Below, in pieces: positions 1 to 40,346 of a stretch of 40,346 bases of DNA. The notes under the pieces are model-generated. The model was given only the letters and a program-made list of their open reading frames with translations. It was not told the DNA's origin and did not search any database. The position numbers were made by a program, and so were the translations under genes. The DNA comes from a virus. The stretch is taken from the UHGV virus genome UHGV-0260710. One strand, written 5' to 3'. The first letter of the stretch is position 1, and every line of letters begins with the position of its first letter.

Positions 1-422
1 CGCTCACCAGTTACCGGACTTGTAGTCCAATCGTCATGGAATTTAGCACCTAGCAACTTCAAGAATTTAATGTGAGACTTATTGCCTGACCACACGTAGT
101 TCCAGATGGTCCCGTATTGGTCTAACATTAAGTCCCTGTACTCAGAGATACGCTTTATGAACTCTCGCTTCTCTTTAGGTCTCAGCTTATAGACCAGACC
201 GGAAGTCAAGAACCATACGTTATCCCCTTGGTTTCCACCATAGGCAAACACTTCGCCTACACCGTTAGTTAAAACCACAGATGACGGAGATAGGTGCTTA
301 AGCAGTCTTTCAGAGAGACCAACGGTTGACCCGTAGTTTGCTTTGCACTCATTAACATCATCTGCTGAAAGATGCCACAGAAAGTATTGGACATCTGGTT
401 CCGTAGCCTTGCGAATATACAT
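1..422 (-). CDS. gp13: Internal virion protein A (gp13-like), 3' end runs off window start; ATG at 420-422 with AAGGAG RBS
   Basis: Hand translation from 422 gives MYIRKATEPDVQYFLWHLSADDVNECKANYG... with no stop for 140 codons; lies after gp12 and before gp14 (at the window end) as in T7. Confidence 0.6.
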   Translation of the reverse strand, partial: MYIRKATEPDVQYFLWHLSADDVNECKANYGSTVGLSERLLKHLSPSSVVLTNGVGEVFAYGGNQGDNVWFLTSGLVYKLRPKEKREFIKRISEYRDLMLDQYGTIWNYVWSGNKSHIKFLKLLGAKFHDDWTTSPVTGE

Positions 423-451
423 AAAGTCTCCTTATAACCTTAAGGGCCTAT

Positions 452-474
452 AGTCCCTATAGTGATAGTTAAGG
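452..474 (-). promoter_or_regulatory. Phage RNAP promoter (phi13-like), CCTTAACTATCACTATAGGGACT
   Basis: Family motif between gp12 stop and gp13 start; flanked by a perfect 10-bp inverted repeat GGGCCTATAG (444-453) / CTATAGGCCC (480-489). Confidence 0.7.
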
Positions 475-498
475 TAAATCTATAGGCCCTTCAATAAG

Positions 499-2856
499 TT
501 AGACGGAACGAGCTTTCTTAGCGTATGACGCCTCCCAGCCACAGCCAACGATGGACACTGGGGTAGGATAATCTGACTCTAAGGTTAGACTCGTGGTTAA
601 TGCGTTACCATTCATAGCGAAGCGATACTGACCATCCCCAATGTTGGTAGTCCCGATGGTTTGCTGACCAAGGGTGTACCCATTAAAGGTGTTCACGAAC
701 TCCCGCTCACCGTTTCTGACAATGAGTCTAAGAGCGCCAGTGTCCTTGTAGTTGACCCAAGCCCGACGAAGTTGTAGGCGTCCAGTGTCTTCAGACTGAG
801 TGCCACTCTCGTCTTCAATCTTAATAAGGAACCGTGAGAACTTGTAGGACATCAGATAAGACCGTCCGATGAACACTGTACGTCCCGACCAATCGCCATT
901 GAGCATAGCCACAGTTGAGATGTCGGTCAGTTCACCAAGGTCCACATAGGCACCTTGACTGTCAATCAGATAGTACCGACCGGGAGACGGAGCGTTTCCA
1001 CCATAAGCAGAACCAATGTCGACCGTAGTCTTATAGGTGTCAGCGTTATATGAGCCAATTGGGATTACCATAGACACCTTGGAGTCAACGTGGAGTCTAT
1101 ACGGCTCTAATGGAAAGTCAGTTGCCTCCTTGATGAACTTAAGGTGCTCAAGGTCCACGCCGCCTTGGTGCTGACGAACAATGAACATGGTAGAGCCAAT
1201 CGACGCAGACGCCAGAATCTTATCAGATTTAGGGAACTCCCAGTGCGACCAAGAGGCTTGAAGCTGTACGCCGTCCTTAAACAAGAACTTGTAGATGTAG
1301 ATTCGGTTGTATGCACCTGTAGAGTTGACGCAGATGTAGTTCTCAGTCCCTGTACCTTGAATGTCAAACACCCCGTTAGGGATATAGGACAGTACGTGGC
1401 CAGTGGTATCATCGGCATCCTTCACGTCAGACACATCTGCTACAGCGAAGTAGCGCTTAATGCTGGTGAATGACCCACGAGGAGCTGAGAAGAAGACTGA
1501 GCGTCCTACAGCGAACGGTCTGGCATTATCGCCTAAGGCAAACTCTGAGCCTACATCAAGCTGGATAGACTTCGAGGTAAGGACCCCTGAGCTTGTCATC
1601 ACGAACTGCACCTCATCTGACCAAAGTAGTAGCTGCTCACTAAACGGAACGGCATACTTAAGGATTGAGATTCTAGGGTGACTTACAGCTACGTCAATAG
1701 GATCATCATCACTCAGTGTAGCCACACTCTTAGGGAAGAACGCAAAGTAGCTGGCTGAACGGCTCATGATTACGTTCTCTCCTGACAAGAACCCAAGCCT
1801 GTTCCTGTAGAAGAACACATCGTTAATCGTAGCATCCACGAAGCTAGGCATAGGGTTTGTGTCATCATTACCAGCACCACGCTTAGACCAGTCCAGAGTC
1901 TTGAGCTCAAAGGAGCCGTCAGATTGTCTCACCAGAGCATGAGGCATTGTGGTGTTATCGAACCCAGTGACCACTCCCGGCTCTACCGTCTCCTTCCACG
2001 TCTTAGTGTTGGAGTCATACATCACGTAATATTCATCGGCGCTACTGTTGGTCTCACCTTGAATCTTAATGATGTACCCATTTGGAGCCGCAAGAGGCAA
2101 CTTAGAGATTGTTTGCACCGTGTCGAGTACTGGGCTGATTAACTGGTTAGCGTAGCCATCCTCCGTCTCCACTGAGTTAATGTCAGTCCCTGAAGGGGCA
2201 GTGATTAACAGGAAGCCAGACCCAAGGTCGAACGTGAAGGTAGGGTAAGCAGCAACAAGAAGGTCTCTCAGAGCTGCACCGATAGCCTGAGCATCAACCT
2301 TAGGAGGGTCATTCTCGGCATCATTACCTGCTGGCAACTTATGCGAAACCTTAACGCCTCCGTTGATTCCTACCTTAAGGGTGCGACCATACTGTCCACC
2401 GCGCAGGTTAATTAAAGCACGAGCTTTACGATTATAACCAGAGTGTGACTTCTCGCTCCCACCTTTAACAATAACCTTACGGTTCACGATGAACGTATAG
2501 TCTGCAACGGTAACGACACGGATGTCATCTCGCGGGTTGGAAGACTTAACGTAATCTACCGCACCGGACACTGAGTATTGATTACCACTCAAGTCAACTA
2601 CCTGAATGTTGGACCCGTTGAACACGATGTAATACTGCTCCTGCTCATCACGGTTAATCAGGTGGAACTTAGGGTTGATCCCAACGTCGATGTTAAGACG
2701 TCTCTTGAAGACTGTAGGTGGGCGCTTCTGGAGGCCATCACTCTCGGATGACCAGCAGTTAACCTGTGCCTCGCCTTGGTCTGAGAACCTCAGTATATCA
2801 GGCTGCTGGCTAATGCCACCTTTAAGGTTCTTGATTGATTGAGTAATTAGTGGCAT
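499..2856 (-). CDS. gp12: Tail tubular protein B (gp12)
   Basis: 785-aa ORF; size and position match T7 gp12 (794 aa); follows gp11. Confidence 0.9.
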   Translation of the reverse strand: MPLITQSIKNLKGGISQQPDILRFSDQGEAQVNCWSSESDGLQKRPPTVFKRRLNIDVGINPKFHLINRDEQEQYYIVFNGSNIQVVDLSGNQYSVSGAVDYVKSSNPRDDIRVVTVADYTFIVNRKVIVKGGSEKSHSGYNRKARALINLRGGQYGRTLKVGINGGVKVSHKLPAGNDAENDPPKVDAQAIGAALRDLLVAAYPTFTFDLGSGFLLITAPSGTDINSVETEDGYANQLISPVLDTVQTISKLPLAAPNGYIIKIQGETNSSADEYYVMYDSNTKTWKETVEPGVVTGFDNTTMPHALVRQSDGSFELKTLDWSKRGAGNDDTNPMPSFVDATINDVFFYRNRLGFLSGENVIMSRSASYFAFFPKSVATLSDDDPIDVAVSHPRISILKYAVPFSEQLLLWSDEVQFVMTSSGVLTSKSIQLDVGSEFALGDNARPFAVGRSVFFSAPRGSFTSIKRYFAVADVSDVKDADDTTGHVLSYIPNGVFDIQGTGTENYICVNSTGAYNRIYIYKFLFKDGVQLQASWSHWEFPKSDKILASASIGSTMFIVRQHQGGVDLEHLKFIKEATDFPLEPYRLHVDSKVSMVIPIGSYNADTYKTTVDIGSAYGGNAPSPGRYYLIDSQGAYVDLGELTDISTVAMLNGDWSGRTVFIGRSYLMSYKFSRFLIKIEDESGTQSEDTGRLQLRRAWVNYKDTGALRLIVRNGEREFVNTFNGYTLGQQTIGTTNIGDGQYRFAMNGNALTTSLTLESDYPTPVSIVGCGWEASYAKKARSV

Positions 2857-2865
2857 AGGCTCTCC

Positions 2866-3093
2866 TTAAATCATACTCATTAGGACGTATCCATCAGCGA
2901 TGTCACCAACGTCAGCAATGTGGACAACCTTACGCGCTACCTGTTGTCCAGTATACCCGTTGTCCCACTCATTCAGGATAAGCCAATCGCCAACCTTAAA
3001 GTCCCGGTCGTTAAGTCTCATCTCTGCTGTCTTTAGACCTAGCTGTACCGGACCAAAGTGCTGGCGGTGAATCTTCAGGTTGTGACTAGCCAT
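2866..3093 (-). CDS. Small ASCH/DUF3850-like protein inserted between tail tube genes
   Basis: 75-aa ORF; start overlaps gp11 stop (TAATG); pattern HxLKI...F..V..G.K..E.R.NDRDF.VGD.L.L.E.....YTG......V..I....D.....GYV.MS resembles DUF3850 as I remember it. Confidence 0.55.
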   Translation of the reverse strand: MASHNLKIHRQHFGPVQLGLKTAEMRLNDRDFKVGDWLILNEWDNGYTGQQVARKVVHIADVGDIADGYVLMSMI

Positions 3094-3659
3094 TAGTCCC
3101 TCCCGATGTCAGACATCATGTTGTAGCGACCAGTGTCCATCTCATACTCCATAACCTGCTGATAGAGTTCTGCTTCCTGCTCACGAAGGTATAGCTCTGA
3201 CTCTGGGCTACCGAAGAACTTAGCGTTGAACTCACGGCTAGCTTTAGTGACGATGTAGTCCCTGAAGACCACAGGCATCTCGGAGAATGGCTTCATCTCC
3301 ACAAGCTCTACCGTGATAGGGTCGGTGAAAGTGGTTGACTGAGTGGATAGGTCGTACAGGTATCCACCCATGTTGCTGTAGTAGCTGGTGGCCCCAGCAG
3401 TCATTACACGAAGGTATGATGGCAAGAATCGAATCCTATTGTCTTGGACATCAGGTGTCAGTACAGCAGCTTCGTTGATGTTAAAGTTCCAGCCTTTAGC
3501 TTGGACCTGACGATTGACACGATGTAGTATACGTTGAGCGTTAGAGACGTCAGCGTTCCCCTCGTCAAGCTGTAGGACTGCTGGTTCACCGATAGCAGCT
3601 AACATATCGTTGATGGCGTCTAAGTCATCGTTAGCATTCAGTGGAATGTATTGAGCCAT
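3093..3659 (-). CDS. gp11: Tail tubular protein A (gp11)
   Basis: 188 aa; alignable to T7 gp11 (e.g. INDMLAAIGEP.., RGW.FNI.E, FRDYIVTKASREFN); downstream of Tphi. Confidence 0.9.
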   Translation of the reverse strand: MAQYIPLNANDDLDAINDMLAAIGEPAVLQLDEGNADVSNAQRILHRVNRQVQAKGWNFNINEAAVLTPDVQDNRIRFLPSYLRVMTAGATSYYSNMGGYLYDLSTQSTTFTDPITVELVEMKPFSEMPVVFRDYIVTKASREFNAKFFGSPESELYLREQEAELYQQVMEYEMDTGRYNMMSDIGRD

Positions 3660-3679
3660 AAGTCTCCTCTCACTTTAAG

Positions 3680-3720
3680 CAAAAAACCCCTCAAGCACCC
3701 GAAGGCACCCAAGGGGTTTC
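3680..3720 (-). terminator. Tphi-like intrinsic terminator after capsid gene
   Basis: Minus strand AACCCCTTGGGTGCCTTCGGGTGCTTGAGGGGTTTTTTG: GC stem-loop plus T6 run, near-identical in layout to T7 Tphi. Confidence 0.75.
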
Positions 3721-3722
3721 AA

Positions 3723-4897
3723 TTAGTTGTTGGACTCAGCCAGTTTAGCGGCCCTGTTCGCAGCACGAGTACGCGCAGCTTTCTGTTGAGGAGTTAGGGT
3801 CTCCTCTTCAGGTGCAGCCGCTACTGTAGCGACGTTAGGTTGGCTAAAGGTGCTTACGCCGCTGGGCTGAAAACCAGTGCGCCAGCCGCTTCAGGACGCA
3901 GACCACCGTGACCCATAGCGTACTTACCGACAATCAGGTCACCCTGAGCATCGACGTCGCGGTCACGTTCCAGCGCCAAGTCACGCAGCTTAACGGTACC
4001 CACAGCAGAACGGTGAGAGAACAGACCAACAACGTTGTCCAGAGCAACTTTAACGTCACCAGTAGCAGTATCGGGGAAGGCGTGCTTCTGACCAGTCGCA
4101 ATAGTGATACCATCATCACCACGAGTTTCGCCAGCACCACCCTGAGTCAAGTGTGGAACTTCGACAACAACGAAGCCCATCACGTTACGGATGTTACCAG
4201 TCTCTGGGTCAATCAGCGCAGCATAGTTAGCAGCGTTAGGCATCAGAGCCGCGAGGATTGCAGAGTAGTTGTCCGGCGTGGTGTAGAAGTAACGGTCGCC
4301 AGCAGGAACGTAGTTGGAGGTCAGCTTCGCACGAGCAATGGTCAGTTGACCGATGATTGCTTCGCCCAGTTTAGCCGGGGTGTCGAGGTCAGCTTTCTTA
4401 CCAACTTCCAGTACGGACGCAGTACCCAGACCAGCGATGTTCTCATTGGATGCAGCTGGGAGGTTACACAGGATAGCCATTTCAGCAAGAACAGCACCAT
4501 CGGCAGCGATAGCCAGAGCTTCACCCAACTGGTTGGAATACTCGCCAGCCACGTCATAGTGGTTCATAGCGTCTTCAATGTCGAAAATCATCACATCGGC
4601 AGTCAGCAGACCATCAATGGTAATCACTTTCTCGGTATGTTTGATACCTTTACGTTTATCGGACAGTCGCTCGCCCGGAGCCAGATACACACCAGAGGTG
4701 CGACCCATGACCGGGAACTGAGCAGACTTACCGTTCTGAATGGTACGGACAATATGCTTGTCAGCAGTTACAGAGCGGCGAGTGAATGCGGTCAGGACTT
4801 CACCAGCAAATACCTTCAGGAACAACGCTAGAGCGTCGGAACTGGATTTGCCTTTACCTTGGTCTGTACCAATTTTCTGACCCGGAACGTTTGCCAT
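3723..4897 (-). CDS. gp10B: Predicted capsid 10B: -1 frameshift at GGTTTTC (plus 3869-3875) extends 10A by 48 codons to a TAA at 3723-3725
   Basis: Hand translation of the -1 frame after the slippery heptamer is open for 48 codons (QPSGVSTFSQPNVATVAAAPEEETLTPQQKAARTRAANRAAKLAESNN) and ends right at the Tphi stem. Confidence 0.55.
3854..4897 (-). CDS. gp10A: Major capsid protein 10A
   Basis: 347 aa (T7 10A is 345 aa); consensus phage promoter just upstream; terminator downstream. Confidence 0.95.
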   Translation of the reverse strand: MANVPGQKIGTDQGKGKSSSDALALFLKVFAGEVLTAFTRRSVTADKHIVRTIQNGKSAQFPVMGRTSGVYLAPGERLSDKRKGIKHTEKVITIDGLLTADVMIFDIEDAMNHYDVAGEYSNQLGEALAIAADGAVLAEMAILCNLPAASNENIAGLGTASVLEVGKKADLDTPAKLGEAIIGQLTIARAKLTSNYVPAGDRYFYTTPDNYSAILAALMPNAANYAALIDPETGNIRNVMGFVVVEVPHLTQGGAGETRGDDGITIATGQKHAFPDTATGDVKVALDNVVGLFSHRSAVGTVKLRDLALERDRDVDAQGDLIVGKYAMGHGGLRPEAAGALVFSPAA

Positions 4898-4999
4898 ATG
4901 ATAATTCTCCTATTCAATTGAAAGATAAAGTTTATTACTTACTGTATGCCCAATCCGTATGGACTGAAGTAATAGGGAAACCTTGAGTCTATCTCTTGG

Positions 5000-5022
5000 T
5001 CTCCCTATAGTGATAGTTTAGT
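5000..5022 (-). promoter_or_regulatory. Phage RNAP promoter (phi10-like), ACTAAACTATCACTATAGGGAGACC, +1 ~5005
   Basis: Best match to family consensus including GGGAGA initiation region; immediately upstream of capsid gene. Confidence 0.8.
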
Positions 5023-5023
5023 C

Positions 5024-5908
5024 CTACAGGCTTGAGGCAGCTACCTTAGCGCGAACTTCCATAGTGTACTTAGCGTCACGCAGGTAGCGCGGGTCACTCA
5101 TAGCCTTAATCATGTCAGCCTTGGAGCTGAATGCTTCGGTCTGAGGAGACTTAGGTGCTACCATAGGTTTAGCCTGAGTGGTGATGGTACGCTGAGGTTT
5201 AACTCCTACAGCTTTACCCAGAGTCTTGCCAGCCAGATTCAGCAGAGCTTTGGTAGTCGCAATGTCCTTACGAACGATAGCAGCTTCCAGTGCTTCACGA
5301 GTTGACGGGTCGGTTGACTCAAGGTGGGACAGGATGCGATTAAACTGTTCAGCTCCACCAGCGTAGCGAACCACACCAGCAGCATACTGTTCAGCCAGAG
5401 CTTCCTGACCACGGACAAACGAATCTACGAAACGCTTGGTGTAACCTGCTTCCTGCAACTTAGCGTAGGATGCGTCAGACAGCTTACCGTCCTTGGCGTA
5501 TTCAGCCTTGATAGCGGTAATTTCATCAGCAGTGACCTTGCCAGCTTCCACAGCAGAAGACACCATGTCGTCGAATGCAGCTTCGTTTTCATCCAGCGCG
5601 GTGACACTTTCGGTCAGCTCTTTCGGTGCATCACCCAGTTCGATGAACTCAGGCTGCTCACCATCGGTATCAGACTCTTCGTCATCGGACTCGTGGTCTT
5701 CTTCATCTTCAGTCTCTTCGACGTTCTCGTCTTCTTCGGTAGCCTCTTCGTTTTCGGCTTCCAGTTGCTTGAAGGTAATAGCGTCGTCGCCATCACGAAC
5801 AGCTACGTCCTGTTCAAGCATAGACTTCTGGTGTTCGTTCAGGTCCTCAACGGAACCAGTGATTGCATTAGAGCTAACGCCAAACTCGGCATAAACTGAT
5901 TGAGACAT
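5024..5908 (-). CDS. gp9: Scaffolding protein (gp9)
   Basis: 294 aa, acidic central region; alignable to T7 gp9 (YAEFGV.S, RDGDDAI, AGYTK.F.DS..RGQEAL.EQY, IKAMSDPRY). Confidence 0.9.
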   Translation of the reverse strand: MSQSVYAEFGVSSNAITGSVEDLNEHQKSMLEQDVAVRDGDDAITFKQLEAENEEATEEDENVEETEDEEDHESDDEESDTDGEQPEFIELGDAPKELTESVTALDENEAAFDDMVSSAVEAGKVTADEITAIKAEYAKDGKLSDASYAKLQEAGYTKRFVDSFVRGQEALAEQYAAGVVRYAGGAEQFNRILSHLESTDPSTREALEAAIVRKDIATTKALLNLAGKTLGKAVGVKPQRTITTQAKPMVAPKSPQTEAFSSKADMIKAMSDPRYLRDAKYTMEVRAKVAASSL

Positions 5909-6005
5909 TGAGTCGTTCTCCTTTAAGTCGTTAATAGGTAAACACCTACTTGCAGTGTGGGACTAACGGCTACCATATGGTTGGCTTAGTCGCTCTTACT
6001 TTCGG

Positions 6006-6028
6006 TGTTCCTATAGTGATAGTTTAGG
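6006..6028 (-). promoter_or_regulatory. Phage RNAP promoter (phi9-like), TAAACTATCACTATAGGAACACC
   Basis: Consensus motif overlapping the 3' end of the portal gene, as T7 phi9 does. Confidence 0.7.
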
Positions 6029-7592
6029 CTTGAGCCATGTCCTCACCAGCTCCTTGACCTACAGCAGCGCCCATGTTAGCACCAGCAGCAGACGCACCGT
6101 TGACCACAGCTCCTTGAGCGGATTGTTCAGCCATGCGCTGAATCTTCTCGTCCTGAGTCAGCAGTAGACCGGCAGTGTCAATGCCTAAGGCATTCAGTAG
6201 TCGCAGCTTCAGGGTCGGTAAGTTAATGTCTGGGTCCTGTTGCAGAGGTTGTAGCCCGGTCATCATGTTGACTGCCTGAGTAAGCTTCTCTAAGTCTTGG
6301 CCACGACCTAACGCTTCCAGACCAGTGGAGACCGTAGGCTCTACCGCCTCTTTAGGAAGGTCAGGAATCATGCCAGCAGACTGAAGCTGGTTCATCAGCA
6401 CACGGACGATAGGTAACTGAAGCTCTTGTGACTGTACTGAGTACACGCCACCTAAGGTAGCCTCCAGTTCGCCAGCAACATAACGAATCTCTTCAGCAGT
6501 GACACGCTCTGCATTACGCTGAACAGCACTATTAAGAAGGAAGGCCCAGCCTAAACGTTGCTCGATAGCGTCAGCCACCGACTTAGCAATCGTAAAGTCC
6601 TGACCTTTCGTAAGTTGCAGGAAGTTGATGTCCTCAACGCGACCAGCCACGAACTCACCTGTAGCCGCCTTGTTCAGACGTCGAGGTTGCGTGATGCCGT
6701 TCGGGTTAACGAGGCCCACCACCTTGGAGGCTACCTTAGCCATTTTGGTGATAGCTTCTGTAATCGTCTCCAGCGAGTTCAGGTCTCCCAGATACTCCTC
6801 GCAGTAAGAACGACCGTAGTCTTCACCATCCAGTCGAACCATTCGTACCGGGATGTATGGACATGCAGTCAGCGGGTAGGAACCATCGGTCCCTGTTACC
6901 TCAATGCCCTCCACTTCCTCGTAGCGTAGATACTCGTCGTCCTGACGGTAGATGTGCGTGTACACTTCCAGCTCGGTGTCAGGCTCATAGTCGTCTGCAT
7001 TGAGTTGAGACTTCACGTCTTCCGGTAGAGCACTAAACGCTACCTTGTCTAGAGTCACAATCTGTAAGATGTTACCGAACGCATCACGTTGAACAACGTA
7101 AGACACTAATCGGTACATCCGCATCGGACTATAGGTTCCTTGTTCTGGAGGAGGGATGTAGAGCAGACAGTTACCGGAGACGATAAGCTGCTTCAAAGCC
7201 TCGAACAATGGGACACGGAAACTGTTAGTCTCCATGTAGGCCATCAACACACGCTCGACCATAGCCAGCCCTTCGTCAACACGGGCAGCAGCCTCTGAGT
7301 CCTGACTCAAGGTCTTGGCCTCATATTCGGAGACTGTCAGTCGCATCCACGGTGACTGAGGGAATAACGCCAACATCAGCTTTGCAGCCAAGTTGTTCAA
7401 GCAGCGAGCACCTACAGCTTGCCACGGAGTGGTATACTCAGTAGACGAGTTGTCGGACTCCTTAGGAAACAGTGACGGGATAGTGACAGCAGCACAGTTC
7501 TGAGCGCGTGTCTCATATGGCTGTCTACCGTTCTTCAGTCGGTCATAGACCGCTTTGGCTCCTTCAGCAGCGAACCCTTCACGTTCAGCCAT
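6024..7592 (-). CDS. gp8: Portal (head-tail connector) protein gp8
   Basis: 522 aa; N-terminus aligns closely to T7 gp8 (GAK.VY.RLKN.R.PYETRAQNCA..TIPSLFPK.SDN.ST.Y.TPWQAVGAR.LNNLA.KLMLALFP). Confidence 0.95.
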   Translation of the reverse strand: MAEREGFAAEGAKAVYDRLKNGRQPYETRAQNCAAVTIPSLFPKESDNSSTEYTTPWQAVGARCLNNLAAKLMLALFPQSPWMRLTVSEYEAKTLSQDSEAAARVDEGLAMVERVLMAYMETNSFRVPLFEALKQLIVSGNCLLYIPPPEQGTYSPMRMYRLVSYVVQRDAFGNILQIVTLDKVAFSALPEDVKSQLNADDYEPDTELEVYTHIYRQDDEYLRYEEVEGIEVTGTDGSYPLTACPYIPVRMVRLDGEDYGRSYCEEYLGDLNSLETITEAITKMAKVASKVVGLVNPNGITQPRRLNKAATGEFVAGRVEDINFLQLTKGQDFTIAKSVADAIEQRLGWAFLLNSAVQRNAERVTAEEIRYVAGELEATLGGVYSVQSQELQLPIVRVLMNQLQSAGMIPDLPKEAVEPTVSTGLEALGRGQDLEKLTQAVNMMTGLQPLQQDPDINLPTLKLRLLNALGIDTAGLLLTQDEKIQRMAEQSAQGAVVNGASAAGANMGAAVGQGAGEDMAQA

Positions 7593-7603
7593 TCGTCACC
7601 TCC

Positions 7604-7852
7604 TTAAATAGAAATACCGCCACCAGAGGTGCGAGAGACCTGAAGGCTACGCTTACCGGAACGCTTCACTTTCTTCTCGTCAGATGCGGTTGCTTCAGTA
7701 TCCACATCCTCCACTTGGTCGTTCGGTACTTCCACTGGTGCTGCTGGGGTCTGAGCCTCAACAACCTTAGGCGCATCGTCAGAGCCAAGACCAACGGTCC
7801 CTAACGTACTTTTCACCACTTTCTTGAAAGCCTTACTGATTGATTTACCCAC
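7604..7852 (-). CDS. gp7.3: gp7.3-like small virion protein
   Basis: 82 aa, basic N-terminus, ends SGGGISI; position between gp7 and portal. Confidence 0.65.
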   Translation of the reverse strand: MGKSISKAFKKVVKSTLGTVGLGSDDAPKVVEAQTPAAPVEVPNDQVEDVDTEATASDEKKVKRSGKRSLQVSRTSGGGISI

Positions 7853-8249
7853 GGTTAATCTCCTTAGTTGTTACGATGTCTACCGACCCAGAAACATGCT
7901 TGACACGAGAATACCAGCCAAGACCCCAACGCTTGCACTCTTCGTTTATGATGTGCCTGACAGTCTCAAGAACCTTGCGGGAGGACTGCGAGTCACGACG
8001 AATAGCGACGATTGAAAGGTCAAGACCGGGAGTCGGTCGGTGCCAAGATGCGGTAGCCAGCATGTAGAGATACGCTACTGGTTGACCTGAGACATCGTAG
8101 ATTGTGTACTCTTCACCGTCGAACTCGTCAGCCATACGGTAAGTATGAGCCTTGAAGTCCTCGAATGACTTGAAGTTAGACTGCCCGTCTTCCCAGAGGC
8201 GACAAGCGCACATGTGGCGACCTTCGCGTGAGTTGAGATATGGTAGCAT
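7845..8249 (-). CDS. gp7-like protein
   Basis: 134 aa; size and position match T7 gene 7 (133 aa); sequence not independently recognised. Confidence 0.55.
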   Translation of the reverse strand: MLPYLNSREGRHMCACRLWEDGQSNFKSFEDFKAHTYRMADEFDGEEYTIYDVSGQPVAYLYMLATASWHRPTPGLDLSIVAIRRDSQSSRKVLETVRHIINEECKRWGLGWYSRVKHVSGSVDIVTTKEINRG

Positions 8250-8253
8250 TGTC

Positions 8254-8478
8254 CTACCCCATGTTTACGCCAGAGGCCCGCATAGCGCGACTCACTGACG
8301 ATTTATCTTTTGGTGCAGACTCCTTCTTAACCTTAAGGTCTTTGATACCTTTGGTCTCGTTTGTGTCTACATCCGATTCAGCCCCGATGTCAACTGACGC
8401 AACTTCCTCACTCAGGGGTGCTGGTTCAGGTGCTTGGACCGAAGGCTTCGGAGTGCTAATCTTTGGACTGAAACACAT
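8254..8478 (-). CDS. gp6.7: gp6.7-like small virion protein
   Basis: 74 aa starting MCFSPKI.TPK, the characteristic gp6.7 N-terminus. Confidence 0.75.
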   Translation of the reverse strand: MCFSPKISTPKPSVQAPEPAPLSEEVASVDIGAESDVDTNETKGIKDLKVKKESAPKDKSSVSRAMRASGVNMG

Positions 8479-8492
8479 AGTCCCTCCTACAG

Positions 8493-8765
8493 TTAATCAA
8501 ACTGAACGGTATCTTTCAGCTCACGACGCATAGCGATTGCAGAGTCGAGAGTGTCAGAACAATACTGGAGACCCTTGATGAACCCGGCAATGAACGCATC
8601 GCTGTAGCCTTGCTGCTTGAGGAGGCTGATAGCTCCCATCTTCTCAGCGTAGCTTGCGTTGAACAATACGTGCAGGAACTGGATGGCAGACTGGGAGATG
8701 TTAGGGACATCAAGTCTTTCTTCCTGTAACTGCTTAACAACGTTTTCAATAGCATTAAGCGCCAT
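8493..8765 (-). CDS. gp6.5-like protein
   Basis: 90 aa; first ORF after a consensus phage promoter, position of T7 gene 6.5. Confidence 0.5.
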   Translation of the reverse strand: MALNAIENVVKQLQEERLDVPNISQSAIQFLHVLFNASYAEKMGAISLLKQQGYSDAFIAGFIKGLQYCSDTLDSAIAMRRELKDTVQFD

Positions 8766-8826
8766 CTTGAATCTCCTCTTTAAGTTAAGACTAAAGTCTA
8801 TCTTATAGTCATATCTTAGGTCCTAA

Positions 8827-8849
8827 AGTCCCTATAGTGATAGTTTAGT
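8827..8849 (-). promoter_or_regulatory. Phage RNAP promoter (phi6.5-like), AAACTATCACTATAGGGACTTT
   Basis: Consensus motif in intergenic region. Confidence 0.7.
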
Positions 8850-8901
8850 GTTTCACCTATGGATGACTGTTGGATTGATAGGATATGACTATCGGTTAGA
8901 C

Positions 8902-8994
8902 TCAGTGTTTAGGACGGTTGTTCGACCCGAACCACTTATACATGCAGTAAAGGGCCAGAAGTCCGGCCCAGTAAATTACATGGATGGTGTCCAT
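8902..8994 (-). CDS. Small hydrophobic peptide (30 aa, MDTIHVIYWAGLLALYCMYKWFGSNNRPKH), gene 6.3-position
   Basis: Strong RBS (AAGGAGGT) 5 nt upstream of ATG; overlaps exonuclease 3' end; single predicted TM segment; too short for the ORF table. Confidence 0.35.
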   Translation of the reverse strand: MDTIHVIYWAGLLALYCMYKWFGSNNRPKH

Positions 8995-9845
8995 AGGATG
9001 ACCTCCTTGGACTTAGGGTCGTAGTCGGAGGATCGACAAATACGAGCGACCTGAGCTTGGACCAGAAGTTCCTCCTCGGTCATGCCAGCCTTAGCAGCCA
9101 GTGTAACCATGCAGTCCCACAACGTCATGTCTTCACGCTTTGGATACTTCTTCCACTCAGTCTTAATCTGGCCTTTGTTCTTGCCAGTCTTAAGCTCACG
9201 TCTCTCCTGCACGAAGTAGTACGGCTCATCAAGGAACGCACGAGTGGTATCCTCACCCATCCCCGGAATTCCACCGTAGCCATCTGTACTGTCACCCTTG
9301 ATGGTTTGCTCCATGTGCCAGTAGTCTGCCTCAGCAGTCGTATGACTCAGGATTTCACCAGTGGTTAACCAGAAGAACTCACAGTTCGGGATGGTCTTGA
9401 AGTCCTTATCGCAGGACACCAGCACCGCATGGTCACAACCAACAATCTGAGGTCTGGTCCCGATGATACCCATACAGTCATCGCCCTCAAGCGTAGGACG
9501 TAGGAAGCTGTTGAACCGTGGGTCAGCCATCACTTCGGCTACGAACTTCTTGTATCCTACAGGCTTGCGAGAACCTTTACGGTTGGCCTTATAGGTAGGC
9601 AGGACGTCCTTACGCCAGTTATAATCATCAGTGAAGCACATCACAATCTTAGCGTCTTTCCACGCCTTGCGCTTCTTAACGATTTCAGCGATGGTGTTCT
9701 CAAGGATACGACGAGCCTTCTCGTGGTCGCAGATAAGGGTCCAGATGTCATCGCCCCAGTCTGTCTCGTCCTCGGCAGCAGCCATAGAAGAGAAGACCAG
9801 ATAGTCGCCATCCAGAACCAGAGCTATCTTCTTATTCGAAGTCAT
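8976..9845 (-). CDS. gp6: 5'-3' exonuclease (gp6); start taken at internal ATG 9843-9845 with AAGGAGG RBS
   Basis: Alignable to T7 gp6 (VLDGD.LVF, C.TD..NWRK...P.YKANRK....PVGY, SCDKDFKTIPNC.F.W.TTG.IL, TIKGD.TDGY.GI.G, KSGKNKGQ, LWDC....AKAGMTEE). Confidence 0.9.
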   Translation of the reverse strand: MTSNKKIALVLDGDYLVFSSMAAAEDETDWGDDIWTLICDHEKARRILENTIAEIVKKRKAWKDAKIVMCFTDDYNWRKDVLPTYKANRKGSRKPVGYKKFVAEVMADPRFNSFLRPTLEGDDCMGIIGTRPQIVGCDHAVLVSCDKDFKTIPNCEFFWLTTGEILSHTTAEADYWHMEQTIKGDSTDGYGGIPGMGEDTTRAFLDEPYYFVQERRELKTGKNKGQIKTEWKKYPKREDMTLWDCMVTLAAKAGMTEEELLVQAQVARICRSSDYDPKSKEVILWTPSM

Positions 9846-10068
9846 CGTCGTCCTCCTTGTAGTATCCACCTTCAGACAGTGACTCAGAGAACCAAGACCA
9901 GTTGTCCACCCCGCCAGACTCCAAGCACTCCCGCCAGAGTCTATCATCAGCGGCACTGTCTAACTTAGCTGCTAGAGCCTCGCGGAACTCTTCAGCCATT
10001 GAGTTCTCTTCACCATTAAGGTGTGACATAAGCTCGTCAAACTTCTTCAGTAAATCCAGCTCGCTCAT
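9832..10068 (-). CDS. Acidic small protein at the gene 5.9 position (possible RecBCD-inhibitor analogue)
   Basis: 78 aa, highly acidic, ends YYKEDDDDFE; position between 5.7 and 6; function inferred from position only. Confidence 0.45.
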   Translation of the reverse strand: MSELDLLKKFDELMSHLNGEENSMAEEFREALAAKLDSAADDRLWRECLESGGVDNWSWFSESLSEGGYYKEDDDDFE

Positions 10069-10274
10069 AGACAGCCTCCGTGTTGGTTCAGGAACTTGGT
10101 GCCTTCAGCGGTAATCTCCCACGCACCGTTGTTACGCCCGTCCATAGACAGGCAGCTTAGATGTCCACGACTCGCAGCCTCAGCCACAAGTGCAGCGTTG
10201 TTGCGCACATAATTTGACTGAAAGGTCTTCGGGCAGGACTTAAGGGCCGCTAGGACCCGTAAGTATTCACTCAT
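10065..10274 (-). CDS. gp5.7: gp5.7-like protein
   Basis: 69 aa, near-collinear with T7 gp5.7 (LKSCPKTFQSNYVRNNA.LVAEAASRGH.SCL...GRN.GAWEITA.GT.FL...GGC). Confidence 0.85.
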   Translation of the reverse strand: MSEYLRVLAALKSCPKTFQSNYVRNNAALVAEAASRGHLSCLSMDGRNNGAWEITAEGTKFLNQHGGCL

Positions 10275-10570
10275 CGTTCGAACTCCACCCGGAAGTTACC
10301 AAAGCTCGGCTGGTCAGAGTAGTTGCTCAAGTCTTCTTTCAGACCGTCGACAATGCCTTTCTTAAAGACAAGTTCGACTACAGCTTCCAGACCTTCCGTC
10401 ACACCGACCTCTACCATCTTACGCTCAAAACCAGTGGTCTTCTCTCCGTTGAGGACCTTACGGCTCAGCTCGCAGAGAGTCTTCTTGAAGTTCTCCACGT
10501 TTTCAGTTGACAACACAGCACCCAGCGAGAACGAAACTCGCATACGTTTGGTCATAGCCATTAGTGACAC
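10271..10570 (-). CDS. gp5.5: gp5.5-like protein (true start may be the internal MAMTKR Met)
   Basis: 99 aa; N-terminal MAMTKR.RVSF resembles T7 gp5.5. Confidence 0.75.
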   Translation of the reverse strand: MSLMAMTKRMRVSFSLGAVLSTENVENFKKTLCELSRKVLNGEKTTGFERKMVEVGVTEGLEAVVELVFKKGIVDGLKEDLSNYSDQPSFGNFRVEFER

Positions 10571-10842
10571 TCCTTCTTGACAAGTTTGCGCTCGCGGTTC
10601 GTCTTAATAACGTGCTCACGCTTAGGAATACATTGCAGATGCTCAACGTTACAGCACCCACGATTCAAGCACAAATGGTCTATCTCGTAGCCATCTGGTA
10701 TCGGTCCGCACTTCTGCTCCCAGACCCATCGGTGGAACATGAACGCGAACTTAGTTCCCTTTCGGTAGCTTCCCATAGAGTACCGGAAGTACACGTCATG
10801 GTTCCTCTTATGAGAGACGCAGACAATACATCCGGTAGGCAT
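10561..10842 (-). CDS. HNH endonuclease (gene 5.3 position); start taken at MPTGCIVC
   Basis: Cys-rich HNH motif (GCIVC..H....EIDHLCLNRGCCNVEHL); ATG at 10840-10842 lies 31 nt after DNA polymerase stop. Confidence 0.75.
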   Translation of the reverse strand: MPTGCIVCVSHKRNHDVYFRYSMGSYRKGTKFAFMFHRWVWEQKCGPIPDGYEIDHLCLNRGCCNVEHLQCIPKREHVIKTNRERKLVKKECH

Positions 10843-10873
10843 GGTGTGAAACCTCAAGGTCTTAGTGCGTGGG

Positions 10874-13045
10874 TCAATGGCACTCTTTCCATGTTGGTCC
10901 AATCTTACCCTCCGTATCAAGCTCACACTTGAAGTTATAGAATAGTCCAACCTCTCTCATGGCTTCCTGTGCGATTCGAACTACATCCTCGGCAATTTCC
11001 TGAGTACGACACGCGATTTGTAATTCGTCGTGAATCCAAGCCATTAACGCAAAGTCTCCATCCCAGCCGTTGCCATAACCAGCCTCCTCAAGTTTCTTCT
11101 CAGTCAGCACCATCCAGTGCTTACAGACTACCGCACCATCACCTTGAAGTAATGCGTTCAGTGCTGAGTGTGGAGACCGGATGTGGATACGGCGACCATC
11201 AAGTCCACGCAGCCAACGGCGTTTCCACTTGACGATGTTCTCTCCGTCTACCCACTTAGAGTCTGAGATTAACGTATTACTCACAGCTTCCCTGAGGTCC
11301 TTGATGGCTGGTGTACCCTCAATGAATTTCTTCATGAGAGCTGAACCTTCCTTCTTACCACCTCCGACTATCAGTCCAATCTTAGCAGCACCTGCACCAT
11401 ACAGGAACGCATAGATGAACGTCTTAGCGTTGTTACGGAAAGCATCATGTTCATGGCTCGACTTGTCGCGTGGGACGTTAGGTGCTAATCCAGCGTTGAC
11501 TGCGTTTGCCCAGTGGATGTCACCTTCGACCACAGTCTTGGCGTATTCACCACCATCAAACGGAGCAGCTCGGTTCCCCAGACAACGAAGCTCAAGACCT
11601 GAAGCATCCACACCTACTTGAATCCAAGGGTCTGGCTTACCATCCTTCTTGTTCCACGCTGCACCGAAAGCACCACGGCAAGTCTCACCATACGGAGCAC
11701 CATTAGCCGGGACCTGAGCCATGTTTGGTGAGCTATGGGTCGCACGTCCTGTTACTGCACCACATGGGTTGATTGAACCGTGCATACGTCCGTCTGGACC
11801 TACAAGTTTCAACCATGCGTTCTTACCTTCAGCCGCCTGACCGATGCGCTTCTGGACCACCAGATACTCACGGACCAGCTCTACGCAAGCCTGAGCCTCT
11901 GCGTCTGGTAATTTAACGTGTTCTAACGTCTCGTCATCGACTACAGGTTTCCCGGTGTCAGTGAAGTCCACAGGATCCCAGCCACGCTCCATCAGGACTT
12001 TCGCTAAGTGGTCTCCGCTTCCCGGATTAAACTCAACGTAAGTGATTGGAGTGAATGGCGCTCCTTCCATCGTGTCTCGTGAGTCGAACTCGCAAGGCTC
12101 CAGACCTAAGCGTTGAGCTTTGTTCTTCGGCTTCTTGAATACTGACCCGACCTTAGGATACACGACTCGTGGATACTTCGGAAGGTCCTTACCTGTCCGT
12201 GGGTGCTTGAAGAACTCCTTGCCACCCTTCGGTGAATACCAGCTACCGAAAGTCGAACGCAGCTTGTCCAGCAACTCTGCACGTTTGACGGTGAGTTCAC
12301 GATATAAGCCTTCGACCATCTCGGTATTCATCGGATAGCCGTTACGTTCCATCTTCGCACAGGTCCACGCAGCATCATGTTCCAGACGCAACGCATAAAT
12401 CTGTTCGAAAGCGAACTGTTCAGACTGGAAGTAATACTTGTCAGTCAGGAACTTCTTGAACAATGACAGTGTGACCACAACGTCCTGAACGTTATAGTCC
12501 AGCATCTCCTGAGACGGGAACAACCATTCGTCCCCCGCCTTATATTCGATACCTTCGGCCTTGCACTTGGCAACGTAATCGTGTTTGTACTCACCCTTCA
12601 TCTCACCGAGACGATAGCCCCAAGCCTCAAGAGACTGGCGTCCCATCATCTTAGGTGGCAGACGACCAGCTTTCACCGCGCCCATGTCTGAGAACTTAAT
12701 GTTTGGATACATCAAGCGGCCCAGCACCAAGGTATCAATCATCTTGTGTTTCGGGAAGTTAAATCGTTTCCCAAAGTACAAACGCTTCAGCTTGTCTATA
12801 GCCGGGACGTCATAGTTGATACCGTTATGGAAGACCAGCATACCCGTAGGCGTTGCAGCAATTTCTTCCACCTTCTGTACATACTCTTTGAAGCCACCGA
12901 CGATACCGACCATCGGCGCTACCCCATACTTAAGGGTCTCATTCGACTCGGCATTAATCAGGACCCCACAATGGAACTGGGACACGGTGTCAAGGAGACC
13001 GTTGGTCTCGATGTCCGAACCCCAAATATCCTTAAGGTCAAACAT
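10874..13045 (-). CDS. gp5: DNA polymerase (gp5, family A)
   Basis: 723 aa; long collinear matches to T7 gp5 (FHNG..YDVPA, IDTLVL.RL, EAWGYRLGEMKGEYK, YNVQDVVVT, GSW..PKGG, RTGK.LPKYPR, GRATH, DASGLELRC, NAKTFIY.FLYGAG, KGLDGR..H.RSPH.ALN.LLQ, WIHDE.Q..CRT, LDTEGK.GP.W..CH). Confidence 0.95.
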   Translation of the reverse strand: MFDLKDIWGSDIETNGLLDTVSQFHCGVLINAESNETLKYGVAPMVGIVGGFKEYVQKVEEIAATPTGMLVFHNGINYDVPAIDKLKRLYFGKRFNFPKHKMIDTLVLGRLMYPNIKFSDMGAVKAGRLPPKMMGRQSLEAWGYRLGEMKGEYKHDYVAKCKAEGIEYKAGDEWLFPSQEMLDYNVQDVVVTLSLFKKFLTDKYYFQSEQFAFEQIYALRLEHDAAWTCAKMERNGYPMNTEMVEGLYRELTVKRAELLDKLRSTFGSWYSPKGGKEFFKHPRTGKDLPKYPRVVYPKVGSVFKKPKNKAQRLGLEPCEFDSRDTMEGAPFTPITYVEFNPGSGDHLAKVLMERGWDPVDFTDTGKPVVDDETLEHVKLPDAEAQACVELVREYLVVQKRIGQAAEGKNAWLKLVGPDGRMHGSINPCGAVTGRATHSSPNMAQVPANGAPYGETCRGAFGAAWNKKDGKPDPWIQVGVDASGLELRCLGNRAAPFDGGEYAKTVVEGDIHWANAVNAGLAPNVPRDKSSHEHDAFRNNAKTFIYAFLYGAGAAKIGLIVGGGKKEGSALMKKFIEGTPAIKDLREAVSNTLISDSKWVDGENIVKWKRRWLRGLDGRRIHIRSPHSALNALLQGDGAVVCKHWMVLTEKKLEEAGYGNGWDGDFALMAWIHDELQIACRTQEIAEDVVRIAQEAMREVGLFYNFKCELDTEGKIGPTWKECH

Positions 13046-13109
13046 GGTTAATCCTCCGCTTTAGTCTAATCATAAAGACCACTCGCTGTGAGTGACCTTG
13101 AGTCTAGAC

Positions 13110-13274
13110 CTAGAAGTCTGTACGCAAGAAGTGATACATAAACTTCCGGTTAGCTCTCTTCCACGCCACAGAGTTGAACCGCTGGTCTCCCAGAATGTTC
13201 GACAGGCAGGTTGCTTCATCGCTCCACCATTTGTACATGAACCGATGGTATCGAGCTTTAAGTTTTCGTAGCAT
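13110..13274 (-). CDS. Small hypothetical protein (54 aa) between helicase and polymerase
   Basis: ATG at 13272-13274 preceded by AAGAGGAGAG RBS; hand translation MLRKLKARYHRFMYKWWSDEATCLSNILGDQRFNSVAWKRANRKFMYHFLRTDF. Confidence 0.4.
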   Translation of the reverse strand: MLRKLKARYHRFMYKWWSDEATCLSNILGDQRFNSVAWKRANRKFMYHFLRTDF

Positions 13275-13318
13275 GAGTTACTCTCCTCTTAAGTGACTCT
13301 TCAAGTCGTGACTCTAGG

Positions 13319-15356
<2,038 letters not shown>

Positions 15357-15406
15357 TGGTCACTCCTTAATCATAAATGCGAACAAAGGGACAGGACTCA
15401 CGGTCC

Positions 15407-15429
15407 CATCCCTAAGGTGATAGTTTAGG
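15407..15429 (-). promoter_or_regulatory. Variant phage promoter (TAAACTATCACCTTAGGGATGG; two mismatches at -4/-3)
   Basis: Conserved upstream half of the promoter family; upstream of the HNH 3.8-like gene. Confidence 0.45.
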
Positions 15430-15640
15430 CTTTGAAGAACTGAGACAACTGGTCGGCTTTGGTGTCAGCCTGACGTGCCTTCATGCCAGCTTCCAGTGAC
15501 GCGATGGTCAGCTTGTCAGCCAGAGCAGCAGCATCAGCCGCACCGTCAGCAGTCTTCTTTTCTACCTTTCGTTCCATAACCGCAGCACGACGATAACCAC
15601 GCACCACCAGACGACCAAGAAATTCGATAAGTTTAATCAT
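15425..15640 (-). CDS. Small hypothetical protein (71 aa), Ala/Lys-rich
   Basis: ORF in expected orientation between lysozyme and HNH; no recognisable motif. Confidence 0.45.
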   Translation of the reverse strand: MIKLIEFLGRLVVRGYRRAAVMERKVEKKTADGAADAAALADKLTIASLEAGMKARQADTKADQLSQFFKA

Positions 15641-15663
15641 TGAGTGTTCTCCTTTAGAGTCTA

Positions 15664-16122
15664 TTAACCGTGGTCGGAAGTGACCAGCTCATTGGTAGAC
15701 AGCCAGCGTTGCAAGTCGAAACTTGGACACGCCTTAGGCGCTACGTCATGGTGTGCTTTTATTTCTGCCTGAGGGTACATGGCCTTCAGGTCGGCCAGCT
15801 TGTTGCGCAGGGAGTTCATCTGGGCCGGAGTGAAGTTAGCTTCAAACTTGCCCTTAGCGTCAATTCCACCTACAAGGCAGACGCCTACGGACTTGGAGTT
15901 CCAGTCCTTAACGTGTGACCCTACGACATTGACCGGACGACCCTCTTCCACAGTACCATCGCGCTTGATGATAAAGTGGTAGCCTACGTCCAGCCAGCCT
16001 TGCTGCTTGTGCCACATACGGATGGTCTCTACCCCGATATCCATCTCTGGCTTGGTAGCCGAACAGTGAACGAAGATAGCGTCAGTCCGGGACCGTGGGT
16101 TGAATTGCACCTTACTTACCAT
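15664..16122 (-). CDS. gp3.5: Lysozyme / N-acetylmuramoyl-L-alanine amidase (gp3.5)
   Basis: 152 aa; near-identical blocks to T7 lysozyme (VQF..R..TDAIFVHCSATKP, GWLDVGYHFIIKRDGTVE.GR, GVCLVGGID.KGKF.ANFTPAQM.SLR, HH.VAPKACPSFDL.RW...NELVTSD.G). Confidence 0.95.
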   Translation of the reverse strand: MVSKVQFNPRSRTDAIFVHCSATKPEMDIGVETIRMWHKQQGWLDVGYHFIIKRDGTVEEGRPVNVVGSHVKDWNSKSVGVCLVGGIDAKGKFEANFTPAQMNSLRNKLADLKAMYPQAEIKAHHDVAPKACPSFDLQRWLSTNELVTSDHG

Positions 16123-16606
16123 TGTACACCACCAATTCTACGACCACTAGATTCAGGTGCTGGGTGAAGCGCTGTGCGTCCGTGGTGTGCATCTGGAGTC
16201 GCTTATGGTTGAATACGTGTGAGTTGCTGATCTTCACGTAAACTTCGTCAGGCTTGCCGTGGACGATGAACGTCTGGCCCACCCCAATCTTGTCGATTGT
16301 CAGGACTTCGCGTTTCACTGTCACAGGAGGTACGCTCGAAGCTGGCAGTGCTTGAGTGGTATGGACACCAGTGAGTTCCTCTTCTGGTTTGATTTCCTCA
16401 AGATAGCGGCCATCGACCCATGCTCCCCACATGCCCTCAGGCTGAGTATCGTATCCGTTAGACCCATGTTTGTATTTGCCTGGAGTCTGGCACTCAACTA
16501 GGGTCAGGGCAGGGGACTGGTATGGGTCCTTCTCACACTTGGTAACTATAGTCCCACTAGGCCAGCCACACGCATCTACTAACAGTTTAAACTTCTTGCT
16601 CATCAC
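16112..16606 (-). CDS. Hypothetical protein (164 aa), no T7 counterpart at this position
   Basis: ORF tightly coupled on both sides (ATGA overlap with gene 3 stop; 11-nt overlap with gene 3.5 start); no motif I recognise. Confidence 0.6.
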   Translation of the reverse strand: MMSKKFKLLVDACGWPSGTIVTKCEKDPYQSPALTLVECQTPGKYKHGSNGYDTQPEGMWGAWVDGRYLEEIKPEEELTGVHTTQALPASSVPPVTVKREVLTIDKIGVGQTFIVHGKPDEVYVKISNSHVFNHKRLQMHTTDAQRFTQHLNLVVVELVVYNGK

Positions 16607-17055
16607 TTAACTCCTTTCTTCTTGGGGATGAGTATACCTGAAGGCAGACGTACAGTCGCCTCTCGCAGCCACTCAACCGGGATGAACTTGTCGGCATACT
16701 TATAGCCGTTCTTTTCGCACCATGCGCCATACGTGGTCGGAGACCCTTTGTATAACTTGGAGCGTGAACTTGAGAACACGAACCGTATGTCTAACTCTGG
16801 GTGCTGTTCTCGTACCAGAAGGTGCTTCTTACGGTCATCACTATCGAAGATACCTTTGGTCTCCACGATGATACCGTTAGGAAGGATAAAGTCTGGTGTG
16901 TACTTGTGGTCGGAAGCCGGAATCACATAGTTGATATAATGGCTTTCGTACTCCGCTTTGACGCCGTTCTGTTCCAGCCACTGCTGGTTCTTGGCTTCAA
17001 GTCCAGAGCGGTAGGCACCCACAGAGTGCCCCCGTTTTGCAGACCATTGGGCCAT
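16603..17055 (-). CDS. gp3: Endonuclease I (gp3, Holliday-junction resolvase)
   Basis: 150 aa; blocks shared with T7 gp3 (G.YRSGLE, YVIPAS.H.YTPDF.LPNGI.VETKG...SDDRKKHLL.REQHPELDIR.VFSSSR.KLYKGSPT.YG..CEK.G). Confidence 0.9.
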   Translation of the reverse strand: MAQWSAKRGHSVGAYRSGLEAKNQQWLEQNGVKAEYESHYINYVIPASDHKYTPDFILPNGIIVETKGIFDSDDRKKHLLVREQHPELDIRFVFSSSRSKLYKGSPTTYGAWCEKNGYKYADKFIPVEWLREATVRLPSGILIPKKKGVK

Positions 17056-17753
17056 TAGAAGTCGTAATCGCCACCAGAGCCAGAGTCGTCACCACCTTCG
17101 GAACCATCGTCACCGAAGTCATCAGACCCGAAGTCACCATCGGTTGACGCTTTGTAGCCAGTACCAAGGTCTTCATCATCACCCCAGCCACCATCGCCAC
17201 CAGCACCATCACCTTTCCATTCTTTCAGTTCTACCAGAAGGCAGGACTCAAGCTGGAGCTTAACGCTTGCACCAGTCGCAGCGTTCCACTTGAACGGCAG
17301 GACTTTGAACTTGACCTTCAGCTTAGACCCAGCGCCAATATTCGGGACGTCACGGATGAGTTTAGCATCGGTGTCGTAGAACCGTAATACGATAGGCTCG
17401 GACTTGCCGTCTTTCAGGTAAGACGCAAAGCATTTGAACTTCAGGGTAACAGTACCGTCACCATTCTCAATCCACGGCATATCGCCTTCACGAGGCTCGA
17501 TAGGCTTCTTGCCACGCTGAACCTGAGGTGGGTTCTTCTCGTGGTCTGCGAGTGCTTTCGCATACGCATCGTCGTGAATCTTCTGCAAGACATCAATCAT
17601 CTTACGGACCTTCGGGTCGCTCAGGTCGAACGTCAGGTTAACCTTATGCTCACCACGCTCGTTAAACTTGGTGTCTGCTTTGTTCAGCCATGCGTAGGGT
17701 TCAACGATACCAGCTACCGGAGTGGTGAAAGTCTTCAGTTGCTCTTTAGCCAT
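17055..17753 (-). CDS. gp2.5: Single-stranded DNA-binding protein (gp2.5)
   Basis: 232 aa, same length as T7 gp2.5; acidic C-terminal tail ending DF; shared blocks (EPYA, NPP.V.RGKKP..P.EGDMP, NGDGT.T.KFKC.AS, GSKLKVK, W....GASVKLQLES..LVEL). Confidence 0.9.
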   Translation of the reverse strand: MAKEQLKTFTTPVAGIVEPYAWLNKADTKFNERGEHKVNLTFDLSDPKVRKMIDVLQKIHDDAYAKALADHEKNPPQVQRGKKPIEPREGDMPWIENGDGTVTLKFKCFASYLKDGKSEPIVLRFYDTDAKLIRDVPNIGAGSKLKVKFKVLPFKWNAATGASVKLQLESCLLVELKEWKGDGAGGDGGWGDDEDLGTGYKASTDGDFGSDDFGDDGSEGGDDSGSGGDYDF

Positions 17754-17792
17754 TGGTGTAAATCTCCTAATTTAAAGTTACGAACTGGACGT

Positions 17793-17815
17793 CTGTCCTA
17801 CAGTGATAGTTTAGG
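17793..17815 (-). promoter_or_regulatory. Variant phage promoter (TAAACTATCACTGTAGGACAGA; -3 G)
   Basis: Family motif overlapping the gene 2 3' end, upstream of SSB gene (T7 has phi2.5). Confidence 0.55.
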
Positions 17816-18032
17816 TCTCAGGACGGATTCGTCCTACCACAAACCCAGCGTCCTCATACTCTTGGGACTTTAGGGTAGCCTCTTCAAGAGACTTTGCGTA
17901 CACCGGAACCTCGAAGGACTGAATGCGTCCCTCAAGCTCCACGATGTATTTTCTTTCTTCAAGTCTCATAGCCCTTTCTCCTTCCACATATGGTACATGG
18001 ACAGGTAGTCCACATCCCCGGTTGAGACCCAC
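17811..18032 (-). CDS. gp2: Host RNA polymerase inhibitor gp2-like (true start possibly the internal Met at 17969)
   Basis: C-terminal half aligns to T7 gp2 (SFEVP.YA..L.EA......Y...GF.V.R.RP). Confidence 0.7.
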
Positions 18033-18047
18033 TGTCTAAAACACCAA

Positions 18048-18365
18048 CTACTTGGAGTCATAGCACTTACCTTTATGCAGGTCGAACAGCTCCTGATAGA
18101 ATGCTGCTTTGTTCAGGTCCTTCTCCATAGTAGCCAGCTCTGACTTCTTACCAGCCCGGAGGCGATACTTCAGGACGTTACCCATGCAGAACCCACGGAA
18201 CTCGCTGACAGTCATGGACCGAGCGATAATCTCAATGGATTCCACGCCGTCAAAGACCTGATAGTGGGAAGGCTTGATCACACTGTCGTCTATATTAGGC
18301 GGGTTGATACAGTTACAGACTCCAGCTCCGTTCCATATCGTACAGCCGGGAGAATGGTTAGTCAT
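18048..18365 (-). CDS. gp1.7: gp1.7-like protein (corresponds to the C-terminal half of T7 nucleotide kinase gp1.7)
   Basis: 105 aa; KPSHYQVFDGVESIEIIARSMTVSEFRGFCMGNVLKYRLRAGKKSELATMEKDLNKAAFYQELFDLHKGKCY nearly collinear with the T7 gp1.7 C-terminus. Confidence 0.75.
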   Translation of the reverse strand: MTNHSPGCTIWNGAGVCNCINPPNIDDSVIKPSHYQVFDGVESIEIIARSMTVSEFRGFCMGNVLKYRLRAGKKSELATMEKDLNKAAFYQELFDLHKGKCYDSK

Positions 18366-18618
18366 TGACCGCCTCCTTCACGAACTCAACGAACAGACGA
18401 ACGCGAGGCCACTTTGTGTAGACCACAGGTACGTTGGTCTCACGCTTCTGGCGAGCCTCTTCAGCTTTGCCCGGAGTAATCAGAGCGAAGACTGTAGGTG
18501 ACAGCTTAACTGCCTTCCCGAAGTAGCTCAGCTTCTCGTTACGCTTAATACAAGCGAACGGGTTGTTGGACAGGTGGAAGGTATTGGTATAACGGTTGAA
18601 CATTAAGTTCTTAGACAT
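18358..18618 (-). CDS. Hypothetical early/middle protein (86 aa), gene 1.5/1.6 position
   Basis: ORF directly downstream of a phage promoter; overlaps gp1.7 start by 8 nt. Confidence 0.5.
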   Translation of the reverse strand: MSKNLMFNRYTNTFHLSNNPFACIKRNEKLSYFGKAVKLSPTVFALITPGKAEEARQKRETNVPVVYTKWPRVRLFVEFVKEAVND

Positions 18619-18642
18619 AGAGTCTCCTTAGATTGTTGATGG

Positions 18643-18665
18643 TTGTCCTATAGTGATAGCTTAGG
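18643..18665 (-). promoter_or_regulatory. Phage RNAP promoter (TAAGCTATCACTATAGGACAAC)
   Basis: Family motif immediately downstream of the early terminator. Confidence 0.65.
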
Positions 18666-18699
18666 GTCAGGCTGGTGGCTCAGACGATAGCTTGCTAGC

Positions 18700-18738
18700 A
18701 CAAAGCAAAGAAACCCAGCAGTCATAAGACCACTGGGT
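18700..18738 (-). terminator. Candidate early (TE-like) intrinsic terminator
   Basis: Minus strand ACCCAGTGGTC-TTAT-GACTGCTGGGT (10-bp stem with two G-U pairs) followed by TTTCTTTGCTTTG; placed right after the HNH stop, as T7 TE follows the early region. Confidence 0.5.
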
Positions 18739-18741
18739 TGT

Positions 18742-19224
18742 TTATAATGAGTCTCTTAAGGCTACCGCCTCGGCTATGGTCTTGGCATATAGGACCACTC
18801 GCTCTCCGTTGACCACCTTCTTGATACAGTAAAGCTCTCGACCTTTCACCTTTGAGATGTGACGTTCTCCGGTAGTGTTGGTGGACATCTGGCCTTTGTT
18901 CTGGTTGTTCTCTGAGTGAGACACCAGTCGCAGGTTGGACATCCTGTTATTAGAAGGGTCCCGGTCAATGTGGTCAATCTCCATGCCGTCTGGTATGGGA
19001 CCATATGTCATCTCCCATATTACCCTATGAACCTGTAGATGCTTGCGGCCCCACGGTGTCCTGACGTTTATCGTCCAATAGCCGGACTTCTTCTTACTGC
19101 CTACCTTTCGTCCAGAGTGGAGGGCCAGCCCGGAGGCCGACCTTTCGTCCACTTTAAATCTTGACTGTAGGATTATCCTCAGTTCCACGCCACTGGTCGA
19201 ACGAGGGATGTCGCAATGAGCCAT
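18742..19224 (-). CDS. HNH homing-endonuclease-like protein (extra relative to T7)
   Basis: 160 aa; [41 protein letters not shown] core; 5' end overlaps the ligase 3' end (an in-frame GTG at 19150-19152 is an alternative start). Confidence 0.8.
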   Translation of the reverse strand: MAHCDIPRSTSGVELRIILQSRFKVDERSASGLALHSGRKVGSKKKSGYWTINVRTPWGRKHLQVHRVIWEMTYGPIPDGMEIDHIDRDPSNNRMSNLRLVSHSENNQNKGQMSTNTTGERHISKVKGRELYCIKKVVNGERVVLYAKTIAEAVALRDSL

Positions 19225-20176
19225 CTGGTGTCTCCTCCATGTAGGTAATCTGACAAGCCCACCCCTTGTAGTAGTCAGGGTCTGACTTAACGTTCTCCGT
19301 GAACTCGGACATAAGGGCGCGACTAATGTTAGTTGCGGAGACCTCCATCCCGTTCTCTAGCATAACGTCAAAGCCGATGACCATACCTTCGTTGGCTAGA
19401 CCTTCTGTTCCCCACACCGGGCGAACAACGTGACCATCTGCCTCTTCACTTGGTTTCATCTTCCACATACCAGACTTCTTACCGCGCTTCCAGCGCCCCA
19501 GTGGGTCTTTAACCACCAGACCCTCGTGCCCATCTGCTCGCTTCTCCTCGTACAAATCACGAAGAGACTCAAGGCTAAACACTGTATGGCTCTCAGAGAG
19601 AACCCATTCGATTTCCGGGAAGTATTTCTGGAGGAGAGGGACGATAGCTTCGGCCTTCAGGCGGGTTACGCTATGGATAGGACCTTCGGCTTTCGGGTCA
19701 GCAATGGTTGTCATGTCGATGACGCCGTAAACCACAACCTGAAGTCTTGACCGTGCGGCCCAGAACGGGACCTTCTTACCACGTCCCGGATAGCACTCAG
19801 CGAACTCTTCGTTGCTAGGCTTCAGCCACTTCGTTCTGATGAGACCCGATGATGTGTTGAAGTCAACGCCTTTGACCATGACCTCGCCGTCAATCATCAA
19901 GCCCACACCTTCGTAGCCAGCTTGACGTAGGAACCATCGCCAGTCAGCTTGGGTCCACGCATTCCCTAACTCAGAGTTCATCCACTCCAAGGCCGGAAGA
20001 GGTTTAGACTCACGGCTCAGCCAGTAGGTCTCACCTTCACGCAGGACCGGGAGGTTTAGCCGCACACCATCGTACTTCACTTCAGCTTCCAGAGACCCGG
20101 CTGCTTCCAGTGCCTTCTTAATGCCAGACTCAGAGTAATCTACAGCGCGGTGCGGGTTGGTTTTAATAGTTGTCAT
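19154..20176 (-). CDS. gp1.3: ATP-dependent DNA ligase (gp1.3); start taken at MTTIKTNP (ORF also open from 20191)
   Basis: Alignable to T7 ligase (IKTNP..AV...ES.IKKAL, AE.KYDGVR.N, YWLSR.SK..PALE, MVKGVDFNT.SGL.RTKW, YFPEIEW, RA.GHEGL.VKDP, KRGKKSG.WKMKP, GT.GLANEG.VIGF.V.LE.G, ATNISRALM.EFTE, GWACQI.YMEETPDGSLRHPSF...RGTEDNP). Confidence 0.9.
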   Translation of the reverse strand: MTTIKTNPHRAVDYSESGIKKALEAAGSLEAEVKYDGVRLNLPVLREGETYWLSRESKPLPALEWMNSELGNAWTQADWRWFLRQAGYEGVGLMIDGEVMVKGVDFNTSSGLIRTKWLKPSNEEFAECYPGRGKKVPFWAARSRLQVVVYGVIDMTTIADPKAEGPIHSVTRLKAEAIVPLLQKYFPEIEWVLSESHTVFSLESLRDLYEEKRADGHEGLVVKDPLGRWKRGKKSGMWKMKPSEEADGHVVRPVWGTEGLANEGMVIGFDVMLENGMEVSATNISRALMSEFTENVKSDPDYYKGWACQITYMEETPDGSLRHPSFDQWRGTEDNPTVKI

Positions 20177-20439
20177 TATGCTTTGCTCCATGTGTCGAGT
20201 TGGTCAGCGAGACCGTTGAGGCAGTCTGTTGCGGTATTATACAGCACGTCTTCATCGTAGTGCGCGAAGGTCTCAAGCGCTAGGATGTTACCAGCTCGGT
20301 CCTCCACCCTTAGTTGCATGCACTCTTGGCGTGACACATGGTCTTGAAACTCCCGAGATATAACAGCGAAGTCTAACTGATAAAGCCTGTTACACGCTGC
20401 TCTGAAAGCGTTGAGGTTGCCACTATAAAGTCTGCTCAT
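20176..20439 (-). CDS. gp1.2: gp1.2-like protein (host dGTPase inhibitor family)
   Basis: 87 aa; collinear with T7 gp1.2 (RLYSGNL.AF.AA.N.L.QLD.AVI, R.EDR.GN, F.H.DEDVL.N..TD.LN...DQL..W). Confidence 0.85.
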   Translation of the reverse strand: MSRLYSGNLNAFRAACNRLYQLDFAVISREFQDHVSRQECMQLRVEDRAGNILALETFAHYDEDVLYNTATDCLNGLADQLDTWSKA

Positions 20440-20443
20440 TTGG

Positions 20444-20623
20444 TTATGCTCCTACGAAGTATTTCTCTTGGTTGATCATAGAGTCTTTACCTTCAGCATT
20501 ACGGAAAGCTCCTTTGACACCACCGCCACGCTTAGTCTTGTTCAGCTTGCGGCCCTTCGGGATGTAGCCTTCAGTCTGCTGACGTTCACGGATGCGCTCG
20601 AAGTTGATAGTGTTCTGATACAT
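20444..20623 (-). CDS. gp1.1: gp1.1-like small basic protein (59 aa)
   Basis: Hand translation MYQNTINFERIRERQQTEGYIPKGRKLNKTKRGGGVKGAFRNAEGKDSMINQEKYFVGA; KGRKLNKTKR matches T7 gp1.1; below the ORF-table length cutoff. Confidence 0.6.
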   Translation of the reverse strand: MYQNTINFERIRERQQTEGYIPKGRKLNKTKRGGGVKGAFRNAEGKDSMINQEKYFVGA

Positions 20624-20693
20624 GGTGTAGCTCCTGGTTGAGTGAGTTAGGGTTAATCATGAAGGCCACGACTTTGAGTCATGACCTTGAGTC

Positions 20694-20716
20694 TAATCCT
20701 ATAGTGATAGTTTAGG
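20694..20716 (-). promoter_or_regulatory. Phage RNAP promoter (TAAACTATCACTATAGGATTAG)
   Basis: Family motif upstream of gene 1.1, as T7 phi1.1A/B. Confidence 0.7.
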
Positions 20717-20790
20717 CTAACCTCTCCTGCGTTGGATTAAAGTGAATACTGCGAGTGCTACCAACCACAGGGCCAGTAACTGTAGGTATG

Positions 20791-20991
20791 TCATTTGGTT
20801 GCCGCCTCTTTAAGGACTTGCTCGTGCGTCTGCTCCACCATCTTAACCAGCAACTTGAATGGGACGTTAAGCTGCTTTGACATCTCGGTAGGGATGACAG
20901 TGGTCTTCACCAGACCCTTGCCGTTGTGTTCTGTTACGGTCACGATTTGGGTCCCACCCTTAACGCCAGTCTGCTTGTGTGCAAATTCCAT
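20791..20991 (-). CDS. Hypothetical protein (66 aa) after RNAP
   Basis: ORF in the conserved orientation; no recognised motif. Confidence 0.45.
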   Translation of the reverse strand: MEFAHKQTGVKGGTQIVTVTEHNGKGLVKTTVIPTEMSKQLNVPFKLLVKMVEQTHEQVLKEAATK

Positions 20992-21001
20992 AACTCTCTC
21001 C

Positions 21002-21232
21002 TTATCTAATTGTAGGGAATGACGGATACTGAGTGCGCTCGTCTTTCATCCACGCGTTAAGAACTTCATCAATCGAAGCTATAAGGTTGTACTCGTTAGG
21101 TTGAATCCACCCAGTCACACCCGACTGTAATCTGTCTCGGAGAATGATTAAATCCTTATAAGTCAGCTCTACATGGCAACGTCCCGACCCATCGTTGAAT
21201 GCCTTGTTGTGTGCTACAAGTTTCATTGACAT
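21002..21232 (-). CDS. Hypothetical protein (76 aa) after RNAP
   Basis: ORF starts 15 nt after RNAP stop; no recognised motif. Confidence 0.45.
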   Translation of the reverse strand: MSMKLVAHNKAFNDGSGRCHVELTYKDLIILRDRLQSGVTGWIQPNEYNLIASIDEVLNAWMKDERTQYPSFPTIR

Positions 21233-21247
21233 ATACTTCTCCTGCTG

Positions 21248-23929
21248 TTAAGCGAATGCAAAGTCTGAAGACAGGATGTCTTCGATATTCAGTTTGCCTT
21301 TCTTCGGAAGCTCAGGCAGCTTGTCGCGCTGGCTCTCGTGAAGCTGGTATTCGAACTGCTCGTAGAAGTCAAGCAGCACGTCGTTGTCGCGGTATGTCTC
21401 GACCATCGTCTCACGGACACCACGGAACAGATACTCAGCGTCAGCCGGGATGGTCCCGAAGCTATCATGAATCACTGCGAACGACATCACGCCATATTTG
21501 CGGTGAGTGTGGACTACAGTCTTGCGTAGGTGGCTACCATCTTGTGAGTGGACGAAGTTCGGGCTAATGCCTGACTCCTGCTTGTGCTTGTCCAACTCTT
21601 TCTTCGTGCCTTTATTGACGGTAGGCTGAAGGTTGAATGACCCTAAGAACATCAGGTTCAGACGAGTGGTATCCTTCTTGCGGTATTCCTGCCAGACCGG
21701 GAAACCATCAGGTGTTACCCAGTGTACAGGAAGGCAAGGCTTCAGGATTTCCCCGGTCTTTTTGTCCTTCACTTCAGCAGCCAGCAGCTTGGCAGCACCC
21801 TGAAGCCACTTCATCGCGTCAACAGCAGCAACTACGGTCACACTCACAGCTTCCCAAATCATCTTAGCCATGAAGCGAGACGCTTGGCTTGGCTCGGTGA
21901 ACATAGCGCCAGACCCTGAGTCAATCGCTGGAATCACGATGTCCTCGTACACTTGGTCTGCGAAGCCGTACTCTTTCGACCCATAGGCCAGAGTCATGAC
22001 TGAACGCTTAGTGACCTTTCGTGACATACCGTAGGTCAGCCACTGGCGGGCCAGCTCTCGTGTCCCCAGCTTGATACGTTCGGTAATCTCACCCGTTTTC
22101 TTGTCCTCGTGAGTTACCATCTCGTTGTCCGTGCCGTTAACCAGCAGGACTTTAAGCTCTTCCTCAATGCGGTCAGACACTATGCGGTAGATGTCTTGTA
22201 CCTTACCGGAAGGCGTCAGGTTTACTGCATGTCCACCGATGTGGTCACGAAGCATCGCGCTAAAGTGCTGAATCCCAGAGCAGGACCCATCGAATGCTAT
22301 CGGCAGCGAGCAGGAGTAAGACAATCCGTGATGCATTACGCCAGCATACTCGAAGCAGAACGCTAGGAAGCAGAACGGAGAGTCTAACTTACCCCACCAC
22401 TCAATGCTGTCCATCGGTGCCTTAGCGGTAGCCATGATGTTGTCGTGGTTATCTTCCACCCACTTGATGCGCTCCTCGAAGGTTACTTTATCAATACCCG
22501 CACAGTTTGCACCGTGGACCTTCAGCCATTTGAAACCATCAGCACCAATAGGCTTACCGACTGCCAGAGTCAGGAGACCCTTTTGCATGTCGTTACCCTG
22601 AGGGTTGAACATCGGAACAGCGTAGACACGACCGCGCCAGTCCATATTGTACGGGAACCAGATGGCCTTGAACTGAGAGAACTTGTTCGCTTGGTTAACG
22701 ATAAAGCTCAGTGACAATCTACGCGACTGCCGAGCCTTCTCTCGGCGGTAGATACCAGCAGCAGCCTTCTTCCATGCCTTAAGTTCCTCTTCAGTCTCAC
22801 CCGCATAGTCTTCAGGCTTCAGTGGCTCCATCTGAGGGATGTCATCAATAGGCGTGTTGTTCAACTTCTCGACCATGTTCACCACGTCCAGAACCTTCTT
22901 GTTCACTTTCCAAGGTGTATTCTGGATGATGTTAACAGCGTCATATACTTCAGGCATGTACACGTCTTCGTAACGTGCCACCGCAGACTTAGACCCTAAG
23001 CGAATCAGTGGTAGTGGTCTGCGTCCTTTGGCCCAGTACCCACCTCCTACGACACCAGTCCACGGCTTAGGTGGAACGACGCAAGGCTGGTAGACTGGAG
23101 CGATACCCGCAAGGCTGAAGCCTCGTTGCGCCATCTTCTTGACCCAGAAGTCTGACAGGTGGACCATCTCGACGTCAGCCGCTGCATTGCCAGCACCGTA
23201 ACGCTTAAGCTCGACCAGTTGTGTTGACTGGATGATAATCTCAAGCATCTTGATTCCAACGTGGACAGCCTCGGTTGGACTCCAAGTCCCCCACGCATCT
23301 TCCAGTTGGCCTTGCTCAAGCATGGATGCCTCAACCGCTTGCATGTAGGCTTTCTTGTAGGATGCCCCAGCTCGCTTGTTCAGGTTCTCGGCTATCGCCT
23401 TCTTGAAGTGCTCCTTCTCCTTGTCACGGATGCGACCGAAGCGGATTTCGTCCTCAAGTGTGCGACCTATCGCGGATGCCATCGGTGTAATCGGTATCCC
23501 TTCAGGCTTGACCAGCTTGGAGAGTATGACCTTCAGTATGATTACCGCAGCAGACTCGCAAGAGATACGCAGAGAGCGGTCCTTGACGGCCTTCTCTTCA
23601 GTGCTCAACATGGTGAACGCTACGCTAGGACGAGAGGTTGACAGCTTCCCGTCTGGGCCTTCATGCCACTCCCTGACGGCTTGCGCAATCTTAGGGACCA
23701 GAGTCTGCATCAAAGGCTTGGCGACCTGATTGTCTGCCAGTTCCCCGCGCTCAGTCTGTCGCTCAAGGTTCTTGATGAAACGTCGCTCGCCTTCAGTGTA
23801 TGCCTCATGCTCAAGCTGAAGCTGTTTGACTGCAAGGTCTTGCCCGTAATGGTCAGCCAGCAGGTTAAACGGCTCAATAGCGTTAGACACATCAGAGAAG
23901 TCGTGTTTGTCAATAGAGATGACGCTCAT
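21248..23929 (-). CDS. gp1: Single-subunit DNA-directed RNA polymerase (T7 gene 1 family)
   Basis: 893 aa; extensive collinear identity with T7 RNAP (DHYG, FQPCVVPPKPWTG..GGGYWA.GRRPL, RYEDVYMPEVY, WFPYNMDWRGRVYAV.MFNPQGNDM.KGLLTLA.GKPIG, SPFCFLAFCFEYAGV.HHGLSY.CSLP.AFDGSCSGIQHFSAMLRD, VTKRSVMTLAYGSKE.GF, HKQESGI.PNFVHSQDGSHLRKTVV, IHDSFGTIPADA, ends SDFAFA). Confidence 0.98.
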   Translation of the reverse strand: MSVISIDKHDFSDVSNAIEPFNLLADHYGQDLAVKQLQLEHEAYTEGERRFIKNLERQTERGELADNQVAKPLMQTLVPKIAQAVREWHEGPDGKLSTSRPSVAFTMLSTEEKAVKDRSLRISCESAAVIILKVILSKLVKPEGIPITPMASAIGRTLEDEIRFGRIRDKEKEHFKKAIAENLNKRAGASYKKAYMQAVEASMLEQGQLEDAWGTWSPTEAVHVGIKMLEIIIQSTQLVELKRYGAGNAAADVEMVHLSDFWVKKMAQRGFSLAGIAPVYQPCVVPPKPWTGVVGGGYWAKGRRPLPLIRLGSKSAVARYEDVYMPEVYDAVNIIQNTPWKVNKKVLDVVNMVEKLNNTPIDDIPQMEPLKPEDYAGETEEELKAWKKAAAGIYRREKARQSRRLSLSFIVNQANKFSQFKAIWFPYNMDWRGRVYAVPMFNPQGNDMQKGLLTLAVGKPIGADGFKWLKVHGANCAGIDKVTFEERIKWVEDNHDNIMATAKAPMDSIEWWGKLDSPFCFLAFCFEYAGVMHHGLSYSCSLPIAFDGSCSGIQHFSAMLRDHIGGHAVNLTPSGKVQDIYRIVSDRIEEELKVLLVNGTDNEMVTHEDKKTGEITERIKLGTRELARQWLTYGMSRKVTKRSVMTLAYGSKEYGFADQVYEDIVIPAIDSGSGAMFTEPSQASRFMAKMIWEAVSVTVVAAVDAMKWLQGAAKLLAAEVKDKKTGEILKPCLPVHWVTPDGFPVWQEYRKKDTTRLNLMFLGSFNLQPTVNKGTKKELDKHKQESGISPNFVHSQDGSHLRKTVVHTHRKYGVMSFAVIHDSFGTIPADAEYLFRGVRETMVETYRDNDVLLDFYEQFEYQLHESQRDKLPELPKKGKLNIEDILSSDFAFA

Positions 23930-23997
23930 ACTTAAAGTCCTTGTTATTAGTCTTTCACTTAAAGTCTCTTTGGTCTTTCACTTGGAGTCTTAGACCT

Positions 23998-24020
23998 TGA
24001 GTCCTATAGTGATAGTTAAG
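23998..24020 (-). promoter_or_regulatory. Phage RNAP promoter directly upstream of the RNAP gene (TTAACTATCACTATAGGACTCA; +1 ~24003, 73-nt leader)
   Basis: Family motif between the last small early ORF and the RNAP ATG; leader contains an 11-bp direct repeat AAGTGAAAGAC x2 and an AAGGA RBS. Confidence 0.6.
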
Positions 24021-24026
24021 TCAGAA

Positions 24027-24353
24027 TCACTTGCATATCAATGGGTTAGCGTGAAGATGACTGAAGTCACCATGAGTCGTGTGCTTGACGGTTGACCGTT
24101 GGTCTATCGCCTTCCAGCCTGAGACCAGAAGTTTACCATCTTCGGTGATTGGTTGCCCACCATACGCCAGACACATCAGTTCGGACTTATGGCCCTCAGC
24201 CCGCATACGTCGCTGTAAGAACATGTCACGCTCCTTCTGTTGACGTATGGTGTGGCTTGATGTTCCGTGACGATACCCGGTAACCAGTAGGCTTAACATT
24301 TGCATGTCTGCGTCCATAGAGTGTACCAGATTAATCCCGTATGACTTGTTCAT
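24027..24353 (-). CDS. Hypothetical early protein (108 aa)
   Basis: ORF coupled by ATGA overlap to the upstream 65-aa ORF; occupies the region where T7 has 0.5-0.7; no kinase motifs. Confidence 0.5.
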   Translation of the reverse strand: MNKSYGINLVHSMDADMQMLSLLVTGYRHGTSSHTIRQQKERDMFLQRRMRAEGHKSELMCLAYGGQPITEDGKLLVSGWKAIDQRSTVKHTTHGDFSHLHANPLICK

Positions 24354-24550
24354 TACATTTTGCTCCCAAGTGTTGCTATATCCCAGACGTTCGCTAAGTT
24401 GCGCATGAATCGTCCATTAGGTTGACGTACAGTCCAGCGACCCAGACGTACATAGTTGAATTTGCAGACTTTACGCGCTTTATTTATGTCCCTCATCAGC
24501 ACGTAGGCGATAAGTCCATAGCCTATGACTATCAATAGTGCAAGACTCAT
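24353..24550 (-). CDS. Hypothetical early membrane protein (65 aa, N-terminal TM helix)
   Basis: MSLALLIVIGYGLIAYVLM hydrophobic N-terminus then basic region; ATGA-coupled on both sides. Confidence 0.5.
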   Translation of the reverse strand: MSLALLIVIGYGLIAYVLMRDINKARKVCKFNYVRLGRWTVRQPNGRFMRNLANVWDIATLGSKM

Positions 24551-24636
24551 AATGATTTCCGTTTAATACAGTCGTATATCCCATAGACTATCATCCAGAT
24601 AACTGGCGCTAGGCAGACCCAATATCCCACACTCAT
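24547..24636 (-). CDS. Small hydrophobic peptide (29 aa, MSVGYWVCLAPVIWMIVYGIYDCIKRKSL)
   Basis: AGGAG RBS upstream of ATG at 24634-24636; stop overlaps next start (ATGA); below ORF-table cutoff. Confidence 0.3.
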   Translation of the reverse strand: MSVGYWVCLAPVIWMIVYGIYDCIKRKSL

Positions 24637-24706
24637 AGTTAACTCCTATTAATGCAAGTGGTAATCTTTGAGGCCACCTATCAGTCGATGACCTCTCGTC
24701 TATCAC

Positions 24707-24832
24707 TCAGTACCCACCTGTCAGCGTTATGGTCAGGCTATGGTGATTCGCCACGTAGCAAGCCCCGCGCTTCATCATCTCGTAGCATCCATCGTAGAAC
24801 GCCTGTTCACTGCTATAAGTTATCTGGTACAT
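24707..24832 (-). CDS. Small hypothetical early ORF (41 aa)
   Basis: ATG 7 nt after the stop of the upstream 66-aa ORF; hand translation MYQITYSSEQAFYDGCYEMMKRGACYVANHHSLTITLTGGY. Confidence 0.3.
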   Translation of the reverse strand: MYQITYSSEQAFYDGCYEMMKRGACYVANHHSLTITLTGGY

Positions 24833-24838
24833 TGTTGC

Positions 24839-25039
24839 TTACCCTTGGAATCCTACAGTGTTGGGCCATAGCGTAACGGTTTTACGCTTGGAGGTGATAA
24901 GGTCGGTAAATGATATCCGATATGCTGTGCCCTCAGGTGCTAGTATGTTGCCCACATAGCTCTTGGTAGTTATGCGTATTGGACCATCGCCTACCAGATA
25001 TACGGACTTAAGTCTATCAATTATATCGTTGCGTTTCAT
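24839..25039 (-). CDS. Hypothetical early protein (66 aa)
   Basis: ORF whose ATG overlaps the stop of the upstream 53-aa ORF (ATGA). Confidence 0.45.
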   Translation of the reverse strand: MKRNDIIDRLKSVYLVGDGPIRITTKSYVGNILAPEGTAYRISFTDLITSKRKTVTLWPNTVGFQG

Positions 25040-25197
25040 TGTTGGTTATCCTCAGCGTGCAAGCTGTCGTGTATGCGCTTGCGGCCCTCGTAGACCGCCT
25101 TCAGGTGACGTATAGCCGCATCGTGGTTTAACTGCCCGGTCTTGACCATAATCCGGGCGTTGGTGACGTGGTGCTGGCATAGACCGTAAGTTACCAT
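25036..25197 (-). CDS. Small hypothetical early ORF (53 aa), translationally coupled to Ocr
   Basis: ATG shares the A of the Ocr TGA stop (TGATG); hand translation [53 protein letters not shown]. Confidence 0.35.
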   Translation of the reverse strand: MVTYGLCQHHVTNARIMVKTGQLNHDAAIRHLKAVYEGRKRIHDSLHAEDNQQ

Positions 25198-25709
25198 CAC
25201 TCGCAGTCATCCTCAGCAGACGCAGGGTCGAACACTACGTTATCGTTGATGTCCTCGACCTTCAGGTGGCGACCTATCGCATAGTGATCTTTGGCACATG
25301 CAGTAGCGACATCAAGTGATACAGCTTGCTCAACGAATAGGCCTGTTTTAGCGTCTACTACCCAGTATTCTCCCTCCTCGTAGCAGCGCTCTTCAGGCTC
25401 GAACCAGACCACATCAGAGCTATTAGACACATCGTTATACAGTGCCTCATAAATGCGAGCTTGTAGGATGCGCGTTACGTCCTTGGTATCAGGCATCAGC
25501 CCAGAGTCTTCGAACTCATGGTCAATACCATCAGCAGCCATCACCGTGAAAATCTCGTGGTAATAGTGCGGAACCATATTGTCTACGACTTCATGTAGCG
25601 CATCGTAATAATCATCGCCTTCAGCTATTTCGTCGTACTGAATGCGCTCGTTAAATGCTTCAACGGTTGCAGCCAGCAGCTCATAGTATGCGTTAGCGTT
25701 ACGTTCCAT
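25197..25709 (-). CDS. ocr: Ocr-like anti-restriction protein (gene 0.3) with C-terminal extension
   Basis: 170 aa; core [36 protein letters not shown] matches T7 Ocr (117 aa); about 55 extra C-terminal residues. Confidence 0.85.
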
Positions 25710-25924
25710 AATTATATCCTCTCAAAGTTGTTTGTGTATGTTAGTGACTATCAGTCAGGACCCTGAGCCGCTCAAGTCAAGCCCGTCTCGCGGTAGACTC
25801 AAGGTCCTGTAGTTAATCACTATCGGCGCACATTAAGAGTTTATCCAGATTGTTAAAGAGCATTCCCTTCAGTCAGAGGACTTCAGGTAGACCATTTCAG
25901 TGTTGGTCGTCACCGTTGTGTCGA

Positions 25925-25962
25925 TGTGGTACAGCTTACATCTTATCGTCACTACTTGTCAA
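25925..25962 (-). promoter_or_regulatory. Candidate host sigma70 early promoter (A2/A3-like): TTGACA-18nt-TAAGCT
   Basis: -35 TTGACA at 25957-25962; flanking sequence resembles T7 A2/A3 (AAGTAGACAGCCTGATAAGTC..CGAAAAACAGG upstream; GTACCACAT...CCAACACTGAAA downstream), from memory. Confidence 0.4.
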
Positions 25963-26067
25963 CTGCTTTCTGTCATCTGCCTGTTTTTCGTATGACTTAT
26001 CAGGCTGTCTACTTAACCGGGATGACCCGGCGTCTTCACTATCCGGTTATTGCCGTGTCGTGTTGAC

Positions 26068-26103
26068 GGAAGCTATTAAGCCATAGTCTAGACCTATAGT
26101 CAA
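26068..26103 (-). promoter_or_regulatory. Candidate host sigma70 early promoter (A1-like): AT-rich UP region, TTGACT-17nt-CTTAAT
   Basis: -35 TTGACT at 26098-26103 with 17-bp spacer; first promoter-like element downstream of the end-repeat arrays. Confidence 0.4.
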
Positions 26104-26224
26104 TAGGTAATTTGAAATAATATTGATTGAGCTATCGTCGGCCCCATGGTGTAAGAGGATATAGTCTTTGACTAACATGTCTTAGACTTTAAGTCTATAT
26201 CCTTGTGTCTATTAACCGTTGGTC

Positions 26225-26480
26225 TCTGACTGTAGGTGTTGGTGTCTTATGGTTGAGACTGTAGGTTGTTAGACTGTAGGTTGTTAGAACTGTGGTTGTG
26301 ACTTATGGTTAGTGAGACTGTAGGCTGTAGGCTGATGGTTGTGACTTAGGGTCTGATACAGATAGAGACTCAGAGGCAGACCCATAGTCCCAACCTATCG
26401 TCCTTCCCTAAGCCATAGCCACAACCTATCGTTGACCTAACGTCTTGACCATCGGTCCAACCTTATGATAGACTGGGGGT
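26225..26480. repeat. Arrays of short degenerate repeats characteristic of T7-group genome ends
   Basis: 26225-26355 reiterates (G)ACTGTAGG(T/C)TGT / CTTATGG / CTTAGGG units (CCTACAG-type on minus strand); 26380-26475 carries CCATAG / CCTATCG / CCTAAG-type units in the opposite orientation; non-coding. Confidence 0.6.
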
Positions 26481-27117
26481 AGGGCCTTTGGTCTGGACTG
26501 AAAGAGGGCCTATGGGGAGACTTGAGGTTCTTGAACTGTGAGATGTGGTCTCAAACTTTTGGTCCAAAACTCATCGAAGACTGTAGGACACAGCCACTGT
26601 AGGTCAAGGACCGTAGGTCAGGCGACACTAGGATAGACCAATAAGTAGGATGACCCTAAGTGAGCTTCTCTTAAGGTGTTACCTAAAGTCCTTGACTACA
26701 GTAGCTAAGGTCAGTAGAGTAGCGTCAGCTATGAACTGACCTTAGGTCTTCCGCTCATGAATCGTTACCATGATTGCATTAATTGCACTGAGAGACCAGA
26801 GAGCATACGAGAGTCTCGACCCACCCGACCCACTGACTTCCAGCAGTAACGCCAGAAGCAAGTAGAACAGCAGCAAGAAACCTGTATGTAGCTCGATTGG
26901 TCGCCAGAGCTTTAAGTACAGCTTTGGTCTTTGCCATATGCTACATACCTCCTGTATCTATGGTCGGTGACTATCTGTATTGGAGGGATTATGATTAATA
27001 TCACCCTCCTTCCATCGGTGCAAGCCTTAGGTAAGAACTCGGAGTCTGCCTCCTAAGGTCTTGCATAAAGTCTGCATATGTATATTCACTACAGTAATAC
27101 TATAAGTAACCGGGGGT

Positions 27118-27140
27118 CTTCCCTATAGTGATAGTTAAGT
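27118..27140 (-). promoter_or_regulatory. Phage RNAP promoter near the right genome end (phiOR-like), TTAACTATCACTATAGGGAAGACC
   Basis: Family motif downstream of the last gene, reading toward the genome end. Confidence 0.65.
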
Positions 27141-27263
27141 CCAAACTCCTTGTAAAACAGTAGGTTAGACTGGTAGTCACGCATGGTAACTACCTGAGTT
27201 TTTATTCACATATAGCGACATAGTATTCACCATGAAGCTCCCTTCCCTTGGTATTCCTCCAGT

Positions 27264-27612
27264 CTATTGCATCCTGTAAGCTATCGGTAGCATATCTATA
27301 GGTAACACCGTCCTTCGTCTGGCTAGTCTTCCACTTACCTGAACACCTCTTAATACTGTGGGCCAGCACCTCATGTCCTGACTCTTTCCTCTTCTTACAG
27401 CATTAACCGAGTTCTGAGACTTTGTGGCAAGCCGTAGGTTTTCTCTACGATTGTTCAACTTGTTCCTGTCAATATGGTCAACAACCATTCCATCAGGCAC
27501 TGGTCCGTAGAACATCTCGTACACTAAGATGTGCACAAAATGCTCATGGACCTTGTAGTATTTACCGACCAGACCCGACTATACAGCCGGGAACGCTATC
27601 GTCGTACTTCAT
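27264..27612 (-). pseudogene. HNH endonuclease paralog split by a frameshift (remnant or requires recoding)
   Basis: GTG-initiated 90-aa ORF (27264-27536) holds the HNH core HILVYEMFYGPVPDGMVVDHIDRNKLNNRRENLRLA; 15 codons in another frame upstream (MKYDDSVPGCIVGSGR, with TAGGAGGATAA-ATG RBS) plus the open HNH frame (..GKYYKV..) align to the N-termini of the intact paralogs (..[13 protein letters not shown]..); coordinates +/-1. Confidence 0.45.
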
Positions 27613-27623
27613 TTATCCTCCTA

Positions 27624-29390
27624 TTAGTGGAACGTAATGTATGACCCTAGTCCCAGCTCGTCGTCCGTATCGTGAGTTACCCGGACCCCATTGTCCCAGA
27701 ACTCAGTGTGGATGGACTCGAAGCCTTTCCGTGGGTTCTCCATCTGTTCCTCCAGCCACTCCTCAGTGACTTCACGTTCGCCCTTGTTGGCATCCTTAGC
27801 CATAGACTCAACGAAGAACTGTACACCGATAGCCAGCGCATCAAGTCGGTCATCGTGTGCCAAGGCGCCACGTTCACGAGAGATACGTGTCATCTGGTAG
27901 AAGAGAGAGTAGATAGGGTTACGAACACCATCCTTATCAGAGGCCGACTGGTAGTCTTGGACGATAGCAGCAGCGTTAACGATAAGTCGGTGAGACCCCA
28001 TGATAGGCTCCAGAACGTCACAGATGCGTAGTTCTTTCTGCCCCTTACTCTTCACTTCAGTTACAGCCGCAGGATGTATACGGGCCGCTACAGGCTTGAA
28101 TAGCTCAAGGTACATACCATCACCGAAGTTACCCTCAATGACGTATTCGTTGACCTTCCACTTACGACCAATCTTAGCCAGTGCTTCAAGCGTAGAGTCT
28201 TCATAACCACCACGCATGCCGCCAACTTCCATAGCGAAGATGTAGCCGTTGAGCTGGTACAGTACCGCATATCCAGTTTCATCCTTACCACGACCACTAG
28301 GGTCAATGACCAGAATCTTCTGGGTGTACGAACTGAAGGCAGAACCTACAGTCTGATACGTGTGGTATGAGTCTCCCATGAGTCCAACGTTAGGAACGTC
28401 CTCACGCTTGTTCTGAGGGTTTGGCAGCCATTGGTAGACCATTGGGCTGGACGCTGGGTCCAAGTCTGCTACGATAAGGTCACGGAGCTTCAGAGGGTAC
28501 TTCTCGGCATCACTCAGGTTCGGGTTAAGCATGAACTGTAGAGCGAAGCCAGCTTTACCGTAGGACAGCTCACGTTCCTTCAGGTCAGTATCGTCGAATC
28601 GAACTTCATCGGTCGGACGCCAGTAGTAGGCCTCAGGGTCCTCTTCAAGCTCTGCCTGAAGCATCGGTGCCAGACGGTAGCCGTAAGACTGCCAGTCCTT
28701 CTTATCACGTGGATAACGAGCAGGCCAGATAGTAGTGGTGTACCCACGGCCTTCCAGCTCACGATACAAGGTCATCTCGTTCTGAGGAGTACCCAGATAG
28801 ATGATTGTACCTCCCGGCTTCAGGATAGCGTCGAACTCTTTCACAAGCTCTGATAGACGGTCTCGTGCAGCCTGAGTCGCTGAGTTGTTCGGAACCTCCA
28901 CGTCATCGGCAATCAGGATGTCAGCACGACTACCAGTCAACTGACCAGTGATACCAACGGACTTAACCGAAGGTGAGTGGTCTGGCTTGGCGGGTCCAAC
29001 GTCAAAACTGATAACCGCATCTCGCTGTCCCTGCTTAGGTTTGAGTTCCTGAAGCTGAGGCATGAGGTCGATGATTCGCTTGATGAAGATGGAGTTAGCA
29101 TCGGCTCGTTCCTTTGATGCCGACACAATCATGAACTTCAAGTCTGGGTTGTTCCATAGCTTCCAGACCACAAAGCCACAGGTCAGAAACGACTTGCCAA
29201 TACCACGGAAAGCCTGAAGGATGAAGCGGCGATTATCCCCAGCAGCCAGCTTCTTACACATATCTATCTGGCAGCGGGTTGGAACCGGAAGGCTTAGCGC
29301 TTTCCAGAGAACGAAGATGAAGAACACGAAGTCGTCCTGCATCCTTTGGGTCATTTCTGCCTGTCTTTCAGCTGGTGTTTTCTTAGACAT
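27624..29390 (-). CDS. gp19: Terminase large subunit (gp19)
   Basis: 588 aa; near-collinear with T7 gp19 ([124 protein letters not shown]). Confidence 0.95.
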
Positions 29391-29823
29391 AGAGTCCCTC
29401 CAACATTAGGTCCCGGACAGCGATAGCCTCCTCTAAAGTGGGACGTGTTGTGCGCATACGGACTCCCTTACGCATAACCTCGATGGCGTAGCCGTTCTGG
29501 TGGAACGATACGTTCTTAACTCCAGTCTTTGAGTCAGAATGACCTGAGGTGTTGCAGGAGTTCGCGCTTGAAGTAACTAGCCGGAGGTTGTCCAGCCTGT
29601 TGTTAGTTCGGCAACGGTCGATGTGATCAATCTCCATGCCTTCTGGTATGGGACCGTTGGTTAGCTCCCAGATTACCCGATGAGCCAGCAGGAGTCCATG
29701 ACGTCTAGTTCCTACCTGATAATACCCGTGGTTTCCAACACACCCAACGTCCTTACCTGAACGAAGTGACTTCAGGCCAGACTTACTGGACTCATCATAA
29801 GTATACGAATCACTGAGCATCAT
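29383..29823 (-). CDS. HNH homing-endonuclease-like protein overlapping the terminase start
   Basis: 146 aa; [41 protein letters not shown]; 3' end overlaps TerL ATG by 8 nt; absent at this position in T7. Confidence 0.85.
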
Positions 29824-30263
29824 TTCTCCTTATCTTGCTGCAAGGCTCTCACAGTATCCTGAAGGGCCTTAATCCACTTGTCCCCTTTCAGTCCGATGGA
29901 GATAAGACGTTTAGCATCTCGTTCGTCAAGTTCGGCGTAACCATCAATGATGCATCGACCGTCACTTTGCGTGGTTCCACTCGTTGGTTTGACTCGGATG
30001 CGCAACCGCTTATTGTCAGACTGAAGGTCAGCAATAATCCTATCAGTACTGCCTTCCAGCGAGGACATTTCGTCCTGAAACCGTTTGGACACTTTGTTGA
30101 CTTCAGCTTGGACAGCAAGCCTTGTATCCTCCGATGCCTTAAGATTCGAGGTGTATTCTGCATTGACCTTAGCCTCCCACTTATTGTTAGCGGTGTGGTA
30201 GCCCCCAGCAAACATCACTGCTGCAAGTAACCACGGAGCCGCTCTCTTTAAAAATTCGAGCAT
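29820..30263 (-). CDS. gp18.5: Inner-membrane spanin (Rz-like, gp18.5)
   Basis: 147 aa; N-terminal TM (WLLAAVMFAGGY); collinear with T7 gp18.5 (MLEFL....PW.LA, GSTDRII.DL.SDNKRLR.RVK.T, DERDAKR, W..ALQDT.R.LQ). Confidence 0.85.
   Translation of the reverse strand: MLEFLKRAAPWLLAAVMFAGGYHTANNKWEAKVNAEYTSNLKASEDTRLAVQAEVNKVSKRFQDEMSSLEGSTDRIIADLQSDNKRLRIRVKPTSGTTQSDGRCIIDGYAELDERDAKRLISIGLKGDKWIKALQDTVRALQQDKEK
29888..30163 (-). CDS. gp18.7: Outer-membrane lipoprotein spanin (Rz1-like, gp18.7) embedded in gp18.5 in another frame
   Basis: Signal peptide RWKAVLIGLLLTFSLTISGC with lipobox, then ASES...SLMV.PNLT.EMLNV as in T7 gp18.7; start assigned to the internal Met (ORF open from 30211). Confidence 0.7.
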   Translation of the reverse strand: MQNTPRILRHRRIQGLLSKLKSTKCPNGFRTKCPRWKAVLIGLLLTFSLTISGCASESNQRVEPRKVTVDASLMVTPNLTNEMLNVLSPSD

Positions 30264-30373
30264 AGGTGCCCTCCCGGTTTATCAGATTTCACGTAGAGTC
30301 TCCTCCACTAGTTAGTGTTAACCATAAAGGCCACTACATATAGTAATGACCTTGAGTCTAACACTTAAGAGAT

Positions 30374-30637
30374 TTACTGCACTCCATATCCAGTGTCATT
30401 ATCTTCCGTAGCGGAGAGCACCTTATCGTACTCTGCGTTCAGGGCCTCCATATCAGCGAGCATCTTCTCGTCAACAGACACCTTGCTTAGCACGAAGTTG
30501 TGACGAGCCAGTAGCCTCTCAATGGCGTTGTAAAGCTGAGGTGAACGCTTAGAGTCATCCCGCAGGTCTTGCAGCATTAGTCGAGCACGTTCAGTATCTA
30601 GCATTAAGAGGAACTTCTCTAAGTCCATCTGCGTCAT
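30374..30637 (-). CDS. gp18: Terminase small subunit (gp18)
   Basis: 87 aa (T7 gp18 89 aa); shared blocks FL.MLDT, RSPQLYNAI..LL; start overlaps holin stop. Confidence 0.85.
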   Translation of the reverse strand: MTQMDLEKFLLMLDTERARLMLQDLRDDSKRSPQLYNAIERLLARHNFVLSKVSVDEKMLADMEALNAEYDKVLSATEDNDTGYGVQ

Positions 30638-30828
30638 GTTTTACCACCTCCTTTAATCGTTTTGTAGACTAGCACACCAATCTGGACAACGGTGTACGCG
30701 ATAGCTGCAACGTAGAACCATTCGTTCAGTGTAAGTCCGAAGAAGAACCGACTGGCACCATCAGCCGCAGCGGTCCCGACGATAGGAGAGGCTTTAAGGA
30801 CCTCATTCTTGAAGTCTAACTCAATCAT
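30634..30828 (-). CDS. gp17.5: Holin (gp17.5)
   Basis: 64 aa; near-identical to T7 holin (LDF.NE..KA.PIVGT..AD.S.R.FFGL.LNEWFYVAAIAYTVVQIG). Confidence 0.85.
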   Translation of the reverse strand: MIELDFKNEVLKASPIVGTAAADGASRFFFGLTLNEWFYVAAIAYTVVQIGVLVYKTIKGGGKT

Positions 30829-30973
30829 AAAACCTCCAGTTTAAAGCGGGTCGTCCGTGACCCAAGTTGTTACCATACGTTGGTCAGCGTGTAGTTAGCC
30901 TCTACCTCCACAACCTTCGATGTCGACATTCCGTTTTGATGGTAAAACTAACCACGCCGAAGCTGGGTCTTTG

Positions 30974-33475
30974 TTAAGAGTTTAAAATAGAAGAATATTT
31001 AGTAACAACATTACCAGATACAGGTGTCGAATCTATAGCAGGTCTTGCTGTTGCCCTGATATTTAGCCCAATAACCCCTGAATATGCTACTGACTGCGTT
31101 CCCGCATAACGGTAACATGCAAGAGTTCCTCCGGACTTATGAGTCCACTCAACGTTTCCATTTGCTTGAAACAGAAAGATATTAGCAGATGTTGTAGTTG
31201 TCATGTCTCCTGTGGAAACTACATTTACTGGCTCAGTGGTGGCAACTTTGATCAAGTGATACCCGGCAGGGCTTGTTACACCTCCACTCAACGTCAGATT
31301 TACATTCGTTTTACGCAATGCAATCAAACTACCATAAGCATTGCACACAATACCTCCTAAGCCACGAATTGTGGCGGATGGTAACTCTGTATCTTCCGTT
31401 AAATTTATACTTCCTGCGTTGGTATAAACGTCGTTTATTTCAAGCATTCTGCAAATTTTGGCAGCATGTTTCAAAGATTTTAGACCACGCGCTCCATTGA
31501 AACCCCAATTTTCATCGTTACCGTTAACTGGGTCGATGTATAACGTTGAAGGTGAAACGCCTGTAACTTCATTAACTAAATCCCATTTCCCAAGTTTTCC
31601 GTACTGGAACTGGCCATTGTTAGGATTTCGTATGTTGACTACAGCTCCAGAGTTTATGCCGTCAAGGAACCTGTAACCGTTGAACATCATGTAACCGTGA
31701 ATATCTACAACACTGCGACCCTTAACGCAGTTCTTGACGTAGACCACTGAACTGTTTGCTATACTTCCGTCTTGAATGAAAAGACCATTTAGACGGATGT
31801 CAGCGTCTGAGTTGATAATATAGAAACAATGTTTCGCCTTACCACCCGTGGCTTCCATGTGACAACCGTCAACCTTAAGCCCACCGTTACTGTTGGCATC
31901 CCCTTGGTTAACATACATGAATGAGCAGGTTTCTGTTACACAATACCTGAACTGCACAGAACTGCGTCCGTACTGTGTAATTGCGACATCGCCGGTTTCG
32001 TCAAAATCTTCCGGTTTAAAAATTACCTGTTCTGAATAAGTTGAATCCTGTCCAAGTCGAGCAATGTAAGCGTTTTTCACCTCAGAGCCGCCGTTTTGCT
32101 CGTAGAAAACAGCACCTTGAGTCTTGTATAGAATCTTAGGTGTTGTGTGAACACTGCCCCAAGCAATACTGTGAAGCATACCAACCTTTGGAATTCTGGC
32201 GGTTGATGCTGTGCTTCCTGGTGTGTTCTCACCAATGCTTAGATTGCTAGTTGTGCATCCTGCGGCACCTAACCAACGAAGCCCTAACAATGTTCCTGGC
32301 TTTGTGATAATAGACAGGTTTTCAATATCGATATGGCGAGCGCCTGTTCTTACTTCACCACTATCAATTTGTGAGCCTGTTGGCAAAAACATTGGGTCAG
32401 AGTTTAATGACCATGTTGACCCAGATTTAAGATAGACATACGTACTAACAGCAGCCATGTTACCTTCACCAGAAGGCGGGTTGAAGTAAAAACCTTGCTG
32501 TACGATTCGGCGGAAATAAGAGTAACCGGGCTGGACAATCTGCACGCCGGGCGGGATAAAGATTGTCTCTGTGTGCATGTACAGGCCGCGCAAAACAACA
32601 CGCTTTGCTACTACATCCAAGTGTGGGTTAAGTTCTGTTGCTGTGTCTGTAAATGAAATCGGCATGTCGTTGATGTATTTAAACATAGCCTTTAATGCCT
32701 GTGTATCGTCAGAAATCCCATCACCAATAGCTCCGAATTGCTCAGGGGTTACATCATTTAATACATCTGCTAATTTACCCGATGGATTAATTCCGATTAA
32801 TTCAGCCCCGTCATTATTCATTAGGCTTCCTCTAAGTGATGCATCACCAACACTAATCCACGCACCAAGACCAACACCACCAGCAGTTTCAGGAGTTGAA
32901 CCCTCTGGAACGTTCTTTGGAAGCGTACCATCCCAGCGGTAATACTCACCATCCTCTTCCCATAGCAGGACCTCGTTCCATGTTGTAACGTTGAAGCCTT
33001 TCTCGAAGGAGCGACGGGTAATATAGCCAACTAGACCAGCTGCCTTGATACGCTCAGCGATTCGGCGTGCTTCGTCCTCGCTATCCTTAGCGTTGCCAGC
33101 AGAGCTACCAGCAGCATCGGCATATTCCTTCGCTAAGTCAACAGTTTGGTCTCGACCTTCTTCTGCAATATGGATAGCCTGAAGCTCTGCATTGGTCAGG
33201 TCACTAGCTGTCAACACTGAACCATTCCTGAAGTCTACCACTAAGTCAGTTCCAGTCTGACGGTGAATACGAACGATGTCGAAACCTGATTGGTCAACCA
33301 ACATCTCAATAATCGTTGGATTAAGGAATCGGTAATCTCGACCGACTTCCAGTACACGGTTCAGGGTAGGGTTAGAGCTATTCACCAGCGTAACAACAAC
33401 AAACGTTCTGGCTAGGTAGTCGAACTCAATCCTGTACTGAGTGTTTCCTGAAGGGAATTGTGTAATCGTGGACAT
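30974..33475 (-). CDS. gp17: Tail fibre / tail spike (gp17): T7-like N-terminal adaptor plus C-terminal pectate-lyase-like (beta-helix) depolymerase-type domain
   Basis: 833 aa; first ~150 aa align to the T7 gp17 N-terminus (EFDYLAR.FVVVTL, DYRF, DGS.L.A.DL..A..Q..H.AEE.RD.T.D); rest unrelated to T7, contains [19 protein letters not shown], typical of pectate-lyase-3 tailspikes; 3' half visibly AT-rich. Confidence 0.85.
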
Positions 33476-33521
33476 TATGCCTCCTTTGTGATTTAAACGG
33501 AGACCTATGGTAGCGCCTCCC

Positions 33522-33544
33522 GTTTCCTATAGTGATAGTTTAGT
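33522..33544 (-). promoter_or_regulatory. Phage RNAP promoter (phi17-like), TAAACTATCACTATAGGAAACG
   Basis: Family motif overlapping the gp16 3' end, upstream of the tail fibre gene as in T7. Confidence 0.7.
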
Positions 33545-36500
33545 CCTTGATGTGGATGCCTTGCTCCTCAAACGTTCCAAGCAGCAACTTCTGGGTAATC
33601 GGGTCATTCGGGACCAGTTCACGGAACGTGTTATACATCCCGGTCATGTAGTCTCGCTCGTTGACACGGGTATCAGCCTTGAGGTAGCCAGCCAAGTTGT
33701 ATGCCGAAGCGCCAACGTTAGCAGCATAGCCGAAAGCCGGGACCTGCTCCAAGAAGTTACCAACGACATTCATCACAGGGTCACTTGTAGCCGCACCATA
33801 TGAGATGGCACGTTCTGGCTTCTCTGTAGGTGAACGAGGGAGGATAGACGAACGGAGCATCTTAGTGTCCTCATACCCAGCGATACCACCAAGAATGTTA
33901 GCGACCCCAAGTGGTCCACCCAGATGTGAACTACGGGACAGGGCCGCATAGCCAATCATCGTTGGGTCCAGAGCTTGCTTGAGATAATCTCGGTCTCGAC
34001 CGTCCTGCATAGCGTAAGCCTTGACGTGCGCCTGAGCCATGTAGTAGATACCAGCCAGACCCATAGACATCACAGTAGACAGTGCAGCGTCCATCGCTCG
34101 GTTGTTCTTCGTGGCGTTATAGAAGGTTCGCATGGTTCGACCGTTGATGGACTTGATGACGAAGTTCTTAAACTGAAGGACAGTCTTAGCGAGAGGACCA
34201 TAAGCCTTGGCGTCCATGTTGGACAGCTTATGAGGACGGAGTAACGTTTCGTCAGCGATGGTATCGCCCATACGCCACAGGTCCATAGCCCTTGGGTCCT
34301 GACTGAACGCCTTCTTATCCTTGATGGTGTACTTCCCGTCTGGACCACGAGTCACTGACTCACGGATTAGGTACTTAATGCCCTTCCACTGCTCGTCAGA
34401 GATACCAGCTGTCTTCAACCATCGGTCATCGAACTTACGCTTACTACCCGTCAGGCTATGCTCCACTATGTCAGACAGGAAGCCTTGACGTCCAGCATCT
34501 AACAGGTAGTTGGTCGTACCGTTGAGGACTTTAGTGAACGGAGAGCGTACCGCAAGTTCACCAGTGTAATACTTGGCAGTCCCCAGAGCTGTAGCTGTAC
34601 CACGACCAAGGTCGCTGTAAGACCGCAGACGGTCAATGACATCCTGTTTAGACGGACGGATTGAGTCATCCAGTTCCTTACCGAAGATAACATTGTGCAG
34701 GTCCTTAATCTCTGAAGCCCCTACCTTCTTGTTACGGAAGGCTAGGTCACGGAACATCGGGACTCCATGCAGCAGGGCACGAACGTTGCCACGAGCCAGC
34801 ATACCACCAATCTCAGTTAAGTTCTGAACACCCATATAGGCATTCTTAGCGAAGAACGATAGGTCTGTCATTGTGCGCATCACTGTAGCGAAGGCTGCAT
34901 CATCAGCACCATCACGTCGAGCACGACCAGTGAGAATCTTCAAGGTGTCACGTAAGGTAGATACCTCACCTTTCAACTTACCGTCATCCCCAGCCTTGTT
35001 CATCATGGTCTCAACCAAGTCCTTCATGTCCTTCGTGGTTTTGCCTGTACCAGCCATGATAGCAATATCGCCATTAACTCGACGGTTGTAGGCCGGGACA
35101 ATCTTGTCCATGTCCCACTCACGCAGGTTGTTGACACTGAAGGTCTGACCGTTAGGCAGGACGATTGACATATCGCTATCGAACAGGTTACGAGCCTCAA
35201 GGAAGCTGTTGTTCTCCAGCCCCACCAGACCGTTGATGTTCTCTTCCATTACGGATGAACGTTCGAACTGCTCGGTGTGGGAGATACCGTAAGCCTTATC
35301 GTTGGCGTACTTATCGACCGCAGCCGCAAGTCCCTCTGGAGTCAACGTAGGGTCAGCCTCTAAGAGTGCCTCGTCCACGCGTTTCTTGACTTCAGGTCTA
35401 GACGCATAGCTGGTCAACCATGACTTTTTGATGGCCTCCTGCAACGCCTCTGGACTACCAAGCTCCTTGATGTACAAATCCTTCATCTGTTTGCTATACA
35501 CATGAGGGACGTAGGTTCCCTTGAAGCGGCTACCCGGAAAGATAGACTGAGCGTCTGGGCGACCAAACATAGCCGGGTTCTCCATCATCTCACGCTTGGC
35601 GTCGAACTGGTTCTTCAGCAGGTCATAGACTTTCAGTTCTCCCGGAGTCAGTTCAGCCTTCAGGTTTCCGCTACCATCTTCGATAGCCATAGATACGCGC
35701 TGATAGATGTCTTGACGGAATGCGCCAGAGTCTCGCCAGAATGCTGTCTGGAAGTACGGGTCTTTTAGTGCCTCAGTAACCGCATCGTCGATGTCGTTGT
35801 AGAACCGATGGTCCACAGCACGAAGTCTCTCGAACACGTCTGACGCAGTTGTCCCGATTTTACCTGAGGCCCCAGACTGCATACCAGTTGGTGAACGCAC
35901 TAAGTCAGCAGCTACTCCACGAATCTCAGGGTTCTCAGACCGAAGCAGCTTCAGGCCAATCTCGGTAAGCCCACCAAGGTTAACACCAGCAGCGGCACGT
36001 TCCGGCTCAATCACTTCGTCAAAGACTTGACGTGTCTTAGGGTTCAGAGGGTTCTCGCCAATCAGGATTGAACCGTCTTCTAATCGTACACTACCCGGCT
36101 CGTTAGGAACGTCTGCGAACTTAACACCTTGATGACTAAAGGTCTGCTCCCCTTCCTGAATAGGTAGACGAGACAGGTCCTGACCATCAACGTTACGAGC
36201 GGTCTCGCGAGCTTCCAGACGTGTAGCTGGACCAGCGAACTCGTTAGTGTTGCGACCTAAGGCTCTTCCTAGTCCGTCAGCGATAGCAGTCATACCACCA
36301 CCGAAGAGAGCACCACCAAGGATAGCTTCAGCCACATGAGCATCACCACCAGCCACTGAGGTACGGGCCATCTCAGACGCACCAGCCAGTGCTCCAGATT
36401 GAGCCGCCACGGTGAACATCTTGTTGACCAGTTTACCTCCTTTACCGACCTGCCCAGCGATAGGAACGTAGGTCAGCGGGTCCACACCAGCGCCAATCAC

Positions 36501-37427
36501 ACCAGCAGCCAACTGAGCACCAGTCCCAGCCTTGGCCTTCTCTTGGTCCAACTTCTGGTTCTCAAGCGCCAAGTTAATAAGCTCGGTCAGGTTCTGAGGA
36601 GAACCACCAGTAATGACTCCGTAATACTGAGGCAGAACCCCAGCGTTACGAATCTGGTCCAGCTCCTCACGAGACCACTTATGGTTATTCCATCGGGTTG
36701 GGTTGAACACATCGCCAATGACATCCAGTGAATCCTCAGTCTGGCCAGCTCGGATAGCCACGCCGACCATAGAGTTCTTCACTTCAGCTTCTGTGGCCGC
36801 ACCGAAATCGAACCACGTAGAGCGGTCCTCTCGTTCCTGCATGGTCTCTCCAGTAGCCTTATAGAACATCTCACCGAACGATTCGTTGGGAGCTTCAGGT
36901 GCTTGACCCTCAATGTTCAGACCAGCAGCGGTCGGAAGGTTCTCACCCAGAGCTACTTTAGGTTTAGCCTTGAGTCCTTCCGTGAGTGCATCAAATACGT
37001 TAGCGCTTACTGGTGGAGTCTTTGGGCTGATACCGTTGAGTGCTCTTGCGACTCCCTGCTGATAGACTTCAGGGTTGTACCGGGAGCCTGTCTCATGGAA
37101 GCTGATAGCTTGCGCCAGAGCAGACAGGGTGTCCGGGTTCGAGAGGTCGAGACTCTGGGTAGCTGGGATACCAGTCGCAGCCACCACTGAGTCAATATAA
37201 GCCTGAGTGTCATTCTCATTGGGAGGCGCCCATCGGTTGATGATCTTCTCGATGGAGTCATAACCTCGGCGACCGTAGGACAGCAGGTTTTTACCTAAAG
37301 CTCGGACGCCAGACTCTGGACTATCGAAAATGACAAATGCGCCATCATCTCCAGTCATTCCTTCCCATTGGTCCTTACTTACCCGGATGTTCCCCGGATT
37401 GTTATTGCGAATACCACGAGTCGCCAT
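33540..37427 (-). CDS. gp16: Internal virion protein D (gp16, ejectosome)
   Basis: 1295 aa (T7 1318 aa); long collinear blocks from ~residue 200 onward (RWN...W..EEL..IR, VTGGSP.NL..LI.LA.EN, AGVDPL.YVP, RLEARETARN, SPTGMQSGASGK.G.TASD..ERL, NPA.FG, HKGTYVPHVY, DKAYGISH, ENNSFLEARNLFDSD.S, AYDRRVNGDIAIMG.TGKTTK, TNYLLDA.RQG, DPRAMDLWR, RPHK.S, PNDP.TQ.L); N-terminal ~130 aa differ from my recollection of T7. Confidence 0.9.
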   Translation of the reverse strand: MATRGIRNNNPGNIRVSKDQWEGMTGDDGAFVIFDSPESGVRALGKNLLSYGRRGYDSIEKIINRWAPPNENDTQAYIDSVVAATGIPATQSLDLSNPDTLSALAQAISFHETGSRYNPEVYQQGVARALNGISPKTPPVSANVFDALTEGLKAKPKVALGENLPTAAGLNIEGQAPEAPNESFGEMFYKATGETMQEREDRSTWFDFGAATEAEVKNSMVGVAIRAGQTEDSLDVIGDVFNPTRWNNHKWSREELDQIRNAGVLPQYYGVITGGSPQNLTELINLALENQKLDQEKAKAGTGAQLAAGVIGAGVDPLTYVPIAGQVGKGGKLVNKMFTVAAQSGALAGASEMARTSVAGGDAHVAEAILGGALFGGGMTAIADGLGRALGRNTNEFAGPATRLEARETARNVDGQDLSRLPIQEGEQTFSHQGVKFADVPNEPGSVRLEDGSILIGENPLNPKTRQVFDEVIEPERAAAGVNLGGLTEIGLKLLRSENPEIRGVAADLVRSPTGMQSGASGKIGTTASDVFERLRAVDHRFYNDIDDAVTEALKDPYFQTAFWRDSGAFRQDIYQRVSMAIEDGSGNLKAELTPGELKVYDLLKNQFDAKREMMENPAMFGRPDAQSIFPGSRFKGTYVPHVYSKQMKDLYIKELGSPEALQEAIKKSWLTSYASRPEVKKRVDEALLEADPTLTPEGLAAAVDKYANDKAYGISHTEQFERSSVMEENINGLVGLENNSFLEARNLFDSDMSIVLPNGQTFSVNNLREWDMDKIVPAYNRRVNGDIAIMAGTGKTTKDMKDLVETMMNKAGDDGKLKGEVSTLRDTLKILTGRARRDGADDAAFATVMRTMTDLSFFAKNAYMGVQNLTEIGGMLARGNVRALLHGVPMFRDLAFRNKKVGASEIKDLHNVIFGKELDDSIRPSKQDVIDRLRSYSDLGRGTATALGTAKYYTGELAVRSPFTKVLNGTTNYLLDAGRQGFLSDIVEHSLTGSKRKFDDRWLKTAGISDEQWKGIKYLIRESVTRGPDGKYTIKDKKAFSQDPRAMDLWRMGDTIADETLLRPHKLSNMDAKAYGPLAKTVLQFKNFVIKSINGRTMRTFYNATKNNRAMDAALSTVMSMGLAGIYYMAQAHVKAYAMQDGRDRDYLKQALDPTMIGYAALSRSSHLGGPLGVANILGGIAGYEDTKMLRSSILPRSPTEKPERAISYGAATSDPVMNVVGNFLEQVPAFGYAANVGASAYNLAGYLKADTRVNERDYMTGMYNTFRELVPNDPITQKLLLGTFEEQGIHIKD

Positions 37428-37431
37428 TATG

Positions 37432-39714
37432 TTACTCCTTACCGATTAGTACATTTGCGATACCCTCCAGTGAGACGTCGTTGTACATCCCACCGCGCTT
37501 CTCGATGTTGGCCTCTCGGTCAGCTCGACGTTTGTCACCAGCAGCTTTAGTCCCGACGATACGCGCTCGCTTGTTAGCGTCACGTTCTGCCTGAGCATAT
37601 GCGGCATCTTGTGCCTTCTGCTGTTGTTCGCGGTAGAGTTTACCTACAAGTTCTTTATCGTATCGAATACGAATAGTCCCAGTAGCGTCTTGGAGGAAGA
37701 TAGAGCCGTTCTGTTCAACAACGGACAACTGAGAGTTCACTACCCAATGGTTGGCCTTAATGAGCTGCTGACGAGCTGTGTCTATAATGTCTCGACCAAC
37801 CTGCCACGACTCTGGGTTATCCCCGACCATAAGCTGGTGCTTGGACACCATGCCGATGGACTTACCATCAGAACCTTCAGACTGGAACGTTACGGTGTTC
37901 TCATTCAGCCAGCGTTGAGTCTGCTGCGTTGCAGCGTCAGCGTTACCTGTACGATAGTACCATGAGTCCCAGACCTTACGAGCACTTGAGTCCAGAGACG
38001 TTGGGAGGCGAGACAACTGGGTGTTCTTGGAGTCGTTCTTCAGCTCCTGCCACGCCTTGTCTGACTCCATGCGCATCTCACGGCTTTGACTTGCAGCTTG
38101 CTTATCAGCTTCAATCATCGTCTGAGGGTCCAGACCCATCTTGTCCATCTGGTCGAACGTAGAGAACAACTGAGCTTGGTCAGGATACAGAGCAGCGAAA
38201 CTTGAAGGGTCCTGAGTGTAGGCACGACGAAGAGACTCGAAGCGTTTCATCTTGTCTGGGTCGTACTGTCCACGGATGACCGAAGCTTGCCACTCACCAG
38301 CAGCGTCCTGAGTAAGCGTCTGGAAGGCATTACGAAACGGACCGTTGTTAGTGTCAGCTCTTAACAATGCCACCTTCTGAGCGTCCTTAGCAGCCTCAGG
38401 GATGTCCATCTGGTCAATCTGCTGTAGCTTGGCAGACGCATAGTTGTTCATGTCTGAACGCTTGAACTCTCCTGTAGCTTCAGAGACCGGAAGGTCCTCA
38501 TAGTTGGTGGACACGTTGTCCCCAGCCAGACGTCGCTGATAAACTTGGTCAATGACCAGTTGCTTGTTCTGGGTCTGGATTAACTTCGTGTTCTCCTTCG
38601 CCTGTTCAGCAGACTTACGCTTTACCGCTTCCAGTAGTGTGGCTTCGGCGTTAATAAGCATCTGTCGCTGAGGGGTGAGTTCTTCTCCGGGTTGAAGCTG
38701 GTTGTTCTGCTCCTTGAGTTTCTGAATCTGGGCAAGGCCAATGGTTGGGTCATCCTGAAGAATCGCAGACTGAACGCCTAACGCCAAGTCTTCCTGATAC
38801 TTAGCCACCAGTTTATACTCAGTACCTTGGGCCTCAACCATAGCAGCATTGAAGACGTCAGGTCCTACAATCTCTTCGATGGTAGCGTCAACACCGTTAA
38901 GGGTGATACGCTCGCCACGGACTTGCTGTAGGAAGTTTGAGCCTCCTGACTTCTGGATTGCGTCACGGACCGTCTGGGTGATGACCTCTCGTGCTCTCTG
39001 GTCCGACGGTATAGCAGCAGTCGTCAATCCATCCCGAAGGTAGGCCATGAAGGTCTTTCCAGACTCAGGCGAACGCATCAGGTCCCCATCGTTAAGGAAC
39101 GAGTTCATCTCAATACGAGTGTTCAACATTGCTGTCTCTTCAGACTGCTTGCTGAAATACTTATTGAACGACCCGTAGATAGCGATGTTTCTGTCCGTGA
39201 TGTTATCGTTGAATCCACGCTGGAAGAACTCGTCTGTAGGGTTAATACCCGCCTCTTCAGCGTAGGACTTAGCTGCATCCTGAAGTCGCTGGTGGCGATA
39301 CTCTTCCATGTCCTGACGTGTACGGAACTCACCGTTCTGAATCTTAACGTTAATCTCGTCATCCACCGCAAAGGCAGCGTTACGGCCCGTCTTGACTCGA
39401 AGTGCTTCCATAGCGTAAGGGTCGTCCTGATACAGCAGTGTGCCGTTCTGGATAGCCTCACGTCTTTGCTGAGGTGTCAGCTTACGGATAATCTCGTTAG
39501 ACCGCTCGTCGGCCCGTGTCTTCTCCTCGTCTTTGAACTGCTTGTATAATCCAGTACCAGACTCAACGAAGTTGGTTAACGCCCGAGCCAGACCGGAGTC
39601 ACCAGTTGGAGCCTGAACGCTGGCTGCTTGATAGTTGACGGCGATCGTTTTACCCGGCGCTCTGCCACGACCCATAGTCCGATTAGCCAGAGCTGATTCA
39701 ATATTACTAGCCAT
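37432..39714 (-). CDS. gp15: Internal virion protein C (gp15)
   Basis: 760 aa (T7 747 aa); position between gp14 and gp16. Confidence 0.85.
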   Translation of the reverse strand: MASNIESALANRTMGRGRAPGKTIAVNYQAASVQAPTGDSGLARALTNFVESGTGLYKQFKDEEKTRADERSNEIIRKLTPQQRREAIQNGTLLYQDDPYAMEALRVKTGRNAAFAVDDEINVKIQNGEFRTRQDMEEYRHQRLQDAAKSYAEEAGINPTDEFFQRGFNDNITDRNIAIYGSFNKYFSKQSEETAMLNTRIEMNSFLNDGDLMRSPESGKTFMAYLRDGLTTAAIPSDQRAREVITQTVRDAIQKSGGSNFLQQVRGERITLNGVDATIEEIVGPDVFNAAMVEAQGTEYKLVAKYQEDLALGVQSAILQDDPTIGLAQIQKLKEQNNQLQPGEELTPQRQMLINAEATLLEAVKRKSAEQAKENTKLIQTQNKQLVIDQVYQRRLAGDNVSTNYEDLPVSEATGEFKRSDMNNYASAKLQQIDQMDIPEAAKDAQKVALLRADTNNGPFRNAFQTLTQDAAGEWQASVIRGQYDPDKMKRFESLRRAYTQDPSSFAALYPDQAQLFSTFDQMDKMGLDPQTMIEADKQAASQSREMRMESDKAWQELKNDSKNTQLSRLPTSLDSSARKVWDSWYYRTGNADAATQQTQRWLNENTVTFQSEGSDGKSIGMVSKHQLMVGDNPESWQVGRDIIDTARQQLIKANHWVVNSQLSVVEQNGSIFLQDATGTIRIRYDKELVGKLYREQQQKAQDAAYAQAERDANKRARIVGTKAAGDKRRADREANIEKRGGMYNDVSLEGIANVLIGKE

Positions 39715-39725
39715 TAGTCCTCCTC

Positions 39726-40313
39726 TTAGCTATGACCTGTAGGTGTACCTTTAGCAGCACTAATTGGCGCAGACCCACCAGAGCTTGATGCCCCAGAGAT
39801 TGACTCACCAGCAATGTACCCCTGCATCCCGGCGTTAGCAACATTAAGTGCATGAGCCAGTGGGCTGGTCTTGATGATTTTACCTTGGCCACGGATAGCA
39901 GACTTGGTGTTCTCAATGTTGGCGATACGGTTCCCGAAGATAGCCGTATAGTCGCGGTTGTAACTTTCGGTAATCCCTGCTCGCTCCTTGACTGTATCTC
40001 CTTTGACCTGACGTTCAATCCTGTCCATAGAGTTACCTTCCAGACCTGACTCAGCTACCGCAGCTCGGACCATGCCCTGATTGCGGATACCGTTTAACGT
40101 GGTCTCTGTCAGTTCAGCCATCTGCTGTTCCTTCAAGTCCCTCTCCTGCATCCTCAGGTTTGCATCAGAGTAATTCATCTGCTTAACCATCTCCTGAGCC
40201 TGACGATTCTGAGCGTCGATAGCAGCACCCTCAGCTTTGGCCTGTTGGGATGCGGACATAGTGGCCCCGGCTACAGCCATGATACCCATGCCGATACTTA
40301 CTGGTTCACACAT
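39726..40313 (-). CDS. gp14: Internal virion protein B (gp14)
   Basis: 195 aa (T7 196 aa); shared blocks (AEL, G..RAA..ES.LEG.SMDRI.R, E.Y.RDY.AIF, API.AAKGT.TG); AAGGAGG RBS. Confidence 0.85.
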   Translation of the reverse strand: MCEPVSIGMGIMAVAGATMSASQQAKAEGAAIDAQNRQAQEMVKQMNYSDANLRMQERDLKEQQMAELTETTLNGIRNQGMVRAAVAESGLEGNSMDRIERQVKGDTVKERAGITESYNRDYTAIFGNRIANIENTKSAIRGQGKIIKTSPLAHALNVANAGMQGYIAGESISGASSSGGSAPISAAKGTPTGHS

Positions 40314-40346
40314 ACGTCCTCCTTAGAGATTGTGAATAATTGAAAA

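Follow-up and report, generated by a model that had tools for sequence, protein, structure and literature searches.

The ocr gene of the virus genome UHGV-0260710 encodes a protein of 170 aa, net 53 residues longer than the 117-aa Ocr of phage T7, which raises the question of what the additional residues are and what they might do for a DNA mimic. Ocr is a textbook DNA mimic that blocks type I restriction and BREX and triggers PARIS. To our knowledge, nearly everything that is known about Ocr stems from the 117-residue T7 protein. The window, that is, the whole stretch of 40,346 nucleotides that was analyzed, has the appearance of a complete genome of ~40 kb that is circularly permuted and in reverse-strand orientation, and the 10 kb around gene 0.3 shows 92-93% identity to Escherichia Kayfunavirus phages (K1F-like Studiervirinae).

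Gene 0.3 and its Ocr core

The Ocr-like ORF described at this position in the initial annotation, together with the motifs quoted from it, was confirmed by family and PDB searches. The window protein matches the Pfam family ocr (PF08684) over residues 8-96 with an E value of 4e-32 and a score of 111 bits (cutoff, 25), and it matches the PDB chains of T7 Ocr (1s7z, 2y7c, and others) with an E value of 2e-28. It also matches PHROG 2568 ("ocr-like anti-restriction") over residues 1-143 with an E value of 1e-55. The alignment with the T7 chains runs without gaps from residue 10 to ~104, and past residue ~96 only a Trp and acidic residues align. The homology to T7 Ocr claimed in the initial annotation is therefore correct, but its extent of ~115 residues is not, since good similarity ends at ~96. 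Over residues 10-96, the identity to T7 gp0.3 (PDB 1S7Z, 2Y7C, 8Q56, and 8V45) is roughly 60-65%, and the two proteins share F54 and L82, a strongly acidic core, and the position as first early gene. They differ in that helix D of T7 Ocr runs on into the acidic tail, which ends at residue 117, whereas the helix of the window protein ends near residue 95.

F54 and L82, which are dimer-interface residues of T7 Ocr (PMC9122126, PMC10802264), are invariant in an alignment of 43 long-form homologues and are kept in the window protein, where their numbering equals that of T7 because the alignment contains no gaps. The core holds 22 acidic and 5 basic residues (net charge of −17), and the net charge of the whole protein is −31, compared with −28 for T7 Ocr. 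Three core helices were predicted by AlphaFold2 (AF2), at residues 7-26, 35-69, and 75-95; residues 7-95 of the monomer model are all-helical, but with helices B and C merged and pLDDT values of 52-62 around residues 60-80. The dN/dS is 0.20 over the core (residues 1-94) and 0.04 in helix D (residues 73-94). Judged by its sequence, the core almost certainly works as T7 Ocr does, and an acidic helical core of the T7 gp0.3 type with the dimerization residues would make the protein a DNA mimic of the Ocr family.

The position of gene 0.3 as the first early gene matches that of the 0.3 genes of K1F and EcoDS1, and host promoters are annotated upstream of 0.3 in the EcoDS1 record. A sigma-70 scan upstream of the window gene yielded no more sites than were found in shuffled sequence, and the single site adjoining the gene, which overlaps the ribosome-binding site, was set aside. 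The downstream gene encodes a gp0.4-like protein that shares 88% identity with one of 51 aa, for which PF26807 (Phage_T7_GP04) is a precomputed hit; no match for the window protein was found in the local Pfam copy. Its ATG overlaps the stop codon of the ocr gene (TGATG), which suggests translational coupling. Elsewhere in the window, a 90-aa ORF at 27264-27536 on the minus strand matches the HNH_3 endonuclease family (E value of 4e-22); its probable counterpart in the closest relatives is annotated as an HNH homing endonuclease.

Table 1. Features of gene 0.3 and its neighborhood in the window, with dN/dS values of the segments beyond the core
Feature	Position	Strand	Residues	dN/dS	Remarks
Shine-Dalgarno sequence GAGAGGA	25717..25723	-			7 nt before the ATG; direct sequence reading
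Gene 0.3 (long-form Ocr)	25197..25709	-	170 codons		ATG start; TGA stop at 25197-25199; ORF list of the window
Ocr DNA-mimic core	25428..25709	-	1-94		Pfam ocr, T7 Ocr PDB, AF2
Conserved connector	25398..25427	-	95-104	0.14	Common to long and short forms
Variable acidic linker PEERCYEEG	25371..25397	-	105-113	0.45	Holds the 5' acidic-codon direct-repeat copy
Extra domain, predicted folded	25224..25370	-	114-162	0.375	Net charge of −5; AF2, dN/dS
Domain, strand 1			114-120	0.05	
Domain, strand 2 region			121-131	0.57	
Domain, helix plus loop			132-147	0.94	
Domain, strand 3-4 hairpin			148-162	0.06	
Acidic C-terminal tail ASAEDDCE	25200..25223	-	163-170		Holds the 3' direct-repeat copy; equivalent to the short-form C terminus
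gp0.4-like downstream gene	25036..25197	-	53 aa		88% identity to the PF26807-bearing 51-aa protein

Layout, predicted fold, and conservation beyond the core

The layout of the region that follows the core was derived from an alignment of 43 full-length homologues and from two AF2 models, one of the full-length protein and one of residues 93-170. The initial annotation had reported ~55 residues without a T7 counterpart; an extra region is indeed present, but it comprises about 66-75 residues in four pieces (Table 1). The linker, which ranges from 0 residues (CLB_P1) to ~20 residues among the homologues, reads PEERCYEEG in the window protein compared with the usual AEESDEEDE, so that a Cys and a Tyr are added, and its pLDDT is below 50 at residues 107-111. 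The extension had also been taken for an extra module fused onto the end of Ocr. The module itself is borne out by its predicted fold, its conservation, and the purifying selection on it, but because the acidic ...EEDCE C terminus is common to the short forms of Ocr, the domain looks to sit inside the acidic tail rather than to be fused onto its end. Long and short forms alike keep the Cys of the final ...DCE, and C138 of the domain helix is nearly invariant. T7 Ocr is not known to contain a Cys.

Residues 114-162 are predicted to fold as a beta-beta-alpha-beta-beta domain with pLDDT values of 85-91 in both AF2 models. The strands comprise residues 115-119, 125-130, 149-152, and 158-160, and the helix comprises residues 132-144. 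The domain shows a hydrophobic core pattern, and W116, G146, H148, and P162 are invariant. The full-length model has a pTM of only 0.53 with the linker at low confidence; these values predict a tethered domain that does not pack on the core.

Selection was analyzed by the Nei-Gojobori method with 13 long-form genes of Kayfunavirus (78 pairs). Purifying selection acts on strands 1, 3, and 4 of the domain, whereas strand 2 and the helix region evolve almost neutrally (Table 1). Synonymous divergence in the domain is not depressed, indicating that the conservation acts on the protein. In the helix, L132, A135, C138, and Y143 are conserved and the remaining positions vary; this spacing suggests one conserved, probably buried, face. 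Such a pattern would be expected of a folded domain under selection whose sheet face (W116, H148, E152, D153, D156, D161, and P162) stays constant while its helix region changes fast. The change in the helix region could reflect relaxed constraint or diversifying pressure, two causes that pairwise averages do not separate.

These results bear on the proposal that the extension is a longer T7-type acidic, unstructured tail which extends the DNA mimicry by charge alone. Such a tail would agree with the acidic and low-confidence linker (residues 105-113) and C-terminal tail (residues 163-170) and with the net charge of −5 of the domain, and the T7 region after residue 99 mimics flanking DNA. However, residues 114-162 are predicted to be folded at a pLDDT of ~90, with the hydrophobic pattern and the four invariant residues noted above, only 9 of the 49 residues of the domain are acidic, and the dN/dS of 0.05-0.06 of strands 1, 3, and 4 is far tighter than charge alone needs. 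We consider this proposal very improbable. The initial annotation had named an unstructured acidic tail as one part of the outcome that would undo its claim, and this objection fails against a stretch that is predicted to be folded and is under selection.

Distribution of the long form and loss of the domain

The long form is the norm in the K1F-like lineage and is not peculiar to the window, contrary to the initial annotation, which had treated it as unusual. A long form that is common in the lineage was the other part of the refuting outcome named there, and this part does apply. A tblastn search with the last 76 residues found 72 phage records, including those of K1F, SH3, CLB_P1, LM33_P1, RDN8.1, and Hafnia phage yong1, and all matches lie within the ocr gene. 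By blastn, the domain DNA was found in 72 records and the core DNA in 533. When the full-length protein was searched against a collection of 5.8 billion proteins, the best 120 clusters all had lengths of 162-179 aa, and at least 120 clusters carry the long architecture. The gp0.3 of K1F, with 169 aa and the same layout, has been in GenBank since 2005, and genome papers list a plain "169 aa DNA mimic ocr" (PMC8861465). Our full-text literature searches found no published discussion of the extra domain. The long-form Ocr proteins of Kayfunavirus (K1F, SH3, CLB_P1, RDN8.1, and yong1) have the same architecture, lengths of 162-179 aa, and 70-93% full-length identity to the window protein, for which that of SH3 is the best GenBank match (89% protein identity). 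In some GenBank records, e.g., OM355495 (ZH4), OM937123 (CY1), LT594300 (LM33_P1), OR594184, and PV611674, the long-form Ocr is misannotated as "protein kinase," "N4-like RNA polymerase," or "NinH protein," and in Shigella phage ESh23 the long-form ocr gene is flagged as nonfunctional due to mutation.

A more distant version of the domain was found in the Ocr of Escherichia phage Ebrios and Aeromonas phage PZL-Ah1, which has 170-174 aa and a core ~87% identical to that of the window protein. A domain of similar size lies in the same place but shares only ~31-33% identity with the window domain, and BLASTP with the window domain alone gave no match to that of PZL-Ah1. By hhalign, the two versions were aligned with a probability of 94% and an E value of 1e-7. 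The best fold match of the domain in the viral structure library BFVD is a protein of 170 aa with 28% identity; as its length is that of the PZL-Ah1 protein, it is likely the version of the Ebrios/PZL-Ah1 clade. At positions 1-1125 of both PZL-Ah1 (L004) and Ebrios (L005), a T3-type SAM hydrolase gene is followed, two small genes down, by a long-form ocr gene, and two anti-restriction strategies thus stand side by side in these phages.

Short forms of Ocr occur in Przondovirus (112 aa), in Vectrevirus (109 aa), and in many phages of Kayfunavirus, among them EcoDS1 (110 aa) and Bas105 and phiYIO1-1 (114 aa). They have the same core, VVWFE connector, and acidic end as the window protein but lack residues 114-162, and their C termini read ...EEDCE or ...EDCDD. 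In the long forms, the domain is flanked by direct repeats, GCT GAR GAG ... GAC GAG GAG GAC on the 5' side and GCT GCT GAG GAG GAC TGC GAG on the 3' side. At the junction, the 110-aa forms read GAG GCT GAG GAG GAC TGC GAG and the 114-aa forms read ...AGC GAC GAG GAG GAC TGC GAG. At the codon level, each short form of Kayfunavirus is thus a long form minus the stretch between one repeat pair (GCT-GAR-GAG or GAG-GAG-GAC), and the two different junctions indicate that in-frame deletion occurred independently at least twice. In a neighbor-joining tree of the core DNA, long and short genes interleave as sister pairs (window/L013, L035/L010, L030/L017, L008/L014, and L036/L012). The domain is repeatedly lost by in-frame deletion between the flanking direct repeats, which marks it as a modular, dispensable accessory.

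The window gene is itself a mosaic. Its core DNA (25398-25709) is closest to that of the short-form phage Bas105 (96.2%), whereas its domain DNA (25224-25370) is closest to that of Citrobacter phage SH3 (94.6% nucleotide identity); the phages that resemble the window most over the surrounding 10 kb reach only 71% protein identity in the extension.

Frameshifted, truncated, and fused variants of Ocr occur in nature and could be taken to mean that the extension is a nonfunctional read-through or an annotation artifact. This idea is refuted by the selection analysis: the dN/dS stays under 1 and falls to 0.05-0.06 in two segments. Furthermore, more than 120 clusters and 72 phage genomes conserve the open frame, the fold is predicted with confidence, and a protein identical to the window Ocr (P0002) is present in public assemblies on four independent contigs. 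We assign practically no probability to it.

Two sets of such variants were inspected. The public Ocr variant P0103 ends in "...GRHLKAVYEGHKRIHDSLHAEDK" and joins the Ocr domain in-frame to the C-terminal half of a gp0.4-like protein. The join lies at an RHLK motif shared by Ocr and the gp0.4-like gene (window counterparts, Ocr residues 147-150 at ~25260-25271 and the gene at 25036-25197), which suggests a microhomology-mediated deletion between adjacent genes. In three related samples (L037-L039, from the Logan assemblies SRR33193082-84; positions 2667-3180 in L037), the ocr gene is broken by a frameshift in the linker, which leaves a 117-aa Ocr ORF overlapped by a 59-aa ORF with the domain. 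This split may be genuine or may stem from an assembly error that recurs in the GAG/GAA repeat.

Relatives and possible role of the domain

Searches by tblastn and with profiles revealed no genuine stand-alone copy of the domain and no copy on another protein. Apart from the PHROG of Ocr itself, no Pfam or PHROG family was found for it. Pfam matches to Kelch_2, DUF6172, and PepSY were all under the threshold; PepSY (PF03413) was matched by a sole homologue, P0090, with 16.8 bits against a cutoff of 24 over 16 residues (a "VDAxTG" hairpin), and by the window protein not at all. The extension alone gave almost no matches in the collection of 5.8 billion proteins, in which the full-length query succeeded, because candidates there are drawn from a word index. 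A profile of the extension searched against 1.8 billion representative proteins gave two weak matches, P0122 and P0123. P0122, a 2,313-aa repeat protein, was rejected as a short motif match ("VEDxNxxxxYDP"; 15% probability over 27 columns in hhalign), and P0123 was inspected at the sequence level. The long Ocr proteins are missing from this result, presumably because short forms represent their 50%-identity clusters. With a broader profile, "free" domain proteins of 59 and 41 aa appeared among the 5.8 billion proteins, but they were rejected as the downstream halves of ocr genes split by a frameshift; on the contigs with the 59-aa ORF, a 117-aa Ocr ORF overlaps it. A Foldseek search of the domain against the PDB found nothing below an E value of 1. 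Among the structures set aside, ClpS, the C-terminal domain of ribosomal protein L7/L12, the T4 antitoxin Dmd, and AcrIF9 have 10-20% identity to the domain without any sequence signal; this likeness reflects a very common small fold and is not evidence of kinship or shared function.

What is known of T7 Ocr offers a framework for the role of the domain. T7 Ocr without residues 99-116 is fully active, and the residues after 99 occupy the place of the DNA that flanks the recognition site (PMC3439906). In BREX, a single Ocr dimer bridges two PglX molecules (PMC11341690), and in PARIS, AriA contacts an Ocr monomer at its dimer interface (F54/L82), which is distant from the C terminus (PMC10802264). 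We are inclined to regard the window protein as a functional Ocr DNA mimic that carries a dispensable, lineage-typical accessory domain, probably protein-binding, at the outer ends of the dimer. The ~49-residue domain would lie within the disordered acidic C-terminal tail, the part that is dispensable in T7, and a flexible acidic linker, variable in length, would connect it to the core. Because the T7 residues beyond 99 take the position of flanking DNA, we infer that a dimer would display two such domains at its outer ends. The domain would probably be a noncatalytic module for protein binding that modulates the choice of host proteins engaged by the mimic: further contacts to a defense protein might form where flanking DNA would lie, or the recognition of Ocr by sensing systems might be altered.

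In line with the second activity or altered sensing suggested in the initial annotation, it could also be proposed that the domain is an independent second anti-defense effector fused to Ocr, which inhibits another host system or hides Ocr from PARIS and similar sensors. We consider this possible but rather unlikely, as the domain is never found alone or on another protein, with the "free" copies being only frameshifted ocr genes, and its fold matches are at noise level. Moreover, the interface that AriA grips is far from the C terminus, and F54 and L82 are unchanged here. A third proposal is that the domain serves self-association or stabilization, altering the oligomeric state, half-life, or solubility of Ocr without a host target. 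No confident contact between domain and core was predicted by AF2, in agreement with the low pTM and the linker pLDDT below 50, short forms are common and evidently viable, and T7 Ocr needs no such element; we therefore think it improbable.

A more far-reaching reading, which we rate as doubtful, is that the domain is an as yet unrecognized anti-defense or anti-sensor module active only when tethered to Ocr. It might, for example, contact part of a host system where the DNA flanking the target site would lie, or it might stop an Ocr-sensing abortive system from firing. If this is true, the hypervariable helix and the repeated loss of the domain would be the record of an ongoing arms race.

The long-form Ocr proteins are an undescribed variant of a well-known protein whose sequences have been in the databases since K1F. 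A whole genus of coliphages, with K1F and CLB_P1 among its members, carries an Ocr with an extra domain, predicted to be folded, that lacks a family assignment. Since close relatives such as EcoDS1 and Bas105 provide clean natural deletions, the role of the domain can be tested directly with matched long and short forms. If the domain does nothing measurable, it is an annotation detail only; if it changes which defenses are blocked or which sensors fire, it would bear on the prediction of host range and on the diversification of DNA mimics.

Follow-up and report, generated by a model that had tools for sequence, protein, structure and literature searches.

Predicted genome termini and a single collapsed terminal repeat inside a circularly permuted K1F-like phage genome

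The virion DNA of K1F-like phages is linear and carries the same short sequence at both ends. In phage T7, the RNA polymerase pauses at a class II signal in the concatemer junction, the terminase makes its cuts at the two repeat edges, and duplication of the repeat leaves each packaged genome with two copies. In the linear records of phages K1F (NC_007456) and EcoDS1 (NC_011042), the first 178 nt are exactly identical to the last 178 nt, and the EcoDS1 record annotates a "terminal repeat" and a "concatemeric junction" at 177-184. The repeat of phage Vec13 is annotated at 1-179, the same interval being annotated in phages Penshu1 and Peacock as predicted by PhageTerm. The records of many relatives start exactly at TCTCACAG, an end that was in part determined experimentally and in part predicted by PhageTerm. 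A length of 179 bp has been reported for the K1F repeat, and ends of relatives sequenced directly from phage DNA (run-off) gave repeats of 183-190 bp (PMC4925675); among close relatives of the phage described here, the length varies from 176 to 190 bp.

The sequence analysed in this study, referred to as the window, is the whole 40,346-nt stretch of the virus genome UHGV-0260710. Since every long ORF is encoded on the minus strand, and BLAST searches with the junction region and with both large halves matched hundreds of Kayfunavirus genomes of 38-41 kb (~90-96% identity), the window was read as the reverse complement of a K1F-like genome. Its length is typical for Kayfunavirus, and the T7-type gene set from 0.3 through 19.5 is complete, colinear, on one strand and present once, together with a single-subunit RNA polymerase and its promoters. 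No identical public record was found in the phage collection, in which the best matches were ~93-95% identical over 80-94% of the query. The sequence was re-linearised by opening it at 26543, in the phage forward orientation, and by appending a second copy of the repeat (40,526 bp); in this form it was colinear with K1F nt 1-39704 at a mean identity of 93%. Local gaps relative to K1F were observed in the distal tailspike gene, at an insertion near genes 18.5/19 (the HNH-domain ORF 29383-29823), at a 416-bp insertion after gene 19, and in some small early genes. With a probability of about 0.9, the window is predicted to be a complete K1F-like phage genome (genus Kayfunavirus, Studiervirinae, T7 relatives), written as the reverse complement, circularly permuted and opened arbitrarily inside gene 13, with the repeats of its two ends merged into one copy. 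An earlier note on this DNA had proposed a circularised assembly of a linear genome, with the terminal repeat collapsed to one copy, and this proposal is supported by the homology to genomes with defined ends and by the colinearity.

Nucleotide 1 of both K1F and EcoDS1 was aligned by BLAST to position 26543 of the window, on the minus strand, and their last nucleotides to 26365 (K1F) and 26364 (EcoDS1). The right boundary is thus ambiguous by 1 nt, the K1F record ending in ...GAGTCTC and that of EcoDS1 in ...GAGTCTCT. When the window was aligned together with the repeat-collapsed K1F and EcoDS1 junctions, the three sequences ran on unbroken in this region, and transfer of the EcoDS1 features placed the repeat at 26543-26364. 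A direct terminal repeat (DTR) of 179-180 bp, in a single collapsed copy, is assigned to 26364-26543 (minus strand) by homology to the repeats of K1F, EcoDS1, Penshu1 and Vec13, with which it is 93-97% identical (94-96% for K1F and EcoDS1, whose records repeat 178 bp). Homology alone predicts that the packaged genome begins on the left at 26543 (TCTCACAG...) and stops on the right at 26364 or 26365 (...GAGTCTCT); the virion genome with both copies of the repeat would be ~40,526 bp long. These physical ends, which we infer, agree with the earlier note in lying inside 26100-27120, and they narrow that interval to 180 nt. When a 180-nt query was used, the records whose position 1 coincided with query position 1 were those of K1F, EcoDS1, Vec13, PR_Kaz2018, LS2/LS3, Penshu1, Peacock and others. 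Among IMG/VR contigs found by a right-boundary 16-mer, four start exactly at TCTCACAG, two start within 1-2 nt of it, and eight hold the junction internally. Fourteen of 30 exact matches to GAGTCTCTATCTGTAT in viral contigs were discarded, as they were not homologous to the junction. In the C-run at 26473-26477 (minus strand), the repeat reads CCCCC in the window versus CCCC in K1F, EcoDS1 and most relatives; the extra C, which makes the repeat 180 nt long and not 179, may be real or a homopolymer error.

A second copy of 26364-26543 was sought by a repeat search of the whole window and none was found, the direct-repeat families recovered being phage promoters and paralogous HNH genes. In this respect the window, with one repeat copy in a permuted circle, differs from the K1F and EcoDS1 records, which are linear with two copies, and resembles permuted Kayfunavirus records (MZ234021, OZ0357xx, Bas105 and several IMG/VR contigs), which show an internal junction, one repeat copy and an arbitrary start; these records are opened at other points, and none of them is identical to the window. 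An assembler would merge the copies from both ends, and the contig would close as a circle with one copy, the region as written then representing the concatemer junction. Alternatively, the sequence could have been obtained from intracellular concatemeric or replicating DNA, in which the junction naturally contains one copy, and not by computational collapse of virion ends. In form, the region as it stands equals such a junction. However, both origins give the same sequence and are indistinguishable here, the choice between them would change the history of the contig and not the location of the termini, and many isolate genomes in databases show the same permuted single-copy form; an intracellular source is considered improbable.

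The predicted cuts fall within the boundary sequences GAGACCACA|TCTCACAG and GAGTCTCT|ATCTGTAT, both of which are kept in the window and in the aligned relatives. In the IMG/VR set, conservation of the right boundary is by construction, since the 16-mer was the search pattern. In the concatemer, the left cut site is abutted by a nearly invariant 33-bp block, CGATGAGTTTTGGACCAAAAGTTTGAGACCACA (26544-26576, minus strand), which contains the palindrome TTTTGGACCAAAA and is kept in 11 of the 12 relatives covering it. Folded as single-stranded DNA, the left-end block was no more stable than its shuffles (z = -1.14 and -0.32), and energy alone gives no grounds for assigning it a hairpin role. It is conceivable that this phage has other termini than K1F and EcoDS1, its cut sites being displaced or its repeat being of another length, as repeat length ranges over 176-190 bp among close relatives and the adjoining arrays vary in copy number. 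This is nevertheless judged even less probable than an intracellular source, both boundary sequences being conserved in the window and the aligned relatives. Four of the IMG/VR contigs retain the first ~60 nt of the repeat and its two boundaries but have a quite different centre; evolution appears to be much faster in the interior of the repeat than at its edges.

The repeat is directly followed by ATCTGTA (26357-26363, minus strand), located where T7 has its concatemer-junction pause motif ATCTGTT; the heptamer overlaps the "concatemeric junction" feature of EcoDS1. In the T7 class II pause signal, seven bases are reported to be strictly conserved for T7 RNA polymerase and are preceded by A, C or T. 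The sequence T-ATCTGTA, present in the window, K1F and EcoDS1, matches ATCTGTT at six of seven positions and differs at the last base. By analogy with T7, the polymerase starting at phiOR would transcribe gene 19.5, enter the junction and pause at ATCTGT, at the right edge of the repeat. The terminase (gp18/gp19) would then cut at the two conserved boundaries, and DNA synthesis would duplicate the repeat, yielding two copies per packaged genome. After cell entry, the host polymerase would initiate at a pair of A-type promoters a short way in from the left end, giving a transcript that would be cut at a hairpin before ocr. A tentative assignment, regarded as possible rather than probable, is that the elements invariant across the genus at the two cut sites, the TTTTGGACCAAAA-bearing 33-bp block at the left end and TCTCT|ATCTGTAT at the right edge, are the Kayfunavirus-specific processing signals, that ATCTGTA is a variant class II pause for the K1F-type RNA polymerase, and that the oppositely oriented heptamer arrays within the repeat and next to it are terminase binding or spacing elements. 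To our knowledge, no function has so far been assigned to the equivalent heptamer arrays of T7.

In the window, the flanking arrays comprise short repeats on the right side, upstream of the terminal repeat (CCTACGG, CCTACAG and CCTACAG; 26581-26617, minus strand), and a CCTACAG/CCATAAG heptamer array on the left side (26222-26356, minus strand), the counterpart of the T7 CCTAAAG array. Exact CCTACAG copies are concentrated here, with seven of the 26 copies in the window lying within the 374 nt of 26230-26603 on the minus strand. Dinucleotide shuffles predicted 6.5 copies over the whole window, and a uniform spread of the 26 copies would place 0.24 in 374 nt, the chance of at least seven being ~1e-8 by our own arithmetic. 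A period-15/43 array was detected by TRF at 26249-26350. The interior of the repeat contains a 31-36-nt periodic motif (CCATAG..CAACCTATCG, plus strand) that runs counter to the flanking array and pairs with it as six imperfect inverted repeats. The opposing arrays of short degenerate repeats noticed earlier are therefore real, and the copy number of the flanking array differs among relatives. An inverted repeat across the right boundary (26337-26355/26377-26395, z = -2.2) was rejected as a conserved structure. Its outer arm is not constant across relatives but follows the variable array, and the CAG of TATCAGACC is absent from several of them, so the inverted repeat was taken as a by-product of the opposing arrays. 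The pattern CGATAGGT, with three matches within 50 nt inside the repeat, forms a suggestive cluster, to which little weight was given since the pattern was picked post hoc.

On the late side, the last large gene is gene 19 (27624-29390, minus strand), encoding the large terminase subunit (Pfam Terminase-T7_RNaseH-like, PF22530, 6e-38). It is followed by a phiOR-type phage RNA polymerase promoter, ACTTAACTATCACTATAGGGAAG (27118-27140, minus strand), whose 23 nt are the same as those of phiOR annotated in EcoDS1 and whose core (27120-27138, minus strand) matches perfectly the consensus of the window's own phage promoters, nine of which were found, all on the minus strand. This agrees with the phiOR-like promoter described earlier on this side. 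Gene 19.5 (26779-26937, minus strand) encodes 52 aa, and 51 of the 52 residues are identical to EcoDS1 gp19.5. The stretch at ~25.7-27.1 kb had been described as the only long non-coding one; it does correspond to the one large gap between long ORFs, but it also holds gene 19.5. An HNH ORF that looks decayed (27264-27536, minus strand) lies just beyond the gap, which extends over ~25.7-27.2 kb. This ORF is held in the 416-bp insertion relative to K1F and EcoDS1, located at 27209-27624 between gene 19 and phiOR. It is a GTG-initiated ORF of 90 aa with an HNH_3 domain (Pfam, 4e-22) starting at residue 2, an in-frame stop just upstream and a likely C-terminal part in another frame. A homing-endonuclease pseudogene is the probable reading, frameshift errors in the sequence being the alternative. 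Two more HNH_3 endonuclease ORFs, both intact and on the minus strand, were found at 18742-19224 (160 aa), near gene 1.3, and at 29383-29823 (146 aa), in the 18.5/19 interval, where the window has an insertion relative to K1F. The two share a 116-nt stretch with 78% identity. In addition, a 64-nt direct repeat with 80% identity is present in two intergenic regions (20645-20708 and 30310-30373), one copy ending in the phage promoter core, and these copies may be paired modules of promoter and processing site.

On the early side, two host promoters are predicted. The first, an A1-like sigma-70 promoter (26067-26103, minus strand), shares 36 of 37 nt with the first host promoter annotated in the EcoDS1 record and aligns to T7 A1. 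The second is A2/A3-like (25933-25962, minus strand), with TTGACA, an 18-nt spacer and TAAGCT; its -35 aligns to the second EcoDS1 promoter and to T7 A2, and the -10 (TAAGCT) is our own putative assignment from the sequence. The earlier note had located host promoters on this side of the junction, which is in line with the homology to EcoDS1 and to T7 A1/A2; however, at 25.93-26.10 kb they lie just outside its interval. A generic scan of 25600-27300 for sigma-70 promoters and terminators returned five promoter-like sites (4.0 expected) and no terminators. Since both promoters identified by homology were missed by the scan, it was not counted as evidence. Upstream of gene 0.3, a long RNA hairpin was detected at 25742-25822 (minus strand; -39.4 kcal/mol, z = -4.75, with none of 200 shuffles folding as well). 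It resembles an RNase III processing site, a putative function suggested by analogy with the R0.3 site of T7. The apical part of the hairpin contains a 23-nt insertion relative to K1F and EcoDS1. The first early gene is gene 0.3 (25197-25709, minus strand), encoding the ocr DNA mimic (Pfam ocr, 4e-32).

The order of these elements (gene 19, phiOR, gene 19.5, short repeats, 33-bp block, terminal repeat, ATCTGTA, heptamer array, host promoters, RNase III-like hairpin and gene 0.3) matches that of T7, K1F and EcoDS1. The layout had been likened to that around the T7 direct terminal repeat, and direct comparison with the ends of T7 (NC_001604) bears out the likeness, with the same element order and similar spacings: the values for phiOR/19.5/repeat/A1/0.3 are 160/240/160/338/427 nt in T7 and 186/236/180/297/358 nt in the window. 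As in T7, the repeat starts with TCTCACAGT, ATCTGT follows it directly, the heptamer array is located just inside the left end, promoters A1 and A2 are alignable, and gene 19.5 occupies the same position, phiOR and 19.5 being upstream of the right copy of the repeat. However, several differences from T7 were observed. The repeat is 180 bp long, compared with 160 bp in T7, most of it is not alignable to T7, and its interior carries the motifs opposite in orientation to the flanking array. The heptamers are CCTACAG/CCATAAG instead of CCTAAAG, and the motif is ATCTGTA instead of ATCTGTT. There are two host promoters, compared with three in T7, and a scan with the window's promoter consensus found no phiOL-type phage promoter between the repeat and gene 0.3.

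The two ends of the window join inside gene 13. The 5' part of this gene (internal virion protein A) begins at an ATG at 422 and its frame runs off position 1 (1-422, minus strand), and its 3' end after circularisation corresponds to 49 nt including the stop (40298-40346, minus strand). Gene 14 (internal virion protein B, 195 aa; 39726-40313, minus strand) starts within the end of gene 13, overlapping it by 16 nt. That gp13 is cut by the window start, with gp14 beginning at 40313 near the window end, is as the earlier note had it. It had also calculated that an exact join would extend gp13 by 16 codons into gp14, and past the join the frame indeed finishes its open codon with 1 nt and continues for 15 sense codons to a stop, ending at 40298. 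The joined gp13 has 156 aa, the same length as K1F gp13, with only a few residues different. For comparison with relatives, the last 600 nt and the first 600 nt were joined; they aligned as a single piece (query 1-1199) to K1F and more than 200 other records. Identity over the 1199 nt spanning the join was 95.2% with K1F and 96.3% with Bas105, without gaps and with no mismatch within 6 nt of the join. The same 16-nt gp13/gp14 overlap is annotated in K1F and Bas105. Of the two explanations offered earlier for the overlap, the first, that it is real, is favoured by its conservation in K1F and Bas105, and the second, a missing base or bases, is contradicted by the ungapped join. Given this join, the length of gp13 and the conserved overlap, no base is missing at 40346/1; the overlap is genuine, and gene 13 can be left as it is despite its apparent break at the window ends. 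The last alternative, in which the window would be only part of a larger replicon, as the earlier note had allowed, or of a prophage, with accidental circularity, has a negligible probability, being refuted by the seamless join inside gene 13 and the end-to-end colinearity with K1F, with the T7-type gene set 0.3-19.5 complete and present once and the length typical of the genus.

As a complete and permuted genome, the window is closest to K1F and EcoDS1, which it matches in the boundaries of the repeat, phiOR, gene 19.5, the A1-like promoter, the gp13/gp14 overlap and the whole gene order. It differs from both in the insertion with the apparently decayed HNH gene after gene 19, from K1F in lacking a 65-bp K1F segment after 19.5, and from EcoDS1 in lacking a third host promoter. 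A further observation concerns gene 17, encoding the tailspike (ORF 30974-33475, minus strand), in which the distal half to two-thirds (~30975-32900, GC 0.44-0.45) does not match the endosialidase gene of K1F at the nucleotide level. The encoded protein has 833 aa, compared with 1064 aa in K1F. This mismatch suggests a different receptor or capsule specificity.

The arrangement described here is already known and ordinary, combining a textbook T7-type terminal region, in the form characteristic of the K1F genus, with a common assembly artefact, and it reveals no new biology. Its value is practical. Before annotation or deposition, the sequence should be turned to the other strand, opened at the predicted true genome start (26543, minus strand) and completed with a second copy of the repeat.

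Follow-up and report, generated by a model that had tools for sequence, protein, structure and literature searches.

A gene in three pieces behind the terminase

The stretch of DNA analysed here (the window, 40,346 bases) comprises a whole phage genome in circularly permuted form. The phage is T7-like, of the Kayfunavirus type, and has all of its genes on the minus strand. The nearest deposited genomes are about 95% identical to it. Public contigs of 40,376, 40,401 and 40,487 bp carry exactly the same proteins as the window, and the differences in size seem to come from end overlaps that each assembler left on a single circle of 40,346 bp; the direct terminal repeat would accordingly be collapsed in the window. 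The terminase large-subunit gene (gene 19) occupies 29390..27624 on the minus strand and stops with TAA at 27626-27624. Immediately behind it the sequence reads AGGAGG (27622-27617, minus), a Shine-Dalgarno motif placed 4 nt 5' of an ATG. This motif has been kept from an intact gene: alignment shows it to be identical in Citrobacter phage CR44b and Salmonella phage KE14. In a small minority of phages of the Kayfunavirus type, an HNH cassette occupies the spacer between gene 19 and the phage promoter and gene 19.5 that follow.

What does this ATG open? The answer is the remnant of a single gene, 27612..27202 on the minus strand, which is divided into three frame segments over two reading frames. 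The first segment (27562..27612, minus) begins with the original ATG and runs for 16 codons, MKYDDSVPGCIVGSGR, to a premature TAA at 27564-27562. An earlier note on this DNA had correctly recognised the strong ribosome-binding site and the ATG right after the terminase stop, but counted 15 codons where translation gives 16. In alignment, the first 13 residues of this peptide are homologous to the N-terminus of CR44b 3.8B and KE14.

The second segment (27363..27572, minus) encodes the HNH_3 catalytic core, LVGKYYKV...VVDHIDRNKLNNRRENLRLATKSQN...RCWP. It is shifted by +1 from the frame of the ATG, and translation of this +1 frame gives ...LVGKYYKVHEHFVHILVYEMFYGPVPDGMVVDHIDRNKLNNRRENLRLATKSQN.... 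A mechanical ORF call picks up part of it as a 90-aa ORF from a GTG (27536..27264, minus), also in the +1 frame, and this ORF matches the Pfam family HNH_3 (PF13392) with 78 bits and E=4e-22 against a cut-off of 24.8, much better than chance could give. The core was rightly placed in another frame than the ATG by the earlier note, which was also right that the GTG has no ribosome-binding site: no convincing Shine-Dalgarno sequence precedes it, and the segment as a whole is without a ribosome-binding site of its own. The GTG itself stems from a window-specific GCG to GTG change (Ala to Val, 27534-27536, minus), which makes it the apparent start of the 90-aa ORF.

The first two segments are separated by a deletion of 5 bp. 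Inside 27576-27569 (minus) the window has GGGTCTGG, compared with GGGTCTCGTCTGG in the intact orthologues; one GTCTC unit has been lost between GTCT direct repeats, which shifts the sequence 3' of the site to the +1 frame. The lesion is not a homopolymer indel. When the pieces are joined across it, they rebuild the N-terminus of the intact orthologues (...VPGCIVGSRLVGKYYKV...); the earlier note had aligned the spliced pieces to intact paralogs.

An interruption by frameshift had been noticed before, but as one lesion; a second deletion, of 1 bp, lies farther on in a run of C (27362-27360, minus), where the window has CCC and CR44b has CCCC. Past this point the reading frame of the core continues as a tail of nonsense residues, TVLRGVQVSGRLARRRTVLPIDMLPIAYRMQ (27264..27359, minus), which has no homology to the intact protein and ends at TAG. 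The homologous sequence is found in the third segment (27202..27360, minus), the AP2-like C-terminal part HSIKRCSGKWKTSQTKDGVTYRYATDSLQDAIDWRNTKGRELHGEYYVAICE, which reads HSIKRCSGKWK...GEYYVAICE and is followed by TAA. In a tblastn comparison these last 53 codons show 98% identity to residues 86-138 of CR44b 3.8B, in a frame that differs from that of the core. The remnant had been taken to end at 27264; with the C-terminal segment included, it reaches 27202, 62 bp farther.

Since 5+1=6 bases are missing, the third segment is back in the frame of the ATG. However, seven stop codons lie in that frame between the leader and the third segment, so this compensation rescues nothing, and no open frame joins the start, the catalytic core and the DNA-binding part. 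Both deletions carry the signature of slippage, a direct repeat in one case and a homopolymer in the other.

The genome has five HNH loci in total, and the one downstream of the terminase is the only broken one. The other four HNH_3 genes appear intact (29383-29823, 18742-19224, 14991-15356 and 10561-10950, all minus); their neighbours are, in that order, the terminase, ligase, primase and DNA polymerase genes, and each overlaps or abuts its neighbour. The product of the gene at 10561-10950 is Cys-rich and has a weak match to zf-His_Me_endon.

Intact orthologues and the protein family

A megablast search with the locus finds five phage records that cover it fully, namely two records of CR44b and the Salmonella phages KE05, KE14 and KE18, and in all five an intact gene of 138 codons is annotated at the locus. 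The orthologue of the remnant in CR44b is gene 3.8B (YP_009007191.1), annotated as 'HNH endonuclease / predicted homing endonuclease'. Like the window copy, CR44b 3.8B and the genes of vB_STmST19_KE05, KE14 and KE18 directly follow the stop of gene 19 behind the same ribosome-binding site; they are 95.9-98.1% identical to it in nucleotide sequence over the aligned bases and have the HNH_3 core and the C-terminal tail in common with it. They differ in being uninterrupted ORFs of 138 codons, whereas the window copy is without the 5 and 1 bases described above.

Two further genes set the window apart from CR44b. The Ocr-like anti-restriction protein (25197-25709, minus) has 170 aa compared with 114 aa in CR44b; its residues 1-114 are 85% identical to the CR44b protein, and the remaining 56 form a C-terminal extension. 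The tail fibre (30974-33475, minus, 833 aa) resembles CR44b gp17 only in the N-terminal 210 or so residues, at 49% identity. The receptor-binding part is thus unrelated to that of CR44b, which implies a different host range from that of the phages with an intact HNH gene.

Altogether, seven intact orthologues were found, each of them a plain single ORF. They include three divergent metagenomic genes with 60-86% amino acid identity, which also lie directly after the terminase. All orthologous copies with a visible upstream gene (7/7) have this position; the most distant relative, P0022 (52%), is on a 1-kb contig without a terminase in view. Among the intact orthologues dN/dS is 0.03-0.11, a sign of purifying selection, which indicates that the intact gene encodes a selected protein.

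The first 48 nt or so of the HNH gene (27565-27612) are almost invariant across orthologues, third codon positions included. This near-invariance (GGC TGT .. GTC GGG TCT CGT) holds even where protein identity is 52-60%, and similarity falls sharply after it. Such a pattern marks either a mosaic recombination boundary or a constraint at the nucleotide level.

What kind of protein does the intact gene encode? Its HNH_3 domain lies at residues 27-71, and the conceptually repaired protein of the window matches HNH_3 with 80 bits. Among 47 homologues, no variation is seen at D47, H48 and N60 and next to none at N56, N69 and N72; these catalytic and metal-binding residues of the beta-beta-alpha-Me finger (D-H ... 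N ... N) are all present in the window sequence, VVDHIDRNKLNNRRENLRLATKSQNSVN. The closest solved relative of the intact orthologue is I-HmuI (PDB 1U3E), with E=3e-4 over residues 27-79. This HNH homing endonuclease of Bacillus phage SPO1 and the CR44b 3.8B family both belong to the HNH_3 / His-Me finger group. They differ in that I-HmuI is encoded by an intron and has 174 aa, while the members of the CR44b 3.8B family are free-standing and carry an AP2-like tail. The C-terminal domain of I-HmuI is a helix-turn-helix, unlike the tail here.

An AlphaFold2 model of the intact protein, built with 47 homologues, has a mean pLDDT of 80.6. In this model, residues 1-19 are disordered, residues 21-72 form the beta-beta-alpha core, and a linker leads to a three-stranded sheet and a long helix at 89-132 (strands 89-92, 95-102 and 105-111, helix 114-132), where pLDDT is about 95. 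The tail is probably AP2-like. Pfam AP2 (PF00847) occurs together with HNH_3 in 29 of the 47 aligned homologues, and the predicted fold of the tail, three strands followed by a helix, resembles that of the free-standing HNH-AP2 homing endonucleases (PF13392 + PF00847). By contrast, the tail of the CR44b 3.8B subfamily is below the Pfam AP2 threshold: neither the intact orthologue nor the 55-aa segment gives a match to Pfam AP2, even at E<=1. A Foldseek comparison of the model with the PDB returned nothing at E<=0.001, and the top match was a weak one (E=0.06) to the AP2 factor WRINKLED1. An intact protein of the CR44b 3.8B type is predicted to be an active homing enzyme.

How widespread is the gene? 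Of 217 matching phage records, just 5 have it. In every other record inspected only the flanks match, with a spacer of about 55 bp from the stop of gene 19 to the conserved promoter region, and by tblastn no further orthologue reached 95% identity in 50,697 phage records. A gene that turns up only here and there, always in one intergenic site, in close relatives that are otherwise colinear is typical of a free-standing homing endonuclease; this is the pattern found here, and the distribution is that of a mobile passenger. In Hafnia phage Ca, another Kayfunavirus, the population is polymorphic for an HNH homing-endonuclease gene that adjoins the terminase gene (PMC8861465), and this polymorphism of gain and loss indicates that such HNH genes are unstable passengers in Kayfunavirus. 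In that case the gene lies upstream of the terminase, at the 3.8A position, and is removed by a clean 397-bp deletion, whereas the gene described here has decayed by frameshift.

A second interrupted copy has been recovered. A phage contig from SRR23959456 (40,407 bp), which comes from a different project, has a terminase 96% identical to that of the window. Its HNH protein, P0020 (117 aa), is from the same gene at the same locus; one C is missing from the C run, as in the window, and the nonsense tail again ends in ...LPIAYRMQ. Unlike the window, it has kept the 5 bp at the first site, and its start codon therefore still leads into the nuclease core. Within the gene, this allele and the window have 10 further differences. 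This one-lesion allele suggests either stepwise decay, in which the tail was lost first and the core disconnected later, or a recurrent hot spot in the C4 run. Pairwise comparison of the window, SRR23959456 and CR44b gives only 6-10 substitutions, the shared states of which conflict, and these few substitutions therefore do not discriminate between descent and recurrence of the shared 1-bp deletion.

Readings of the interrupted locus

Taken together, the data make it highly probable that the locus is a recently inactivated pseudogene of a free-standing HNH homing endonuclease, orthologous to CR44b 3.8B. A decaying homing-endonuclease gene was one of three explanations offered in the earlier note, beside a sequencing indel and a recoding site, and it is the one that is supported, by intact orthologues at the same locus and by two independent disabling deletions.

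Could the fragments still be functional? The core of 90 aa might be re-initiated at GTG 27536, or the AP2-like tail of 55 aa might be translated separately from GTG 27369. It is true that the window-specific GTG falls at the very start of the HNH_3 match and that the catalytic D-H...N...N residues are intact; the second GTG is preceded by AGGA (27379-27376) with a spacer of 6 nt. However, the first GTG has no Shine-Dalgarno sequence, and the protein started there would be without the N-terminal strands and would end in 32 nonsense residues where the DNA-binding domain should be. As for AGGA and the GTG behind it, the intact genes have the identical sequence in another frame; it thus did not evolve for translation of the tail. 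Neither ORF is called by gene callers and neither product is on record. Residual activity of either fragment is therefore highly improbable.

It is still less likely that the real phage has an intact gene for the 138-aa protein and that both indels are consensus errors. One of the lesions does affect a short run of C (CCCC to CCC), and a single read set could underlie all the contigs that match the window exactly. But the other lesion is a 5-bp deletion outside any homopolymer, and losses of this type are not usual errors of consensus sequencing. The ENA scaffold ERZ28616352 (40,401 bp) and the Logan assembly ERR2641493 (40,376 bp), which were built differently, are 100% identical to the window over 7.8 kb and 5.3 kb, respectively, and both have both deletions; gene callers call nothing in the HNH interval of either. 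When 49 CR44b proteins were compared with the window by tblastn, the 46 others with a clear counterpart were each found in a single frame (0/46 frameshifted) and gp3.8B alone was split between frames, so that two random errors would have had to fall in one dispensable gene of 417 bp, with a chance of (417/40346)^2, or about 1e-4. The presence of both lesions in two separately built assemblies and the absence of any other frameshifted gene speak against the sequencing indel that had been considered.

How far are the two lesions replicated? Look-ups with the terminase and the Ocr-like protein return five contigs, possibly all from one sample, and as the contigs identical to the window may share one sample, the 5-bp deletion is without an independent replicate. 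An exact-junction search for the deleted or the intact 5-bp site returned only CR44b itself in IMG/VR and no match in metagenome_contigs and genome_contigs. The C-run frameshift, on the other hand, is reproduced in independent data, since the phage from SRR23959456 is also short of one C there while its gene is distinct at 10 other positions, and this too argues against an artefact.

Programmed recoding is extremely unlikely. It would need a +1 shift (or a hop from GGU to GGU) before the TAA at 27564-27562 and a -1 shift near 27362, which together would yield an active enzyme of about 136 aa; as the net loss is 6 nt, a protein made by both shifts would align with the intact one almost throughout. 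At the first junction there is a rare CGG codon followed by a stop, the sequence GGU C GGU would permit a 4-nt hop of the peptidyl-tRNA, and a very stable hairpin lies 16 nt downstream. Against this, a simple +1 slip would require re-pairing from CGG to GGU, which is impossible, and orthologues with nothing to shift have the hairpin just as well. Scans of both frames for an X XXY YYZ heptamer were empty, as were those for A/T runs of at least 5 and C/G runs of at least 4, and the RNA fold at the second site is without structure (z=+1.2). None of the seven intact orthologues departs from a single ORF, the lesions of the other interrupted copy are not the same set, and two events of low efficiency in series would give a negligible product. 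The recoding site envisaged in the earlier note is thus most unlikely: ribosomes would have to shift once by +1 and once by -1, slippery heptamers are absent, and the intact orthologues have no frameshift. A low level of the 4-nt GGU-C-GGU hop is conceivable, but even then translation would run into the nonsense tail.

Packaging of the T7 type relies on direct terminal repeats and is not known to require an HNH partner. An HNH protein of the HK97 gp74 type, associated with the terminase in packaging and damaged here, was rejected on distribution and is scarcely credible: although the gene immediately adjoins the terminase large-subunit gene, and the packaging idea has been raised for an HNH gene upstream of gene 19 in a related phage (PMC8861465), only 5 of 217 related phage records have it, the present phage was recovered as a complete genome in which no copy works, and HNH_3 with an AP2-like tail is the architecture of free-standing homing enzymes.

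Probable course of the inactivation, and an RNA hairpin

If the locus is a decayed homing-endonuclease gene, how was it lost? Inactivation was probably stepwise. The 1-bp loss in the C4 run would have disconnected the DNA-binding tail, and this deletion appears to have come first; the 5-bp loss between the GTCT repeats would then have cut the nuclease core off from the start codon and the ribosome-binding site. Ribosomes loading at the retained site would now make the 16-residue peptide and stop, and no full-length enzyme would be produced. Homing endonucleases pass through a cycle of invasion, fixation, decay and loss, in which the gene of the window would stand at the degeneration stage. The loss may be due to a relaxation of selection after the last empty sites open to the element had been invaded.

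The remnant and its terminase differ in their divergence from CR44b, with 1.9% substitutions in the remnant and 4.1% in the terminase. No long history of decay is visible in these figures, and the lower divergence of the remnant indicates that the inactivation is recent. Four substitutions are specific to the window, three of them non-synonymous and one synonymous, a ratio that fits relaxed constraint in a count that is too small to prove it.

The locus is better annotated as one pseudogene with two frameshifts (27612..27202, minus), and annotation as a 90-aa 'HNH endonuclease' or as hypothetical ORFs would be incorrect. The gene family is known, and decay is ordinary and expected for mobile genes of this kind. 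The locus nevertheless offers a clean, datable snapshot of homing-endonuclease degeneration in T7-like phages; together, the one-lesion, intact and empty alleles are a possible small natural series from which the speed of element decay might be estimated.

The 5' third of the HNH gene contains an RNA hairpin. The transcript of 27579-27492 (minus) folds into a very stable structure of -46.1 kcal/mol (z=-5.8), with an inner stem at 27510-27545. When 4,024 windows along the transcribed strand are ordered by GC-adjusted stability, it comes second; the other top-ranking windows are mostly intergenic or in the early region, where processing hairpins of the T7 type would be expected. An Rfam scan of 26700-27900 gave one sub-threshold chance match, to leuA-Halobacteria (19 bits vs 47.9).

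The hairpin also forms in intact orthologues (z -3.0 to -5.0) and is conserved down to 76% nucleotide identity; the two most distant orthologues are without it. In ERR11042057, paired substitutions that are non-synonymous (H to Q with M to L, Y to W with A to S) leave its pairing perfect. Across eight sequences, 84% of cells pair and four pairs change on both sides, compared with 1.6±0.9 in shuffles; this count was matched by 11 of 500 shuffles, which gives modest support for conservation of the hairpin.

The hairpin may be a processing element of the RNase III type, or a stabilising element, carried by the cassette, and it is not needed to explain the pseudogene. There is a slim chance, about as small as that of a sequencing artefact, that the locus is not dead weight, either because the AP2-like tail is translated separately and shields the phage or because the hairpin serves the terminase mRNA. 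In the first case, the 55-aa tail (GTG 27369) would bind the target of the enzyme and protect the phage from its intact relatives during co-infection. In the second, the hairpin at 27579-27492 would have been kept as an RNase III-type processing or 3'-stabilising element of the terminase mRNA, which would account for a cassette that was frameshifted instead of deleted. As for the changes specific to the window, the GCG to GTG substitution closes the only mismatch of the inner stem, and the 5-bp deletion lengthens the outer stem.

Follow-up and report, generated by a model that had tools for sequence, protein, structure and literature searches.

An HNH_3 gene, probably of the free-standing homing type, between the Rz and large terminase genes of a Kayfunavirus-like phage genome

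The window analyzed here, the whole 40,346-nt virus genome UHGV-0260710, uses its minus strand as the coding strand for every gene. The initial annotation had called it a T7-type phage, which holds: the closest records belong to Kayfunavirus, in the Studiervirinae, and the region under study shares 87-95% identity with many Escherichia, Citrobacter, Salmonella, and Enterobacter phages of that genus. The gene for the large terminase subunit gp19 (terL; 27624-29390, minus strand) encodes a T7-type protein of 588 amino acids. It is identified by its ORF and its match to the Pfam family Terminase-T7_RNaseH-like (PF22530; E = 6.3e-38), has an additional weak match to Terminase_6N and no Pfam match to Terminase_1, and is 94-95% identical to the terL genes of Kayfunavirus. 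Upstream lies the gene for the Rz-like i-spanin gp18.5 (29820-30263, minus strand; Pfam Phage_lysis). Between the two is the ORF of 146 amino acids, counted from its first ATG, that had initially been reported as an HNH gene (29383-29823, minus strand) and that we treat as allele A of a putative free-standing HNH homing endonuclease gene. A second, decayed HNH_3 gene (27202-27612, minus strand), recognized by its homology to '3.8B' of phage CR44b, follows 11 nt downstream of the terL stop codon. Compared with the intact 138-amino-acid genes of CR44b and KE05, it has lost 5 nt at ~27572 and 1 nt at ~27359, and its surviving ORF of 90 amino acids (27264-27536) matches HNH_3 with an E value of 4e-22. 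The two HNH genes flanking terL occur independently of each other: both are intact in CR44b, only the upstream gene is present in vB_EcoP-22664UKE3-2, only the downstream gene in KE05, and neither in K1F, Vec13, or SH3.

The upstream HNH ORF does end 8 nt inside the terL reading frame, as had been noticed at the outset. The shared nucleotides (29383-29390, minus strand) read ATGTCTAA on the coding strand and contain both the terL start codon (ATG, 29390-29388) and the HNH stop codon (TAA, 29385-29383), the ATG lying 5 nt upstream of the TAA. A GGAGGG Shine-Dalgarno sequence for terL (29396-29401, minus strand) is embedded in the final HNH codons, 5 nt upstream of the ATG. At the opposite end of the gene, the upstream junction (29818-29831, minus strand) is made up of an AAGGAG Shine-Dalgarno sequence in the 3' end of Rz, the Rz TGA, and the HNH ATGATG, and the HNH start overlaps the stop codon of Rz in the sequence AAATGATG. 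The second of these ATGs (29820-29818) is 5 nt past AAGGAG, and a product of 145 amino acids is annotated from it in relatives; translation of the HNH protein probably starts at this second ATG at 29820, giving 145 amino acids.

All seven intact junction copies in the fetched GenBank relatives, of which five belong to allele A and two to allele B, have the ATGTCTAA overlap; 22664UKE3-2, Zappy, Eclo04, PRF-SP2, CR44b, and yong1 carry it unchanged in their intact junction copies. At least two other pairs of adjacent ORFs in the genome also overlap by 8 nt (7845-7852 and 18358-18365), and the HNH/terL overlap is therefore a case of ordinary phage gene packing. In other words, the overlap is real but ordinary, and dozens of records from Kayfunavirus already label the gene 'HNH homing endonuclease'. 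The arrangement itself was described earlier in a paper on Hafnia phage Ca (record yong1), in which a homing endonuclease gene (HEG) lies between a lysis gene and terL, with the terL ATG upstream of the HEG TAA (PMC8861465). The position and the overlap seen in the window recur in yong1 (MK610268), CR44b ('3.8A', allele B), and 22664UKE3-2 (allele A), and these carriers share with the window the last ~100 nt of HNH and the linked terL 5' end. At the nucleotide level, the window gene is 92-94% identical to the allele A genes and about 72% identical to allele B over the first two thirds. The window differs in joining allele A to a K1F-type Rz, a decayed '3.8B' downstream, and a private substitution, E87A.

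The relatives that lack the gene show what the insert has displaced. The junction reads AAGGAGGTGACGCATTGAGT in K1F, Vec13, SH3, and KE05, and K1F-type HNH-less phages read ...GATAAGGAGGTGACGCATTGAGTAAAGAT..., the terL start in both cases being a TTG that overlaps the Rz TGA. In IME177, also without HNH, terL starts with a GTG and shares 11 nt with Rz, its start lying precisely at the point where allele B begins in CR44b. HNH carriers read ...GATAAGGAGAAATGATGCTC...[HNH]...TTGGAGGGACTCTATGTCTAAGAAAACACC..., so that the Rz-coupled start position used by terL in the HNH-less relatives is occupied in carriers by the HNH ORF. The final five HNH codons (..L-E-G-L-Y-V) hold a new GGAGGG Shine-Dalgarno sequence and ATG for terL, the arrangement GGAGGG-N5-ATG is present in all HNH carriers, and a distant homologue, L020, keeps a terL Shine-Dalgarno sequence inside the HNH end (GGAGGTTTATATG). 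The insert thus brings replacement start signals for the essential gene that it displaces, which accounts for the overlap with no need of a shared function.

The same 3' piece is seen in phages that have lost most of the gene. Ro45lw and Penshu1, which were isolated independently, carry internal HNH deletions that leave about 20-27 nt of the allele B 5' end and 19-50 nt of the 3' end, and the 3' remnants of both keep the terL Shine-Dalgarno sequence. A pair of GGACC repeats, 386 bp apart (GGACC..GGACC), explains the deletion in Penshu1. Ro45lw, a characterized lytic phage, is reported to form plaques and grow; its burst is 55, and a terminal repeat is listed for it (PMC9866566). The HEG of Hafnia phage Ca underwent a 397-bp deletion that arose spontaneously; this variant accounted for >98% of the genomes in small plaques and the intact genome for >98% of those in large plaques, and the authors speculated on a Kala-type role or on expression effects (PMC8861465). 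When the yong1 record was searched for short direct repeats 397 bp apart that could account for this deletion, only a 4-nt match was found. Because the Ca deletion is enriched in small plaques, a fitness effect of the cassette is possible (PMC8861465).

These data allow a reading in which the cassette, regardless of whether its nuclease still homes, acts in cis on terL expression, through an ATG placed behind a strong GGAGGG Shine-Dalgarno sequence coupled to HNH translation, and is kept for the dosage of terL. All carriers have GGAGGG-N5-ATG, compared with weak starts in K-type (TTG) and IME177 (GTG) genomes; a homologue of 63% identity also has the Shine-Dalgarno sequence and the ATG within its HNH C-terminus; Ro45lw and Penshu1 have retained exactly this part; and the Ca deletion variant makes small plaques, for which expression effects were proposed by its authors. 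However, purifying selection on the coding sequence is strong, which would be needless for a purely cis role, and the cassette is absent from many relatives. We consider a cis effect on terL translation to be the most credible rival of, or addition to, the homing reading, but an improbable one.

The protein itself points to a homing nuclease family. The ORF matches Pfam HNH_3 (PF13392; E = 9.5e-21) and PHROG 99, 'HNH endonuclease' (E = 7e-46), and I-HmuI of Bacillus phage SPO1 (1U3E) is both its only significant sequence match in the PDB (E = 0.002) and the only significant fold match of its AlphaFold model (AF2, pLDDT 88; Foldseek E = 4e-5, probability 1.0). The residues D66, H67, N75, N79, and N91 do not vary among 34 homologues. 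An HNH core is thus indicated by the PF13392 match, by the conserved His and Asn residues, and by the top rank of I-HmuI in both sequence and fold. The window protein and I-HmuI share this core (DH..N..N) and an N-terminal beta-hairpin region, and both are phage-borne and encoded beside or inside an essential gene. I-HmuI is a nicking enzyme of a group I intron with a helix-turn-helix C-terminus, whereas the window gene is free-standing and its product has a putatively AP2-like C-terminus; the identity between the two is ~23%. In the model, residues 105-142 form a beta-beta-beta-alpha C-terminal module. Ten of the 34 homologues match AP2 and four match NUMOD4, the window protein itself falling below the AP2 threshold; AP2 and NUMOD4 are modules typical of homing endonucleases. 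This suggests, at the level of a predicted structure, that the C-terminal module is AP2-like and putatively DNA-binding.

The protein is also maintained by selection: purifying selection on allele A is strong, with a dN/dS of 0.04-0.12 for diverged pairs. The window copy carries the private E87A (SSANSCN), where the five other allele-A copies read SSENSCN. Since this substitution, seen only in the window, lies in the HNH core beside a conserved Asn, since the neighboring HNH gene has already been frameshifted, and since homing genes tend to decay after they have become fixed, the window copy might be taken for an inactive relic that is kept because its deletion would harm the terL start signals. 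We regard this as very unlikely: the five invariant residues are all present in the window copy, position 87 is variable across the family and is Ile in I-HmuI, the lineage is under the selection just described, and Ro45lw and Penshu1 show that deletions sparing the terL start signals are possible.

The distribution of the gene is sporadic. HNH DNA of at least 90% identity (allele A) is found in 42 phage records and allele B (CR44b '3.8A', Hafnia yong1/Ca) in roughly 15-20 more, so that carriers number roughly 60 among about 200 close relatives. As the flanks are found at 80% identity or more in 207 records, about 70% of the close relatives lack the gene. Many of these records, among them SH3, LM33P1, ST38, Vec13, and LS3, match a junction from which HNH was deleted in silico as one unbroken piece, and Rz is joined directly to terL in K1F, SH3, Vec13, KE05, and NS1. 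Presence is therefore scattered, with precise empty sites, among otherwise near-identical genomes.

One of these phages, NS1, has an empty Rz/terL junction, yet carries a 97%-identical HNH copy between gene 17 and the holin gene 17.5. This ectopic copy has brought along the first 46 nt of a C-type terL (the CR44b type, as defined below) and sits between ~90-nt imperfect direct repeats of the intergenic sequence at that site. Its TAA has changed to CAA, and with the stop codon lost the ORF extends to 150 amino acids. Across about +6 to +35, the terL 5' end of NS1 itself departs from that of the other empty junctions, as would be expected if the homing target lay there.

The insert also coincides with a switch between haplotypes. 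Two haplotypes, the K1F type (K) and the CR44b type (C), were told apart by informative-site analysis and alignments. They diverge by about 3-4% over most of the region, but differ at about 42% of the sites in the 3'-terminal 200 nt of Rz, at 29 of the first 50 positions of terL, and at about 21% of the next 200 nt. In the window, the 3' ~200 nt of Rz are of the K type and the first ~250 nt of terL (29141-29390, minus strand) are of the C type. The window, 22664UKE3-2, and Zappy all combine a K-type Rz with a C-type terL, the change of type falling precisely where HNH lies. The Rz of CR44b and pO91 is of the C type, as is, by alignment, that of PRF-SP2, which carries allele A; allele A is thus found with both Rz types. 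In KE05 and NS1, about 55 nt of K-type or third-variant terL sequence precede the C type. The C-type terL 5' end accompanies every intact junction HNH that was inspected (8/8), and the first 55 nt of the C haplotype (29336-29390) match 67 phage records. We considered whether the insertion had itself created the C-type terL 5' end and rejected this, as IME177 has the C type with neither HNH nor a remnant of it; a better reading is that the haplotype is an allele of the lineage and moves together with the gene.

Both movement and a position at a boundary of recombination are thus indicated, by the NS1 copy, the K-to-C switch, and the occurrence of allele A with both Rz types. Nuclease genes at the boundaries of genetic exchange are a described pattern (PMC10448857), and HNH in the window lies at one such recombination boundary. 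Free-standing homing endonucleases of this kind, namely the seg/mob genes of T4 and the HEGs of ICP1 (Barth et al. 2023, PMC10448857), resemble the window gene in lying beside an essential gene, in their sporadic presence, and in the accompanying haplotype switch. They differ in being mostly of the GIY-YIG, T5orf172, or other HNH types, and cleavage has been demonstrated for several of them, whereas the window gene is known by its sequence.

The initial annotation had asked whether the HNH nuclease takes part in the processing of genome ends or is simply a homing element at a harmless location. Our results favor the second possibility and speak against the first. The window is a circularly permuted assembly in which one direct terminal repeat of ~181 bp is collapsed (~26363-26543), with T7-like repeat ends that read TCTCACAGT... 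on the left and ...GAGTCTC on the right. The terminal repeats and the determined end of CR44b have been published (PMC4038870). K1F, the type species, has no HNH here and no other annotated nuclease gene near terL, but its right end is 96% identical to that of the window, and its end points coincide with those of the window and CR44b. Identical termini in relatives lacking the gene had been named in advance as a result that would speak against a part in end processing, and this is essentially what is found.

A terminase accessory nuclease of the HK97 gp74 kind, aiding gp19 in cutting concatemers at the terminal repeat, is suggested by several features of the locus: the gene adjoins terL and is apparently translationally coupled to it, a distant T7-like contig preserves its position, the HNH protein is under purifying selection, plaque size in Ca correlates with the presence of the gene (PMC8861465), and there is a precedent in the terminase-assisting HNH protein of Kala et al. 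(2014), which, as quoted in PMC8861465, requires a partner of the Terminase_1 family. HK97 gp74, the prototype of HNH proteins that assist terminases, does share with the window protein a nuclease fold of the His-Me finger type and a place adjoining the terminase genes. However, gp74 belongs to PF01844 and the window protein to PF13392, and no similarity between them was detected (BLASTP E = 0.18; hhalign probability 2.5%). The cos-associated HNH enzymes have a [CxxC]2 zinc site (Xu et al. 2013, PMC3592412), which is absent from the window protein; its sequence contains three isolated Cys and no CxxC pair. According to the quoted account, the partner of the gp74 type is a Terminase_1 enzyme acting on cos ends, whereas the window terL is of the T7 type and the genome ends are direct terminal repeats. 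A packaging requirement of the gp74 type implies presence in all close relatives, but the gene is missing from about 70% of the relatives with flanks of at least 80% identity. Adjacency to the terminase is shared with gp74, but the NS1 copy lies away from terL. Ro45lw is viable despite its internal deletion, and Penshu1 has a similar one. Moreover, T7 packaging needs only gp18 and gp19. The evidence argues against HNH being part of the packaging machinery and makes a gp74-like role unlikely; we would give an accessory function in concatemer cutting very little credence.

The Rz/terL junction is occupied by other genes as well. At the same position, there is a different HNH_3/AP2 gene in pO91, an Endonuclease_7 (Endonuclease VII-family) gene in Serratia phage 2050H2, and a 256-amino-acid ORF without a Pfam match in Yersinia phage PYps49T. 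These sequences mark the junction as a hotspot. The family also places itself elsewhere in a similar manner: a 45%-identical paralogue in another T7-like contig has an 11-nt overlap with the start of the DNA ligase gene, and overlap with the start of the next gene is therefore a habit of the family, not specific to the terminase. Within the clade of at least 60% amino acid identity, every GenBank locus inspected except NS1 is at the terL start. The homologue of 63% identity in a distant T7-like metagenomic contig is there too, with an 8-nt overlap (ATGAATAA) and an internal GGAGG. This distant terL-start homologue and the purifying selection fit either a site-specific homing lineage or a functional tie to terL.

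Taken as a whole, the gene is in our judgment very probably a free-standing homing endonuclease gene with an HNH_3 core related to I-HmuI. The internal deletions and the frameshifted HNH gene next to terL fit the decay phase in the cycle of such genes. The word homing is used here on the strength of distribution and context only; a demonstration of cleavage or homing for this gene or its close homologues was not found in the published literature. If the homing reading is right, the gene would have lodged exactly at the junction of spanin gene 18.5 and gene 19 in a subset of Kayfunavirus. In a mixed infection, the enzyme may nick or cut the empty Rz/terL junction of a related phage, and recombinational repair would then copy the gene, together with the adjoining terL 5' segment, into the recipient. 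Carriers would be immune, since either the insertion or the recoding of the first ~50 nt of terL would remove the site. Through its overlaps with Rz and terL, the insert would itself be translated and would spare terL expression by way of translational coupling, and the HNH protein would have no required part in T7-type concatemer cutting, for which gp18 and gp19 would suffice in the HNH-less relatives.

Some observations are points against the homing reading: the terL-start position of the clade, the purifying selection, the Ca plaques, the E87A change of the window copy, and the linkage with the C type in eight of eight cases, which could be a sign of co-adaptation.

The gene may also be something beyond a parasite, its protein aiding the function of the C-type terL, or obligatory translational coupling improving terL dosage. 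We think this improbable; if true, it would explain the C-type linkage, the distant terL-start position, the purifying selection, and the small plaques of Ca.

Under the homing reading, which we prefer, the locus would be a clean example of how a selfish nuclease gene enters the start of an essential gene harmlessly, taking the old signals and supplying new ones, and of how homing-type genes can serve as markers of recombination boundaries. For annotators, adjacency to a terminase gene is, on its own, no ground for assigning a packaging role, and phage engineers who delete HNH should retain its last ~20 nt.

Base composition was considered as a mark of a foreign insert and rejected, the GC content being 51.3% for HNH and 50.1% for the genome. 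The window holds four further HNH_3 regions, namely, the decayed gene downstream of terL and the ORFs at 18742-19224, 14991-15356, and 10561-10950.

The Rz and large terminase (terL) genes meet in a very deep divergence island of about 450 nt (window 29141-30020), which is centred on the Rz/terL junction and takes in about 200 nt of the 3' end of Rz and about 250 nt of the 5' end of terL. Two alleles, the K1F type and the CR44b type, are found here, and they differ at up to 58% of sites; the surrounding genomes are about 96-97% identical. Co-evolution of Rz with Rz1 may be an additional source of the divergence on the Rz side.

Different genes occupy this junction in other phages. In pO91, a third HNH_3/AP2 allele (locus L011, 1867-2253) overlaps terL by 29 nt. 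The junction of Serratia phage 2050H2 holds an Endonuclease VII-family gene (L013, 1322-1747), and that of Yersinia phage PYps49T holds a 256-aa ORF (L012, 1405-2175), for which a Pfam search returned no match. Citrobacter phage NS1 has an ectopic copy of the HNH gene, together with 46 nt of terL, in the interval that separates gene 17 from the holin gene (L005, 3480-4150); bordering it are direct repeats of this intergenic sequence, imperfect and about 90 nt long. The native terL 5' end of NS1 is a third haplotype, with a tandem CGTCAGTA duplication.

In the window's main HNH gene, codon 87 (29563-29565) gives SSANSCN, versus SSENSCN in all five of the other copies inspected of the same allele (allele A). 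This E87A change is private to the window and adjoins a conserved Asn of the HNH core. A second HNH_3 gene (27202-27612, minus strand) lies 11 nt past the terL stop codon, with terL on one side and the position of CR44b's annotated promoter on the other. Its homologues are CR44b "3.8B" and the KE05 HNH gene (95-97% nucleotide identity), and it is disabled by two deletions, one of 5 nt (at about 27572) and one of 1 nt in a C run (at about 27359). Three further HNH_3 ORFs, all intact and on the minus strand, encode 160 aa (18742-19224), 121 aa (14991-15356), and 129 aa (10561-10950), and therefore this genome carries five copies of the nuclease family. All three are found close to genes for ligase, primase/helicase, and DNA polymerase, at roughly the positions that genes 3.8 and 5.3 have in T7. 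On another T7-like contig (L022), the DNA ligase gene is preceded by an HNH_3 paralogue 45% identical to the main HNH (2940-3440), and the two genes share 11 nt; immediately upstream is a sequence resembling a T7 promoter, TAATACGACTCAGTATAGGGA.

The window assembly is circularly permuted, and the direct terminal repeat (about 181 bp) is present as one collapsed copy at about 26363-26543. Its ends (TCTCACAGT... and ...GAGTCTC) agree with those of CR44b and K1F.

Some database records deserve comment. The deposited Hafnia phage record MK610268 (yong1; locus L010) has an extra T at about 2830-2850 (CTCCGTTTAGG versus CTCCGTTAGG in CR44b), which shifts the HNH reading frame, and the annotation is therefore limited to a 45-aa fragment; the HNH of this phage (Hafnia phage Ca) was published as a 143-aa protein (PMC8861465). 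"Staphylococcus phage MBBL139" (OR786095) and "Enterococcus phage EFA-1" (MT350292) contain Kayfunavirus sequence about 92% identical to the window's HNH/terL region, and look like wrong host labels or contaminated isolates.

What the first reader, a model, noticed from the sequence alone, without database searches (positions are those of the whole stretch)
30974..33475. Chimeric tail spike: conserved gp17 adaptor fused to a low-GC depolymerase-like domain
Only the first ~150 residues resemble the T7 tail fibre (the part that docks onto the tail). The remaining ~680 residues are unrelated to T7 and carry a GDGxxDDT-type motif ([19 protein letters not shown]) typical of right-handed beta-helix pectate-lyase-like tailspike enzymes. 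The DNA for the distal part is visibly more AT-rich than the genome (for example 31381-31440 is ~33% GC versus ~50% overall). That is consistent with a horizontally exchanged receptor-binding module, probably targeting capsule or O-antigen polysaccharide.
Basis: partly seen in the sequence, partly recalled or inferred. Interest (0 to 1): 0.55.

Follow-up and report, generated by a model that had tools for sequence, protein, structure and literature searches.

The report
Kayfunavirus tailspike with swapped-in TSP1-like domain
This is the tailspike gene of a T7-like (Kayfunavirus) phage whose conserved tail-docking front end has been joined by recombination to a foreign, AT-rich sugar-cutting beta-helix domain related to tailspike TSP1 of phage CBA120; it is a clear but ordinary example of how phages swap host-recognition modules.

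Summary
ORF 30974-33475 (minus strand, 833 aa) is gp17 of a Kayfunavirus genome. Its first ~217-225 residues are about 95% identical at DNA level to 162 phage records, and similarity then stops abruptly. This anchor has a T7 gp17 N-domain plus a Tail_spike_N domain, so the conserved part is longer than the ~150 residues proposed. The remaining ~1.85 kb (window ~30953-32824) is a cassette with no DNA match in 50,697 phage records or 5,426 E. coli genomes. It has the lowest GC of any same-length stretch in the window (43.3% vs 50.1%; GC3 0.377 vs 0.555), while GC2 is normal. The protein is 42% identical over its full length to CBA120 TSP1 (PDB 4OJ5), and the model superposes on it (TM 0.67-0.74). 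The mutationally supported catalytic Glu pair is conserved. Close copies (64-97%) occur in metagenomes on at least five other phage backbones, including P22-like prophages, one in E. coli and one (host unidentified) beside a gtrABC operon. The crossovers coincide with the conserved motifs described by Pas et al. 2023. It is most likely an O-antigen glycosidase of unknown serogroup specificity. This is a new member of a known kind, of modest interest.

The parts
33526..33543 (-). Phage-RNA-polymerase promoter (CTAAACTATCACTATAGG) upstream of the tailspike gene. It overlaps the end of the gp16 gene and belongs to the Kayfunavirus backbone.
   Evidence: It is one of 11 copies of this 18-mer (up to 3 mismatches), all in the same orientation, with 0.02 expected by chance. 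The sequence was read.
33480..33486 (-). Shine-Dalgarno sequence AAGGAGG, 4 nt upstream of the ATG at 33475.
   Evidence: Read directly from the sequence.
33026..33475 (-). aa 1-150: T7 gp17-type N-terminal tail-attachment domain plus helical neck (anchor, part 1).
   Evidence: Pfam PF03906 matches aa 10-116 at E 1e-15, 58 bits against a cutoff of 25. PDB sequence hits include T7 gp17 N-termini (7boz, 8dsp) and a Kayfunavirus-like tail spike, 9vvr, near-identical (about 95%) through aa ~217. DNA is ~95% identical to 162 phage records.
32825..33025 (-). aa 151-217: Tail_spike_N domain (equivalent to D2/TD2 of CBA120 TSP1). This is anchor part 2, still backbone DNA.
   Evidence: Pfam PF18668 matches aa 154-211 at E 5.6e-19. 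It aligns to TSP1 residues 97-163. It lies within the ~95% identical Kayfunavirus stretch.
32838..32954 (-). [quoted passage not shown] It is the likely homology patch for the 5' crossover.
   Evidence: It is the only DNA similarity to CBA120 tsp1: 76% over 117 nt at gene-nt 522-638. It is also shared with siphoviral carriers L008 (69%) and L010. It corresponds to motifs one and two of Pas et al. 2023.
32800..32824 (-). 5' crossover interval (gene-nt 652-676, aa 218-226, LMNNDGAEL).
   Evidence: Backbone identity to LM33_P1 ends at gene-nt 676 and to Bas105 at 645. Homology to the L015 module carrier (90.6% nt) begins at gene-nt 652. The junction was checked in a nucleotide alignment.
32681..32737 (-). 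[19 protein letters not shown] (aa 247-265): N-terminal cap motif of the beta-helix.
   Evidence: Position. It is conserved in all module homologues. The same short motif recurs in unrelated bacterial beta-helix proteins. In the distant relative P0023, Pfam PF12708 maps to the corresponding N-terminal part of the module.
31616..32803 (-). aa ~225-620: catalytic beta-helix subdomain, equivalent to TSP1 D3 (residues 166-562).
   Evidence: Alignment to 4oj5. TSP1 domain limits are from PMC3966878. The model has high pLDDT and repeated short strands here, and it superposes on 4oj5.
31853..31933 (-). Codons of the catalytic glutamate pair E515 (31931-31933) and E541 (31853-31855), plus H539 (31859-31861). 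Supporting residues outside this span are W439 (32159-32161), Y470 (32066-32068) and D371 (32363-32365).
   Evidence: They map to TSP1 E456, E483, H481, W380, Y411 and D313 (alignment). W439, Y470, E515, E541 and D371 are invariant, and H539 at least 90% conserved, in 21 sequences down to 26% identity. The TSP1 E456A:E483A mutant loses halo activity (PMC7506556).
31433..31615 (-). aa ~621-681: non-helical D3-D4 linker region (TSP1 563-623).
   Evidence: Alignment to 4oj5, with domain limits.
30977..31432 (-). aa ~682-833: C-terminal beta-helix subdomain, equivalent to TSP1 D4 (624-769). The stop codon is at 30974-30976.
   Evidence: This is the most mosaic part among carriers.
30944..30969 (-). 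Decayed terminator-like hairpin plus T-run directly after the stop codon. It marks the 3' border of the cassette; backbone identity resumes at 30953.
   Evidence: The alignment shows consensus AAACCCCGCTTCGGCGGGGTTAGTTTT in CBA120, L010 and L007. Folding gives -12 to -18 kcal/mol in those carriers but only -6.1 here, no better than shuffles. Backbone similarity to LM33_P1 resumes at gene-nt 2523. It corresponds to motif three of Pas et al..

Best explanation
The gene encodes the single tailspike (gp17) of a Kayfunavirus (T7-like podovirus).

**Anchor.** Residues 1-~217 form the genus-conserved anchor: a T7 gp17-type tail-docking domain, a helical neck and a Tail_spike_N domain.

**Receptor-binding module.** Residues ~226-833 are a horizontally acquired module of the CBA120 TSP1 type. 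By homology it should form a trimeric right-handed parallel beta-helix (D3, linker, D4). The inferred active site lies in the inter-subunit groove. It would use two adjacent glutamates, E515 and E541, for retaining, probably substrate-assisted, hydrolysis of a glycosidic bond next to an N-acetylated sugar.

**Function.** The spike is inferred to bind and cleave the host's O-antigen so that the virion can reach the outer membrane. The host is most likely an E. coli of an uncommon, unidentified O serogroup.

**Origin.** The module entered the Kayfunavirus backbone as a ~1.85-kb cassette. [quoted passage not shown] The other lies in a terminator-like hairpin just after the stop codon. The backbone supplies expression signals: its own phage-RNAP promoter and RBS. 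The cassette still carries the codon composition of a lower-GC gene pool.

**Shown versus inferred.** Shown here: domain homologies, junction positions, the composition anomaly, conservation of the catalytic residues, and the module's presence on other phage backbones. Inferred: trimer formation, enzymatic activity, O-antigen as the substrate, and host identity.
For: **Backbone.** Window positions 1-25000 are 93-94% identical to many Kayfunaviruses. The neighbouring genes are gp16, holin, gp18, an Rz-like gene and the terminase large subunit.

**Anchor.** Pfam PF03906 and PF18668 both match. DNA is ~95% identical to 162 phage records, but only over gene-nt 1-653.

**Cassette borders.** The 5' crossover lies at gene-nt 652-676 and the 3' border at about gene-nt 2523. 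The flanking conserved motif and hairpin are seen, and match the motifs described in PMC10408124.

**Foreign composition.** The module is the lowest-GC 1.85-kb window in the genome. Its GC3 is 0.377 against 0.555 +/- 0.054 for other genes, with normal GC2.

**Fold and family.** Sequence match to 4OJ5 is 42% identity at E 1e-165. PHROG 18484 matches at E 2e-171. Kuttervirus TSP1 proteins match at 41-42% over 100% of the module. The AF2 model is confident from aa 240 onward, and Foldseek places it on 4OJ5 at TM 0.67-0.74.

**Catalysis.** E515, E541, W439, Y470 and D371 are invariant and H539 nearly so. In TSP1, the E456A:E483A mutant abolishes halo formation.

**Substrate class.**
- TSP1 recognises Salmonella O:21 LPS.
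- Module copies at 87-95% aa identity are the tailspikes of P22-like prophages.
- One of these prophages is integrated in an E. coli chromosome, with host flank 100% identical to E. coli.
- Another is followed directly by a gtrABC O-antigen glucosylation operon.

**Ongoing exchange.** A second Kayfunavirus lineage (P0005/L014) carries a mosaic module. Some of its segments are 99-100% identical to the P22-like prophage version.
Against: - No biochemical or host data exist for this protein or for any member of its 64-100% clade.
- Identity to the only characterised relative (TSP1) is 42%, so specificity cannot be transferred.
- The module and the gtrC linked to it are absent from all 5,426 complete E. 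coli genomes and from all GTDB species representatives. The E. coli host assignment therefore rests on one metagenomic prophage context.
- Kayfunaviruses also infect Salmonella, Enterobacter, Klebsiella, Providencia and Hafnia.
- In TSP1 the E456Q:E483Q mutant kept activity, so the mechanism is not fully settled.
- The donor lineage and the direction of transfer are not determined.
- The anchor itself also has lowish GC3 (0.43), so part of the gene's AT bias is not explained by the cassette import.
Confidence: 0.85

Rival explanations
1. The same chimeric tailspike, but the module degrades a capsule (K antigen, colanic acid or another exopolysaccharide) rather than O-antigen.
For: Several Kayfunaviruses carry capsule-specific spikes; for example, K1F-type endosialidase phages share the same anchor (rows H25-H27). 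Among the weaker fold hits are a colanidase (6e0v) and Klebsiella capsule lyases. TSP1 produced a halo on E. coli O157 without cutting O157 antigen, so some non-O-antigen surface polysaccharide may be a substrate.
Against: The only characterised family member targets O:21 LPS. The closest carriers are P22-like prophages, a group whose spikes track host O-antigen (PMC10408124). One of them carries gtrABC, an O-antigen-modifying operon, immediately next to the spike. The capsule-enzyme fold hits have TM of only ~0.2-0.25.
Confidence: 0.1
2. The distal domain is a non-enzymatic receptor-binding beta-helix that only binds polysaccharide.
For: No activity has been measured for this clade. The first TSP1 paper found only sugar-binding sites remote from any proven active site.
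Against: The Glu-Glu pair and the surrounding W, Y, H and D cluster are invariant or nearly invariant across 21 homologues down to 26% identity. Mutating the pair to Ala abolishes TSP1 halo formation.
Confidence: 0.04
3. There was no recent horizontal transfer. The distal domain is an old, vertically inherited and fast-evolving part of this Kayfunavirus lineage, and its low GC reflects amino-acid composition or local mutational bias.
For: Tailspike distal parts are the most variable genes in the genus. The anchor also has below-average GC3.
Against: Similarity to siblings changes from 94% to none within ~25 nt at both borders. The module is 91% nt-identical to copies on unrelated backbones (L015, L016). 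The deficit is in GC3 and GC1, not GC2. In other carriers the module GC is also ~0.42-0.45, and it matches the backbone only in low-GC phages.
Confidence: 0.01

Closest known systems
CBA120 TSP1 (orf210; PDB 4OJ5/4OJL/4OJO/4OJP), the Kuttervirus tailspike specific for Salmonella O:21 LPS
   Same: The two proteins are homologous from the Tail_spike_N (D2) domain to the C-terminus, at 42% identity, E 1e-165 and TM 0.67-0.74. They share the D3/linker/D4 architecture. The catalytic E456/E483 pair and its neighbours are conserved. The same conserved DNA patch lies upstream and the same hairpin downstream.
   Different: TSP1 has a D1 domain that docks onto TSP4 of a branched four-spike complex in a myovirus-like phage. 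Here the anchor is a T7 gp17-type tail-docking domain on a podovirus with a single spike. At 58% sequence divergence the module forms a separate clade (64-100% identity within the clade, ~41-46% to the O:21 clade), so it probably has a different sugar specificity. There is no DNA similarity within the module itself.
Kayfunavirus gp17 tailspikes with other receptor-binding domains (LM33_P1 O25b spike, K1F-type endosialidase, Bas105, PE3-1; solved example 9vvr)
   Same: The anchor is ~95% identical up to aa ~217. The genomic position, promoter and neighbours are the same, as is the breakpoint region at gene-nt 635-676.
   Different: The distal domain is entirely different. None of the 162 anchor-sharing phage records contains this module.
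RBD-swap cassettes with conserved flanking motifs across lytic E. coli phage genera (Pas, Latka, Fieseler and Briers 2023, PMC10408124)
   Same: The architecture is the same: a conserved anchor-end DNA motif (their motifs 1 and 2) and a terminator-like motif after the stop codon (their motif 3) flank an exchangeable RBD. Kayfuna-, Kutter- and Lederbergviruses take part in the exchange.
   Different: This RBD subtype is not among their 15 serogroup-assigned subtypes, according to the abstract list. Here the 3' hairpin has decayed. An SU10-like podovirus and further siphoviruses join the exchange network.
P22-like (Lederbergvirus) prophage tailspikes with the head-binding domain PF09008
   Same: P0004, P0006 and L016 carry the same module at 85-95% aa identity. 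The module is in the usual P22 position beside the integrase, and in L016 beside gtrABC.
   Different: The N-terminal anchor is a different type. Homology begins at aa ~230 without the Tail_spike_N domain or the conserved 5' motif, and the downstream hairpin differs.

Membership tests
T7 gp17-type tail fibre/tailspike N-terminal anchor (Pfam PF03906) | Sequence match to the N-terminal tail-attachment domain above the curated threshold | tested here: met
   58.2 bits against a cutoff of 25.2, over aa 10-116. PDB sequence hits to T7 gp17 N-termini 7boz and 8dsp have E values of about 1e-16 to 1e-17.
T7 gp17-type tail fibre/tailspike N-terminal anchor (Pfam PF03906) | Genomic position between the gp16 internal core protein and the holin/gp18 genes of a T7-like late operon | tested here: met
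   The gene order is a 1295-aa protein syntenic with the LM33_P1 internal (core) protein, the tailspike, a T7-family holin, DNA_Packaging_2, an Rz-like gene and the terminase.
Kayfunavirus (Autographiviridae, Studiervirinae) genome | Genome-wide nucleotide similarity to recognised members | tested here: met
   Identity is 93-94% over 90-94% of window positions 1-25000 to many Kayfunavirus records. Formal species demarcation was not computed.
Tail_spike_N domain (PF18668; TSP1 D2/TD2) | Profile match above the curated threshold | tested here: met
   68.4 bits against a cutoff of 25, over aa 154-211. It aligns to TSP1 residues 97-163.
CBA120 TSP1-type tailspike glycosidase | Full-length homology of the receptor-binding region (D3, linker, D4) | tested here: met
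   phmmer E 1e-165, with query aa 151-829 aligned to TSP1 residues 97-767. tblastn gives 41-42% identity over 100% of aa 218-833.
CBA120 TSP1-type tailspike glycosidase | Right-handed parallel beta-helix fold | tested here: met
   The AF2 model has pLDDT of about 85-95 over aa 240-830. Foldseek top hits are 4oj5, 4ojp, 4oj6 and 4ojl at TM 0.65-0.74, and all other significant hits are beta-helix proteins. This rests on a prediction, not an experimental structure.
CBA120 TSP1-type tailspike glycosidase | Adjacent catalytic glutamates (TSP1 E456/E483) with His481, Tyr411, Trp380 and Asp313 | tested here: met
   The equivalents E515, E541, Y470, W439 and D371 are invariant, and H539 is at least 90% conserved, in the 21-sequence alignment. 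The mapping comes; residue roles come.
CBA120 TSP1-type tailspike glycosidase | Homotrimer with the active site at the subunit interface | not tested
   Only a monomer was modelled. The trimer is inferred from homology to 4OJ5.
CBA120 TSP1-type tailspike glycosidase | Endoglycosidase activity on an LPS O-antigen | not testable with these tools
   This needs purified protein and host LPS. Only contextual support is available.
Pectate-lyase-like beta-helix (Pfam PF12708, Pect-lyase_RHGA_epim) | Profile match above the gathering threshold | tested here: not met
   There is no PF12708 hit for the window protein even at E <= 1. P0003 scores 16 bits, below the cutoff of 27. Only the distant relative P0023 passes, at 29.4 bits, over the corresponding N-terminal part of the module. 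The protein shares the fold class and the cap motif, but it should not be filed as a pectate lyase. The related enzyme chemistry is hydrolytic.
Exchangeable RBD cassette flanked by conserved motifs (Pas et al. 2023) | [quoted passage not shown] | tested here: met
   Identity is 76% over 117 nt to CBA120 tsp1 and 69% to siphovirus L008, with no other DNA similarity to those genes. The paper's logos were not available, so equivalence to their motifs 1 and 2 is judged by position and by which genera carry the motif.
Exchangeable RBD cassette flanked by conserved motifs (Pas et al. 2023) | Conserved terminator-like motif directly downstream of the RBP stop codon | tested here: met
   The motif is recognisable by alignment. 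In the window it carries two stem mismatches and folds no better than shuffled sequence, at -6.1 kcal/mol.

The most novel reading that the evidence does not exclude
The TSP1-like module, bounded by the conserved anchor-end patch and the hairpin, may be a self-contained portable host-range cassette. It would circulate among at least six phage architectures: T7-like, P22-like, SU10-like, two siphovirus types and Kuttervirus. Its spread might be actively promoted by the HNH_3 homing endonucleases found near it in three of these contexts. It would also define a new O-antigen specificity for a rare E. coli serogroup not represented among complete genomes.
Probability: 0.1. Interest if true: 0.55.

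Novelty: new member of a known kind. Interest (0 to 1): 0.27.

Why it matters
The locus adds an uncharacterised receptor-binding subtype to the Kayfunavirus tailspike repertoire. It is documented at nucleotide resolution as a cassette swap whose both crossovers fall on the conserved motifs previously proposed as recombination hotspots.

The module links lytic T7-like phages and temperate P22-like prophages of E. coli, with segments 99-100% identical between them. This illustrates how a lytic phage can pick up a host-matched spike from a resident prophage.

In practice, the exact junction (aa 218-226) is a ready-made splice point for engineering Kayfunavirus host range. The spike could also serve as a typing or depolymerase reagent once its serogroup is found.

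It does not change any concept: modular tailspike exchange is well established.

Tried and rejected
**DNA searches for a donor**
- blastn (word 11) of the module against 50,697 phage records found nothing.
- The same search against 5,426 E. coli genomes found nothing. No cultured donor could therefore be named.
- Megablast of the P22-like prophage tailspike (L001) against E. coli genomes matched only the head-binding anchor, never the module.

**Scans of GTDB species-representative genomes**
- The scan with the module protein found no relative.
- The scan with the alignment found only the Tail_spike_N domain and the generic EQFGAxGDG cap region in assorted bacteria. No full-length module turned up.

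**Attempts to infer the serogroup**
- The gtrC linked to the module in L016 has no match in E. coli complete genomes.
- The host flank of L001 identifies E. coli but not its O type.
- A literature search for an E. coli counterpart of the Salmonella O:21 antigen gave nothing usable.

**Other checks**
- Filing the protein as a pectate lyase was rejected because PF12708 does not hit it.
- The generic sigma-70 promoter and intrinsic terminator scan of the gene region was at background level. The relevant signals are the phage-RNAP promoter and the decayed hairpin.
- The N-terminal 150 residues of the AF2 model are low confidence, because the alignment was built from module homologues. That part of the model was not used.
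Full report
**1. The observation**

The ORF exists as described, on the minus strand at 30974..33475, and encodes 833 aa. The quoted motif [19 protein letters not shown] lies at aa 247-265, window 32681-32737. Window 31381-31440 is exactly 33.3% GC. That 60-nt example is weak evidence, because 0.7% of all 60-nt windows are that low.

The larger claim is robust.
- The distal 1848 nt have 43.2-43.3% GC against 50.1% for the window.
- This is the lowest of all windows of that length (mean 0.501, SD 0.021).
- At codon level, aa 218-833 have GC3 of 0.377. The mean for genes of at least 150 aa is 0.555 with SD 0.054, and this gene has the lowest GC3 of all 33 genes.
- GC2 (0.437) is not low. The AT-richness is therefore synonymous and not a by-product of beta-helix amino-acid composition.

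**2. What the window is**

The window is a complete, circularly permuted, reverse-complemented T7-like genome.
- Positions 1-25000 are 93-94% identical to many Kayfunavirus records.
- The tailspike lies downstream of the 1295-aa gene that corresponds to the LM33_P1 internal (core) protein. After it come a T7-family holin, gp18, an Rz-like gene, an HNH endonuclease and the terminase large subunit.
- A phage-RNAP promoter (CTAAACTATCACTATAGG) lies at 33526-33543. It is one of 11 copies, with 0.02 expected by chance.
- An AAGGAGG ribosome-binding site precedes the ATG.

**3. Anatomy of the protein**

- Pfam finds Phage_T7_tail at aa 10-116 and Tail_spike_N (PF18668) at aa 154-211.
- Megablast against 50,697 phage records gives 162 hits. 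All of them cover only gene-nt 1 to 635-653, at ~95% identity. The genus-conserved anchor is therefore about 217 aa with two domains, not ~150 aa.
- The remainder (aa 218-833) has no DNA match in phages or in 5,426 complete E. coli genomes, even with blastn word 11.
- As protein, it is 41-42% identical over its whole length to CBA120 orf210 (TSP1) and its Kuttervirus orthologues.
- It matches PDB 4OJ5 at E 1e-165 and PHROG 18484 at E 2e-171.
- An AlphaFold2 model built on 21 homologues is confident from aa 240 to 830, with pLDDT of about 85-95.
- Foldseek places the model on 4OJ5 and its related entries at TM 0.65-0.74. Every other significant hit is a beta-helix tailspike or glycosidase.

**4. 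Enzyme signature**

Chen et al. proposed a catalytic cluster for TSP1 at the subunit interface: Glu456, Glu483, His481, Tyr411 and Trp380 (PMC3966878). Greenfield et al. later showed that the E456A:E483A mutant abolishes halo formation. They favoured a substrate-assisted retaining glycosidase mechanism (PMC7506556).
- In this protein the equivalent residues are E515, E541, H539, Y470 and W439. D371 corresponds to Asp313 (mapping from the alignment).
- In a 21-sequence alignment reaching down to 26% identity, E515, E541, Y470, W439 and D371 are invariant. H539 is at least 90% conserved.
- Pfam's pectate-lyase-like model PF12708 does not hit this protein. It only hits a distant relative, over the corresponding N-terminal part of the module.
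- The short cap motif recurs in many unrelated bacterial proteins.

The protein is therefore "depolymerase-like" in the sense of a TSP1-type hydrolase, not a lyase.

**5. The module elsewhere**

A search of the 5.8-billion-protein collection with aa 218-833 found the identical protein on 40-kb metagenomic contigs, which represent the same phage (P0001). It also found a clade at 64-97% identity fused to different anchors:
- other Kayfunaviruses (P0002 at 97%, P0005 at 86%);
- P22-type head-binding domain PF09008 (P0004 at 87%, P0006 at 85%);
- an SU10-like podovirus (P0007, L007);
- two siphovirus types (P0008, P0010);
- a PF18668-containing 854-aa protein (P0003 at 93%).

A second clade, at ~41-46% identity, contains TSP1, Citrobacter and Salmonella prophage spikes.

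The P0004 gene sits in a P22-like prophage next to its integrase. The host flank (yfdC-mlaA-fadL) is 100% identical to E. coli chromosomes. IMG/VR holds another P22-like element, L016. Its spike module is 95% aa and 91% nt identical to the window, and it is followed directly by gtrA, gtrB and a GtrII-type gtrC.

Three lines of evidence favour O-antigen over capsule as the receptor:
- TSP1 is specific for Salmonella O:21 LPS.
- P22-like prophage spikes are known to correlate with host O type.
- An O-antigen glucosylation operon lies next to the L016 spike.

The serogroup could not be identified. Neither the module nor that gtrC occurs in any of 5,426 complete E. coli genomes or in GTDB species representatives.

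**6. Junctions**

The 5' junction is defined as follows.
- Backbone identity to LM33_P1 (94%) ends at gene-nt 676, and identity to Bas105 ends at 645.
- Homology to the closest foreign carrier on a non-Kayfunavirus anchor (L015, 90.6% nt) starts at gene-nt 652.
- Homology to the P22-like and SU10-like carriers starts at gene-nt 689-691.
- The 5' crossover is therefore within gene-nt 652-676, window 32800-32824, aa 218-226.
- Immediately upstream lies a ~117-nt stretch (gene-nt 522-638) encoding ...[14 protein letters not shown]. It is the only DNA similarity between this gene and CBA120 tsp1 (76%), and siphoviral carriers share it too.

The 3' junction is defined as follows.
- Backbone identity resumes 21 nt after the stop codon, at window 30953.
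- This point lies inside a hairpin plus T-run that is conserved after the stop codon in CBA120, L010 and L007.

These two flanking elements match, by position and by which genera carry them, the "motif one/two" and "motif three" that Pas et al. 2023 proposed as cross-genus recombination hotspots. As those authors reported, the P22-like prophage copies lack them.

**7. Composition and origin**

Module GC and backbone GC in each carrier:

| Carrier | Module GC | Backbone or flank GC |
|---|---|---|
| Window (Kayfunavirus) | 0.434 | 0.50 |
| L014 (second Kayfunavirus) | 0.448 | 0.50 |
| L001 (P22-like prophage) | 0.448 | 0.47 |
| L016 (P22-like prophage) | 0.443 | 0.455 (whole locus) |
| L015 (P0003 carrier) | 0.426 | 0.44 |
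| L007 (SU10-like podovirus) | 0.432 | 0.43 |
| L010 (siphovirus) | 0.419 | 0.47 |
| L008 (siphovirus) | 0.478 | 0.49 |
| CBA120 tsp1 | 0.396 | 0.40-0.43 |

- The module is low-GC nearly everywhere and matches its backbone only in low-GC phages.
- This fits an origin in a lower-GC phage gene pool with incomplete amelioration in Kayfunavirus.
- The donor and the direction of transfer remain undetermined.
- The module is itself mosaic. The second Kayfunavirus lineage (P0005/L014) has segments 100% aa identical to P22-like P0004 and P0006, and 99-100% nt identical to L001 over gene-nt ~1500-1950.
- Exchange between lytic Kayfunaviruses and resident P22-like prophages is therefore recent and recurrent.

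**8. Mechanism**

Shown versus inferred:
- Shown by sequence: a backbone-encoded promoter and RBS drive a chimeric gene.
- Shown by homology: the anchor docks onto the T7-like tail.
- Strongly supported by homology and by the model: the distal module is a TSP1-type beta-helix with an intact catalytic cluster.
- Inferred: it forms a trimer, cleaves an O-antigen glycosidic bond by the Glu-Glu (probably substrate-assisted) mechanism, and thereby determines host range.
- Inferred from one prophage context: the host is an E. coli of an uncommon serogroup.

**9. Comparison, novelty and verdict**

What this locus adds:
- Functionally and structurally, it combines two known parts: a Kayfunavirus gp17 anchor and a TSP1-family receptor-binding domain.
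- The phenomenon, and even the flanking motifs, are already published (PMC10408124; also PMC8432352 and PMC11721090 for Ackermannviridae).
- What is new is this particular combination. It is an RBD clade absent from cultured phage records and from complete E. coli genomes, placed on a Kayfunavirus.
- Also new is the breadth of backbones that share the module.

It is a new member of a known kind. The interest score is about 0.27.

Noticed in passing
window 29383-29823 (-), and 18923-19038: A 146-aa HNH_3 endonuclease gene sits between the Rz-like gene and the terminase large subunit. It is an insertion relative to LM33_P1 and to the second Kayfunavirus lineage L014. A 116-nt direct repeat at 78% identity links it to 18923-19038, which suggests a second HNH paralogue. 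Homologous HNH_3/AP2 genes (40-45% aa) lie immediately upstream of the related tailspike in P22-like prophages L001 and L017, and 3.5 kb upstream in siphovirus L010.
   Followed up: partly
window 30944-30969; L011 3330-3360; L010 10250-10280; L007 10490-10520; L012 6185-6215: The terminator-like hairpin after the tailspike stop codon is strong in CBA120, L010 and L007, at -12 to -18 kcal/mol. In both Kayfunaviruses it has decayed to background stability: -6.1 kcal/mol in the window and -3.7 in LM33_P1. This may be because the T7-like late transcript must read through into the holin and terminase genes.
   Followed up: partly
L016 7843-10530: A P22-like prophage (IMG/VR UViG 2703718849) carries the closest non-Kayfunavirus copy of the module in a known phage context, at 95% aa identity. 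It has a gtrABC O-antigen glucosylation operon between the tailspike and the integrase. Its gtrC has no match in 5,426 complete E. coli genomes.
   Followed up: partly
L014 10001-12502 compared with L001 10001-12202: A second Kayfunavirus lineage carries a mosaic version of the module. Its central and C-terminal segments are 99-100% nt identical to the E. coli P22-like prophage spike. This indicates very recent exchange between lytic and temperate phages.
   Followed up: yes
window 456-473, 5004-5021, 6010-6027, 8831-8848, 15411-15428, 17797-17814, 18647-18664, 20698-20715, 24003-24020, 27122-27139, 33526-33543: There are eleven copies of the phage-RNA-polymerase promoter core (CTWAACTATCACTATAGG on the coding strand), with 0.02 expected by chance. 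One of them lies directly upstream of the tailspike gene.
   Followed up: yes
window 32825-33475: The genus-conserved anchor (aa 1-217) also has GC3 of only 0.43, against a gene mean of 0.555. The whole tailspike gene, not just the imported cassette, is compositionally atypical.
   Followed up: no
window 25795-27642: This is the second-lowest-GC stretch of the window, at 45%. It lies between the terminase gene and the early genes, where the physical genome ends and early region of a T7-like phage would be. The window is a circularly permuted assembly in reverse orientation.
   Followed up: no
window 30310-30373 and 20645-20708: A 64-nt direct repeat at 80% identity occurs in two intergenic regions. 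One copy lies between gp18 and the Rz-like gene. The other ends in a phage promoter. It may be a shared regulatory or RNA-processing element.
   Followed up: no
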